Shown: positions 1 through 55,582 of the stretch, piece by piece
Layout: the number at the start of each line of letters is the position of its first letter
How positions within the stretch are numbered: the first letter of the stretch is position 1
From: Corallochytrium limacisporum Hawaii
Lineage: Eukaryota; Protista; Pluriformea
Direction of reading: 5' to 3'
Assembly: GCA_002811645.1 (NCBI GenBank)
Contig: PDIP01000261.1
Location: forward strand, 1-55,582
DNA: 55,582 nt
The notes under the pieces: generated by a model
What the model was told of the DNA's origin: nothing
Database searches by the model: none
Seen by the model: the letters and a program-made list of their open reading frames with translations, nothing else
Program-made: the position numbers and the translations under genes

Positions 1-412
1 GCACTCCAAATTCTGTGGGGAAGTTGGGTCCGCGTGTTGGTGGGCGGGTGGGTGGCTCGATCACCAAGCCGTTGCCGGCTTTTACCTTTGTCTAACTGCG
101 AACTCTCTCTAGCTCTGTCGACCTCAAAAATAGACTCCCGGATTCAACTGGGGGCGGACTTTGAGCCTATTCTACCAGTCCACGACAGTGTAATACGGAA
201 GGCTATTTACTTAATCTAGGTTTTTGATCTAGAACATAGCTTTTCGAACTTCAGGTTTCAATTGTTGTTTTATTAGACTGCAGCTGAAACTTTCCTATGC
301 ATACGCACTGTGTCTGAGAACACTCGTATAGATATGTTACACACTGTTCCTACAAAAGGTACACTCCATGAGAGCATGAGTGAAACATAGATCACATACC
401 AAGAAACACACT

Positions 413-1261
413 ATGCTGCGAAAGTTGTTTGGAATTGGTAAACGGAACCACAGGCCTATTTCAGTGGCCGACAACAAGCTCATGAGAGCGGTTGGCAAAC
501 CAAACGAAGTCCTGCCACTCCATTTGAACCCGGGCATCAGGATTCAGCGCAATTTCATCTCGCCACTAGAAGAGGAGAAATTGGTGGCTGAATTGCACCA
601 AGTGGTAAACGAATATGGATTGATCAAATTCAATCCTGACCAAGAGCATTTTATCCTCAGTGACAACGGCACGGGACAGATTGACAGAACTGGCGAGCTC
701 TACACTGGGAGAGTAACTGGTCGGCACGAAGACGCAGACCAGATCACAGCACCGTGGGGCTACGCAGACAAATTTAAGAAAACTGAGGTGCCTCCCATGC
801 TGTATCTGGTCATGACCCGATTAATGCAATCAAAAGACTTTTCGCTGGGCAAACCGAGAGACATTAGCGTCAACCATCGAAAAGGAGCACTTTTCAAGCT
901 AGACCCGCGTTGCAACCCGCAAGAGGATGGTCCCAACATTTTTGTACTGAATCTCCTTAGTCCGTTAGTCATCACATTCAGTCCACTCAACCCACAGCGG
1001 TCACAAATAAGAAAAGATCCAGCGCATATCTGCCTCAAGTCTTGGACCGACGAAGACATCGACGTCCTCTTCCAACCCCGCAGCCTCGTGCACTTCACGG
1101 CTGAAGCCAGAAGCAATTGGCAACACGGCATCCGCGTGGGTGTGCTGGCTGATGAACCCTACAATGGTATCTGTGATTGGTTTGGATCCGTGCGCAATTT
1201 GGTGGCTCGACATGAGGAACGATTCTCTGTGGTCTTCACGTTTGGCGCTCCCGAACACTGA
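413..1261 (+). CDS. AlkB-family 2OG-Fe(II) dioxygenase-fold protein (ALKBH7-like), probably catalytically degenerate
   Basis: AlkB-type blocks PGIRIQRNFISPLEEEKL, ISVN, IFVLNLLSPLVITF, LFQPRSLVHFTAEARSNWQHGI and RFSVVF. The HxD position reads RCN. First ATG is at 413; the ORF-track start at 380 is GTG. Confidence 0.7.
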   Translation: MLRKLFGIGKRNHRPISVADNKLMRAVGKPNEVLPLHLNPGIRIQRNFISPLEEEKLVAELHQVVNEYGLIKFNPDQEHFILSDNGTGQIDRTGELYTGRVTGRHEDADQITAPWGYADKFKKTEVPPMLYLVMTRLMQSKDFSLGKPRDISVNHRKGALFKLDPRCNPQEDGPNIFVLNLLSPLVITFSPLNPQRSQIRKDPAHICLKSWTDEDIDVLFQPRSLVHFTAEARSNWQHGIRVGVLADEPYNGICDWFGSVRNLVARHEERFSVVFTFGAPEH

Positions 1262-1476
1262 TCGACGCACCACTACTGAACCCAGCGAGAACGCCTACCC
1301 TAGCACACTTAACAAGGTTTTCAGTTTATCCAGGACTCTAGCCAGCGGTTGCCAAGGATTTTCCTGGCGGACCAGGAGGACTGATCTTTCCATAGTGAAT
1401 GAACCAAAGGAGATTCCCGTACTTACGCACACACGCGAACGGGGGCCGTGCTCCTCTTTCCCCTCCTGGGGGGGGG

Positions 1477-1535
1477 NNNNNNNNNNNNNNNNNNNNNNNN
1501 NNNNNNNNNNNNNNNNNNNNNNNNNNNNNNNNNNN
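1477..1535. other. Assembly gap (N run) flanked by G homopolymers
   Basis: Run of N with G tracts on both sides. Confidence 0.99.
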
Positions 1536-1919
1536 GGGGGGGGGGCGGAGGGTTAAGGGAGGGACCTGGGAGTGCCCGCTTCACTGATCCGGCTCTACGG
1601 GTGTGCGCACGGGTTGTCGGCAGAGCAGAAGTACCATCTCATTTGATCTTCTGTTCAGGGCACATGTCGTTAACGTTCTATATGATTTATGGATGCATTT
1701 TCATGTTTGAATAGGTAGTTTATGAACTTTAATATGACATAGCGTATCAAAGTCGTTGGACTGTGACTGAGTGGCTTGTCGAATCGGAAAAGTGGGCACA
1801 GTGAGAAAGGGTACTTTGAATCTCAAGACCGAAGAAGCAAAGGGTGGAAGATGATGAAATATGAAGTATTAAAGAAAGAAGCATAATCGTCTGTACACAA
1901 AGATAGATGGACAAATTTC

Positions 1920-2975
1920 ATGATTCTTGCTGACAATAGTGTCTTCGCCACAAGAGCAGAACAACTTCAGCCATGGAGACATCCCGGAAAGACCCAAGGG
2001 GCCACGAATACGTCCTTGGTGCCGATCAATGTCACATTTTGTATCAAACCAACCCCACCGGGCATACGGCCTCGCAGAGGTGAGTCTGAACGCAAAGGTA
2101 ATGAAGAAAATGGCTTCGTGGAAGTCCCGATCGGCGTGAGTGGAGAGACTAAACCACGTTTCCATTTCGATAAGGTTCTGGCACCTTCTGATCAAGCTCT
2201 GACGGCCAAGGACCTGTACGCTTCCTCACGAGCCGATACTTTGGTGTGACAGTTTTTTGATGGACGCAATGGCTGTGTCCTGATCGCCAGTGAACCAGGT
2301 GCCATTAGAGAAGACATTGTCGAAGGTCTGACAAAACAGGTTGTGGAGGCCACTTTTGCGCCGCGTTGATGGAATTCTAGGGAAAGTCAACGCAGACAGT
2401 GGCCGCTTTCCGGGTGGTCAAGCACCTGCGCCAGCAGAATCCCTGCTCTGCAGACCGGCCTTGATTGCTGGGATTTATCCATGGGTGAAGTGCTCAAGAT
2501 TCTGGCTTAATACACCGCCCGTGCGCTCCAATCATCAATGGACGCAAGTAGTCCCCTGAAAGGCGCCGCAGCGGGGCAGATCCGTGAGGTTGTCAATGAA
2601 GCACAAGTACAGTGGGAGAAAGAACGGAGTGCGCTGCTGTTTCATGCGACTGTAGCGGAGGTACAATTAGCAGATCTCCAGCGAAAGAACGCCGCTCTGC
2701 GCAAGGTGATGACCGCGACTGGGCAGTCGAGCATGAAAGACTTGGATAAGGATAAGAAGGGACAGGTCAAGCACAGCCGTCTGTTGTGCCGCCGTCCGGT
2801 AGCATCCAAGTATAGTCTCTCCGGTGGAACAATGAGCGGAGAAAGCGGTGAAAATGTACCGTTCAACGGCAGTGTGAGCGTCAGTTCGACGATGGAAAGT
2901 GAAGGCATTAAGGGCGCTGCCGATGCGTTGGTCGGAGCCATACGCGAGGTGGCCTCGCGAGAGGGCCTAGACTGA
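1920..2975 (+). pseudogene. Decayed kinesin-motor-like plus coiled-coil gene
   Basis: One frame gives PINVTFCIKP, RFHFDKVLAPSDQ, LYASSRADTLV*QFFDGRNGCVLIA and EVLKILA*YTARA, echoing kinesin NIRVFCRVRP, FTFDKVF, LV..VLDGYNGTIFAYG and ETLSTLRFASRA. In-frame stops at 2247, 2367 and 2508. The P-loop is eroded. A coiled-coil-like stretch follows at 2538-2975. Confidence 0.5.
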
Positions 2976-3267
2976 GAAATCAGCGCTCCTGTCCCGCGCT
3001 GGCAGCCTGGCCCGGTCCGGAGCACCCCGGCACACGACTTCAACGTTGAGAGGCACTGCTGAAGGATAGTCAGCTTTGTCGGGCTCCTCCGCAGGCGGTA
3101 TGATCTCTGCACAGTGAGTTCCAATAGAACATGAAAGGAATGTATGCATTTAAACAATGACTTCAATGAAAGCGTTGCCCGCTGCAGATGATGTTGTTAA
3201 CGCCAAGGACGACGAATCAAACTGCGCAAACCTTGGGCAATCGCTGGATATGCTCCAAATCCACGCT

Positions 3268-4416
3268 TCAAATAACGAAAGGTATCAGAGCTTTCCACTG
3301 TGAAGGCAACTGCTTCTTGTCGAACGTCCGTTGGTACCACCGCAGCGCATCGATCGCACTCGCCAGTTGGTTCAGCCCTACAAACACCGCAATCATCACC
3401 AGTCCCAAGCTGTGTCGACCAAATGCGGCCCAAAACAGCGCGTAAATGGCTACCTCGCAGAAATAGTGTGGGCACGCGACGTAGCGGAACAATCGACCTT
3501 GTGGTACAGCATAGATTGCTATTGATACGCTGCCATCCTTTCTATTTCCGCCGCCGTCGTCGTCGACGCTCGCTTTTCTGCCACTTACCCACTGCCGTAG
3601 CCTCTTTGTTGGACTAGGACTTCTCTGCACACTGTAGTGTGGATCCTTGTCCGTCAAAATCCTGCCTTCCACCCGGCGCAAGTTGGCAAGGATCCGTGCG
3701 CATCTGTACTGTTCATACGCAAGCACAGTGTAAATGGCGCAGACCACCGCTAGCACTGGTGTCCCAGACAACGACAATGAGGCAGTCAGAAGACTTAGGA
3801 CCGATGTAGAGCCCAGTGCAGCGAATGGTAGTGGTGCGTCTGTGGCATCTATACAGAAGGAGGACGAAACGTAGATCGTCCCCAGCACAGCAGGGTAGAA
3901 GCTAAGACCTACGAGATAGTGCAGCGGATGAATCACCGCATCACTTCGGTCATTAGCGTTGACATATAGACATTCCCACAGGCGGCGTGCAGTTTGCAAG
4001 GTTATGAAGAGTACCAACCATACTGTATTGGTGTGGCTAAGGACGGAATTTGCCGTGGAGTCGGTGATCAGACAGTCCGTCTCAAAGATCGGGAAAGACC
4101 CCGAAGCTGTGTCCATATGAACGATCTTTACTATATGTATGAAACGCAAACGGCTGTCGAGTAACACCGCTAGCAGTGTCACACTCGCGGCAAGACCGAC
4201 GGCATAGAATTGCCAGAACCAGCGCTTGGGTACATCAAAAGGGGATCTACAGGTCCGAGTCTTACCGAAGGTCAGCACTGCATCAAGGTAGTCACCGATT
4301 GTTGTACCCAAAGTCCACCGCCGAGCTTCGGCTAAGTGATAGACAATGGTAATGGCAAAGGCAGCTATACCAGCTCCCCAGTAGAGGCACGTGAACAGTG
4401 CTAGACTAAGGCCCAT
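3268..4416 (-). CDS. SRD5A3: Polyprenol/polyprenal reductase (steroid 5-alpha-reductase family, SRD5A3/DFG10)
   Basis: FGKTR, VPKRWFWQFY, RRLWECLYV, HYLVGLSFY, PQGRLFRYVACPHYFCEVAIY and WKALIPFV; multiple transmembrane segments. Confidence 0.92.
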   Translation of the reverse strand: MGLSLALFTCLYWGAGIAAFAITIVYHLAEARRWTLGTTIGDYLDAVLTFGKTRTCRSPFDVPKRWFWQFYAVGLAASVTLLAVLLDSRLRFIHIVKIVHMDTASGSFPIFETDCLITDSTANSVLSHTNTVWLVLFITLQTARRLWECLYVNANDRSDAVIHPLHYLVGLSFYPAVLGTIYVSSSFCIDATDAPLPFAALGSTSVLSLLTASLSLSGTPVLAVVCAIYTVLAYEQYRCARILANLRRVEGRILTDKDPHYSVQRSPSPTKRLRQWVSGRKASVDDDGGGNRKDGSVSIAIYAVPQGRLFRYVACPHYFCEVAIYALFWAAFGRHSLGLVMIAVFVGLNQLASAIDALRWYQRTFDKKQLPSQWKALIPFVI

Positions 4417-4923
4417 TGTAGCTTGCGTGATCTCCCTTTGTCACATTGTTTAAGGGCAGAGAGCAATGCCATCATCTGTGCTATGGACGAACACCAACGA
4501 AACTCAATCGTTATGAGCGGGTGTAGCCGCTGAAGCACCCGAACTGTCATGTAGTGAGTTACTTATGGAACACTGTGATTTGGCCGTACAGCACCGTTGG
4601 AAATCCCGCGACTGCCCCTGCCACCGCGCGAATTGATGTTGAATTAGGCCCCCCCCCCACCGATATCTATGTTTGGACAAAAACTCGCCCAGCGCACTGC
4701 TGACGAAATTCGTGGTCGTGTAGGCGGGTCGGTAGAAGAAAAACAATTGACATCATGCCTAAGGGACTAGCAGGTACAAGTGTGGAACTTGAAACATGAT
4801 CTGCGTTTCACTGTGGTCAATACCGTATTTTTGTTCGGGTATCACCTGTATACTATACACGCGAGGAAGAATGTGAACTAGGTAGGCATCTTTCCAAGTC
4901 AGTTACACTGGGTAACAGAAAAG

Positions 4924-6192
4924 ATGGACAACCACAATGGACCGTGGCGGTTCTACGTTAAGTGTGCCGAATCAAGGGCAGTGGTACCGATCATGCCGGG
5001 ACAAAAAGTCCAGGAGCTCTTGCAACAAGCCCTAGTGCGGACATCTATGGAGCATAAAGGCTACGCCACCCTCTGGACGGACTCGGGGTTCCTCCTGTCC
5101 AACACTGACAGGGTAATCGATGTCCTTCGACCGCAGGAGACTCTGGTTGCAGGAAAGAATGTATACACACCACCAAACCAATGCAAGGAAGATGGACAGC
5201 TTCAACAGATCCAACCCAGCAGCATTGCTAGTGCCACTCCTGCTGCGCGCACCGCACTTCATCGTTTCCGTAGTGATGAGCGTATGCAGGATAAACTGCC
5301 GGCTTCTATCAGGCGCGAAAATTCAATGCTTACGGAGTCCACAATCGCTCTCGTCCCGGAAGCTTTCACTGCAGACTACCGTATCGTTCTCGTCAGACAT
5401 TGTGAGAGTGCAGGTAACGTAGACCCAGCCCTCTTTGCGAAAACTCCGGATCATGCCATTCCCCTTAGTGCTCGTGGTAGGGATCAGGCGGTTCATACTG
5501 GCCGAGCACTAAACAATTTGCTCCAGGAGCTCTTTGGGGATACTGCACATTGTGGACATATTCGCATGTGGCACAGTCCGTACCTGCGCTGCAAGGAGAC
5601 GGCCATGCGTCTCGCGGACGAGTGCACGACCTGGATTACAGACCTGCGGGAGAACCCATTGTTGGCCGAGCTGGACTACGGTCTCTTCGAAGGCACCGGG
5701 CGCGAAGTGGCAGTGGACATGGGTCGTGAGGTGGAGAAGAAGCACTACGAGGCGCGGGCCAACCAGGCCGGTCGGTTCTGGGCCCGATTTCCGATGGGAG
5801 AATCACCGTTCGATGTTTGCCAGCGCATGCAGATCTTTTTCGGTACGATTGCCCGGGACTGGGTGCCAACGCGAAACAAGAAAAGTCGTACAACGCCAGT
5901 GAACACGGTAATCATTGTAACCCATGGCATTGCATTGCGGTGTTTCATGAAGATGTGGCTTCATCGCAGTGTGGAATGGTACGAGAAGGAGTACAACCCC
6001 AACAATGGTGCCATCCGTCTGATCACCCGCGAAAAGGGAGATATGGGGTATGTTTTCAATGGGTTTGATCCTGACAGTTGCGGGGGTGCGATGCAGGAGG
6101 CGGTCACAGGCACGAGCTTCGCCGAACGACGGGCACAGCCGGACGAATTGCAGATAAAGGAAGGTAAGGTTGAAATCACGGGGGACGTATAG
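4924..6192 (+). CDS. Histidine phosphatase (PGM-like, DET1/AT74 type) with N-terminal Par3/HAL-type ubiquitin-like domain
   Basis: IVLVRHCESAGN (RHG variant), PDHAIPLSARGRDQA, SPYLRCKET, LAELDYG, RFPMGESPFDVCQR and IIVTHG. Residues ~8-76 have a beta-grasp pattern. Confidence 0.85.
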   Translation: MDNHNGPWRFYVKCAESRAVVPIMPGQKVQELLQQALVRTSMEHKGYATLWTDSGFLLSNTDRVIDVLRPQETLVAGKNVYTPPNQCKEDGQLQQIQPSSIASATPAARTALHRFRSDERMQDKLPASIRRENSMLTESTIALVPEAFTADYRIVLVRHCESAGNVDPALFAKTPDHAIPLSARGRDQAVHTGRALNNLLQELFGDTAHCGHIRMWHSPYLRCKETAMRLADECTTWITDLRENPLLAELDYGLFEGTGREVAVDMGREVEKKHYEARANQAGRFWARFPMGESPFDVCQRMQIFFGTIARDWVPTRNKKSRTTPVNTVIIVTHGIALRCFMKMWLHRSVEWYEKEYNPNNGAIRLITREKGDMGYVFNGFDPDSCGGAMQEAVTGTSFAERRAQPDELQIKEGKVEITGDV

Positions 6193-6318
6193 ACGAGGGT
6201 GCTTTGCATTTCAGTGACACGTTTTGATATTAAAGCTATTCCTGCAACAGCCTGACACAACAATCCAAATGAGACGGCGTTTGGATGCGTTCTACGTACT
6301 CTAGATTTAATCAACAAT

Positions 6319-7932
6319 TTACAAAATCTCCAGATCAACGTGCCGCACCTCTGGATCGACGTGTTGGATAATCTTCTCCAGCCTATCCACCTCTTGCCCC
6401 ATCTGATCTATAACCCGCTCCCCATGGTATGACAGCAAATCTTCCGCGTCGGCGGCTGACATGACTTGCTTGAAGTCCTGCAGCATTAGTCCATGATTCA
6501 TGCTATGTGCATACTTGCGCGCAATCTGCTGGCCGTCAAAGTTAATCTCCGCTTTAAATCGCACTGCATTAGTTCCAATCTGAGTGGCTTTCACGTCGTG
6601 AACACTAATGACGACCGGATCTGCACGGATGGCGTCTACAATCATAGCAATACGCGCCTCGTCAATTGACCGTTCAATCAGAGCGTTGGCATTCCGTCGC
6701 ACAAGGAAGACGGCCACCGCTCCAAGCATGGTACCAATGGCAATTGATCCTAGAGAATCCCAAACTGGATTGCCGGTGACGTAGGCTGTACCGATTCCAA
6801 CCGTGGCAATGCCCAGGCCTGAAATGGCCGCACCGTCTTCCGCAAAGACCGCGACATCGTTGGGATCAGTGCCCAGTCGAATATACTGTGAGACAGTCAT
6901 CTTCGCCCGTGTAGCATTCTCCCGGACTTGTTTGAAAGCAATCATGAAGGATCCACCTTCCAGTAGTCCACCCAACGCCAGCATTGGGAATGCCAAGGAC
7001 AGATCCTCTGCCGGCACGGGGTTGATCAGTCCAGTGATTCCATGGTAGACACTGACACCGGAGCCCAGGAAGAAGAACCCCATGCCACTAATCAAGGCCC
7101 AGACATAGCGTTCCTTACTGAAACCATAAGGATATTCCTTGGATGGACCGCGCATGGAGCGCATGATGCCAAAAGCCAGTAACCCCTGGTTGGCTGTGTC
7201 GGCGAGGGAGTGCACTGCCTCGCTGAGCATGGAGGCGGAGCCGGTGGCGAAGAAAGTAATAAACTTCCCCACAGTAATGGCTGCATTGCTTGCCAGGGCT
7301 ACTGCCACGACACGAAGGGATCCTCGCAATTTCTCGTCCGTTTCCAGACGCCGCCTTGGCCCAGGTCCTACAGGATTATCATCAATCAGTGCTGATCGCT
7401 TTTCCCTCATCTGTACTGCTCCTCCAAAGAGCAGTCGAAAAAGGTCGGTAATGCCTCCGCCCATAGGCTCTCTGCGGTGTTCTGGAATCTCATCTGGTGT
7501 GCGATTAGCATCCCTCCGCTTGCGTTCTGCATCCAGACGTGCCTGACTTCCCCATTTAGTCATGGATACCCGCTTGATGTCCTCGAGCTCGTAGAGGTAC
7601 ATAGGGCCTGGTACGCCCATGTATGGTTGTCGTGCCTTCAAGACCTGCAGATTGATTAGATCACCTTCATCCAGACAGAATTGATCCAATGCCTTGTCTT
7701 TGGCAATCAGCCGTGCGTTTGGAGACCTCTGTTTCCGCAGTGCCCCACTGAAGCTGAACTTGGCTTGCTTACCCGCCTCCAAATGCAAGGACCGCACTGG
7801 ATTGCCCAGTCCGTTGTATGTGTGTGTTGGAAAGCATAGCTTCTGGTTCGCTGTCATAGACACTACTATTCCACGCTGCCATCTTTTGACAGCCAAGCCG
7901 AGCCGCCACGGAGTGTTGTACCGGGCCAACAT
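6319..7932 (-). CDS. SLC30A9: Mitochondrial zinc transporter ZnT9 (CDF family with XPA-like domain)
   Basis: Arg-rich presequence-like N-terminus, XPA-like segment (ALDQFCLDEGDL...KWGS), GSASMLSEAVHSLADTANQ, YPYGFSKERY, AEDGAA, RFKAEINFDG and a C-terminal EVRHVDLEIL. Confidence 0.95.
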   Translation of the reverse strand: MLARYNTPWRLGLAVKRWQRGIVVSMTANQKLCFPTHTYNGLGNPVRSLHLEAGKQAKFSFSGALRKQRSPNARLIAKDKALDQFCLDEGDLINLQVLKARQPYMGVPGPMYLYELEDIKRVSMTKWGSQARLDAERKRRDANRTPDEIPEHRREPMGGGITDLFRLLFGGAVQMREKRSALIDDNPVGPGPRRRLETDEKLRGSLRVVAVALASNAAITVGKFITFFATGSASMLSEAVHSLADTANQGLLAFGIMRSMRGPSKEYPYGFSKERYVWALISGMGFFFLGSGVSVYHGITGLINPVPAEDLSLAFPMLALGGLLEGGSFMIAFKQVRENATRAKMTVSQYIRLGTDPNDVAVFAEDGAAISGLGIATVGIGTAYVTGNPVWDSLGSIAIGTMLGAVAVFLVRRNANALIERSIDEARIAMIVDAIRADPVVISVHDVKATQIGTNAVRFKAEINFDGQQIARKYAHSMNHGLMLQDFKQVMSAADAEDLLSYHGERVIDQMGQEVDRLEKIIQHVDPEVRHVDLEIL

Positions 7933-8938
7933 TGCTACCGCCCTGTCTAGAAGTATGGATCCTCAATCACCCATTCTCCATTTCGGTATTTACCATTGTT
8001 ATCACTTTGTCCTTTCCGTTCTGTTTCGTTCCAGATTCATCCCATTCCATCCTGAGCCTGCGTCAAACGAATGACTCATGTGTTTATACCCGTACCGGTG
8101 GGCTAGTAGACCCTTGGGTACAATCCCATTCGTGGGTCAAAAGCCGTAACACGAGTGGCCAGCAACCAGTTTCGATTTCAGGTCCCCACCCCTGACACGC
8201 CTACCCTTGATTCGTCGTGCTGTTCGATACCAAAAACTATGATGGGCTCTGATGGATTAAGGTTATGTAGCCTTCGTTTCACTTACAAAAACTCAAATGG
8301 GGTCCCCGTCGTTGTCGGGGCGGGTTGATGATCTTTTCGCAGCGGCATTGCGTCTGACTGTGTTTCATAATAGCGCGCTACCGTGCCCTGTTACCAATTC
8401 TTCTTTCTAGATCTGCAGCGTGCTCTAAACATTGTTACTTTCCCCTAGGTCCCAATTCTTAATGGCAGCTGAAAAGTGTGGGTGGGAGGGGGCCTGATTT
8501 TCAATGAACCGTTCCCCCCCTTGTGTGCTTTTTGGCGCGAGTTGTCCACGACGGAGTGTCCTCGCAAAACAGCGCATCCCCAGAAGCGGCGAAAGCTGCC
8601 AGCCTGCACCGCGACCGAACGCAATTGAAAAGCGGAGCAGAGAGGCCTCTCATGCGGCCCCTCCTTCTGTTCCGATGGGAAGCATTCAGTGTTTTGCCTT
8701 TTGAATTTAAGGCGGTCCGTGTTTGTTCGGAGTTGAGATCTTTGATGAACTTTATCTTCTTGACCACCTTTATCGTAGAAGCTATGTCATGGAGAGGACG
8801 GGAACACGTGCATTGCAAAGAATGACGTATTGTGACACAGGCGAACAGAAACTATACTGAACCGGAACACGACAACGTCCCAATAGGTGACAATCATAGT
8901 AAAGTATGGTGGTGTAATAGATCACAACCTTACGAACA

Positions 8939-11260
8939 ATGCCATTGTTAAAGAAAACAGCATGGGCCTTGAAGCCTGAACCCAAAGCATTGGAAGACGG
9001 CGAAGAGCTCTGGGAGATCCGCTTCACCAAAGAAAAGTTCCGAATCTATGAAGACTACCTGAAGCGGTGGGATCAATATCGTCAGCGCCAGTGGACCTGT
9101 GCTACTTCGGGTCGGACAAACTTGACCTATGAAGAGGCTCTAGAGAGTGAACGGGTCGCGTCCGAAAAAATCAAGGCCAAATTTCCGGAATGGGCCATAA
9201 AGCCCTCGTTGCAAGCTGCGCACCATGACACGCGAAAGTTTGAGAAAATCGTAGACACGATCTTTCAGGACTTCAAAGCGCACCCCATCCCCGGAGAAAC
9301 CCTCGGATACAGTGAAGACCCTGATGATCCAGACATGGAACTAGTCACCATGGTAGAGATTGTCTCCCGTCCTGCGAAGAAGCTCCCAGCAAAGAACGAG
9401 AGTGGAGATCAGCAGCTGAACGGCGACACTGCCACAGCCAACGGAAGTAGTGTGCTTCAGGAAGCGACGTACAAGGTAGAACGCTCTAATGATCTAGGAA
9501 CTCTGACAATTAAGGAGAGTGCAGCCATTCGCTACAAACTGCCGTTTACGAAGGATGTCCTCCGAAATCTACTGCGGGATGTGTCAAGTCGGCCAGGGTT
9601 TCCGAACTCGCCTCTGTTGATCAACAAGGAACTTGTGGATAAACATGGCATTCAAGGAAAGCTGAGCAAGGACGAACTGGCTAAATGTGAAGAATACCTG
9701 GAGCGTACCCGTAGGAAGGAAATTGCCATCCAAAACAAACTCTTGGGCATTAAACACAAACGCACGGAGGAAGATGAGGAAGCCGAGGGTAAGGTTCGCA
9801 AACGGATACGAAAGGAGAAGAAGCTGAGGGAAAAGAGGAAGAAGGTTAAGGAGGAGAAGATCAAGTTTCCGATCGAGGACAGAGACATCCCGGCCAAACA
9901 TCAGTTGGACACGAAGCCACCGGAGGCCAGTTCCATTCCCACAGAGCTGCCTCCGGAGCTCTTTGGTCTGGCTCTCTCCCTCTGGGACTTCATCAACAAT
10001 TACTCTGAAGTGCTTATGCTCAAGCAGTTCAGCTGGGAATTCTTTGAGAGTGCCGTTTGCTATGTTGATCCTAAGGATCAGACTTGTTCTTTGCTGCGAG
10101 AAGTGATTAAATCACTGCTGGATGAAATCTATGACGCATTGCCCAAAGCAGCATTCAGTCTGGAAGGCGAAGAACGGGACGAGGATGATCCTCCTGTAGT
10201 CACGCGCAACCTGGCCCACATTGACGAGGTCGAGGACTGTCTGCGTGAATTGTTGGTGTATATTGATGACGATGAGGATCAGCACATTGGGCTCCGCAAC
10301 ATGAAATACGTGGTCAACTACATGAAGGAACCTACAATGGTCTTTGGCACGATGTCCGCGGAGGCCAAGTTAGAGCTGCTAAATTACCTAAGCAGCGAAG
10401 CCATGAAATCTCCGGACATGCGTGAGTTTGCTGAACAGTGCCACGCCGATCTGCGAAAGCTGAGGACAGCACACAGGTCACAGAGGCGCAAGTTTATCAA
10501 TAAGGTAAAGGGTTTCGAGCGTGACCGTAAAAAGAAGATCAAAGAAATGAAAGCTGAAGATGAGGAGGACGAGGAGGAGGAGGAAGAAGAAGAAGAGATC
10601 GAAGAACAGGAAGAGCAGGAGCCCGAGGACGAGGAGGAGGCAGAGAGACTTCACTTAGCCAAGCGCGCAGCTATTGTGGGACTGCCGTCGCCGCCGAAGA
10701 AACAGGATGGACCCAAGGGCCGCCGTGCGTTAGTAGAATACCGTCGCAAATTGCAAGAGGCTGAGGATAATGCCAGGGCGGAGGAACTCAAGAAACAACA
10801 GGAAAAGCAGACCAATCGCTCTCGACAGCAGCGTGAGATGCTGGACGAGAAGAAAAAAATTGACGCCGACCGGGCGGAGCAGACAAAAAAGGAGGAAGAG
10901 TTCATGATCAATTCGAACAAGTTACACATCTGGCGGCGGGAACCGCTGGGCTACGATCGGGACCACAAAGCTTACTGGTTCTTTACAGATTGTTCCTACC
11001 GTATCTTCGTTGAAGACAAGGAGCGGAACGAATGGAAGCAGCTCGACTGCCCGAAAGATGTGCAGGACCTGCTTGCGTGGTTGAATCCTAAGGGCTTGCG
11101 AGAACTGCCCTTACGCCGTAATGTTAACAAGCTGCAGTATCACATCATGGGAGAGATGGAGAAGGAAATGAAGTCTCTAAAGGAAGAAGCACGACGTAGT
11201 TCACGTATCCAAAAGATGGGATCCTTCCTCCAGTACGTCAACACTCTTCGGCAAGATTGA
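8939..11260 (+). CDS. ISWI accessory subunit ACF1/BAZ1A/Itc1-like (WAC-DDT-WHIM/WSD, no PHD or bromodomain)
   Basis: WAC domain (MPLL...IRFTKEKFRIYEDYLKR...QRQWTCATSGRTNLTYEEALESE), FPIED, DDT (LWDFINNYSEVLML) and WSD (PLGYDRDHKAYWFF...LLAWLNPKGLRELPL). Confidence 0.88.
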   Translation: MPLLKKTAWALKPEPKALEDGEELWEIRFTKEKFRIYEDYLKRWDQYRQRQWTCATSGRTNLTYEEALESERVASEKIKAKFPEWAIKPSLQAAHHDTRKFEKIVDTIFQDFKAHPIPGETLGYSEDPDDPDMELVTMVEIVSRPAKKLPAKNESGDQQLNGDTATANGSSVLQEATYKVERSNDLGTLTIKESAAIRYKLPFTKDVLRNLLRDVSSRPGFPNSPLLINKELVDKHGIQGKLSKDELAKCEEYLERTRRKEIAIQNKLLGIKHKRTEEDEEAEGKVRKRIRKEKKLREKRKKVKEEKIKFPIEDRDIPAKHQLDTKPPEASSIPTELPPELFGLALSLWDFINNYSEVLMLKQFSWEFFESAVCYVDPKDQTCSLLREVIKSLLDEIYDALPKAAFSLEGEERDEDDPPVVTRNLAHIDEVEDCLRELLVYIDDDEDQHIGLRNMKYVVNYMKEPTMVFGTMSAEAKLELLNYLSSEAMKSPDMREFAEQCHADLRKLRTAHRSQRRKFINKVKGFERDRKKKIKEMKAEDEEDEEEEEEEEEIEEQEEQEPEDEEEAERLHLAKRAAIVGLPSPPKKQDGPKGRRALVEYRRKLQEAEDNARAEELKKQQEKQTNRSRQQREMLDEKKKIDADRAEQTKKEEEFMINSNKLHIWRREPLGYDRDHKAYWFFTDCSYRIFVEDKERNEWKQLDCPKDVQDLLAWLNPKGLRELPLRRNVNKLQYHIMGEMEKEMKSLKEEARRSSRIQKMGSFLQYVNTLRQD

Positions 11261-11344
11261 CATGTTTTGCACTCTATGTGCATCAGGAAACTTAGAATGA
11301 CAGAAGTATGTATTCATGTAGAAATCAGAAGACTATTATATAAA

Positions 11345-12838
11345 CTACGAGCCCTCCCAGCGGGCATGTTCAATCCAAGCTTTGGCCTCCTCACTCACGT
11401 CCAGATGATCCATCTCCATTCCTGCATTAGTTTCGGTACTGATGACATTCTTGGCCTGTACGTAGAGATTGGCTGTGCGAAAGACATCGTAACGTCGCTC
11501 CAGGTCCTCAATCCACGGGTCAAGGGTCCGACGCATCTGATCATGGGTCATGCATAGTGATACAGTGAGGTACTTAGTCTGGTTCTCATCCAGGTTTTCA
11601 ATATGACGAGCCAGTCCTCCATTGTACTCCAAATCCATGACTTCCTTTTCAGGGAAACTGCTCTCAGGAACCTTCAAACGGTAGAAAGGCGTGAGGTAGT
11701 CTCCATGCCAGTGAACATGGGGCCCATCGATCACAGCCTGTAAGGGAGCCTGCTGTTCACTGCCATTCGTCGAATTCTCACAAAGTAGATTCATTAATTT
11801 CTGTTGGTAGAGGACCCCTCCGAACCATTCCACCGGTTCCTTGGACTCCGCCTCTCCGTTATCTCCGTGGTGTAGCTCAGTAGCCGCATCGTCTGGTTCA
11901 ATCTGTGCTGCCTCTTCCGTCTTTCGGCACTCTTCCTCTTCAACCCTTTGCCTCAGCGGGTTCATGTCTAACTCCAGCACCTCTGACTCCAGTTTCTCAT
12001 TCTTTAGGTTTCGCAAGGCTCCTAAGTGAATCTCCTTCTGGGTTGCTCCCTTGGCAACGTTCGCAGGCCGAGGGTTCTGTACCTTCGTGAACCAATATTT
12101 CATGTATGTTGCTTTCCATAGGGGTTCACTACTGCGTCCGAATGTCCGGAGAATCAGTTCTGCTGTACTCCATTCCGGGACCACTCCGGTCTCTTCCATA
12201 TCACATAGCAATTCTAAAGTACTGTCTACCTCTTCACTCTGCTGCGGCCAAATGGCATCCATTAGACCTCGTGTAACATACCGTCCCTTAGGCAAGACGT
12301 CCATCAGGGTCTCGTACATTTCCAGATCCTTCTCAATCCCTGACTCGTTTATCTTGGTCAAAGCAGCATTCATAAAATCGATATTACCGCGCTGGAATGC
12401 GCCGTCCTTGTAAATCCTCAGAAATTGTTTCATACGCGCCGGGTTCTTCTCCGAAGCTACGACATTCAGCGCCTCCAGGGCCCCACTCTCTGTGGGCGTG
12501 GTGTAGATGAAGCGACCGCCACCTGGTCCCAAGCCCTCCTCGCCCAATTCCTTTTCGCGGGGTTTTAGTCCCATAGAATCCAGGAAGTGCACCAGTAGAG
12601 GCTTACGTGACTCTTTTGGCTGCTGTGGCTGCGGCTCGCCGACGGCCTTCTGTTGATGATCCTCGATCGATAGTTCATTTCTATTTCTGTTGTTGCTCTT
12701 CTTGGGCACGTCCGGTGCCGGCTGTGCCTTGAGCTGTCCCGCGGTAATTCTAACATACCGAGTAGAGCCAAGTTTAATCTGAGAAACCACGGTCATGCGC
12801 CCATTCCATGCGCACGCACGCGCCACTGTGTGCAGCAT
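11345..12838 (-). CDS. ECSIT: ECSIT (mitochondrial complex I assembly, MCIA complex)
   Basis: RGNIDFMNAALTKINESGIEKDLEMYETLMDVLPKG...LCDMEETGVVP...FGRSSEP...YWF parallels the ECSIT core ([35 protein letters not shown]...MENHGVMP...FGRKSYP). VIDGPHVHW matches the C-terminal domain. First ATG is at 12838. Confidence 0.88.
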   Translation of the reverse strand: MLHTVARACAWNGRMTVVSQIKLGSTRYVRITAGQLKAQPAPDVPKKSNNRNRNELSIEDHQQKAVGEPQPQQPKESRKPLLVHFLDSMGLKPREKELGEEGLGPGGGRFIYTTPTESGALEALNVVASEKNPARMKQFLRIYKDGAFQRGNIDFMNAALTKINESGIEKDLEMYETLMDVLPKGRYVTRGLMDAIWPQQSEEVDSTLELLCDMEETGVVPEWSTAELILRTFGRSSEPLWKATYMKYWFTKVQNPRPANVAKGATQKEIHLGALRNLKNEKLESEVLELDMNPLRQRVEEEECRKTEEAAQIEPDDAATELHHGDNGEAESKEPVEWFGGVLYQQKLMNLLCENSTNGSEQQAPLQAVIDGPHVHWHGDYLTPFYRLKVPESSFPEKEVMDLEYNGGLARHIENLDENQTKYLTVSLCMTHDQMRRTLDPWIEDLERRYDVFRTANLYVQAKNVISTETNAGMEMDHLDVSEEAKAWIEHARWEGS

Positions 12839-13670
12839 GGCTAGGTGAAATAGTGGTGGTTGTCCGTCTATTTTTTCATCATTCAATGCTTGGATCAATC
12901 TTATGAGCAGAACTTTTTTGTCCGTAACAAATGTGACGCTATGAGCTTATCTAAATCAGAGCTACAGCCTATTTCGAAGTACCTCCATCGCTTCCTTTCC
13001 CAAAACGTTGTCAAATTGGGTCCCATGGAGGCTGGATGGAAGACGGGAGCAACCGGAGGCGGCTGACTTAGCCGAGCGCTTAGCAGACCTCGTTGGCCCA
13101 TTAGTTTGGATTCCCCGTCTCCCCTCGTTCCCTCCATTGAGCAGGCTTTTGCCTCTAATTTCCTCTACGTTGACTTGTATGCTGCAAAGTGTTACTCGCT
13201 GGCGAATGGGGTCCAGAGCCTCAGAAGCACATTAGAAACCTCACAGATGTCAGTATGTCATTTCGAAACCGTGGTTATTAGCGGGAAACGGTGCAAAGCA
13301 CATTATGTTCTAGTATATCTACTATAATGATATCCCCGGTCAGCGTCGGGACGGTTCCCTTGCCAGATCGGTCTGGATTGGTCGGGTGCTCGGTTTCCAG
13401 AAACACAATTCCGCCTTCAATATTCATATTCCTCTGCTGACGTAAACCACGAATAGAAAATTTTCCTGTTGTGAACAACCTATTTCAAATGATTCGGACT
13501 AAACAAAGCAATTTCGTTCGCAGCCTCTATCACCCTTGTTCAACGATTGACTCAAGGAAGCCAGGACTTGCAACAAGAAAATCACTTTGGCAATTTATGA
13601 AAGCATGTAGTACACTTTGTGAATTGGTATCGACATGGACAATTCATTTAAGTGTGAAAATATTAGATAG

Positions 13671-15548
13671 ATGAACATGGTTGCTCGTGAAGCCCTTGTA
13701 GCATATGGCATGGCCATAGGGTTCGGTGTAGCTTGGTACTATACGTATACTCAACTGAAGTCCGCTCGAGCCGATAAATCTTATTTCCTGGACGAAAGTC
13801 AGGAAGAGCAAGAACTTCGGAAAATTGCAGATCGCAGTGATTCAGAGGATGGAAATCTAGAAGAAACTGAGAACAATGAACTATCGCATTTGAATTTCAA
13901 CAATGGACGATACAGCGGTCGGGTAGAAGTGTCGTCTTCGCAAGAGCCAGCAACCGTGCGCCGACGAGGCAGCTCTCGACGGGTCTATGGATCGTTTTCC
14001 CGACAAGGCACTGGTAGTATCCGAGACACTGATGAGGCACCTCTACGGGACTCCGTGGCATCGGCTGGACCAGACCCGGGTGGAAGTTTGGTTGGTGATT
14101 TCCTGCATGCTGCCAGTGCGACACCGAGCCACGAGGATGTCCGTGCCCATGAATCAGGCCTGTTATACCAAAGTGTAGAGCTGCCGGACATTGAGGAAGA
14201 GGCAGGTAGTGGGCAGCCCCCAATGCGGCGAGCACAGTCTGGCAGATCCGCACGGCCAAACGATAGTAACGAGAGTTCTCGCAACGTAAACAATGCCACG
14301 GGACAGCAGGTCCAGGAAACATCGGTCAGTCGGGAGGGCAGCACAAGTCTGAGGCGACAGAATGGACACCGTCGTAGTTCCTCTGGATCGGCCATTGCAC
14401 ATAGCAATGCCTCTTTGAATATGTCGAATACGCCCAGTGGTGCACAGGTGGACTTTCCTGCCGAATTGGCCCCGTTTCTTAACCCTTTAGCAGGATTGCG
14501 GCCCAAACCGCATACTGAGTACGGTAGTAACAATCTAATGGCTCTGCTCTACCGCATAGCTGAAGACCAGGCCCGTAAAGAAGGCGTAGTGCACCGTGGA
14601 ATTACCTGTAATTTGTGCAGTGCCAGTCCCATCCGTGGCATTCGATACAAATGCAGCAATTGCGTCGATTTCGATCTCTGTGAGGCATGTGAGGCAGAGG
14701 CCCCGGAACACCACGTTCCAACGCATTTATTCCTCAAGATTCGCATTCCCATCCCTCCTCTTGCCAACCCACGCAGTTCCTTGCTCAATGTCTTCTACCC
14801 CGGAACAAACACAGCCAATCACGATCCCGTCACATCCGAAGATATGAAGTCTCTGGTGTCAACCACGCACTTTGACCCCGTGGACATTGATGCCCTCTAC
14901 GAAGAGTACAAGTCTCTGAGTACGGTGGATGGGGGTAAAGGTGGTATCAGCCGTGATACCTTTGAACGATGTCTGGGTCCTCTCGGTGTGGAGAAGAATT
15001 TGGTAACAGATAGGATCTTCATGTTCTTTGACCAGGACAGTGACAACATCATTGACTTCCCTGAATTTGTGGCTGGACTGAGTGTATTGTGCCGTGGGAC
15101 CTACGAAGAGAAGATCAAACATGCGTTCCGGGGCTATGATTTGGGCAATACTGGATACATCACAAGGGATGACCTGCATCGTATGTATAAGGCCTATTTT
15201 TACCTATCAATGGAGTTGGTGCGAGATGTGGTAAAGGCTCTTGAGGAAGAGATGATGGTATCGTTCGATGATGAGGATGGCAAACCGGTTAGTGCAGCGT
15301 TCACAGCCCCCATTCCCCGTGAAAGCAGCTCATTCACCAACGTGAAGGCCACCGGCGAAGATGACAAGCCAATGTGGCCGGTCATGGAAGCGATGTCACA
15401 GGATGCCATCGAAGAGATGGTCGACAATGCCTTTAAGCACGCGGACGTTAATGGAGACGGTATGATTGACTACGAAGAATTCAAGGCATGGGCTGTCACG
15501 GATGCGACTATGGTTGCGTGGTTTGAAGCCCTGGGCACCGTGTTCTAA
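13671..15548 (+). CDS. Membrane-anchored ZZ zinc-finger plus NCS/calcineurin-B-like EF-hand protein
   Basis: N-terminal hydrophobic helix, ZZ finger (HRGITCNLC...RYKCSNCVDFDLCEACE...H) and EF loops DQDSDNIIDFPEF, DLGNTGYITRDDL and DVNGDGMIDYEEF. Confidence 0.88.
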   Translation: MNMVAREALVAYGMAIGFGVAWYYTYTQLKSARADKSYFLDESQEEQELRKIADRSDSEDGNLEETENNELSHLNFNNGRYSGRVEVSSSQEPATVRRRGSSRRVYGSFSRQGTGSIRDTDEAPLRDSVASAGPDPGGSLVGDFLHAASATPSHEDVRAHESGLLYQSVELPDIEEEAGSGQPPMRRAQSGRSARPNDSNESSRNVNNATGQQVQETSVSREGSTSLRRQNGHRRSSSGSAIAHSNASLNMSNTPSGAQVDFPAELAPFLNPLAGLRPKPHTEYGSNNLMALLYRIAEDQARKEGVVHRGITCNLCSASPIRGIRYKCSNCVDFDLCEACEAEAPEHHVPTHLFLKIRIPIPPLANPRSSLLNVFYPGTNTANHDPVTSEDMKSLVSTTHFDPVDIDALYEEYKSLSTVDGGKGGISRDTFERCLGPLGVEKNLVTDRIFMFFDQDSDNIIDFPEFVAGLSVLCRGTYEEKIKHAFRGYDLGNTGYITRDDLHRMYKAYFYLSMELVRDVVKALEEEMMVSFDDEDGKPVSAAFTAPIPRESSSFTNVKATGEDDKPMWPVMEAMSQDAIEEMVDNAFKHADVNGDGMIDYEEFKAWAVTDATMVAWFEALGTVF

Positions 15549-15742
15549 AGATGGTACAGGTTACAGGAAAGCCACCAAATTGTCGTGCCCATATCAATAT
15601 ACCTTATTAGACCAAACAAGCTGATTCTGTATAGTGTACACTTTTTAATAGAGTTCAATTCGACCGGGTCGTTCTTGCATTTCTTTCGGATGGTCCAAAA
15701 AGCAATTTCAAAGCAGAGACGTACCGTACATTGTTAGTGGTG

Positions 15743-17122
<1,380 letters not shown>

Positions 17123-18116
17123 CTATAAAAGTAATTCAAGAACAAAAGTGTGTGTTAACAATAGCCACCATCTGCACTCATTTTACCTTCGTTCTAACCT
17201 TTATGTATCTTCAGTATCAAGCTGCTAGAAGGAATCGGCAAACTGGTTCCAATTTCGACTCTGAAACATTCACCATCTCCTGCGGTTGGTATCCTTCCCA
17301 CTAGAGCCCGCAAGTTTGCCCGCCGACCGATGCCGCACGGACTGCGCCATGCGCCGGCAGTGGAGATAGCAGAGGAAAGCACAAAATTTTACCACAGTTC
17401 TCCGGCTCTAGGTTGGAATGGGGAGTCGAAACCGGCGCCCCTCAACTTCCGACACCAGCTACAAGGTGCGTAAGTATAGAAAAAGGCTAACCAGATTTCA
17501 AAGCATGGACTAGAACATCTCCGCAAGTCACCGATAGCGGTGCAAAGACAGAGGCACGGGCGCGACAATGCGGCACCCAAACCAAACGGTGGCTTTCGTT
17601 TTCGGAACCGTTCACTCAATGCCGGTATCCCGAGTGGGGGAGTCGGAAGGGTGGGTTGGACGGGGGGGGGGGGGGCAGTGTTCAGAAAAAGGAGAAGGCG
17701 TCGTGCAGGGGACCATATTGCACAACAGTACTCCACGAAGGCGCAAGAGGTCCGCAGTAGAAAGTAGAAGACACTTTTTACGCCCCTTCTTTATCGTAAT
17801 GCATTTCTTGAGTTCAGAAGAAGTATGCAAATAAAAAACCATTGCAATGCATCCACAATATCCTCAAATGACATTAAGTTATAAATTTCATTTCGTTAAG
17901 AAAAAAATAATGGACAAGGGTTACGGAAAGAACACATATTCAATACATAACAGCAGCAGGATATACTGTATACACACATATACAAGCACCATATCGAATT
18001 CATGACTAGTACGACAGTTACAATCACTACGTTCCGACAGAAGGAGCAGTCCAAGCAAGTCAAGACATACAAATAGCAAAAGCAGTGATTTAGAATTATA
18101 TGAATGGTACATGTCT

Positions 18117-18818
18117 TTATTGAATTCTTGTCTTTCTTAAAATCTGAATTGAATTTAAATTTGCCAATAGTGTGTGTTCGACACTGGACATTGCCTCTCG
18201 CCCATTGAGACATTCAAAAAGGTCTATATCAGGAGAATTTTGTCGTATGTAATTCTCTTCAATATAGCCAAGCTCTGTTTGATGATGTTTCACAACACAT
18301 GAATCGAAATAGCCAGGAGGATCTGAAAGTGGACCATAACGTCTCAATGCCCTCCGATCCCTAGCGACATCCACATCACTGTCAAGAAATATTGCTACTA
18401 AGGCGTATCCTCTTCCTCGTAACTTTTTTCGATGTTTGTGAAGTATTGAAAGACCATGAATCCCTTCAAATGCAATAATGTGTTGTACATGACTCCCTGT
18501 GCTTCGGCATGCGTTACATACAAATTCTGGCCTTTCAATGGTCTCCAGTATTCGAGCCACTATAGCGTCCGAGTCATACTGGGAAGGTTTGTCAAAATCC
18601 ATGATGCCACGTTCAGCAAGGGTCCGCTCTTCAGGAGACAGATTGCGGAAGAACTTATCCTGGTTGTAGATAATAACATGTTTTAGAACGTCCCGTAAAC
18701 CATTGGCTAGTGTTGTTTTCCCTGCACAACTCAGTCCTCCGATCACTACTAACGCGTTGTGTTGGATTTCCCACTGCAGATCCGGGTCGGTGTCAACCTG
18801 TTGAGGAGAACTGTACAT
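18117..18818 (-). CDS. Nicotinamide riboside kinase / uridine-kinase-like P-loop kinase
   Basis: VVIGGLSCAGKTTLA, NQDKFF, IIAFEG and RRY...DPPGYFD (NRK signature DPPGYFD). Confidence 0.8.
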   Translation of the reverse strand: MYSSPQQVDTDPDLQWEIQHNALVVIGGLSCAGKTTLANGLRDVLKHVIIYNQDKFFRNLSPEERTLAERGIMDFDKPSQYDSDAIVARILETIERPEFVCNACRSTGSHVQHIIAFEGIHGLSILHKHRKKLRGRGYALVAIFLDSDVDVARDRRALRRYGPLSDPPGYFDSCVVKHHQTELGYIEENYIRQNSPDIDLFECLNGREAMSSVEHTLLANLNSIQILRKTRIQ

Positions 18819-19890
18819 AGTTCTTCAATTTCAAGACCGGCTGGGCTTACTAATGCCCAGCTTCAAAGCCTTGACTTGCACACAAGGGACTACGACGGTC
18901 CTAAATAATATGCATCCTATCTGGACCTATGGCGCCATGGTCATTCACAATTCGAGCGGTGAATCAGCCCGAGCCCGTTGTGTTCGAGGACTGATTAACA
19001 TTGGGCGTGCTTATACCTGGATAGACATTTAGTGTCAGACCTGCTGACGCGTAGTATGGTGCTACTAAAAGCAGTAGTCTACGATTGCGCATCCAGGCAC
19101 AAATGCCCTAGACTACAATCGACGATGGACGGCCGTGACCTGGGTCGATGCTACCATTTGTGATCGTGTCAACTGTAACCCGAAGTGCTTCCTTCGCTAC
19201 CTCAGAGTCGGACTCTTACCGATGGTAGCGGGTCCGATTGCTGTCCCCCTCCAATTCGCATAACCTTTCTTGTTTGTTGCTGCGACGCCTTCCTCCCATT
19301 TTCTTGTGAAATTGTCCTACTGGAGGCAAAGTTGCTTCCTCTCCTTCGTCCCGTCAGGGGGTTTGGGGGGCGGGACTTGAATGATGCAGGCTTTGGTAAC
19401 CACCGTTCTCATTTCATTATCAATCCGGGATCAGATATTACAGTGCGTATTCCCTGGCTTACAATCTTTTGGGTCCGGGACACTAACATGCAAGAAAGAG
19501 TGTATATCAGAATCTTCGGTCAATGGCTAATTTGTACGCACCCATGAACTGCTGCTGCTCAAAAGCTGGTGTCCACACACTACCATCTACCCCAATTTCG
19601 CCGCAGTTCCAAAGCAAGCCGCAAGCAGTGGATGAGCTTTTGCTCGGAATTCGGTAAAGACGGTGCCGCCCATACATAGGCATTCTCTCGGGCGACCACT
19701 GCCAGCCGCGAGCGGCTATCTCAAGAACTCAGCAGTGGGATCATCCCGTAGGCCATCCCGTAGGACGAGTTGGTGGTTTCTTGCCTGAGTGGTAGAACGG
19801 TTGAGGGGTAGAGTGGCAGGGTCAAACCTACTGGTGCGATATCAATGGCGTCTGATGGAGAGCGCATGAGATGGCAATTACCTCACAGCC

Positions 19891-22800
19891 ATGAACTTCT
19901 TAGGACGACTACCCATCCTACGGCATGGGTCTACAAACAGTAGCAAAGTTGGGAGCCCCGAAGCAAGTCCAGGGGAAACCCGGTCGAGGAGTCCGTTCCG
20001 CCCTCCTAGTCCATGGCGAGGACATAGCCCGCAACCGTCGGGAAGTCTGGGTTCACGGTCTGGAATTCTGAAGTCCACAAATAGCAACGGACTGAAAGTG
20101 CATGGGATCCGTCAGAGTGTCAAGTGCTATGAATTCACACCATCCCCCGAGGACCCTTTGAACTGCATGATTTGCGGACACCAGGATTCTGAGCACAGTC
20201 AAGTTTGCGGAGTCTTTTCTCCGGGTAGTTTCATAGGGGTTTGTAGCATTTGTAGTGTATCCGAGCAATTGCATGCGGTGTGTGATAAGTTTGAAGTCAC
20301 TGCCTCGCAGAAAGCATATGAAGCTTCACTTGAGGTACCAGAACAAGGACCAGACGACTATAGGACCGTGGATCCCAAAGACCACAAACTTCGGTGCAGC
20401 AGGTGTGGTCGCAGCAGCCAAGACCACAACATATGCAGTAAATTTGTGCCCTATGAGCACGAATCAGTGCTCAAGGAGGCAGTTCCGCGATGCAGGCGGT
20501 GTGGACGAGCTGTTGCAATTCACCCTCCTTGTCGTAAGTTTAAGACTCACCCCATTCACCAGTCGCGCCCAGACTGTGTAAGATGCAGCAAGGCACTCAG
20601 GGAGCATACTACATGGCAGATGCTGGGGGAAGACAAGGCAAGGCACCGTTTCCAGTCGTTTGCCCCTGAACGCACTTCCGAAAACGGTCTGGCCCGTATT
20701 TTCATAGATGGCGAGGACTACTTTAGCTACCTTGAGCATGCAATGCGCAAAGCAACGCACGAAATTCTCATCGCGGGGTGGTTTACATCTCCTGAGGTAT
20801 TGCTGGTCCGTCCTGGACGCAGCGAGGCAATGTGGAGTCTGATCGAAGATGAACTTACACATACAAACACAGCCAGGTATGACTCGTCTACAATGGATGA
20901 CAGAAGCGGTATCTTGGAAGAAGACAGCACGGGAAGGGTTCCACGGTCTTCCTTAAGTGAGCCATCGTCTCATGTCAAGAATGGGGACACACCTGACAAC
21001 ATCATACCACAGTTTCAGGTGGAGGAATTCAACCTCGGCGACTCTGACACGGACCCACAGGAGCAGGCCTCGGAGGGATCAAGGTCAAGTGCAAGCGATC
21101 AGCGAATTCCACGTACAGATAAAGGAATGTCCCGCAGTGCGTCAGATGCTTCCATTCACACGAGTGACAGTGACATGACCGATCCTGTCTACTATGCACA
21201 GCGACAACGATTGGATGCTCTCCTGCTCGAGAAAGCCAGGCAAGGGGTGCAGATTCGGATGCTCATCTGGAATGAGACCAAGGTTGCGCTGCAAATCAAC
21301 AACGGCTATGCTAAGCGACGCTTTGAGGATCTGCATCCAAACATTCGAGTCTTGCTGCATCCAGGCCCTTTTGGACAAGTCAACTGGACTCATCACTCCA
21401 AATTTGTGGTCGTGGATTCGGGTCTTGCATTCGTCGGCGGTATCGATCTTTGCTATGGACGATGGGATAACGCAGAACACAGAGTCACAGACGAAATTGT
21501 TCCCGGTATTGACAATCAGCCAGTTTGGCCCGGTAAGGACTACTATAACGAGTTCTTCAAAGCTCTTGGACGTGTCGATCAACCGTGGCGTGATCGCATT
21601 GATCGTACCAGGAAACCTCGAATGCCATGGCATGATATAGCATGTTGCGTCGCCGGTGAAGCTGCCTGGGATGTAGCTCTAACTTTTATTCAGCGGTGGA
21701 ACCATCATTTGCTGCAAATGAACGACAGGAAGGGATATGACTTTATGGTCCCACCCCTGAAGGATACGACTTCGGCCAGAGCCTACGAGTCTGTTCCTTT
21801 GCATCGTGTTATCCATGGCAAAGGGAGCGTGCAGCACAAAATGCTTGTGCGCTTCGCAAAGCTCTTCAAGCGCACAGCCCTCGCTAATCGGCGATTGCAG
21901 GTACTGAACCAGCACAGCGATCTAGAAAATCAAGTACACGAATTCCTGCACAAGGAAAGGATGAGACATGACTTGACTATGCAAACCGAGTCACTCCATA
22001 TCGCAGCCAGTCAGCTGCTAGAGAACCTGTGGCGGCCAGCATACAGGGTCAAAGCACAGGTGGTGCGCTCCTTGGGTCCTTGGAGTGGAAGTCGAATCAA
22101 AGAATGCAGCATTTACAATGCCTATATTGAAGTGATTGCCAAAGCCAAGCACTACATTTACATCGAGAACCAGTATTTCTGCACAACAGCTGCGCCCGCT
22201 GATGGAGATGCAGAAGAAGAAGCCCTTCTGTGCACTTGCTCTGAACTGCAGAATCCGCCAGAGGACAACGGAGATACACTCTCCAATGAATTGGATACTC
22301 CGACTGCGCCAAAGCACACGCATGGCTGCCCAGCAGCTTCCTTTACCGAACCAAAGAGGGCTCAAGGCGGTCCGCGGAACCGCATCGGGGCTGCCATCTA
22401 CCATCGCATCGCTCGGGCAATTGAACGCAAAGAAAACTTTAAGGTGTACGTGGTGATTCCGGTATACCCAGAGGGCAATTTCTCCGTTAGTGTCTACTTG
22501 CGCTACATCATCCATCTCCAGCATGCTGCCATCTACCGAGGACCAAACAGTATTATGGGCCGTCTGCGTCTGAACTATCCCGATGTAGATCCGAATGACT
22601 ATATAACTTTCTTCAGTCTGCGCACGTACGGTCACCTTAACGGCAACTTTGTCACGGAACAGATCTACGTACACTCCAAAATGATGCTTGTTGATGACCG
22701 GATTGCCATCGTCGGCAGTGCCAACATCAATGACCGTAGCATGATGGGTGTCCGCGATTCAGAGACTTGTCTTGTGCTGGAGGATACGGAGATGGTGGAC

Positions 22801-23952
22801 GGTTTGATGGGTGGCCAACGCTGTCAGGTTGGCCCAATGGTCAAAAGTGCTCGTCTGAGGGCCTGGGCTGAACATTGGAACATTGACCCGGAAGCTGTCG
22901 ACGACCCGGTAACAGACTTTGTCTACCACGATCTTCTGCGGACCCGTGCGCAGCAAAACACTGCTCGCTTCGAAAACCTGTTTCAGGCTATCCCCTGTGA
23001 TCGTCTTGATCGCCTAACCCTATATCGCAGCGAAGCCAAAATCCTCAAGCGCGCTCGCCAGAAAAAACGAATGGTGCTGACAATCAATGTTCTGCCTTCT
23101 GCGAAGGAGAGCGTGCATAATGGTTCGAAGCAGACTTCCGATGCTGCTGCCAGCGGCATCGGTGTTGGCTGTGAATCTGGGCCTCGTCAGAAGCAATGCC
23201 AGTGGACCAGCACACAGGGGAAGCGCCATGGTCGCTCCAGTCCCTTCGGGGGTAGTCTCACTGCTCGCCAGAGCCTCGCTGCCGACCTGATGCCAGAGAT
23301 GGCCATGTGTGAGGGTGGTATGGGTACATCACTCCGCGTGGAGGAGGACTCGGAGGTCTCTTTGCCTATGGTATCCACGAGTTCATGCACACCCTCTCTT
23401 GCCTCCAACGAGAATGCTTCCGGATACAAGAGTAAGACACGGAATGCATCTTTCACAATCAACAATCATGAGGACGGACCGCTTGATCGAAGTGGCGACA
23501 TTGATTACGTTGAGGAACAGCGACCGTTCACGAGTGGCCCAAAGGGACGCAGGGGCAGTTTGGACTCCAATATTACTTCGTTACCTTTTGCGTTCGAGAG
23601 CGACTACGTCTCAATCCACCAAGAGGATTCCAAGACCAAGCGGCGCCGCAGCAGCGTCTCGTCCCTTGAAGGGATAAGAACAACCAGCAGGTTGCAGCCC
23701 ATCGACAGTGATGTTTCCTACACCACCAGCGAAAATCTACAGCACCTCGACCCGACAGCGCCAGACTTTGAGCCCGAAGCAGTGGGCGAGGAACTGGATT
23801 TTAATACTGTGGCCTGTGCCTTCATTCCGAAGAGTCAACGGCCAATATGCCACGCTGTAATGCACCCGATGAACTTTCTGGCTAGGTCGTACCACTTGGC
23901 ACCGAGTTATTGGGGTGAGAAGTACATCATTCCGAGATACATTTTCCAGTGA
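19891..23952 (+). CDS. Phospholipase D (PLD1/2-type, two HKD motifs) with five N-terminal Cys/His repeats
   Basis: HHSKFVVVD..AFVGGIDLCYGRWD, PRMPWHD, YIYIENQYF and YVHSKMMLVDD..IVGSANINDRSM.G.RDSE. Confidence 0.95.
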   Translation: MNFLGRLPILRHGSTNSSKVGSPEASPGETRSRSPFRPPSPWRGHSPQPSGSLGSRSGILKSTNSNGLKVHGIRQSVKCYEFTPSPEDPLNCMICGHQDSEHSQVCGVFSPGSFIGVCSICSVSEQLHAVCDKFEVTASQKAYEASLEVPEQGPDDYRTVDPKDHKLRCSRCGRSSQDHNICSKFVPYEHESVLKEAVPRCRRCGRAVAIHPPCRKFKTHPIHQSRPDCVRCSKALREHTTWQMLGEDKARHRFQSFAPERTSENGLARIFIDGEDYFSYLEHAMRKATHEILIAGWFTSPEVLLVRPGRSEAMWSLIEDELTHTNTARYDSSTMDDRSGILEEDSTGRVPRSSLSEPSSHVKNGDTPDNIIPQFQVEEFNLGDSDTDPQEQASEGSRSSASDQRIPRTDKGMSRSASDASIHTSDSDMTDPVYYAQRQRLDALLLEKARQGVQIRMLIWNETKVALQINNGYAKRRFEDLHPNIRVLLHPGPFGQVNWTHHSKFVVVDSGLAFVGGIDLCYGRWDNAEHRVTDEIVPGIDNQPVWPGKDYYNEFFKALGRVDQPWRDRIDRTRKPRMPWHDIACCVAGEAAWDVALTFIQRWNHHLLQMNDRKGYDFMVPPLKDTTSARAYESVPLHRVIHGKGSVQHKMLVRFAKLFKRTALANRRLQVLNQHSDLENQVHEFLHKERMRHDLTMQTESLHIAASQLLENLWRPAYRVKAQVVRSLGPWSGSRIKECSIYNAYIEVIAKAKHYIYIENQYFCTTAAPADGDAEEEALLCTCSELQNPPEDNGDTLSNELDTPTAPKHTHGCPAASFTEPKRAQGGPRNRIGAAIYHRIARAIERKENFKVYVVIPVYPEGNFSVSVYLRYIIHLQHAAIYRGPNSIMGRLRLNYPDVDPNDYITFFSLRTYGHLNGNFVTEQIYVHSKMMLVDDRIAIVGSANINDRSMMGVRDSETCLVLEDTEMVDGLMGGQRCQVGPMVKSARLRAWAEHWNIDPEAVDDPVTDFVYHDLLRTRAQQNTARFENLFQAIPCDRLDRLTLYRSEAKILKRARQKKRMVLTINVLPSAKESVHNGSKQTSDAAASGIGVGCESGPRQKQCQWTSTQGKRHGRSSPFGGSLTARQSLAADLMPEMAMCEGGMGTSLRVEEDSEVSLPMVSTSSCTPSLASNENASGYKSKTRNASFTINNHEDGPLDRSGDIDYVEEQRPFTSGPKGRRGSLDSNITSLPFAFESDYVSIHQEDSKTKRRRSSVSSLEGIRTTSRLQPIDSDVSYTTSENLQHLDPTAPDFEPEAVGEELDFNTVACAFIPKSQRPICHAVMHPMNFLARSYHLAPSYWGEKYIIPRYIFQ
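20125..20607 (+). repeat. Five tandem C-x2-F...C-x2-C-x6-H protein repeats in the PLD N-terminus
   Basis: CYEF..CMICGHQDSEH; CGVF..CSICSVSEQLH; CDKF..CSRCGRSSQDH; CSKF..CRRCGRAVAIH; CRKF..CVRCSKALREH. Confidence 0.85.
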
Positions 23953-24437
23953 ATAAATGAACTAAGGAACTACCTCACCCGCCAACTAGCGTTGGTGAGT
24001 ATAGCGAAACGCAGGGACAGGTTGGCGACTCATCCTTAGGGTCCGACGGCTCTGGGCCAGCATTCGACACGAACAGAACCGGTGTTCAACCTATGGGAAG
24101 CAGGGGAGTCGCCAAAAAATAGGCCCCTGATTTACTCTAGCACATGTCTCAACCGGGAGGGGGGAAAGTGTCGTTTACTGTGGCTGTTGGCCGAACGTCA
24201 CCCACGACCATAGACCATTGCAGCAGAGCCTTGTTGCCAGCAGTGTGCAGCTCTAGTCAATTTAATTTCAGAGGGATGTTAGGTATTTCAAGCAATGGTA
24301 CTTAGTCCTTTCGAGGTATCCTTTGTCCTTCCCCTAAATTGCGAATTTTAGGAGAGAATATGATCTCTGAGGATGGGAGCGAAGATTGTTGGCTCTGTTT
24401 CGAAGTCGTTCAACCTGAAAACATATAGAATACAGAA

Positions 24438-24878
24438 ATGCCTGTACGTGGCAGCTTGATAACTACGGTTACGCGGGCGTGGCGTGGTAACATTACGTCC
24501 AAAGTGGGAAACCGCAAGTTCAACAAAGGAAGAAGGGCTGCGAAGGGCTACGGTGAGTTCATTGGAGGACAATACAAGATTCGTTGGGACAGGGTTGAAC
24601 AGTTCGTACCGCCTCCTGAGGAAGAAATGCGTCACAGTAAGCTGCGACCTTATGTCCGGGCCCGGATTGATGTGCCCGCGGAAGATCAACGAACACCTCC
24701 AAATCTTGTAGACTACTGTATCGCACACATGGAGCACCGCATTGAGAACGGCCAATGGACAGGACCGGTGCCCGATCTCAGTCACATTGATGGTAGAGAA
24801 CCTGCAACAACGGCGTCTACCAGTGGCCCTGGAGTAGAACAGGACACAGATCTTACTCAGCTTGCTAGCAAGTCATAA
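24438..24878 (+). CDS. MRPL41: Mitochondrial ribosomal protein mL41
   Basis: ITSKVGNRKFNKGR...GYG...WDRVEQFVPP...KLRPYV. Confidence 0.85.
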   Translation: MPVRGSLITTVTRAWRGNITSKVGNRKFNKGRRAAKGYGEFIGGQYKIRWDRVEQFVPPPEEEMRHSKLRPYVRARIDVPAEDQRTPPNLVDYCIAHMEHRIENGQWTGPVPDLSHIDGREPATTASTSGPGVEQDTDLTQLASKS

Positions 24879-25676
24879 ACTTAACCAGCATTTAGCATGA
24901 TTCATTCTGTGTATATACGCACACCCCACTATTGAAACTCGCCTCTCTCGCTGCCTCCAAAATATTTAATATACGGATACTCAATTTGGGAGTCATTCCT
25001 GCCCAGGTTCGCAAGCTCCCCTCCCCGTCTCCGCTCCGATAGCACCAGGCACTGAAGAACAACCTCGGAGGGGCGACAATGGGTAAATGGGGAAAAAGGA
25101 ACAACACCATATGGTGCTGTTCCTCGTACTGTCCCTGTGATAGGCTAGGTTCTTATACTCCCAATCACCATCATTTCCAATGTTGTACCTCGCGTTTTCA
25201 CGGCAGACCACTGTCCTGGGTGGGCGGGGCTTGCATTTGCTACATTATTGGGAGTCCATTGTTGCCTCCGAACCCTCCCTTTACACACCACCGTCTCCGT
25301 TTTGGACCAACCAAGAGCCGGTGATTTGGTTGTCATTGACTTCGGAGAAGGAAGAAAAGTATACAGTGGGGTACACCCTTCTTCTACCCTACGCCTCCTT
25401 CCGTGTCTCGGGCCTTCCTGTGTTCTCCGTGTCTACCTCTTGCGATCGTGTGGCTCGGACGCTAGGAGAGCAGGGGACAGACACTACGAGCTTTCGACGA
25501 ACTAGAGACTGGTCACATCGACGCCTGTCGCCCAGTACCCCGAAGAGGGTTCCTATTTGAGAATTTCTATGATCGCCCAACAGTAAGATTAATTTGCGTA
25601 CATCCATACGGTTGTCTAGGACTAGTTTTGCACGTTTTGTGTTCATTGTGCAAATTCATAACATACATACTAAAAG

Positions 25677-26918
25677 ATGACGTCTCACCGGGATAAACAG
25701 CGTCTCAATGAGAAGCACTCTAAAATTCTGGCTCGTCTCACTGCAGAAGAACCCAACAAGTATTGTGCTGACTGTGGAGTGAAAGGACCACGTTGGGCCA
25801 GTTGGAATATTGGAGCCTATGTCTGCCTGCGCTGCGCCGGCATTCACCGCAGTTTGGGTGTGCATATCTCCCGAATGAAGAGTGTGACCCTTGACAGTTG
25901 GACCCCGGAACAGATTGAAAGCATTAAGAACGGTGGCAATGCCAAGGTCAATGCTATTTATGAAGCAAGGTTGCCGAAGGACTTTTCAAGGCCCACTCAC
26001 AGCGACCAAGCCATGGAGCACTTTATTCGTCAAAAGTATGAGAAAAAGGTCTGGTACGATCCCTCTGGGTGGGAACGGGTACAACCCGCCGTTGCAAGCA
26101 ACGGATCACAGCAGTCTCAATTACAGCAGAACCGCGGAGGCATTGCGCCCCCTCCGACAGCCTCGCCGAATCGGCTATCGCCGTCGGTATCCCCCCAGCG
26201 ACAACAGCAGCAGCCTGTGTCACGTCCTACCCCACCACAGCCTCAGCAGTCTGGGGCCAATGATCTGCTCGGATTGGACATGGGTGGAGGAGCATCTCAA
26301 CCACTGGTACAGGAGGTAAGTGCAGGAGCAACCACGTATGCCAGCATTTGGGACAGCGATCCGTTCGCGGATCAGCCGGGCCAGCAGCAACAGCAACCAG
26401 TAGAGAGAGGACCATCTCCTAGCGTTGGCTTTGACAAGAATTCAATCATGGCCCTTTATGGAAATGCACCTGCCGGAGGTATGGATGGTGGCATGATGGG
26501 TGGCATGCCTCAGCAACCACAGCAGGGCATGATGGGAGCCCAGCAGGGCATGAACCCTATGATGGGGGGCGGTATGAATCCCATGATGGGTGGTGGCATG
26601 AACCCCATGATGATGCAGGGCCAACAGAGCATGGGTGGTATGCAGGGCCAGATGATGGGCGGTGGCAACATGATGGGTGCTCAGATGAACATGATGGGAA
26701 GCCAAGGCATGATGGGAGGCATGCCCCATGGAGGCATGGGCGGAGGATCCTATGGACAGCAGCAGGGAATGATGGGAGGTATGCCCCAGGGAGGAATGAG
26801 CGGTGGATCCTATGGACAGCAGCAGCAGTTTGGTGGATTCCAGCAGCCTGCACAGCAGAACATGGGCGGCTTCCAGCAGCAAGGGGGTAACACATTCAAT
26901 CAGAACCTGTGGCAGTGA
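25677..26918 (+). CDS. SMAP-type ArfGAP
   Basis: [33 protein letters not shown], clathrin box [14 protein letters not shown], Met/Gly/Gln-rich tail ending NLWQ. Confidence 0.93.
26706..26826 (+). repeat. 60-nt coding tandem duplication in the ArfGAP low-complexity tail
   Basis: [20 protein letters not shown] followed by [20 protein letters not shown]. Confidence 0.8.
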
Positions 26919-27106
26919 ATCAGACATGACTTTCTCATGGTTTCCGCATGCTCAAACACGACAACATTACATGACATATTAAAATTCAAACACACAAAGC
27001 AGTTTCCACAGGTGAACATAAACAACAATTAGTGATTGATTGGGCTGGTAACGTCTGACGATGAACAATATATAAGTGTCATGCAATAGAGGCGACAGTG
27101 TTTTGT

Positions 27107-28861
27107 TCACTGTATTGTGCCCAAGTTGAGGGCCTTGATATTCGCGTTTCGATTTAGCTGGGCCTGATCCTTGAGCCTGCCTTCCTCTTCCTTGAACATT
27201 TGCTTTGTTTCTTTCTTGGTGGCGCGGCGTAGTTGACGCTCCTCCTTGACCAATTTCTTGCGAGCACGTTTCTCTTCGGGGGTCTCCTTCTTTGGCCGAG
27301 CAACGCCTTTGACTGGCAGTTCAATTAGTTCACTTTCCTCATCGACTACAAACTCCCCGCCGCTGGCTGGACTGCTGTTTCCAACGTCAGGCGCTAATCC
27401 AGTGCGCTTAGCCGCCCCAATGACACCCTTTGGAATGCCATGGCTGCCACTGAGCTCTACCTTCGGCACATCCACTGCCACACCAATCAGCGACTTTCCA
27501 GCATCCTCTTGCTGCTTCTGTTGGTTCTTCTTCCGGCTCTTGAGGTTATCATTCGGACCTGCATTATCAATAAGCTTCGGACGGTTGTAAAGATTTGTGG
27601 TGGTACTAAGAATGGTCTCCACATCGAAGTCAGGCTTTTTGTGAGTGCTCTGTTCCCCTAATACGAATTCTACGTCGTCCTCATCATCACTGGATTCCGC
27701 ATCAAGGGCTTCAGCATTGTTTTTCCCTTTCGGATCGATGCCTTTCGCTCGGAGCTTAGCCTCACGTTTAGCTTTGATACGAAGCAGAACGTCTCGACGG
27801 ATGTCTGCGGGCGTGGAGTCTACAACGTCCCGTAGAGCGGAAGCATTTTCCAGCTTGAGATCGTCGATCTCCTGCATGATTGTGGCAATCCGGTCCTGGA
27901 TGTCGACATTGCCAATAGCATCCGGAGCTCCAACCTGAGCGTCCAGATCACCAATTTCCTCATCCTCGTACTCAGCAAAGAATTCCTCAAACTGGTCGTC
28001 CAGTTGTTGAAGTTTCTCGCTACGGGGCATTACTGACGAAGTCATGGAGTATTCCGTAAATCGACTACGGTCTGTGCGGTAGGTATACGCTTTGTCGTCA
28101 TCGTCAGCATCACTGAACATGGCACCCGTGCTGTCAACATCATCGTCGTTATCGTATACTCCTTCTCCTTCCTCATTTTCGTCCCCGGATGCTACAGCCT
28201 GCATGATAAAATCATCCTCAATTGCCCACTCGGGATCATTAAGGTCGTAGGCCTCGTCCAAAGCCGCGACAATGTCTGGGTCCCAGTCCGTCTTTGGTCC
28301 GTAGATCGGCGCTGCGCGATTGAGCAGACCAACATCTTCCTCTTCCTCTGTAGCGAAGAGATCGCTGGGGAGCCCGAATTTTTCCGGCGCGGAAGGCCCC
28401 GGGGGACGCTGCTTGGCCAGCTTCCGAAGAAGCCTCTGTTCGTCGTCGAGCTCCGCCTCATCGATGCCACTTTCCTCTTCCTGCTCTGCATCCTGATCTC
28501 CATCTTTCTTCTCATCAAAACCAATGTAGTATGCACCAGGCTGTCCCATTTCTTTCAAATGCTGCTCGTAGTCGTACACGTCAGCGTCATCGAAATCAAT
28601 ACCAAGCAGGGCCAGCCTCTCTCGCTTTGATCGGGCTCCGAAGACTGGATCACGTTCCTCTTCAGACGGTTTATGTGCAAACTCAGCAGCAGCACTTCCT
28701 GGGGCTGCACTGCCATCTTCATTGAAGGATCCACCACCGACGTACTTGAGAACGCGTTGTGGTGCGTTTTCGTCAGCAGCCAGAGGATCTCTCTGCGATC
28801 GATGAACAAGCTCGAAGCGAACCGCCTTATCCTTCCGGATAAAGGGCTTTACCTTACCCAT
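27107..28861 (-). CDS. LTV1: 40S ribosome biogenesis factor LTV1
   Basis: FELVHRSQRDPL, YDYEQHLK, SRFTEYSMTSSVMPR, DVETILSTTTNLYNRP and RPKKETPEEKRARKK. Confidence 0.95.
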   Translation of the reverse strand: MGKVKPFIRKDKAVRFELVHRSQRDPLAADENAPQRVLKYVGGGSFNEDGSAAPGSAAAEFAHKPSEEERDPVFGARSKRERLALLGIDFDDADVYDYEQHLKEMGQPGAYYIGFDEKKDGDQDAEQEEESGIDEAELDDEQRLLRKLAKQRPPGPSAPEKFGLPSDLFATEEEEDVGLLNRAAPIYGPKTDWDPDIVAALDEAYDLNDPEWAIEDDFIMQAVASGDENEEGEGVYDNDDDVDSTGAMFSDADDDDKAYTYRTDRSRFTEYSMTSSVMPRSEKLQQLDDQFEEFFAEYEDEEIGDLDAQVGAPDAIGNVDIQDRIATIMQEIDDLKLENASALRDVVDSTPADIRRDVLLRIKAKREAKLRAKGIDPKGKNNAEALDAESSDDEDDVEFVLGEQSTHKKPDFDVETILSTTTNLYNRPKLIDNAGPNDNLKSRKKNQQKQQEDAGKSLIGVAVDVPKVELSGSHGIPKGVIGAAKRTGLAPDVGNSSPASGGEFVVDEESELIELPVKGVARPKKETPEEKRARKKLVKEERQLRRATKKETKQMFKEEEGRLKDQAQLNRNANIKALNLGTIQ

Positions 28862-29535
28862 TGTTTCTCAAACGAATTAGTGTGTTTGTGTGTAGATAAT
28901 GAGATTAGCTATGAACCAGTCTGCTTACTGCCGTTAATTCTTACTATGCTTACATTCTATCCCAAGCTATTTTAGAAATCACATCGACACTACTTCGATG
29001 ATAATTAGACAAAACACTTTCTTCCTCAATATTTATTTAATGCCTTGTGGTCATGCATCTCAAATTCCTTTTTTATACGCATTCAGTTGCTGACTTAAGT
29101 GCAAACAAGGGGATAGAACATGAAGAGACAGCAACCTACCGCTTACCGCTGAAGCCTTCGGAGCGGCTCTCTCACGCGGGCTTTAGTTCCGGCTGTGGAT
29201 GGTTAGAACCACCCTGCAGATTCAGTACATTTCTTGCCACACGGGGGGCAAGGAACCTGTGCAAAGACGAGTGGTCTTCCCCCTCCCTTCCACCATTCCA
29301 CCTCACACCTGCACCAGCCATCACCGAAACACGCGGGTCACAGGGGCGAACAAAAAAGGCGGGTCTCTGGTTCACCCCGTAGTGAAAGTAGGGATTGCAA
29401 GCTAAGGGAAAAGGTTCAAACTCTTGGTCGACGGCACGGGGAGGCCGGGGCAAATTTCAACGAAGTGATAAAAGGTATATTAAAATAGTTTGCTCGAAAT
29501 CCCTGGTGTCGACGAGATGATGGCCTTGGCCACGA

Positions 29536-31197
29536 TCATGTCCGTCTCAGTTCAAAAACATGTGAATGCCAAGCCTGCAAGCTTACCCACAGGCCCTTAG
29601 ATTGCAATTCCGGTAAGTTACGTTCGTAGACAGTCATGGGCTCCAGTTGATCGACCAGAATGACATTTTCTGACTGCTGCCATCTGCAGGTGTTCAGCGT
29701 TCCATGGCTCAGATCGAGGTCTTCAGGAAAGACAACATGACCGTTTGATTCACTGTCGCTATAATTGACTAATACAAGCAGCCATGACTTGCCCATACCC
29801 ACGAACCGACCAATTAATCGACGATAAGACGGATTGCCATCGCTCGAGGCAGTGATGGACGCTCTCAGAACTTCCCCATGCGTGCACTCTGGCCGGGCCA
29901 GAACCTGCTGAATCAATTTCGAATATATGCCAAAGACTGCACCATTGATTTGCTCCTCACTGCGCATACGTTCGTGCATACTCAGTTGCACACGCCTACC
30001 TTCTATTTGTCCGTCGTGGAAGAAGCGCATTCCGACGCCAGTGTAAGTCACCAAAGCTGCGGCCAGGTGACGCGGTCCACTGCCCAACTCTGCAGCAGCT
30101 CTCGGTTCGTCATGATTCTCTAGAAAGCGACAAAGTTTCGCCTGGTATGAGTCCTCCGCGGAGAGATGTCCGGAAACGTCTCCGGGGCTCTGACTTACGA
30201 GACGGTCATAGAGAGTCTTGTCGTAGCAATAGTCGAAGCCTTGCTGTTGTAGAGTGAATTCCATATCCCAGTAGACCTCTGCGACAAAAATGAACCGGGC
30301 AGGCCGCAGACAGGAAGTCTCACGCTCAGTACCACTACTTGTCAATGACTTATGCTTTAACCATGTGTCCCGCGCCGCAGGAATTGCGCGCTCCCAAAAT
30401 TGTCCGCGTTTCGCACCCTTTTCACCTCTGCTATCAATGGAATAGGGCATGATCCAATCCTCACGGTACTGACTCCACGTTCGCGTGAATACCTCATCCG
30501 TCACGAGCATGGCCATGTCACACCGCACGCCGTCTGCAAGTTCGGCAATGTACTTTAAAATCTTCGTCATTTCCCTTTGGAGCGAAGGGCTAGAGTAATC
30601 CAACTGCGCCGTATCCTTCCAGCCATCGAAGAATGGATCTTTACCGTGCGCACATACGACGCCGGCCTTTCGGCTGAAAAAGTTCTGTGGCTGTTCTTGG
30701 TGCAATGACTCCCCATTGTCCGGACGGAAGATGTAGTCATTGCTGGCCCCACTTTTTACCCAGGGATGATCGATTCCGACGTGATTGGGCACAAAGTCGA
30801 CGATCACTGCCAGGCCCAAGGATTGCAGTTTCTGTCGGAGGGTCCGATACGCTGTGACTCCACCCCATCGGTCGCTAACGTCGTAGGCAATCACTGCGAA
30901 GGGACTCGCTGCCGCATTGCTCTTTTTGCTGTCCTCCAGCACTCGCTCTGAATGCTCCACTGCCGCCGGACCGGTCTGCCAGAGCCCGAGGAGGTAGACG
31001 TAGTGAAAACCCCAGTCCGCAATCTGCTGCCAGTATGTGTCCGGCACAGTGGCCAGGGTCACGTCCTGCATGCCCAGAGTACCTTCCAGGTCAGCGAACA
31101 GAGCTGTGAGGTTGACTTGATAGAGTAACGGATACTTCGGCCATTGTGTCGCAGATGAAGACGACATGTTGTGCTCACCGTTAGCTACCTGTGTCAT
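29536..31197 (-). CDS. GH13 alpha-amylase-family glycoside hydrolase, bacterial-like, no obvious signal peptide
   Basis: DFVPNH, DGVRCDMAM (nucleophile), FVAEVYW (acid/base) and FLENHDEPR. Confidence 0.9.
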   Translation of the reverse strand: MTQVANGEHNMSSSSATQWPKYPLLYQVNLTALFADLEGTLGMQDVTLATVPDTYWQQIADWGFHYVYLLGLWQTGPAAVEHSERVLEDSKKSNAAASPFAVIAYDVSDRWGGVTAYRTLRQKLQSLGLAVIVDFVPNHVGIDHPWVKSGASNDYIFRPDNGESLHQEQPQNFFSRKAGVVCAHGKDPFFDGWKDTAQLDYSSPSLQREMTKILKYIAELADGVRCDMAMLVTDEVFTRTWSQYREDWIMPYSIDSRGEKGAKRGQFWERAIPAARDTWLKHKSLTSSGTERETSCLRPARFIFVAEVYWDMEFTLQQQGFDYCYDKTLYDRLVSQSPGDVSGHLSAEDSYQAKLCRFLENHDEPRAAAELGSGPRHLAAALVTYTGVGMRFFHDGQIEGRRVQLSMHERMRSEEQINGAVFGIYSKLIQQVLARPECTHGEVLRASITASSDGNPSYRRLIGRFVGMGKSWLLVLVNYSDSESNGHVVFPEDLDLSHGTLNTCRWQQSENVILVDQLEPMTVYERNLPELQSKGLWVSLQAWHSHVFELRRT

Positions 31198-31610
31198 TTC
31201 ATGTGACTAGTACTCAGATTCGAAAAAGGAACAACATATGGACTCTCAAACTTGTGAGTAGTGTCGTGGAGGATTTGGAAATGACATTTCAATGATGAGC
31301 ACCCTTGCCCATGTCTTCCAGCTAGATTTGATATTTCACATACCCATACACATCCCAAAGTTGGACATTCTGAGCTGCTATTGAAAAATGGCGATTGATT
31401 TGCATCCGTTAGAACCCCCCGTTCCAAGACGTACTACGTCACCCACCCACGTATGCCAGCAAGAGCTGGATAGGTCCGACTCATATCCATTCAATATATT
31501 CAATATAGAGACATTAAGGTACACACGAGTATGCGTGAAATCCCAACGGCACAGTTTCGTCTTAGGTGTTTTCTGAAATTGCGGACGAATCGCACGTCAA
31601 ATCACAGGGC

Positions 31611-31699
31611 GGATCAACACAAGGCAACAAGAGCGGATCAACACAAGGCAACAGGGGCGGATCAACACAAGGCAACAAGGGTGGATCAACACAAGGCAA
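31611..31699. repeat. 24-bp minisatellite, about 3.7 copies
   Basis: GGATCAACACAAGGCAA recurs at 31611, 31635, 31659 and 31683. Confidence 0.95.
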
Positions 31700-32968
31700 G
31701 ACGTTCCCAGGACACACGAGACCAGAGTAATGAGACGTAAACATGGCATGCCTCACCATCAGTTTGTTGATATGCCCCGTGTGCTGCGGATTACAATATT
31801 GCCGGTCCAAGGGGTAGACATTTTCTCCTTCCGTGGACACTGACTGTCAAAACAACACCAACAGCATTTGACCATGATCTGAACGCCGTGATTGGGTGCT
31901 GCAGCCTCCTTTACAGCAGCGGTCTTTCCTTTGTCTGCGTGTTCGCGTCTCGCCGTCACTGTTGCCGCGAGATCAAATCGCCAGAGCGTCGTACATACAA
32001 ACACTTGCCGCCGGCCCACCAGCCTACCATGCACACACCATCCATGCCAGCAATCTCGTTCCCGCTTTTGCGTCGAAGACTGTTACGCGCATGTTCATCA
32101 CCACGATCCTTGTTACCACCTATAAGCTCAGCAGCAATCGACTTCGAGTGCGGTTCCTTCATTTGCGAGAAGAAAAAGGGGGAGGGAAGCGGAGAGAGCT
32201 CACCCCACAGAACACGGCCGCGAGTGGGCAATCCCTTCTGCTCCATAGCAAACCTTGAGACTTAGCACTTTCCTTTTTGGGGCGAAAAAACAAAGAGAAT
32301 GAATGAAAGGAATTTTTTGATATAACCAGCGGGTGCCACGCCGAGAACGGCCAATTCAGTACAAAATGTACGGTCCATTTCTTGCACACGGTGACCAGAA
32401 CGAACAAAAAAAACAGGGACCCGAAGCGCGCAAGAGCGAAGAGTCAGCGTATTTTCCCCAGTTTCAACGCTTCCTCTTTTCCCCATTGCCAAGACCTTCG
32501 ATCGCTAGATTCTCCCCTTCCAGGAAGACGGGCTCCCCTGGGGTTGCCGGTTGGGGGCTGTTAAAAAGGGGAGGCGGGAGGGGGTAATGAAGAGTCGGAG
32601 TCTCATGACCTGATTTATTCCAGTGTCATTGCCCTATATGTATAGACATAAAAATACGATTGCGAAAAAGTGGTTCTGTCGATGCGGCCGTAGATGATTG
32701 AGAGGTCCCACCGTGCGCACTGTGGCTCTGGTTGGGAGGGAGACCCGCCAAACAAAGCAAAAGGGAGGGGGAGCCGGTGACCGCGGCCCCTTTCCCCTTC
32801 GAGCAAGAGGTTCATTTGCTGACCATTTCTCTGTTGCTCATCGAAGTTGTCACCACTTAGAGTCATCATCATTTGGCACCTATCCCGATTGATCTGGTTT
32901 AGAATTTTGTTTTTCCACCACAATAGAAGATACCATTCTTTAATCCCATACATCCGCGGATCCGATCG

Positions 32969-35900
32969 ATGCGCAACGAAAGCCGGGTCTCTTGTGTCGA
33001 AACACTTGGTACTTGTGAAGGTCCAGTGACATCTCAACGCTCTATAGACGCCCATTACTATTATCTTCCAAAAACCGAGATAGGGATACAGAAGACCTTC
33101 GCTTTATCGCAAGGAACTACCAAAAGCAACGTTCAAACTTCGAAGATTCTCTCGATCAATAACTATACCCAAAAATCAAAAGACACAATGATCTGTGACC
33201 AGCCGATGCAAACTACATCCAATAACACGATGACAATGCCTGAACCTCCACAATACCTACTTTGTCCCCTGACCATGGCTCTCATGGACTGCCCCGTAAC
33301 TGCACAGGACGGCTACACCTACGAAGACCGTGCCATCCGCCAATGGCTGAGCCATTCCGCAACCTCTCCCATAACCCGCCAGCGTATGGATGCCGGGTCA
33401 CTGCTGCCGAACCGCGTTGTTCGCGACCTTACCGAGGACTGGTGTAAGAAGCACGGCATTCAGGGTGTGGAGCCTGCACCCACAGGCCCAGCCATTAATT
33501 TCCTTACCTTGTCCGAGATACAGCTCTCTGAGCAACTTCAGTCGCGACGTGAAGCCGGACTGCGACTGCCAGGGGAATATTGGGCGGCTCTGAAGCAACG
33601 TGGGCAGCAGCAGCAGCGGATTCATCTATCTGTCAACCAGATATTGGCACCAGCAGTAATGACCTCCGTTACAGACTGCAACGGAGTCTTTGAATCCAGC
33701 CATGGTGGTGGAAACTCTGATGTACACTCCCCCACTCTCCCCCACACTGTCCTGCGCCTCGAAACTGTCACTGAAGGTCACCCAACCGAAACGGATTTTG
33801 GTCCGTCGACTGCTGATGTAGTCGATGGTCAGCGCAGAGCCCCCATTGACGTCATCTGCGTCCTCGATATTTCCTCATCTATGGACCGCAGTGCCGCCAT
33901 GGCAGGTGCCGAACTTAATGTCTCTTTTCTTGACCTCGTCCGGCATGCCGCCAAGACTGTGGCGCATCTACTTGGGCCAGACGACCGTCTCGGACTCATA
34001 ACCTTTGGATCCCACGCGACAGTGGCGATGGACCCCGTGCCCATGGACGGTGCAGGTAAGGAACGTGCGGACGCCGTCGTGGAAGCAATTCGCACCGCTG
34101 GTGCGACGAATTTGTGGGCCGGTCTACGCCTTGGCCTGGACCTCGTTGCTGAGCTCCGGACTGTTGATGCCAAGGACGCTGCCAAGTACGGTCTGGCCAG
34201 TACACGCCCGGCCTTCGTCCTACTTCTCACAGATGGAGAGCCGAATCAACGTCCTGCTTCCGGTACTGAAGACGTTGCTATGCTTCGGCACATGCGCAAA
34301 CGGGGTTTGGACACGCAGGGAGGTGTCAGTGTGCACACTTTGGCTTTTGGTTTTGATGCCATAGACACGGAACTGCTGTCCGCCATTGCGCTCAAGGGGC
34401 AGGGCAGTTATGCATACATTCCAGACTCTGGCTTTGTGGGCACAATATTTGCACACGCGGTCGCAAACATGCTCACAACTGCGGTCGTGAATACACGCGT
34501 CTGTTTTGAGTTTGAGAGAGATCCGTCCGCACTGGGCATTGGATCTGACGGTGCATCTCAGTTCACCTCGTCTGCAGTTGAAGACCCAGTGAAGGCTGTA
34601 GGGCCCTGGCCCGACTCTCATCTCGATAGCTGCAACACTGACACGTTCTGGCTCTCCGTGTCACTAGGCGCCCTCCACCATGGACAAGCACGGGAATGCG
34701 TCCTACCTCTGTGGAACCCATGCCTACGTCTGCGTTCAGTACGTGTCGAATACCGATCCGTTGGAGGTTCCATGGCTTTCGACGGCGGTGACGTCGAGGT
34801 GGTAAACGTCGATTTGCGCAACAGGGAGTACGACGATGACTTTCAACTGCTGCACCCCGCTGAAGCGCTGACGGCAGTTGTTCGCGCTACCTTTGCGGAG
34901 GCATTAGTGCGTATTGGCTCCGTCCGCACTGGCGGGAACAATGCCGCAAAGTCTGCGGCCTCCGTGATGGATCGACTACGGGGGCCCTTCTTTGGCAGCG
35001 CAACAGACTTTCCTTGGCCCGCGGAATCTGGTGGTGAACCGCCGCTATCGCACACTGCACGACAGGCGCTTGTCAAGAGGCTCCAAGGGTTAGGCATTGA
35101 CTTCAACGGCGAGATCACAGCCGCGGTCAGTTCGGAGCAGAACTTCAATCGTTGGGGCAGGCACTACTTCCAGAGTCTTGGGCACGCCCACCGCATTCAA
35201 GAGCGTAACAACTTTAAGGACGCGGGCGTTGCAGTATATGGCGGTGCCCTCTTTAAGCGTTTAGTTGAGCTTGGCTCGGACACTTTCGACGACCTCGAGC
35301 CGCCGTCCATACGCGGAAGTCCATACTTTAACCGTGGGGGTCGGTCGATGCAGATCAACCCGACATCCTATGCATCGCTGAATCTTGAGTCGAACCCGTG
35401 TGTCTCCGGAGATACAATGATTGCCGTTCGTGCTGTCAACAAAGGCGGTTCTGCAAATCTGACGCCATTGTTAAAGCGAGCCGACGATCTTCGATCAGGT
35501 GATGTCCTCGCAAACGGCGCAGTGGTTGATTGGGTGCTTCGCACAGTCTTTCCACAACCAACCCTACAGTCCATGACAGCTCTCTACATGGACACCGACA
35601 GACAGCGTGAAGAGATCCTCATCACTCCTTGGCATCCCATCCGTCGTTCTCGACACGACAATGAATTGGACGGCGATGCCATGGTCACCGACGATGAAGA
35701 AGACAGTAATCGAAGCGTCATCAAGCGCCATGTCTTCCCTTGCGAAGCCGTGCCTGCTCAGGCCACCCAGGATCGATGGGTCACTTCTCTCGTCTCAATC
35801 GTCACTCGGCGTAACTCGGCCACGGGCCGCAGACCGGGTGTACCCATCGGTAGTCAAAGTGTAGTTGAAATGGTTAGCCTCGGCCATGGCATCCCTGCCA

Positions 35901-36175
35901 GTGAAGATCCCGTGGCCGCACACCAGTACCTCGGCACAGACCGCATTGTGGGGGATCTACGATTGATATCCGCCGCATTGCTCAGGAATGTTCGAGAGAT
36001 CAGTGTCGGGCCGAACGCTTTAGTACGGTCCACAGAGACCGGACTTGTCGTTGGCATTCGCCCAGATTTCGTTTTGGTACCACCACCAACAATGGTAGCG
36101 GTTCGTGGTCAAGGACAGCCACCAACGCTGCAGCACTCTCCCTGGCAGAGACAGCAGACTCCATGCGGTGTGTGA
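32969..36175 (+). CDS. U-box-VWA-Vwaint-Vint (Hint domain) protein; true start may be ATG 33188
   Basis: U-box (LCPLTMALMDCPV..DGYTYEDRAIRQWL..SPITR..LLPN), VWA MIDAS (LDISSSM, GATN, LLTDGEPN), Vwaint (WGRHYFQSL..AH..QERNNFKDAGV..YG) and Hint (PCVSGDTMI, ITPWHPI, LGHG, HQYLG). Confidence 0.92.
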   Translation: MRNESRVSCVETLGTCEGPVTSQRSIDAHYYYLPKTEIGIQKTFALSQGTTKSNVQTSKILSINNYTQKSKDTMICDQPMQTTSNNTMTMPEPPQYLLCPLTMALMDCPVTAQDGYTYEDRAIRQWLSHSATSPITRQRMDAGSLLPNRVVRDLTEDWCKKHGIQGVEPAPTGPAINFLTLSEIQLSEQLQSRREAGLRLPGEYWAALKQRGQQQQRIHLSVNQILAPAVMTSVTDCNGVFESSHGGGNSDVHSPTLPHTVLRLETVTEGHPTETDFGPSTADVVDGQRRAPIDVICVLDISSSMDRSAAMAGAELNVSFLDLVRHAAKTVAHLLGPDDRLGLITFGSHATVAMDPVPMDGAGKERADAVVEAIRTAGATNLWAGLRLGLDLVAELRTVDAKDAAKYGLASTRPAFVLLLTDGEPNQRPASGTEDVAMLRHMRKRGLDTQGGVSVHTLAFGFDAIDTELLSAIALKGQGSYAYIPDSGFVGTIFAHAVANMLTTAVVNTRVCFEFERDPSALGIGSDGASQFTSSAVEDPVKAVGPWPDSHLDSCNTDTFWLSVSLGALHHGQARECVLPLWNPCLRLRSVRVEYRSVGGSMAFDGGDVEVVNVDLRNREYDDDFQLLHPAEALTAVVRATFAEALVRIGSVRTGGNNAAKSAASVMDRLRGPFFGSATDFPWPAESGGEPPLSHTARQALVKRLQGLGIDFNGEITAAVSSEQNFNRWGRHYFQSLGHAHRIQERNNFKDAGVAVYGGALFKRLVELGSDTFDDLEPPSIRGSPYFNRGGRSMQINPTSYASLNLESNPCVSGDTMIAVRAVNKGGSANLTPLLKRADDLRSGDVLANGAVVDWVLRTVFPQPTLQSMTALYMDTDRQREEILITPWHPIRRSRHDNELDGDAMVTDDEEDSNRSVIKRHVFPCEAVPAQATQDRWVTSLVSIVTRRNSATGRRPGVPIGSQSVVEMVSLGHGIPASEDPVAAHQYLGTDRIVGDLRLISAALLRNVREISVGPNALVRSTETGLVVGIRPDFVLVPPPTMVAVRGQGQPPTLQHSPWQRQQTPCGV

Positions 36176-36281
36176 CTTGACTGGAGCATTTTTGACGATC
36201 CAGCTACGATAGTAAAATACATTGCTTCATTATGGTTAACTCAAGACACACATCTGTTGAAATGTTTATGTGGGTGCTTGA

Positions 36282-36977
36282 TCAGTAGTGGGTGTGACAC
36301 TTAGAGCTCTGGTCCGACTGCCCATCGCCCTCACGTGCCTTCCAAAATCCCTTACCATAGCTGATCAGAAGTTCACTGCCTTTCTGAATGTCATCGATTG
36401 CGTATATACCAATGTACGTGTGACCCCGAGTGTCGATTCGGTCCCGAAAGCAGACATTAGGCCGGTTCTTGGGTTGATATTGGTTGGGCTTGCCGCTAGC
36501 ACTTTTTGTTCGTTGATGCCTGCCAGGGACCACTGGCACCCCTCGGTAGTCATTCACAAACCGTGCTTCATTTCCAAACCCTCTGTCCGCATCGATGGCC
36601 AGCACAGACTGAGGTCCAAAGCCAAGGACGTAGTCCGAGTTCTCAGAAGCGGATTCAGCAGTGGTTACGTAGCCGAGGTAGTCGACCAAATGCTCGCTTT
36701 CGCGAATCGCCTTCGCCGCGAAGAGGCCACGCTGGCCGTGAGCGGGATGACCCGGCTGAGTGATCGCTTTGATCACCAGGGAAGGATTTGGCTTCGCGTC
36801 ATTCTTCACCCGTGGCTTCGTGGTTGGAGCGACAGTGGCCTTGTGTTCTGTGCTCACTGCAGGATCCCAGACAAGGTCGGTTACATAATTTAGATTGAAA
36901 GCGTCTGTTGAACCCTTACTAGTGGGTTTGGCTGTTGTATTACCGGCTGAACTGGGCCAGCCCTTGGGATAGTTCAT
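36282..36977 (-). CDS. Small SET-domain methyltransferase (NDYRG type)
   Basis: HPAHGQRGLFA, DYLG, GNEARFVNDYRG and IQKGSELLISYGKGFW. Likely start MNYPKGWP at 36977. Confidence 0.88.
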   Translation of the reverse strand: MNYPKGWPSSAGNTTAKPTSKGSTDAFNLNYVTDLVWDPAVSTEHKATVAPTTKPRVKNDAKPNPSLVIKAITQPGHPAHGQRGLFAAKAIRESEHLVDYLGYVTTAESASENSDYVLGFGPQSVLAIDADRGFGNEARFVNDYRGVPVVPGRHQRTKSASGKPNQYQPKNRPNVCFRDRIDTRGHTYIGIYAIDDIQKGSELLISYGKGFWKAREGDGQSDQSSKCHTHY

Positions 36978-37421
36978 TGCAGCATGCTTAATAGTTGAAG
37001 TTACATGAGACCTTAGTCTGACCATACAATGGAATGCTACATATACACGAAGGCGTTTGAACCCCCTAGAGTATCCATGAAGTACCCACCGGGATGAGAC
37101 CCGCAGGGTTGGTAATTCCCAGGTGGGGAGAACTAGACTTTTCTTTCGAGGTTTCAAACGAAAGCGAGTTCCGAAACAAGTCGCTCTCGCAATGTCTAAC
37201 AACTACGGCGTGTATTATTTATCTTTGTGTGTTTTTGACCAGGCATTGCCGATAAGTTGATACGAATGATCTGTCAAGTGCTTGCAAGGACTTGGAAGAG
37301 ATCAATGTCACAACGAGTTTACAATACTGTACGAAACTTCAAACCACAGAAATGTGGGAAATAAACAGGAATTAAACGGACACTAGGTCATTGCCTACGA
37401 AGATAGACAGCGAGTCAACGC

Positions 37422-39083
37422 TCAGAAGTCCCTTTCGAATGACTGGCGACGCTTGTCCGGCCGCTCGCCAATGTGGCCTGCCATTTGGTGCGCCCTAGCG
37501 GCCCGACTCGCCTCCGCCATCGATTTCGCTAGTACCGCAGCATCCGGAGGAGACCTTTCTCCGGGGATCTTACCATCATCATTTTCAGCACCTTTGTCGT
37601 CATCAAATCCTTCCTTCCGCTGCCTCCTGGCTTCCATTTGCTCGCTAAACTGCACAGGGATGCTCACCGGCAGCGAAGCTGCCACAGGCATAACACCGAC
37701 TGTGGCACCTAGTGACCGAGCCGCTTCCATTTGCTCTGGGTCGCTTGCATCTGGAAGAGCCTTGAGAGATGCTTCGAGAATCTCTCCGCTACTCACACTG
37801 ACGCTGTCTTCATGGTCATCAAAGATATCGTCTTCGAGCATGTCCTTATTGTTGTCTCGGGGAGAGAAGATGTTGCTGTGGGGTACTACCCCAGCATCAG
37901 TCATGGTGTTCCCCAGCGCAGCAGCCATGGCACTGGCACCCTGGTGTCCCATATTAAGACTACCAATAACATCGGAAAGGTCGAATTCCAATTCAGTATT
38001 ACTGTCATTGCCGTGGGACCGCCTCGGTCGCGCGGGTTTGAGAGCGATGGGAGAGAATTTGCCAGCTTCATTCGCACCACTTCCTTCTGGTGGCTTCATT
38101 ACGAGTCCTCCGGATGACGCCGAGGACCGCTCCGTGGATGCGAACGACGGGCGATCGGTGGTCTCTACTGCCAATGTTCCGGACTGTCGCTGCTGCTCAT
38201 CTGGCTCCAGAGAGCCCGCACCAACAGGTGGCAACAAGGACTGCCCTTGCGAGGTCGTGTCTTTCTTCTCACCGGCCCGCGTAGCATTCGGTCCCAGGGA
38301 AAGCCAACTCTTCTTGGCCATGAACAAAATGTTGCGCATATCATCCTGCAGAGTGGCCCGACGGTGTCGCAACTTGGTCTCTTCCTCTTTCTTCAACTGT
38401 TGGATGCGCTCGGCACTCTCCCGCTGGGCCTGCATGATCGCTCTTTGGAACTGTTCTTCGAGATCGAGACCCAAAGACCTCAGAGAGTCCGCAATGTCTG
38501 TACGTTCTTCCGGTGTTAGGCTGTCCAGCACGGGCTGAAGCAGACTGTCCGCGTGCACGGATGTGCCGGATGCCTCCGCGTCGGACCCGGAAGGAGCAGC
38601 TCCCGCCTTCTTCTCCGTTGTCTCCGGCAGCAATAGTTCAAAACTGCGGCTATAATTCGGCCTAGCCTTCGCAGCAGCCTCATTCAGAGGCTTCATACCA
38701 CTGAACACAGTCACAGTTGGTGTTGCAATCAAAGTTCCCGACTCGGCGCTATTAAGAGACGGAGACGCCACTCCTGAACTCCGTCCTGGTTTGACGTGCG
38801 TGAGCATACCACATAGTACACAGACCATGGCATTGCTATCACCAACTGTGTGCAAAAGTGACTGTACCTTTACAGTAATGCATTCTGCAGGAACTTTGCC
38901 TGGGATAGGTACTGCATAGCTTTTTCGACTAGCCGAGTTCGGATCATTATTGTTACTGTCTTCTGAAGCCCCTGGACCGACCTTCGGCGGTGGCCATTGA
39001 TCTAAGGATGTCTTTATACGCACGTTCAGGCACGGGCAACTCAGCACGTAACCATTACTTGCAGCCAAACTCATGCCGACCAT
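37422..39083 (-). CDS. PRAS40/AKT1S1 (Lobe)-like TORC1 regulator with N-terminal Cys-rich domain
   Basis: N-terminal CPCLNVRI...CVLCG. C-terminal AASLPVSIP, RSPPD..LAKSM and IGERPDKRRQSF parallel PRAS40 AKSLPVSVP, SPD..IAASM and FGDLPRPRLNTSDF. Confidence 0.68.
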   Translation of the reverse strand: MVGMSLAASNGYVLSCPCLNVRIKTSLDQWPPPKVGPGASEDSNNNDPNSASRKSYAVPIPGKVPAECITVKVQSLLHTVGDSNAMVCVLCGMLTHVKPGRSSGVASPSLNSAESGTLIATPTVTVFSGMKPLNEAAAKARPNYSRSFELLLPETTEKKAGAAPSGSDAEASGTSVHADSLLQPVLDSLTPEERTDIADSLRSLGLDLEEQFQRAIMQAQRESAERIQQLKKEEETKLRHRRATLQDDMRNILFMAKKSWLSLGPNATRAGEKKDTTSQGQSLLPPVGAGSLEPDEQQRQSGTLAVETTDRPSFASTERSSASSGGLVMKPPEGSGANEAGKFSPIALKPARPRRSHGNDSNTELEFDLSDVIGSLNMGHQGASAMAAALGNTMTDAGVVPHSNIFSPRDNNKDMLEDDIFDDHEDSVSVSSGEILEASLKALPDASDPEQMEAARSLGATVGVMPVAASLPVSIPVQFSEQMEARRQRKEGFDDDKGAENDDGKIPGERSPPDAAVLAKSMAEASRAARAHQMAGHIGERPDKRRQSFERDF

Positions 39084-39891
39084 TGGTGAAGACTATACTT
39101 GCTACTATGTATTTCCTAATCTCTGACCGATCACAGGCTAACTACATGACTACAATCGCCCAGGACTGCGTATCGCTGTGATATCACCTGACTTTCAACA
39201 ATGGTATTCTCTTTATACCGTGTACTGACTCATTTCATCCAGACATACATCACAGTCGACAAATACCTCATTAAGATGAGCTGTGAAGCTGGCCAGCTGT
39301 CCTCAATATCACCAAATCCCAGATTTCCAATACATTGCGTATTCCTCCTTGGCCCTCCGACCCGGGTCTGCCCTATTTGTTCACTGGTTTCCTTGCGATC
39401 GGACAAGGAGGACGACAGAAATTGGGCTAGAAATCGAGAGACCATTCTCTTCCCCGTTATACTCACGTCAGCAGAGCATGTGTTTCATTTTTCAGTACAT
39501 TCAGTACCAAACATCTGGGGCCGATTTTCTTAGCACAATTTTGAAATTTGTACAGAACGAGTGTGTCTGTTCGGACGGGACCCAATGGGAAATATTTCAA
39601 GAAAATTTGGTGAAGTATATTAAAAGAGGGTCTTTCGTTTAGCACGGCCAGCCGCATACTGAAAGTACCTGGGACAGCAACTTGCGCTATTTTTGTCGTT
39701 GCGAGTGCGTAGGGGAGGTCCCGCACAACCCACAGCACCCCGGTAGCTGTTTTCGTTCGGAGTTGAAATTGAGTTTCAAGTATCTGATGAAGCTACAAGA
39801 GCATATCTATAGATTGCCATCGATGATGTATTATATGGCTGTCCACAATTTTGGTGTCGTCGGATCAAGCATCAAAACGAGTCTCAACAAT

Positions 39892-40695
39892 ATGACTTCC
39901 AACCTTGTAAGCGTGACCCGCAGAGGTGCGGTGCAGATAATCACTATCAACCGTCCTGAAGCCAGAAACGCGGTCAACCGACCCTGCGCACAAGCACTGG
40001 CCGATGCCTTCCGCGCCTTTGATGAGGACGAGAGCTCTATGGTCGCGGTTCTGACTGGATCGAACAATACGTTCTGCGCAGGCGCAGACCTGAAAGGTGT
40101 GGCAACTGGCAAAGCGAACGCTATGGAAGACGACATGGACAAGGACGGACCAATGGGCCCCTCCCGATTTCTCCTCCGGAAGCCAGTAATTGCTGCCATC
40201 TCTGGTTATGCAGTTGCTGGTGGTCTGGAGCTGGCCTGCTGGTGCGACATGCGCGTGGTGGAGGAAACAGCTATTATGGGCGTCCTTTGTCGGCGATGGG
40301 GTGTACCGCTGATTGACGGTGGCACGGTCCGTCTGCCGCGCCTGATTGGGCTAAGCCACGCCATGGACTTGATCCTCACAGGTCGCGAAGTTGGTGGCGC
40401 GGAGGCGTACCGCATCGGCCTTGCAAACCGTCTTGTTGGCCACGGCAAGAGCTTGGAGGCTGCCATTGAACTTGCGGAATCGCTGACCAAGTTTCCGCAG
40501 CAATGCATGCGTAACGATCGTCTGAGTGCGTACCGTGCGTATGGCCTTGGGGTGGAAGATGCCCTTGCGCAGGAGTTCCATCGCTACGGTAAACCGTCGG
40601 TCGCAGCTGGTGCGGCACAGGGCGCGCAAACCTTCGTTGACCGCCAGAAGACAAGGACCGATCGCGACCCGAACTACAAGAAGAGCAAGATGTAG
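39892..40695 (+). CDS. Enoyl-CoA hydratase/isomerase (crotonase) with PTS1-like C-terminus SKM
   Basis: INRPEARNAV, FCAGADL, GPMGPSR, KPVIAAISGYAVAGGLELA and CRRWGVPLIDGGTVRLPRLIG. ATG 39892 fits the family length. Confidence 0.92.
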   Translation: MTSNLVSVTRRGAVQIITINRPEARNAVNRPCAQALADAFRAFDEDESSMVAVLTGSNNTFCAGADLKGVATGKANAMEDDMDKDGPMGPSRFLLRKPVIAAISGYAVAGGLELACWCDMRVVEETAIMGVLCRRWGVPLIDGGTVRLPRLIGLSHAMDLILTGREVGGAEAYRIGLANRLVGHGKSLEAAIELAESLTKFPQQCMRNDRLSAYRAYGLGVEDALAQEFHRYGKPSVAAGAAQGAQTFVDRQKTRTDRDPNYKKSKM

Positions 40696-40769
40696 TGGAT
40701 TATGTGTCCATGACAGTAACATTTGAGGCATTAGAATTAGTACAAGACTAGGTTCTTTAAACTTATAGA

Positions 40770-41195
40770 TCAAGCCACAGATTTCCGCTTTTTTGCAAAG
40801 ACCGTGATTTCGAAAATCATTTTTTCGTCAAATAGCTTAGCGATCCACATTGTGGCGGCCGGCCGAACTGGATCCATCCAGTGTTTGATAACTGGTTGAG
40901 CTTTGAGAAAGCTCGCTCTGTCTGTGACAATGTATTCAACCCGGACAATGTCTTCCATGCAAAACCCTTCCCTTGTCAAGGCGTCGTTGACGTTCTTGAA
41001 GCACTGGTCGTACTGTGTACGTGGATCATCGCTGATTGTCATAGTAGAATAGTCATAACCGGTGGTGCCACTCAGCCAGCACTGATCGCCTTCGACCACA
41101 GCCCGACTGTAGGCAAAGTCCTCTTCGAAAGTAGAACCCGAGGATACGTGCTTGCGAGAGGAAGTCATTCTTACCAGTATGTCAGATAGTTTCAT
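40770..41195 (-). CDS. Rid (YjgF/YER057c/UK114) family protein, bacterial-like
   Basis: SSGSTFEEDFAYSRAVV, LSGTTGYDYSTMTISDD, DIVRV, VRPAATM and FEITVFA. The start may be 41168. Confidence 0.9.
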   Translation of the reverse strand: MKLSDILVRMTSSRKHVSSGSTFEEDFAYSRAVVEGDQCWLSGTTGYDYSTMTISDDPRTQYDQCFKNVNDALTREGFCMEDIVRVEYIVTDRASFLKAQPVIKHWMDPVRPAATMWIAKLFDEKMIFEITVFAKKRKSVA

Positions 41196-42016
41196 TAGAA
41201 CGTGCAGTCAAATGAATCCACGACAGTTGATCGTATCCGAGTGTAGCTACCTTCTCAGCTCATAGTCTACAGTTGTCCACTGAGCACCGTATGGTTGTCC
41301 GGGCTCCTTGCTGGCATCCGTGTGCAGGCCCGACTCCGTTCCGTCTGGCTTTGCCGTTGGCGTTACTGCGAGGGGGAAGCGCCTCCCGGGGACTGTTTGT
41401 GTCCCCGCCGACCCACCGTTCCCTCCCCTCCCTCCTCTTCCGGGCCCCCGCCGGGCAATTCCCCTTTGCGGGATGGAGGGGCCCAGCCTTCTCACAGCCG
41501 CTCAGCCTCCCAGCGGCGCGAAAACGCAAAGACAAAGAAAAGAAAAAAGCCATTCCCTACCTCCCGCTGCTCAATTTTCTGCCCGCACGACTACCGCCGC
41601 GTGACCGCTGTGTGGAGCTAAGAGTTTACTTTCCCTGTGCTACCCCCAACGTTGCCATTGCAGTGGCCGTATGACACCACTCTTCCCGTCGAGACCTGGC
41701 CGGAAACCTGGCGAGAGAAAGCATCCGAAACGCAGGCAGATTTCCCTGTTGTTTGGGCTTTGGTGAAAACGTGTCCCATATTCAGGCCATTGGGATCATG
41801 TGCTCATGTTGTTGTACTGCTGACCAAAAGCGTTTCAGCTATTTGAAAGGAATGCGCTGTGAAGCACTACTAACGTTAAGTAAACAATGAATGTGTAGAA
41901 CAAAGGAATGAAAAAAGTTCCCAGTGAGACAAGATGGCACAGGCATCATGTTGAGTTGATGTTGGATTGTTGTCACAAGTTTCCATTAGTGTAATATAGT
42001 ACCATAGTAGCAAACA

Positions 42017-44314
42017 ATGAATGAGAACCGGCCGAACCCTGTGCACGCTCAGACTGCGGCCTTTGACAGTGACGACGAAGACTTTGTTGAAGCCGGCACG
42101 CAGGGTCAGGAGGGAGCCACAAACGGAGGATCTGGCGGTGAAGGACCGTCCTTTTCCACCGCAGGGGCAGCAGATTTCTATCAAACTCTGAATCTAGCGC
42201 GGGACTGCACGGATGAGGACATTCGCCAGGCCTATAAGAATCTCTGCCGGGTACATCACCCGGACAAAGTACAGAGCGATGGGGATCGTGAAGCAGCTCG
42301 TCGGGTTTTCAACCGAATCCAGGCTGCCTATGAGACACTCATTGATCCGCAGAAGAGAGCAGTGTATGACATGTACGGGCAGCGGGGCCTACGCACAACC
42401 CTGGAGTTGGCTCCTCATGTGACCACCGCACAGGAAATTCGTGCCGAGGTCGAACGGCTGGAGCGGAGGCAAGAAGAACTGAGGCTTGAACAGCGCACTA
42501 ACGCCCGTTCTACGGTGGTGATGACCTTTGATGCAAGCGCACTGGTGCCCTCCTTGGGATCTCGAGCTGCCAAGGCCGCACGGGCCGCACCGAAGGGCAG
42601 GAAGAGTGGTGCTATGGGCAGCTTCGACACGGACGACGAGGACGAAGAGTACGAATTCATACTGGACGAGGACGACAAAGCTGAAGAAGGCTCAAAAGAG
42701 GACGAGATCGACGAGGATGAAGAGGAAGCTGCTGCTGATGATAAGGGAAGGGACGGCGCTGTGTTGGCCCAGGAGGCTCTGCGGAAACACCCAGCGGAGG
42801 CTCGCAGACCTTCCCAATCGGGTCATCCGGACGAGAAGAGATCTCCGGCTTCACAGTTAATGGATCCACTTGTAAAGATCACGGGTATGAGCCTCCAGCA
42901 GGCGATCGAAATGCCAATTACTCGCAGTCACGTTCTTAGTTTTAGTGGCTTCCTGACCACCCGTGGCGATCTGGCGAATGGCAAAGTAAGTGGGGCAGCT
43001 GGTACCGTGACTGTTGGTCTTCAGCAGAACATTACAGCCATGACCTCGGGCGAGGTTGAGATTGCGGTAGGTAGCGGTGCGTACATTGGCGGCAAGGTCC
43101 TGCATCGTCTGGACCAAATTTCCTTTGTAAACGCGGGCATCAACGTCAGCGGACTCAACTTCCCGAATGATGTGCAACCATTTGCCATGTACGCGCGTCA
43201 GATTGGTGACACGACCACGGGCTACCTGACCTGGAAGCCCTCAATGGATGACTCGAGCATGAGTACTTCCATCTCTCATCACGGTGAGAATTATCGGGTC
43301 ATGGCCACTCTACAGTTTGGCCTGCCGCGTACGTTCATCAATGCCACCTACATTCGTGAATTTGGTGTCTACAAGGCCAAGATTGTCGGTCGCTTCGGCA
43401 CCACAGGTGTTGGTGTCGACTACGGCGGCGACTATCAGGCCACGCCTCACAGCCGCGTAGGATGTTACGTGACCGTGGCCTATCCGCAAGGGGTGTTGGT
43501 CAAGGTCAAATTGGTGAGAGTCGGACAAAACTATGTGTTCCCCATCACACTGTCTGATACAATTGGAGCGGAACCGGTCTTTTGGGCCACCGCTGTGCCT
43601 GCGCTGATTTTTGCCGGCATCAAACGCCTCGTCCTGGACCCCTTGGAGCGCGGCCGGCGCCTGGACCGTATAAAGCGCATGCGTGAGCAAGACATGGAAC
43701 ATCACCTCGAACGCAAGCGGGAAGCCAGGGAAGCGGTGCGCGTCATGCGCGCATCTGTCGCACGCAAGCTTGCCAAGGAAGAACGCAGCAATGGTTTGAT
43801 AATTGTCCGCGCCCTGTACGGAGTGCTAGACAGTGAAATGGCGGCGCACGAGGCTGAATCTGCAGAAGCGCAAGAAGCTAAGGCCAAACGGCGCCAGGAG
43901 CGCCAGCAGCGCAAGGAAGTCGAGCGTGAGCTGCGCCGCCAGCGCCTTAGAGAGCAGCGCCAGGCACAGGGCATCAACGAGGGTGTGCCTGACAACCTTG
44001 ACATTAATCTTGATAGTGCACCCGAGTACGGTGAGGACGATGATGATGATGATGATGATGAGGATGCTACTATGATTGACGTGACTATCCCACTGCAGGC
44101 CATGGTCGAGAAGAGCCAACTGCGTTTGCAGGACACAAGCAAGCGACACCTTCTCGGCTTCTACAACCCCTGTCCTGGGGAGGATCCTGTGTTGATCATT
44201 CGCTACTCGTTCAGGGGAAAAATGCACGAGGTCACCCTTAAGGATACGGAGGCTGTCGCATTGCCTAAGAAGAGCCATTTGATGGAGAGTGGCGGCGGTG
44301 CATCATCACAATAA
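42017..44314 (+). CDS. DNAJC11: DnaJ homolog subfamily C member 11 (mitochondrial MIB/SAM-associated)
   Basis: J domain with HPDK, RAVYDMYGQRGL, beta-rich middle region, R.GQNYVFPITLS, GLIIVRALYG and IDVTIPLQAMV..GFYNPCPGE. Confidence 0.94.
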   Translation: MNENRPNPVHAQTAAFDSDDEDFVEAGTQGQEGATNGGSGGEGPSFSTAGAADFYQTLNLARDCTDEDIRQAYKNLCRVHHPDKVQSDGDREAARRVFNRIQAAYETLIDPQKRAVYDMYGQRGLRTTLELAPHVTTAQEIRAEVERLERRQEELRLEQRTNARSTVVMTFDASALVPSLGSRAAKAARAAPKGRKSGAMGSFDTDDEDEEYEFILDEDDKAEEGSKEDEIDEDEEEAAADDKGRDGAVLAQEALRKHPAEARRPSQSGHPDEKRSPASQLMDPLVKITGMSLQQAIEMPITRSHVLSFSGFLTTRGDLANGKVSGAAGTVTVGLQQNITAMTSGEVEIAVGSGAYIGGKVLHRLDQISFVNAGINVSGLNFPNDVQPFAMYARQIGDTTTGYLTWKPSMDDSSMSTSISHHGENYRVMATLQFGLPRTFINATYIREFGVYKAKIVGRFGTTGVGVDYGGDYQATPHSRVGCYVTVAYPQGVLVKVKLVRVGQNYVFPITLSDTIGAEPVFWATAVPALIFAGIKRLVLDPLERGRRLDRIKRMREQDMEHHLERKREAREAVRVMRASVARKLAKEERSNGLIIVRALYGVLDSEMAAHEAESAEAQEAKAKRRQERQQRKEVERELRRQRLREQRQAQGINEGVPDNLDINLDSAPEYGEDDDDDDDDEDATMIDVTIPLQAMVEKSQLRLQDTSKRHLLGFYNPCPGEDPVLIIRYSFRGKMHEVTLKDTEAVALPKKSHLMESGGGASSQ

Positions 44315-44493
44315 ACTTCTTGGAAGTGATCTTTTCTTCTAATCGCTCTTGGTGCTTTCACACATGATGAATCGAAGTATAGAACATATTTGCTTTATTT
44401 TGGCACTGTGGTAAGGAATAGACCCTGACGCAAACTCATGGATAGCTCTTGCAGAGGACAGTACCTCAAGAGAATGGATGCCTTCCCGTATGC

Positions 44494-45090
44494 TTACCAT
44501 GCAAAGTTGTTGGCATCTAAAGCCACTCGCTGGGTCAGAATATGCACCGACATAACCTGGTCACCGATGAGAGAGAATACTGGGTAAATGAACGTCGCCG
44601 GCTTGTTCTGCTCAATGAAAAAGTGGCCGATCCAAGGGAAGAAGTAACCAGCGAAGGGAAAGGCAAGGGCCATCTTCATGTTGGCACCGGTGGCGTAGGC
44701 AGTGAGGAGGAAAGTCAGGGCCGTAGCCATGGCCTCAACTGCACCTGTATCCAGATGCTGGGTGTAAGGGAATACGGCGTAGCCCACGGCAGCGGCACTG
44801 ATCAGCGCCGGGATCAGGTCTGGAGTGGTCCAGATAATGACTTGACCGATGAAGAAGGCCAGAACGTGTAACAACTTGTTCACCGGCTCGGAGTGTTCAC
44901 GAATGTAGTGCGGGTAGAATTGCTCCCAAGTGTCAAAGGGCTTCATGGGACTGTGGGGTGGAAACTTGGCCTGGATCTCAGGCTGCTGTGCAGCGGCGTA
45001 CAGGGCACCAGCAAGGGCAATAGCCGCCGCTGGAACCCACAGGTTCTTGAAGCCTCCGTCTTGGGAGACAACCTTCTTTCCCTTTGGCAT
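44494..45090 (-). CDS. Mpo1/DUF962-like membrane protein
   Basis: FYPHYIREHSEPVNKLLH and WIGHFFIEQNKPATFIYPVFSLIGD; hydrophobic segments. First ATG is at 45090. Confidence 0.85.
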   Translation of the reverse strand: MPKGKKVVSQDGGFKNLWVPAAAIALAGALYAAAQQPEIQAKFPPHSPMKPFDTWEQFYPHYIREHSEPVNKLLHVLAFFIGQVIIWTTPDLIPALISAAAVGYAVFPYTQHLDTGAVEAMATALTFLLTAYATGANMKMALAFPFAGYFFPWIGHFFIEQNKPATFIYPVFSLIGDQVMSVHILTQRVALDANNFAW

Positions 45091-46588
45091 GATTGCTATG
45101 TCTGACAAGCTGACGACTAATTCCACTTAGGGGCGTAAGCAAAGTATAATTTCAAGTATCGTTGGATTATGACTCGAGGGGCATAAACGGTGTCTGACGT
45201 ACCTTTCTTTTCCAATGCTCAACACAGTTAGGACCGGAAACGAAACGGTAAACCTTAAGGTGGCAGCAGCCGCCGCACAACTCGCCAACGCGTCGTGTAA
45301 AGTGAATACCGAGCTGGGAATTGTGGCCCGTCCGGGGCACTCCCTTTCTTGTTCAGTTGCGCACTTCGTTCCTTCCTTTTTTCCTTACTGTGTCCCCGTG
45401 GCCAACAAACTCGATAATGCGGGACTCGGTAAGTGCGCAATCGATCTTGTGGACTTCGGAGAATGTCGTTCTGGCGCGCTGATCAAGTGTCCAGTATCAA
45501 ACGGGTTTCCCTTCGGTAGTGCTATTATCGGTTGGTGGTACCACCAAACGAAATGCTGTGGAGAGCAAAAGCGAGGACCACAGCATGGAGCGTATTGCGT
45601 GTGGGTGTGACTGTGTCGATACGAGCCAGACCTATTGCCTGATCGGTGTCGAAGCACACAACTATCACTTGGTCGAAGGAAAAGGAAACCCCGGTGTGAT
45701 TTGCTCCGTGTGCTGATGAATCTTTCATATTGTGCTGCTGGCAGGGGACAGCCTTGCGATACTTCGCCCTTGTGTGTGATATAGAGGACGAGAAAGCGAA
45801 ATGATGATACAACTTGGTACAAAGGTACGGGAAAGAGCCACCGCAAGGGATAGGGTGATGGCCAGGTGTGAGGTAAATGCAGACGAAACGGCGCATACCT
45901 ATATGATGTGACCTATGCGGGGGCATATGGATGCCACGGCATAGTCCAACAATTCCGGTTGACAGCGAATGTATCGTGCACTATCTTTAGCAAACAACGC
46001 AAGGAAAAAAGGCGGGAGTCTAATTACACGGACGTACCATGCATACTCTATGGGGATATTCCGCGACTTGGAAGAAAAAATAGACTCCCGCAGCCGGCTC
46101 GCTCCCAAGGGGGGGCCCCTTTATCCAGAGTGCATTAGACGCTGGTATACGAGACGCCGTGGCGGCCCCCTTGGCCGTTATTTATTTCAAATTAATCATG
46201 TTTTCCATTAAGGGTTTCAGTTATTAATATTGGCAGATGTCCCGCAGTTACCGGCTCGGATACCTGCCAGTGACCCTAAAGACAGATGGGGAAAGGCTGT
46301 ACTGTGTTGGGTTGTGTGGTAACGAGGCCCTGTCGAATCAGGCCATAGGTGACATGTTTGGTGAGCAAGTCGAACGCCATCCGCAACACTCTAGAGCAGC
46401 AACTAAGCTGTCAGGAACAAGCAGTGAATCAACGATTGACGGATTTGCAGGCGAAGTTGGAAGGGCGGCAGTAATTCAATGCACAGATCAACAGCTGTGG
46501 TTTAGGAAATTCAACAATAGAGATATTTAACGTGTAATTGGAAGCGGGACTGGAATCCATTTAATTGTTTGTTCTTCTGAATCTATTA

Positions 46589-47332
46589 TCAATTCTGCTT
46601 GAGGAGCGCACGGCCTTCGGTTGACACTGGGTCAACGTAAGGGGCGAGCTCTGGAAGAGCGCGCATGGCCTCCACAAAGGCACGGATCTTTGGGAATTGG
46701 GCACCGTCATTCAGACCATCCAAGCCCACGCTGTAGAGATGGTTCAGCAGCACAAAGGCCACAGAATCAGCTACAGTGCGGCCGAGTGCCCTGCCTAGGA
46801 TGTTGATGGGAGCCTCATCAATGTCTGAAAGGTAGTATTTCTCCAAGAACTCGAGTTTGGGCACTACATTTTTCTTCAAAGTCTCGATCTTCTCCTGGTC
46901 CGGGGTACCGATCATGGGCATGAAGAAAACCTGCACACCCAGGGATAGAACATCATCCCATAGAGTGGTGCGAATCCACTGCAGAAACTCAGCAACGCGG
47001 GCCTGTGCCTTGGGATCCTTGGGTTGCAGATGTGCGGCGTGGGTCTTGGTGAGATAGTCGATTATAGCATAAGATTCAGTCAAGCGAAAGATCTCTTCAT
47101 CATTGCCAGCATCTTTCGTTTTCTCTTCTAGCACCGGCACCAGGCCCCTGGGGTTGATTTTCAGGTACTCTGGAGCTTTGTGCTCTCCCTTGGACAAGGC
47201 GAGAGAGCGCTTCTCGAAGGGGATGTCAGCATAGGCTAGGGAGGCGGAGACTACGCGTGCGGGGACGGAGATGCCTTCTCCCATGACGTAGAGGGCCAGA
47301 TCGGGATTACTGTCGGTGATGGAGCCAACCAT
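46589..47332 (-). CDS. Glutathione S-transferase (theta-like)
   Basis: GEHKAPEYLKINPRGLVPVL, LTESYAIIDYL, PKDPKAQARV, TVAD and FPKIRAF. Confidence 0.92.
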   Translation of the reverse strand: MVGSITDSNPDLALYVMGEGISVPARVVSASLAYADIPFEKRSLALSKGEHKAPEYLKINPRGLVPVLEEKTKDAGNDEEIFRLTESYAIIDYLTKTHAAHLQPKDPKAQARVAEFLQWIRTTLWDDVLSLGVQVFFMPMIGTPDQEKIETLKKNVVPKLEFLEKYYLSDIDEAPINILGRALGRTVADSVAFVLLNHLYSVGLDGLNDGAQFPKIRAFVEAMRALPELAPYVDPVSTEGRALLKQN

Positions 47333-48638
47333 GATGTAGTTTTTTGGTATTGGATCGTTGATGCTAGTATGCTTCTGCGCTTCAGATGGTGATCAAATCT
47401 GCATCCGGCCGATCCCCGGTTGATCATGGTCCGTTTAAATACCTGTCAGCTCTCGATCGCAATACGTACATTGACTACTGGTTCCCAGTCAGCTTCCTTA
47501 ATCTTCACTAAGGAATTGAGAATCGGTTGGTCATGCCATTCTCTGACGGTCAGAGAATGACAACGAAAGCTGATGAATGAGTTTGGGTCGGCCAAATCAA
47601 GTTCGGCGGAAAAGCATCCGTACCCGCACAGGTGACCCTGCCCCCCCCCCTTTTCAGTCCACTTGCGACTCTACAAATTCTTGTGGGCTGTGCTACCCTC
47701 ATTTTCTGTATTGCCAAATTTTTGGAGCGGTCATTCCATCCGTGCGAAATTTGCGCCATGACAACCTACAACGTAAGACGACTACTACCGCTACCACCAC
47801 AGCCATCATCATCACACACCTAGCTGGAGAAGTGGCGGGCAAACTATTAATCATGCACTTGAATGACGATTCTGTCCATGCTGTCGATGAGGATGGCTCT
47901 TATCTGTGCTGGTGGTAACGTTCAACGAAACACACCTTTGCCAGGCTGCAATGATTAGCTTCTCGAAACCCCACCGCGACGCCCGTTTAGGGATGAAACC
48001 CTAAGATATATCCGGGAGTTCTTTAAATATCGGATTTGCCACATCACGCTATTGATAGGAGAGAGTTGCAGTTCGCAATACATTTAGTATGAATTTCGTC
48101 ATATGGGGCAAGAATCGAGCCGAAGGGACCATCCCCCTTAAAATGGTACAATATACGTAGAAAACCTACCGGACCCGGACAGCCCAAAACATCTCTTGCT
48201 TTGAACTGGAATCTATATCCGGATATATTTTAAAATCCATGTCAGACCATCTTCTTCCAGGCACGAAACACACCGGAAATCCTATTAGCACGATGACCAC
48301 AAGAATCGATTTGCGTGTACCGCACTGGCGGAGAGGAGGGGGCGGGAGGACAAAGGAGGGATGGGTGTGTCCGCACATCGGCAGTTTCAATCTGAGTGCC
48401 TGAGAGGGGCTACGGAACCGGGGTTGTTGTGTGCAGGATATCTTGGTGAAGGTTGGCGCAACAATTGGTTCCTGGTGGGCGTGGTTGGTGTCACCTTGCC
48501 ATATGAGCTCCGATTTTCGTAAACCTAGAAAAGGAGTTGAGATCTTAAAGTGGGTACGTCTCGCCATGATCTGCACTAGAACTAGATATTTTCAAGTCCA
48601 ACGCTGTTTCGCATTGAAGCAACACTTCCACAATCAAA

Positions 48639-50717
48639 ATGCCTGCCAGAATATCGGAAGCCGATCTAAACGCTGGGCAGCCCTACCATGGTGGCGAACG
48701 ATACATGCAACACCTGCACGGCTCAGTGACTACCAGCAATGAATTTGGCCCAATCATCTATCACAAACTCATTCCTGGCCCCTTCATGGACATGGTAGAT
48801 CGCCAACCACATTTCATGGTCTGTTTCTGGGATGCAGAGCACGAACTGCTCTGGCCTTCTGCGCTCTTTGGTGTTCCAGGATTTGCTGATCCGTACGCAA
48901 GCAAGGGAAAACGAATTGACTTCGCCACCGGCCTCGATCCGCGGGATGGTGCGTTGGTCAGCGGTGCACTGAAGGAGGGCACACTCGTTGGGGGAGTACA
49001 GATAGACTTCACAAATCGTCGACGTAATCGGTTCAACGGTGTAGTCACGAATGTACAGAATGGTACCGGTGATCATGATACAGAGGCCCTTAAACAAGCC
49101 CGTTTTAGCATGGAAATCACTCAAGCCTTTGGTAACTGTCCCAAATACATCACCCGTCGCAGGGCTGAGGATGTCCCGACGCCTACAACCATTGGCTTCG
49201 CATCGCTTCAGGCTGATTATCGACAGCGACAGCTACAACTCGCTGCCGAACACCCCGCGGTACAGACCAAAGTAGAGCCTTTGAGGCCGCATCAGATCAA
49301 CCTAATCACTCAAACAGATTTGATCTACCTCGCATCCGTCAATCCAGGTGCCAACGATTATTCCGAAGGCTGTGATATGAACTCTCGTGGCGGTGATCCA
49401 GGCTTCATGCGTGTTATCAATGGCGGGCGAGCCATCTGTTGGCCAGACTATGTGGGTAATGGCATGTACATGAGTCTGGGCAACATCCACGCAAACCGTA
49501 GCGCCGGAGTTCTCGTTGTGGACTGGGACGGCAAAGACGGAGGGCGGGCACTGCAGTTGGTCGGATCTGCACGCTTACTGGAACGCAGCGCGATACTCAA
49601 AGGGAACGAACACGAAAACGGTGTAAATGACAATCCTGAGCAGGCAGAGTTGGCTGCGATTCTGTCCGAAGAGCCACAGGCACTGCGTCTCATCGTTCTT
49701 GATCTCGCAGTTGTTCGCGATGTGCCGCACTATCTGCCACACCGCTACCGTACCGTCGAGCTGTCACCATATAATCCGAAACGCGTTGGTGCCGATTCAA
49801 ATCAACCACAGACCCGAGCGATTCTGCAATGGTCGAAGCCAGCGAACGAGAGCGGATCGATTCGCACCTTTGAGTTCCAACTCGCACGCGTTCCACGGCC
49901 CGGGACAGTCATTCTTCGAAGTGGGCAGCATGTCCGCTTGCGCATTCCACACATTACCGACCGCAGCACTGGGCAGCCCCCAGAACGGACGTGGACAGTA
50001 ACAAGCGATCCAAATTGGTTTTCAGTACATGGACGATTTCAGATTACTGTCCGCAACGCTGGTGAAGAAAAAGGATTCGTCAGTCCATGGCTCCATACTA
50101 CCGCTAAGGACACCGAGGACAGACCATACGATCCTCTCCGGGCCGTTGAATTCCTTGGATTCAGTGGAGAATTCAGTCCTCTCCTTGACGCTGCGCAGGA
50201 CTTTGAAGGATATGTCCCCCCATCGGCCCTCCCAGACACCCTAATATGGTTCACGGGAGGTGTCGGCATCACGCCTGCACTTGCCTTTCTGAGTTGCCTG
50301 AGCTGGTACTTTGAGTACGAACTGGGGAAGCACAAGGCGCAGGACGTCAGTCTCAAAACTGTCACACTATTCCACAGTGCCGCAACTCTCGAAGATGTTG
50401 CAAGGCTGTCGGATCTGGCCAGCGCCAAGGTTCGCTTAGCAGAGTGTGGGATCCGTCTTCGTGTCGTACTGAATTTGACGCGGGCGAAAGAGCTCCCGAA
50501 GGCCGTACAGGAAGACTCTGTCTTGTCACAGATGACGGTCCACCAGGGGCGGCTCAATGGTGACCAGTTGAAGAGTGGACTGGACGGCGTTCAGGGCAAA
50601 GAGATGCGCATCTTCCTGTGCGGACCCAAGCCATTTGAACTTGGCGTACAGCAACTCATGGACGTCACTCCAGTCCTCAAAGGCAAGCCATTGGAGACCG
50701 AGAGCTTTGCATACTAG
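48639..50717 (+). CDS. Tandem pyridoxamine-5'-phosphate-oxidase-like domains fused to an FNR-type FAD/NAD-binding reductase
   Basis: PYHGGERYMQ, IDFTNRRRNRFNG, FGNCPKYI, SRGGDPGF, WPDYVGNGMY.SLGN, RTWTVTS, GGVGITP and FLCGP...ESFAY. Confidence 0.9.
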   Translation: MPARISEADLNAGQPYHGGERYMQHLHGSVTTSNEFGPIIYHKLIPGPFMDMVDRQPHFMVCFWDAEHELLWPSALFGVPGFADPYASKGKRIDFATGLDPRDGALVSGALKEGTLVGGVQIDFTNRRRNRFNGVVTNVQNGTGDHDTEALKQARFSMEITQAFGNCPKYITRRRAEDVPTPTTIGFASLQADYRQRQLQLAAEHPAVQTKVEPLRPHQINLITQTDLIYLASVNPGANDYSEGCDMNSRGGDPGFMRVINGGRAICWPDYVGNGMYMSLGNIHANRSAGVLVVDWDGKDGGRALQLVGSARLLERSAILKGNEHENGVNDNPEQAELAAILSEEPQALRLIVLDLAVVRDVPHYLPHRYRTVELSPYNPKRVGADSNQPQTRAILQWSKPANESGSIRTFEFQLARVPRPGTVILRSGQHVRLRIPHITDRSTGQPPERTWTVTSDPNWFSVHGRFQITVRNAGEEKGFVSPWLHTTAKDTEDRPYDPLRAVEFLGFSGEFSPLLDAAQDFEGYVPPSALPDTLIWFTGGVGITPALAFLSCLSWYFEYELGKHKAQDVSLKTVTLFHSAATLEDVARLSDLASAKVRLAECGIRLRVVLNLTRAKELPKAVQEDSVLSQMTVHQGRLNGDQLKSGLDGVQGKEMRIFLCGPKPFELGVQQLMDVTPVLKGKPLETESFAY

Positions 50718-51186
50718 AACACTGGATCTGATTCATATTCTTAAACGCTTTTATCACCATCAATAGAGTAATTAAGTAATCTATGAACTTGTGCTTGCAC
50801 ATCCTGTCCGTGTAACTGTCATGTCTCCAATCCACCGTTCGGAACCGGGTCTCCGTCACCCCGACTTTCAATTGACTACCGGAAAGCCCCACCCCTCCCT
50901 TCGCGGGTTGGCGGGGGCCATTCACTTTCCCCTGAGACGGGCAGGGACCTGTCTGTGTGGAGCTCCAGAATGGAGGCTAATGACCTGGCGGAAGCCAAGG
51001 CTGCACTGGTTTGGCTAGTTCAAGGAAACGGTAATGCCGATAGTGAAGAACATGGAAGAAGTTTTGAGTGAAAATGTTTTCGCAAGTGCATCAGACAACC
51101 CTTTTAAAATGGACACAGAGTTGAAAGTACCAAATTTCGTGATCCAGGCGGCCTAACCCGATGCGAGCACTGCCACCCAGCTGAAG

Positions 51187-51783
51187 ATGTCCTTGAGTTC
51201 TTCTACCGACCGTAACGCTACTGGTGCAGAAGTGAAGCGCGCACATCCCTCTCGGACTGTGCTGGTACGCCCAGTCACTGTTGCGAAGAACAAATCCGCT
51301 AGAGACTCAATAGTGGACACACACCCGCGGACCCTCAGCACGAGTAGCAGCAGGCACTGTGGCCGAATGAGAATCAAATCGCAAACTGTACACAATCCAG
51401 CCGCAGCGCGTGTACCCAGCACACAATCCACAGCGGTTCTATCGTCTTCATTAGACGATATCTGCCAATTGACAGTGAAGAACCAGCGCGACACCGAGCT
51501 TGAATGGATGGAACGTCGATTCCGGGAACGAAATCCGGGCCTCCAGAACGGAATAGCGAACAGGAGCCGTTCTTTCGGCGTCTTGGAGGCGAACGGTCCG
51601 AGCATGGTAGGAAAGATTCAAAATGCAGTTAAGTATCAGGAAGGACTGCGGTCCAGGCAACATGGACAAGGGGCGGATAGTATGGCTCTGTCGCTGTATA
51701 AAGATCCTTTTACTGGCACAGATCTAAAGGCGATGATCAGGCCCAAATTACTGGCGAAAGGACTCATCGGTCCCCTGGAATGA
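51187..51783 (+). CDS. Hypothetical protein, possibly the truncated remnant of a longer ORF
   Basis: 198-aa ATG ORF filling an intergenic gap; no recognisable domain. Confidence 0.35.
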   Translation: MSLSSSTDRNATGAEVKRAHPSRTVLVRPVTVAKNKSARDSIVDTHPRTLSTSSSRHCGRMRIKSQTVHNPAAARVPSTQSTAVLSSSLDDICQLTVKNQRDTELEWMERRFRERNPGLQNGIANRSRSFGVLEANGPSMVGKIQNAVKYQEGLRSRQHGQGADSMALSLYKDPFTGTDLKAMIRPKLLAKGLIGPLE

Positions 51784-51962
51784 ACAGACTACCAAATTAA
51801 AAGAATCTCAGAAGACCAAAGGCTCTGTCTGTGAAGGTATTGGGAGTTGGTTGGCCACAAACCTATCTCTATGTATTCATAATATAGAAGAACATATCGA
51901 AGTCCGTGAATTGGGTAAACAAGTGTTGTTCATATGCGGCTTTGATTCAAAACTGTCTTGTT

Positions 51963-54272
51963 TCACAGAGCATTGAAGTGACGCAATTGCAGGCGCAGCT
52001 GACTGACCTCGCGCCCAATGTCTTCCAATCGCCGCTCCATTGAAGCCTTCTCATCACGCTCTCTACGGCTACGGCCGTGGCCTGGTGGCATCTTGGCGTA
52101 CAGTGCATTCAGCGTGTCTCGCTCTTGGCACAGAGCTGTGAGGCGGCCATTGATCCGCGCAGTGATAGCTAGGACGTCCTTGATGTTTCCCTCCGTGAGT
52201 TCCACGGCCGGGAGCACTGTCTCGCGGGCCACCTGGCGCAGTGTCTGTTGACTCGACGACGACATGCTACCGTAGGACGGGGCTGGGACGAGCGGAGCGG
52301 TACGTTCCCCACTGCCCATGCCAGCAGACCCAGCGGCGCTCGCACCTGCGGGATTAGCTGGCGTCACTGCAGCGAGGCGTGACCGTTCGGAGGGCAGCGC
52401 CTGGTCAGCAGCCGCACGGTAAGTTGTCATGCGCTGAATGTTTGGTTTAACTGCAGTACCATCAGTGTTTGCAGCAGCGATTGCTGAGCTTGGAGAGTCC
52501 TGAGTCGGCGGCCAATGTGAGTAATTCGCCGAGAGCGGCTCATAGCCGACTGTCAGATCCGACCGCAGTGTTGCGTTCTCGGCCCGGAGAGTGCGGTTCT
52601 CTTCGTCGAGGACTCGAAGCTGTGTTCGCAGAGAGTCGACAGCCGTCACGGTTGCCTTCTCGCGCTCTTCGGCACTGCGAGCGGACTCCTGGAGCTGGGT
52701 CACGCGATCTCGGAGCGCTTCTATTACAAAGTCTTTCTCGCGCAGGTCCCTCTCTGCTCGCGTCCTGGCCGCATTCTCGCGCTGGCTCAGTTCCGCAACC
52801 TTAACCTTGAGCGCATCATGGGTCTCATCAAGTTCGGCACGCAATTTGATCACCTCTCGGCGTAAGAGGTCGTTTTCATCAATGATCTGCCTTGCAAGGA
52901 TGTTCTCCTGGTTGCGCTGCTTTCGCAGGCCTTGTTCACAGTCGCGAATCTGCTGTTCCGTGCGCTTGGCCTCGGTCAGGGCGTCACGCAGACTAATGGC
53001 CTGCTCCCGGAGCAAACTGATGACTTCCTCGTGTTTTTTGGAATGTCTACGCAGCTGTATACATTCGTGCCTCTTTTCTTCAAGCAACAGAGACAGAGAG
53101 TGGATTTGTGATTTCAATTCGGTCACAGCGGCCTCGGGGTCGTGGCTCGGGTCCACTGCAACTCCCTCTGGCTTTACAGAGGCCGAATTCGGCGAGGTGG
53201 AAGGTATCGGAAGTCCATGATTCTGTGCCCGTTCTCGAGCGATCGCCTCCCGCTCAACAGCAAGTTGCCGTTGTGCATCAGCCAGTTCCCTACGCAACTC
53301 CTGCCGTTCACGCTCGTAAAAATTTCGCACGTCGGCGAGATGCTGTGCGTGCTGGCTGCGCTCCTGCTGAAGAGCGTGATGGTTGCCCTTGGTTTCTCCA
53401 GAGATCATGGCAGTGGCGTTAGGGCTGCCAGACAGTTGGCGTATTGCTGAATCTGGCAAACTCCCGGGCGGTGGCGGTGGGGTATGTTCGATCGCCACCG
53501 CCGGTGAATTCAGTTGCTGATCAGCGCTCAAATTCTCGACCGCCACAGTCGGGATAAGCAGATCGGACTCATTTGGAGGTAGAGGAATACTCTCGGTCTC
53601 AACCTCCAATTCGTCTTCTATGTCGTCCTTGCCCTCTGCGGGACTAAACTCTGGCGTGCACTGCTGGTCTTCGGCTTGCTCTGGAGTATTCTGTGGCCCA
53701 ACCTCTTGCTCTGGAGTGGCCAACCGGTCTACTTCCTGCTCTGGTGTGCCCTGCCTCTCTACCTCTTGTTTTGGAGTGCCCTTCTGCTCTAGATCCGATG
53801 CTGGCGTGCTTGGCTCCTCATCTGCATCGTCCTCGTCGGAATGGGTCACGGGCAGCTGCTTGCTTCGAGGAGACTCTGCCCAGGTCTTGCGGTGCCCGCT
53901 GGCGGCGAGGGCAGCGGTCTTAGCAATGGGAGAGGGACTGACAGTCTGTAGGCTGGGCTTTTGCATGGAACGCTGCCACTGGTCATCGATTGTACGGTTG
54001 ACAAAATCCTGCAGAGGTGTACCGAATTGACGTAGCGGAGTTTCCGGAGGCGTACCCATCTGGCTTTCATCGAGTTTACCGCTGACATTTCTCATGGGAG
54101 AACCCATCTCTACGCACTCATTTTCCTTTGACGCCATTTTGAAAAGATGACGGCCCACTGAAGCATCTAAACTTCTTTGCAGCCGTTCCTTCTGGATATA
54201 CTTTAGATGTCCGTGGCCACTTTTTCTCGAATTGCAAGTATTGAAATTCTGCCAATGGCCAGAAGGATCCAT
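51963..54272 (-). CDS. MPHOSPH9-like centriolar coiled-coil protein; start could be 54137
   Basis: QHAQHLADVRNFYERE resembles MPP9 KHARHIADLRAYYESE. C-terminal ERDTLNALYAKMP.GHGR...MERRLEDIGREVSQLRLQLRHFNAL resembles EKDQIEAALSRMP.PGGR...LEDRLERINRELGSVRMTLKKFHVL. Long coiled coil. Confidence 0.65.
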   Translation of the reverse strand: MDPSGHWQNFNTCNSRKSGHGHLKYIQKERLQRSLDASVGRHLFKMASKENECVEMGSPMRNVSGKLDESQMGTPPETPLRQFGTPLQDFVNRTIDDQWQRSMQKPSLQTVSPSPIAKTAALAASGHRKTWAESPRSKQLPVTHSDEDDADEEPSTPASDLEQKGTPKQEVERQGTPEQEVDRLATPEQEVGPQNTPEQAEDQQCTPEFSPAEGKDDIEDELEVETESIPLPPNESDLLIPTVAVENLSADQQLNSPAVAIEHTPPPPPGSLPDSAIRQLSGSPNATAMISGETKGNHHALQQERSQHAQHLADVRNFYERERQELRRELADAQRQLAVEREAIARERAQNHGLPIPSTSPNSASVKPEGVAVDPSHDPEAAVTELKSQIHSLSLLLEEKRHECIQLRRHSKKHEEVISLLREQAISLRDALTEAKRTEQQIRDCEQGLRKQRNQENILARQIIDENDLLRREVIKLRAELDETHDALKVKVAELSQRENAARTRAERDLREKDFVIEALRDRVTQLQESARSAEEREKATVTAVDSLRTQLRVLDEENRTLRAENATLRSDLTVGYEPLSANYSHWPPTQDSPSSAIAAANTDGTAVKPNIQRMTTYRAAADQALPSERSRLAAVTPANPAGASAAGSAGMGSGERTAPLVPAPSYGSMSSSSQQTLRQVARETVLPAVELTEGNIKDVLAITARINGRLTALCQERDTLNALYAKMPPGHGRSRRERDEKASMERRLEDIGREVSQLRLQLRHFNAL
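53649..53790 (-). repeat. Five 30-nt coding repeats (xxxTP(E/K)QEVx) in the MPHOSPH9-like protein
   Basis: QKGTPKQEVE RQGTPEQEVD RLATPEQEVG PQNTPEQAED QQCTPEF. Confidence 0.85.
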
Positions 54273-54869
54273 TGAGAACTACCTGCGCCCCTGAATGTGA
54301 TCATAAACTAACGGTAGCGCGGCCGAAAGAACCGAAACAGTGGCACTGAAACACGAAGTACATAGTCTCCCATCTACCGGCCCGTCCTTGCAAACCAACA
54401 GAGGGGGCCCGCTTCGAATGACCCACGTCCCCCGTTGGGCGCCAAAAATTCAGATCCGTGGACCCACCCCAAGCACCCACCCAAGCGGGAGTCCCCTTTT
54501 TCCCTCTGGCGGCCCCCCCTCCCGGGGGGGGGGGGCCGACGGGACGATGCTTGCGCGCGAGTGTTTCAGTATGTGCCGCTGCGGAGGGAAATTGACAACT
54601 CCGCGCCCCCTCCCCCCCTTCTCCGCTTCTGTCAATTTTTTAGCGACACCTGGCGGGTGGAGACGGAGAGACTTACAGTTTTGCACAGTTGGCCAGGTAC
54701 GCCACCCCCCCCCCCGGGGGGAGGGGAGGGGGAGAGGAGAGAGGCCCAAGTGAGAGAGAAAGGGAGCGGAAGAGCAGGAGAAAGGGAAAAACGGGAAAAA
54801 GTAGAGCCGTGAAAAGAGCCGGTCCTTGGGCTCTGTGTTTTCGCGCGCGATTTCTCTCACTATTTTCTA

Positions 54870-55582
54870 CCACCCTCTGTCTCATAATATTAGACCGAAT
54901 CTACTAACATTGATTTCATTCGAATCCAGACCGCAGTGGCGGGAAATTTTTTGCGCGTTCAAACTCAGCGTAGCCGACTCTATCCGTGATCCAATTCTCA
55001 GTCCAGTACACCTATTTATGTGTGATCTATCTCGAAATCTATGTTCATTTTGGACATGTTCGGGATCATCACAAGCCATCTCAAAAGTCTATGGACCGTT
55101 TTCTTGATTCGGGGCTAATTTGGGTACATGACCCCTTAAGCAAGCACTATGCCGAGTCTCACATTGCAGACCCCAAACGGGGCCGTTCAATCCAACATTA
55201 GAAAAGCACGAAGCAAAGATTTAAGTGAATCCAAGAAAGTCTGCATTATCAGTTATCTTAAGTCCGAAATGAGACACTACAGTGAACGAAACCATGATGA
55301 ATTTGGAACTCCTTTAGCGGTGACTACGAAACTACCACCTGGCATAACGGACGAAGTTGCAAAGAGAGCGAAGGTGTCCGCGAGATCTGTCCGACGGGTC
55401 TGGACAATATACAAGAAAGCGAAACAAGCCGATCCTGATTGCTCTACAGAAGACTTATTGGCTGGTAAGAAGCGGACAGGAAGGCGGCGGAAAGAAATAT
55501 CTTTGACACCGTTGAAGAGCAATGGTACTCCACATTCAGTTCGAGAAGCTGCCCGTATTCTGACGGAGCACAATCAGAGGAT
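54870..55582 (+). mobile_element. Left end of a Tc1/mariner-superfamily (plant DD39D/Stowaway-like) DNA transposon
   Basis: TA-CCACCCTCTGTCTCATAATATTAGAC resembles the Stowaway/Osmar TIR TA-CTCCCTCCGTYYCAWAAT. It is followed by a transposase-like ORF that runs off the window. Confidence 0.6.
55149..55582 (+). CDS. Mariner-like transposase N-terminus (HTH region), truncated by the window end
   Basis: Manual translation: MPSLTLQ...KDLSESKKVCIISYL...KLPPGITDEVAKRAKVSARSVRRVWTIYKK...GKKRTGRRRK...SVREAARIL. Open to the window end. Confidence 0.65.
   Translation, partial: MPSLTLQTPNGAVQSNIRKARSKDLSESKKVCIISYLKSEMRHYSERNHDEFGTPLAVTTKLPPGITDEVAKRAKVSARSVRRVWTIYKKAKQADPDCSTEDLLAGKKRTGRRRKEISLTPLKSNGTPHSVREAARILTEHNQR

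What the first reader, a model, noticed from the sequence alone, without database searches (positions are those of the whole stretch)
4945..6192. Par3/HAL-type N-terminal domain fused to a DET1-like histidine phosphatase
Seen: residues ~9-76 read FYVKCAESRAVVPIMPGQKVQELLQQALVRT...DSGFLLSNTDRVIDVLRPQETLVAG. Known: by eye this aligns with the Par-3 CR1/HAL N-terminal beta-grasp domain (RVVVP, KVFSLIQQAVTRY, DGGILDLDDILCDV...LVAV), which self-polymerises in Par-3; the TONSL UBL is related. Inference: a filament- or condensate-forming phosphatase, an architecture I do not recognise, and a possible pre-metazoan use of the polarity oligomerisation module. The phosphatase motif is also atypical (RHCES instead of RHGES).
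Basis: partly seen in the sequence, partly recalled or inferred. Interest (0 to 1): 0.75.

Follow-up and report, generated by a model that had tools for sequence, protein, structure and literature searches.

The report
Par3-type self-association domain on a phosphatase
A single-celled relative of animals (lineage inferred) has a gene joining a phosphatase-family enzyme to a small ubiquitin-shaped domain related to the chain-forming head of the animal polarity protein Par-3; the domain is predicted to stack head-to-tail and would cluster the enzyme, but this is untested and one residue Par-3 needs for chaining is reversed.

Summary
Residues 8-78 are a beta-grasp domain of the Par3-NTD/HAL/TONSL-UBL family: Pfam PF12053 17.1 bits (under the 21-bit cut-off), a two-sequence profile ranks Par3 NTD and TONSL UBL as its top five PDB hits, and the AlphaFold model is beta-grasp. 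Residues 151-385 are a branch-1 histidine phosphatase with all catalytic residues. The same fusion occurs in Creolimax and in none of 153 other homologues examined. A three-copy fold prediction gives an asymmetric head-to-tail interface (0.47, best control 0.02) centred on V20 (= Par3 V13), on the faces that close TONSL rings; it may be recalled from solved Par3. Against filaments: Par3 D70, whose change to Lys blocks polymers, aligns to R69. RHCES is not unusual (Cys in 6, Ala in 14 of 105 rows). DET1 orthology was not shown. The domain also occurs outside Holozoa, so it says little about Par3's origin. Side result: 10 of 149 relatives carry an N-terminal SAM domain instead, in a separate clade. 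Verdict: new architecture from known parts; self-association about even odds, long filaments less likely.

The parts
4924..6192 (+). Single open reading frame, 422 aa: beta-grasp domain, disordered linker, histidine phosphatase, short tail
   Evidence: contigs of two runs bridge it without gaps or joints
4945..5157 (+). Par3-NTD/HAL/TONSL-UBL family beta-grasp domain (aa 8-78)
   Evidence: PF12053 17.1 bits; profile hits to 4i6p, 3zee, 9wvh; model strands/helices E8-14 E17-23 H29-39 E48-52 H64-67 E73-78; Z 10.2 to Par3 NTD 4i6p
4942..4989 (+). Predicted self-association face B (beta1-beta2; aa 7-22, with 39-41 and 71); holds R9 (= Par3 K2, TONSL R934) and V20 (= Par3 V13)
   Evidence: prediction; equivalences read
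5074..5130 (+). Predicted self-association face A (beta3-beta4 hairpin and helix 2; aa 51-69); holds R69 at the position of Par3 D70
   Evidence: prediction; equivalences read
5158..5373 (+). Low-confidence, probably disordered linker (aa 79-150), not conserved with Creolimax
   Evidence: pLDDT under 50 over 80-126; shuffle z 0.2; three missense differences in run X2 fall here
5374..6078 (+). Branch-1 histidine phosphatase domain (aa 151-385) with R158, H159, N165, R222, E249, H334
   Evidence: pLDDT mostly above 90; Z 19.8 to fructose-2,6-bisphosphatase 1c7z
5395..5409 (+). RHCES motif (aa 158-162), a common variant of RHG in this subfamily

Best explanation
The gene encodes a histidine-phosphatase-family enzyme, likely active, tied by a probably flexible 70-residue linker to a Par3/TONSL/HAL-type ubiquitin-fold domain that is predicted to bind copies of itself head-to-tail, which would gather the enzyme into short chains or rings. 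Steps: (1) shown by sequence: domain order and catalytic residues. (2) From family knowledge: H159 attacks the substrate phosphate to form a phosphohistidine, R158/R222/H334 hold the phosphate and E249 acts as acid/base (roles other than the His recalled); substrate unknown. (3) Predicted: strand beta2 (R18-A19-V20) of one copy pairs with strand beta4 (F56-L57-L58) of the next, with P22/Y11 packing on V67/L68; the two faces differ, so the contact can repeat. (4) Inferred: because the Par3 acidic patch is largely lost, assembly would be hydrophobic and TONSL-like (closed or short) rather than the salt-sensitive long Par3 filament. (5) Inferred: clustering raises local enzyme concentration or avidity for a scaffold.
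For: Family assignment. Conserved fusion: Creolimax CFRG4643T1 has the same order; the two phosphatase domains are sisters, SH-aLRT 99; their N-domains are alike beyond shuffles (13 of 5000 reach the score) while linker and tail are not. Three-copy ESMFold2: score 0.47, best of 3 controls 0.02, runs agree in at least 90% of contacts, partner pLDDT at least 86; the mark was reached by 21 of 30 solved microbial pairs and 0 of 23 single chains, and in eukaryotes by 17 of 29 pairs (only 1 of 7 without an older solved relative) and 0 of 30 single chains; calibration used two copies, not three. The predicted faces match the TONSL inter-dimer contact: R981/G984/A985/L986 (= T52/G55/F56/L57) with Q940/H942/L943 (= A15/S17/R18) (PMC13418528 section 9; equivalences), and V20 = Par3 V13, whose change to Asp blocks polymers (PMC5583741). 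Predicted interface positions are more conserved with Creolimax than the rest (12 of 26 vs 8 of 44, one-sided p 0.014). Both family members with solved structures self-associate. A separate clade of the same phosphatase subfamily carries an N-terminal SAM domain (10 of 149).
Against: Par3 D70 aligns to R69 here and S73 in Creolimax; D70K abolishes Par3 oligomers. Par3 D60, D62 align to S59, T61 and R9 to E16. TONSL E1002 (partner of R934 in the swapped dimer) aligns to T73. Like complexes are solved (Par3 NTD), so the complex pass may be memory. Several 'interface' positions in the conservation count are also core residues of the fold, and the alignment has two sequences. PF12053 is below cut-off. 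Not all SAM domains polymerise (recalled). No enzyme assay or substrate evidence; no NCBIfam model reaches its cut-off.
Confidence: 0.5

Rival explanations
1. The N-terminal domain is a monomeric docking module that binds a different protein (another Par3/HAL/TONSL-type or PB1-type domain, or a small GTPase), recruiting the phosphatase; the natural Arg at the D70 position leaves only one working face, as in Par3 D70K, which still heterodimerises with V13D.
For: R69/S73 at the D70 position in both orthologues; basic-face residues R9 and V20 kept in both; heterodimer of the two Par3 mutants described in PMC5583741; weak RBD match 15.4 bits, E 0.018.
Against: Self-complex prediction passes against controls; face A residues G55, L58, D62, D66, V67, L68 are kept in both orthologues. 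No second copy of the domain in this window; the whole genome was not available.
Confidence: 0.3
2. The domain forms long Par3-like helical filaments and drives condensates of the phosphatase.
For: Asymmetric, repeatable predicted interface; best profile hit is Par3 NTD; 28% identity to 4i6p, the highest among the beta-grasp rows; E16 and R69 replace Par3 R9 and D70, which could be a charge swap (inference; the Par3 salt-bridge partners could not be read, the primary papers are not held).
Against: Loss of D70, D60, D62 equivalents; in the model face A residues 66-68 touch R9/V20/P22 and E16 is not listed in the interface, so R69 would more probably lie near R9 (inference); a three-copy model cannot show a filament.
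Confidence: 0.2
3. The phosphatase is a catalytically weak or dead scaffold and RHC marks that loss.
For: Only the Gly-to-Cys change.
Against: R158, H159, N165, R222, E249, H334 are present and conserved in 103-105 of 105 rows; position 160 is not Gly in 25 of the 103 rows with a residue there; Creolimax keeps RHG.
Confidence: 0.05

Closest known systems
Par-3/Bazooka N-terminal domain (CR1; Pfam PF12053; PDB 4I6P, 3ZEE, 2NS5)
   Same: Beta-grasp at the extreme N-terminus; K2, R11, V13, P15, G56, D63, D67, D73 positions kept (R9, R18, V20, P22, G55, D62, D66, E72); predicted head-to-tail contact around V20.
   Different: D70 is Arg, D60/D62 are Ser/Thr, R9 is Glu; fused to an enzyme, no PDZ domains; PF12053 score under cut-off; no link to polarity shown.
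TONSL ubiquitin-like domain (PDB 9WVH, 9WVI; PMC13418528)
   Same: Profile hit E 0.0057; R934 position kept (R9), acidic residue at D941 (E16); predicted faces coincide with the TONSL inter-dimer contact that closes its rings in the crystal.
   Different: E1002 position is Thr; no evidence for a beta1 domain swap; TONSL's domain is internal in a DNA-repair scaffold.
Histidine ammonia-lyase with Par3/HAL N-terminal domain (Pfam description)
   Same: The same domain family placed in front of a metabolic enzyme.
   Different: Unrelated catalytic domain; no HAL sequence was retrieved or compared here.
Yeast Det1 (YDR051c), broad-range acid phosphatase of the histidine phosphatase superfamily (PMC2737285)
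   Same: Branch-1 histidine phosphatase, RHx motif.
   Different: No Det1 sequence was returned by any search, so orthology is untested; this protein sits in a 34-row clade (SH-aLRT 99) whose named members are protists (Salpingoeca, Amorphochlora, Pterocystis, Jenningsia).
SAM-domain + histidine phosphatase proteins (P0021, P0023 Balamuthia, P0056 Arcella, P0101 Echinamoeba and others)
   Same: Same phosphatase subfamily with a small N-terminal interaction domain of a class that can polymerise head-to-tail.
   Different: Unrelated fold; separate clade (SH-aLRT 96), so an independent fusion.

Membership tests
Par3_HAL_N_term (PF12053) / Par3-TONSL-HAL UBL family | Pfam gathering score of 21 bits | tested here: not met
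   17.1 bits (aa 1-89) and 16.9 bits (Creolimax); best non-phosphatase family in both the fragment and the orthologue. Filed as a distant relative of the family, not a curated member.
Par3_HAL_N_term (PF12053) / Par3-TONSL-HAL UBL family | Sequence kinship to solved members above other folds | tested here: met
   Profile A1: top 5 of 177,635 PDB sequences are Par3 NTD and TONSL UBL, E 0.0019-0.057
Par3_HAL_N_term (PF12053) / Par3-TONSL-HAL UBL family | Beta-grasp fold | tested here: met
   Full-length model, aa 6-81 Z 9.9-11.2 to ubiquitin-like folds; Par3 NTD Z 10.2, rmsd 3.1, 76 aligned, tied with generic UBLs. The domain folded alone was poor and matched nothing clear.
Par3-type head-to-tail polymer | Val at position 13 (V13D blocks assembly) | tested here: met
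   V20; V13 in Creolimax
Par3-type head-to-tail polymer | Asp at position 70 and two acidic patches opposite two basic patches | tested here: not met
   R69 (Ser in Creolimax); D60, D62 positions are S59, T61
Par3-type head-to-tail polymer | Asymmetric self-interface | tested here: inconclusive
   Predicted, 0.47 vs best control 0.02, possibly from memory of solved Par3
Par3-type head-to-tail polymer | Filaments in EM, salt-sensitive oligomers | not testable with these tools
   needs protein
Par3/Bazooka orthologue | PDZ domains after CR1 | tested here: not met
   Only His_Phos_1 follows
Histidine phosphatase superfamily, branch 1 (PF00300) | Pfam score above cut-off and fold | tested here: met
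   74.3 bits vs 21.7; Z up to 19.8
Histidine phosphatase superfamily, branch 1 (PF00300) | Catalytic Arg-His, second Arg, acid residue, second His | tested here: met
   R158, H159, R222, E249, H334
Histidine phosphatase superfamily, branch 1 (PF00300) | Phosphatase activity and substrate | not testable with these tools
   needs assay
DET1 orthologue | Clade with yeast Det1 | tested here: inconclusive
   No row of the 150-row tree was named Det1 (27 of the representatives plus P0003 and two others were looked up); orthology neither shown nor excluded

The most novel reading that the evidence does not exclude
This protist phosphatase subfamily is repeatedly wired to polymerising heads (a Par3-type beta-grasp in early holozoans, SAM in amoebae), making it a self-assembling, condensate-forming phosphatase; the holozoan domain polymerises through the beta2-beta4 surface shared by Par3 and TONSL without the Par3 acidic patch, showing that head-to-tail assembly is the ancestral property of the whole family and was available before Par3 arose in animals.
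Probability: 0.2. Interest if true: 0.7.

Novelty: new variant of a known kind. Interest (0 to 1): 0.45.

Why it matters
The Par complex is considered an animal innovation (PMC5968619, passage). A natural variant of the Par3 oligomerisation domain in a unicellular holozoan, carrying Arg where Par3 needs Asp70, is a ready-made test of what the family's ancestral assembly mode was and of which residues turned it into a filament. It also offers a small, soluble case of an enzyme whose clustering may be set by an add-on head, with an independent SAM-headed counterpart for comparison. If the domain proves monomeric, the finding reduces to one more lineage-restricted fusion of a mobile ubiquitin-like domain.

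Tried and rejected
Assembly or annotation artefact: rejected; one open frame, same fusion in Creolimax, contigs of two runs bridge both domains. No RNA holder listed (both runs only guessed RNA), so expression is not claimed. phmmer of the whole protein against PDB: 0 hits at E 1; window domain alone: one chance hit; Creolimax domain alone: TONSL E 0.11. AlphaFold of aa 1-83 with a two-sequence alignment: pLDDT 58, last strand unformed; Foldseek and VIA gave nothing meaningful. Searches for more copies of the domain or fusion: word-index searches with Creolimax aa 1-85 and with profile A1 returned only the two queries (weak evidence of absence); profile A1 found no third member among 155 proteins, in six frames of the window, or in 12 metagenome loci; first metagenome scan found no relative. 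Only the best 150 of 1995 representatives were seen, and relatives within 50% identity of the query are hidden behind it. N-termini of P0055 and P0059 looked PB1-like by eye but had no Pfam support: dropped. The Atlas gave only leads under 0.9 for named families, all ubiquitin-fold. No whole genome was available, so paralogues and partner domains elsewhere in the organism are untested. Literature searches: 'Par3_HAL_N_term' 0 papers; Par3 + histidine ammonia lyase + N-terminal domain + oligomerization 0; TONSL + ubiquitin-like domain + Par3 0; 'PF12053' 1 listing, a weevil genome, not read; listings showed no title on this fusion. Feng 2007 and Zhang 2013 are not held, so Par3 salt-bridge partners are not verified. 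No supplements were read.

Full report
Observation. The stretch is one open frame on the + strand, 4924-6192, 422 aa. Contigs from two public runs (guessed RNA, may be DNA) cover 4839-7915 and 4842-8063 without gaps or joints; one differs from the window at five ORF positions, three missense in the linker (aa 98, 102, 131) and two silent, none in the N-terminal domain. The window is eukaryotic and intron-poor, with long single-ORF genes (WAC/DDT chromatin factor, ECSIT, cation efflux). The nearest named relative is Creolimax fragrantissima CFRG4643T1. An intron-free genome with an ichthyosporean sister sequence fits a Corallochytrium-like unicellular holozoan (PMC5560861, passage: 0.0 introns per CDS kb in Corallochytrium). 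This lineage is my inference.

The N-terminal domain. Pfam gives PF12053 at 17.1 bits on aa 1-89, under the 21-bit cut-off. The Creolimax protein has the same order and independently scores 16.9 bits at aa 1-78. The two N-termini are alike beyond shuffling (13 of 5000 shuffles reach the score) while linkers and tails are not (1995 and 2301 of 5000). A profile of the two ranks Par3 NTD (4i6p E 0.0019, 3zee, 2ns5) and TONSL UBL (9wvh E 0.0057, 9wvi) as its top five of 177,635 PDB sequences; the sixth is E 1.4. In the full-length AlphaFold model aa 8-78 form a complete beta-grasp (block pLDDT about 59-77), aa 80-134 are mostly under 50, and the phosphatase is mostly above 90. Structure search aligns aa 6-81 to ubiquitin-like folds at Z 9.9-11.2; Par3 NTD is tied among them (Z 10.2, rmsd 3.1, 76 aligned) but has the highest identity, 28% against 9-18%. 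The domain folded alone was poor and matched nothing. So: a distant relative of the Par3/HAL/TONSL family; fold alone does not single it out from generic UBLs, sequence does.

The phosphatase. His_Phos_1 scores 74.3 bits. In a 105-row alignment R158 and H159 are in 103 rows (2 gaps), N165, E249 and H334 in 105, R222 in 104; the residue after RH is G in 78, A in 14, C in 6. RHCES is therefore an ordinary variant. That the His is transiently phosphorylated and that most members are phosphatases is from PMC2737285 (passages); roles of the other residues are recalled. No NCBIfam model reaches its cut-off, so the substrate is open. In a 150-row tree (four rows dropped for length range, the triple-domain P0014 and six cluster members left out) the window and Creolimax domains are sisters (SH-aLRT 99) within a 34-row clade (99) whose named members are protists: Salpingoeca kvevrii, Amorphochlora, Pterocystis, Jenningsia. 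The choanoflagellate relative lacks the beta-grasp and has a short hydrophobic N-terminus. No row was named Det1; 'DET1-like' is a superfamily-level label here.

How common is the fusion? Profile A1 finds the domain in 2 of 155 proteins held; Pfam finds PF12053 in 0 of 149 other representatives at E 0.01; two word-index searches and 12 metagenome loci add none. Limits: only 150 of 1995 representatives were listed and close relatives are hidden behind the query. The domain itself is not confined to Holozoa: an Atlas cluster with PF12053 on 31% of 70 members is commonest in Euglenozoa (score 0.88, a lead only); the TONSL paper aligns an Arabidopsis sequence; earlier unchecked notes report it in Naegleria and a fungus. 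It looks like a mobile eukaryotic module, so the fusion is not evidence on Par3's ancestry, though the Par complex is considered a metazoan innovation (PMC5968619, passage).

Does it self-associate? Par3 CR1 forms salt-sensitive head-to-tail helical filaments that V13D or D70K abolish (PMC5583741 section 4) and drives Par condensates (PMC7211019, passages). TONSL UBL forms domain-swapped dimers that pack into rings in the crystal (PMC13418528, abstract, passages and section 9). Reading equivalences: Par3 K2, R11, V13, D63, D67, D73 are kept (R9, R18, V20, D62, D66, E72), but D70 is R69 (Ser in Creolimax), D60 and D62 are S59 and T61, and R9 is E16. TONSL R934 is kept (R9), E1002 is T73. Three copies of aa 1-83 folded by ESMFold2 scored 0.47 against a best control of 0.02, with runs agreeing in at least 90% of contacts and partner pLDDT at least 86. 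The mark was reached by 21 of 30 solved microbial pairs and 0 of 23 single chains; in eukaryotes by 17 of 29 pairs, only 1 of 7 without an older solved relative, and 0 of 30 single chains; the calibration held two copies. Since Par3 NTD polymers are solved, the pass may be memory. The interface is asymmetric: aa 51-52, 54-59, 62, 65-69, 80-81 of one copy on aa 7, 9, 11-12, 17-20, 22, 39-41, 71 of another, V20 at the centre. These are the faces of the TONSL inter-dimer contact (loops 983-987 and 993-997 = aa 54-58 and 64-68; Q940/H942/L943 = aa 15/17/18). Interface positions are more conserved with Creolimax than the rest (12 of 26 vs 8 of 44, p 0.014; P7 and 80-81 not counted), but many are also fold-core residues. 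On balance, self-association through this surface is about even odds; a long Par3-like filament is less likely because the acidic patch is eroded, and a one-faced docking role remains open.

A parallel. Ten of 149 representatives carry an N-terminal SAM domain (nine above a Pfam cut-off), all inside one 17-row clade (SH-aLRT 96) apart from the window's clade; named members are Balamuthia, Arcella and Echinamoeba (Amoebozoa, recalled). SAM and DIX/PB1 are described as the known head-to-tail polymerising domain classes besides VEL (PMC7614096, passages). Two independent fusions of small interaction heads to one phosphatase subfamily is suggestive, not proof; three relatives have EF-hand matches instead (two below cut-off).

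Verdict. A real, expressed-looking (expression not shown), lineage-restricted architecture built from two known families; I found no description of it in the searches listed. New variant of a known kind; interest 0.45.

Noticed in passing
proteins P0021, P0022, P0023, P0033, P0040, P0045, P0051, P0056, P0058, P0101: SAM domain + histidine phosphatase fusion in one clade, named members amoebae; an independent fusion of the same phosphatase subfamily to a potentially polymerising head.
   Followed up: partly
proteins P0009, P0010, P0063: C-terminal EF-hand matches on the same phosphatase subfamily (strong in P0063, below cut-off in the other two); possible calcium regulation.
   Followed up: no
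protein P0014: 1073-aa protein with three His_Phos_1 stretches whose first motifs look degenerate.
   Followed up: no
proteins P0055 (aa 30-145), P0059 (aa 1-112): N-terminal extensions share a Y-[WY]-D-P motif and look PB1-like by eye; no Pfam support.
   Followed up: partly
window 413-1261 (+): 282-aa ORF with no Pfam hit; by eye resembles an AlkB/ALKBH7-type dioxygenase (recalled) without an obvious HxD iron motif.
   Followed up: no
window 6192-6319: The phosphatase gene and a convergent cation-efflux gene (6319-7932, -) end 126 bp apart and lie on one contig in both runs; overlapping 3' ends are possible, not shown.
   Followed up: no
window 11345-12838 (-): ECSIT homologue (PF06239 95 bits) in a unicellular genome.
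   Followed up: no
window 32969-36175 (+): 1068-aa ORF that by eye reads as U-box + von Willebrand A + Hint-like C-terminus (recalled motifs; not scanned).
   Followed up: no
window 29536-31197 (-) and 48639-50717 (+): Intronless genes that by eye resemble a bacterial-type alpha-amylase and a pyridoxamine-oxidase/FAD-NAD oxidoreductase fusion; possible transfers, not tested.
   Followed up: no
window about 1480-1540: Run of N (assembly gap), seen as X in the ORF at 1152-1556.
   Followed up: no
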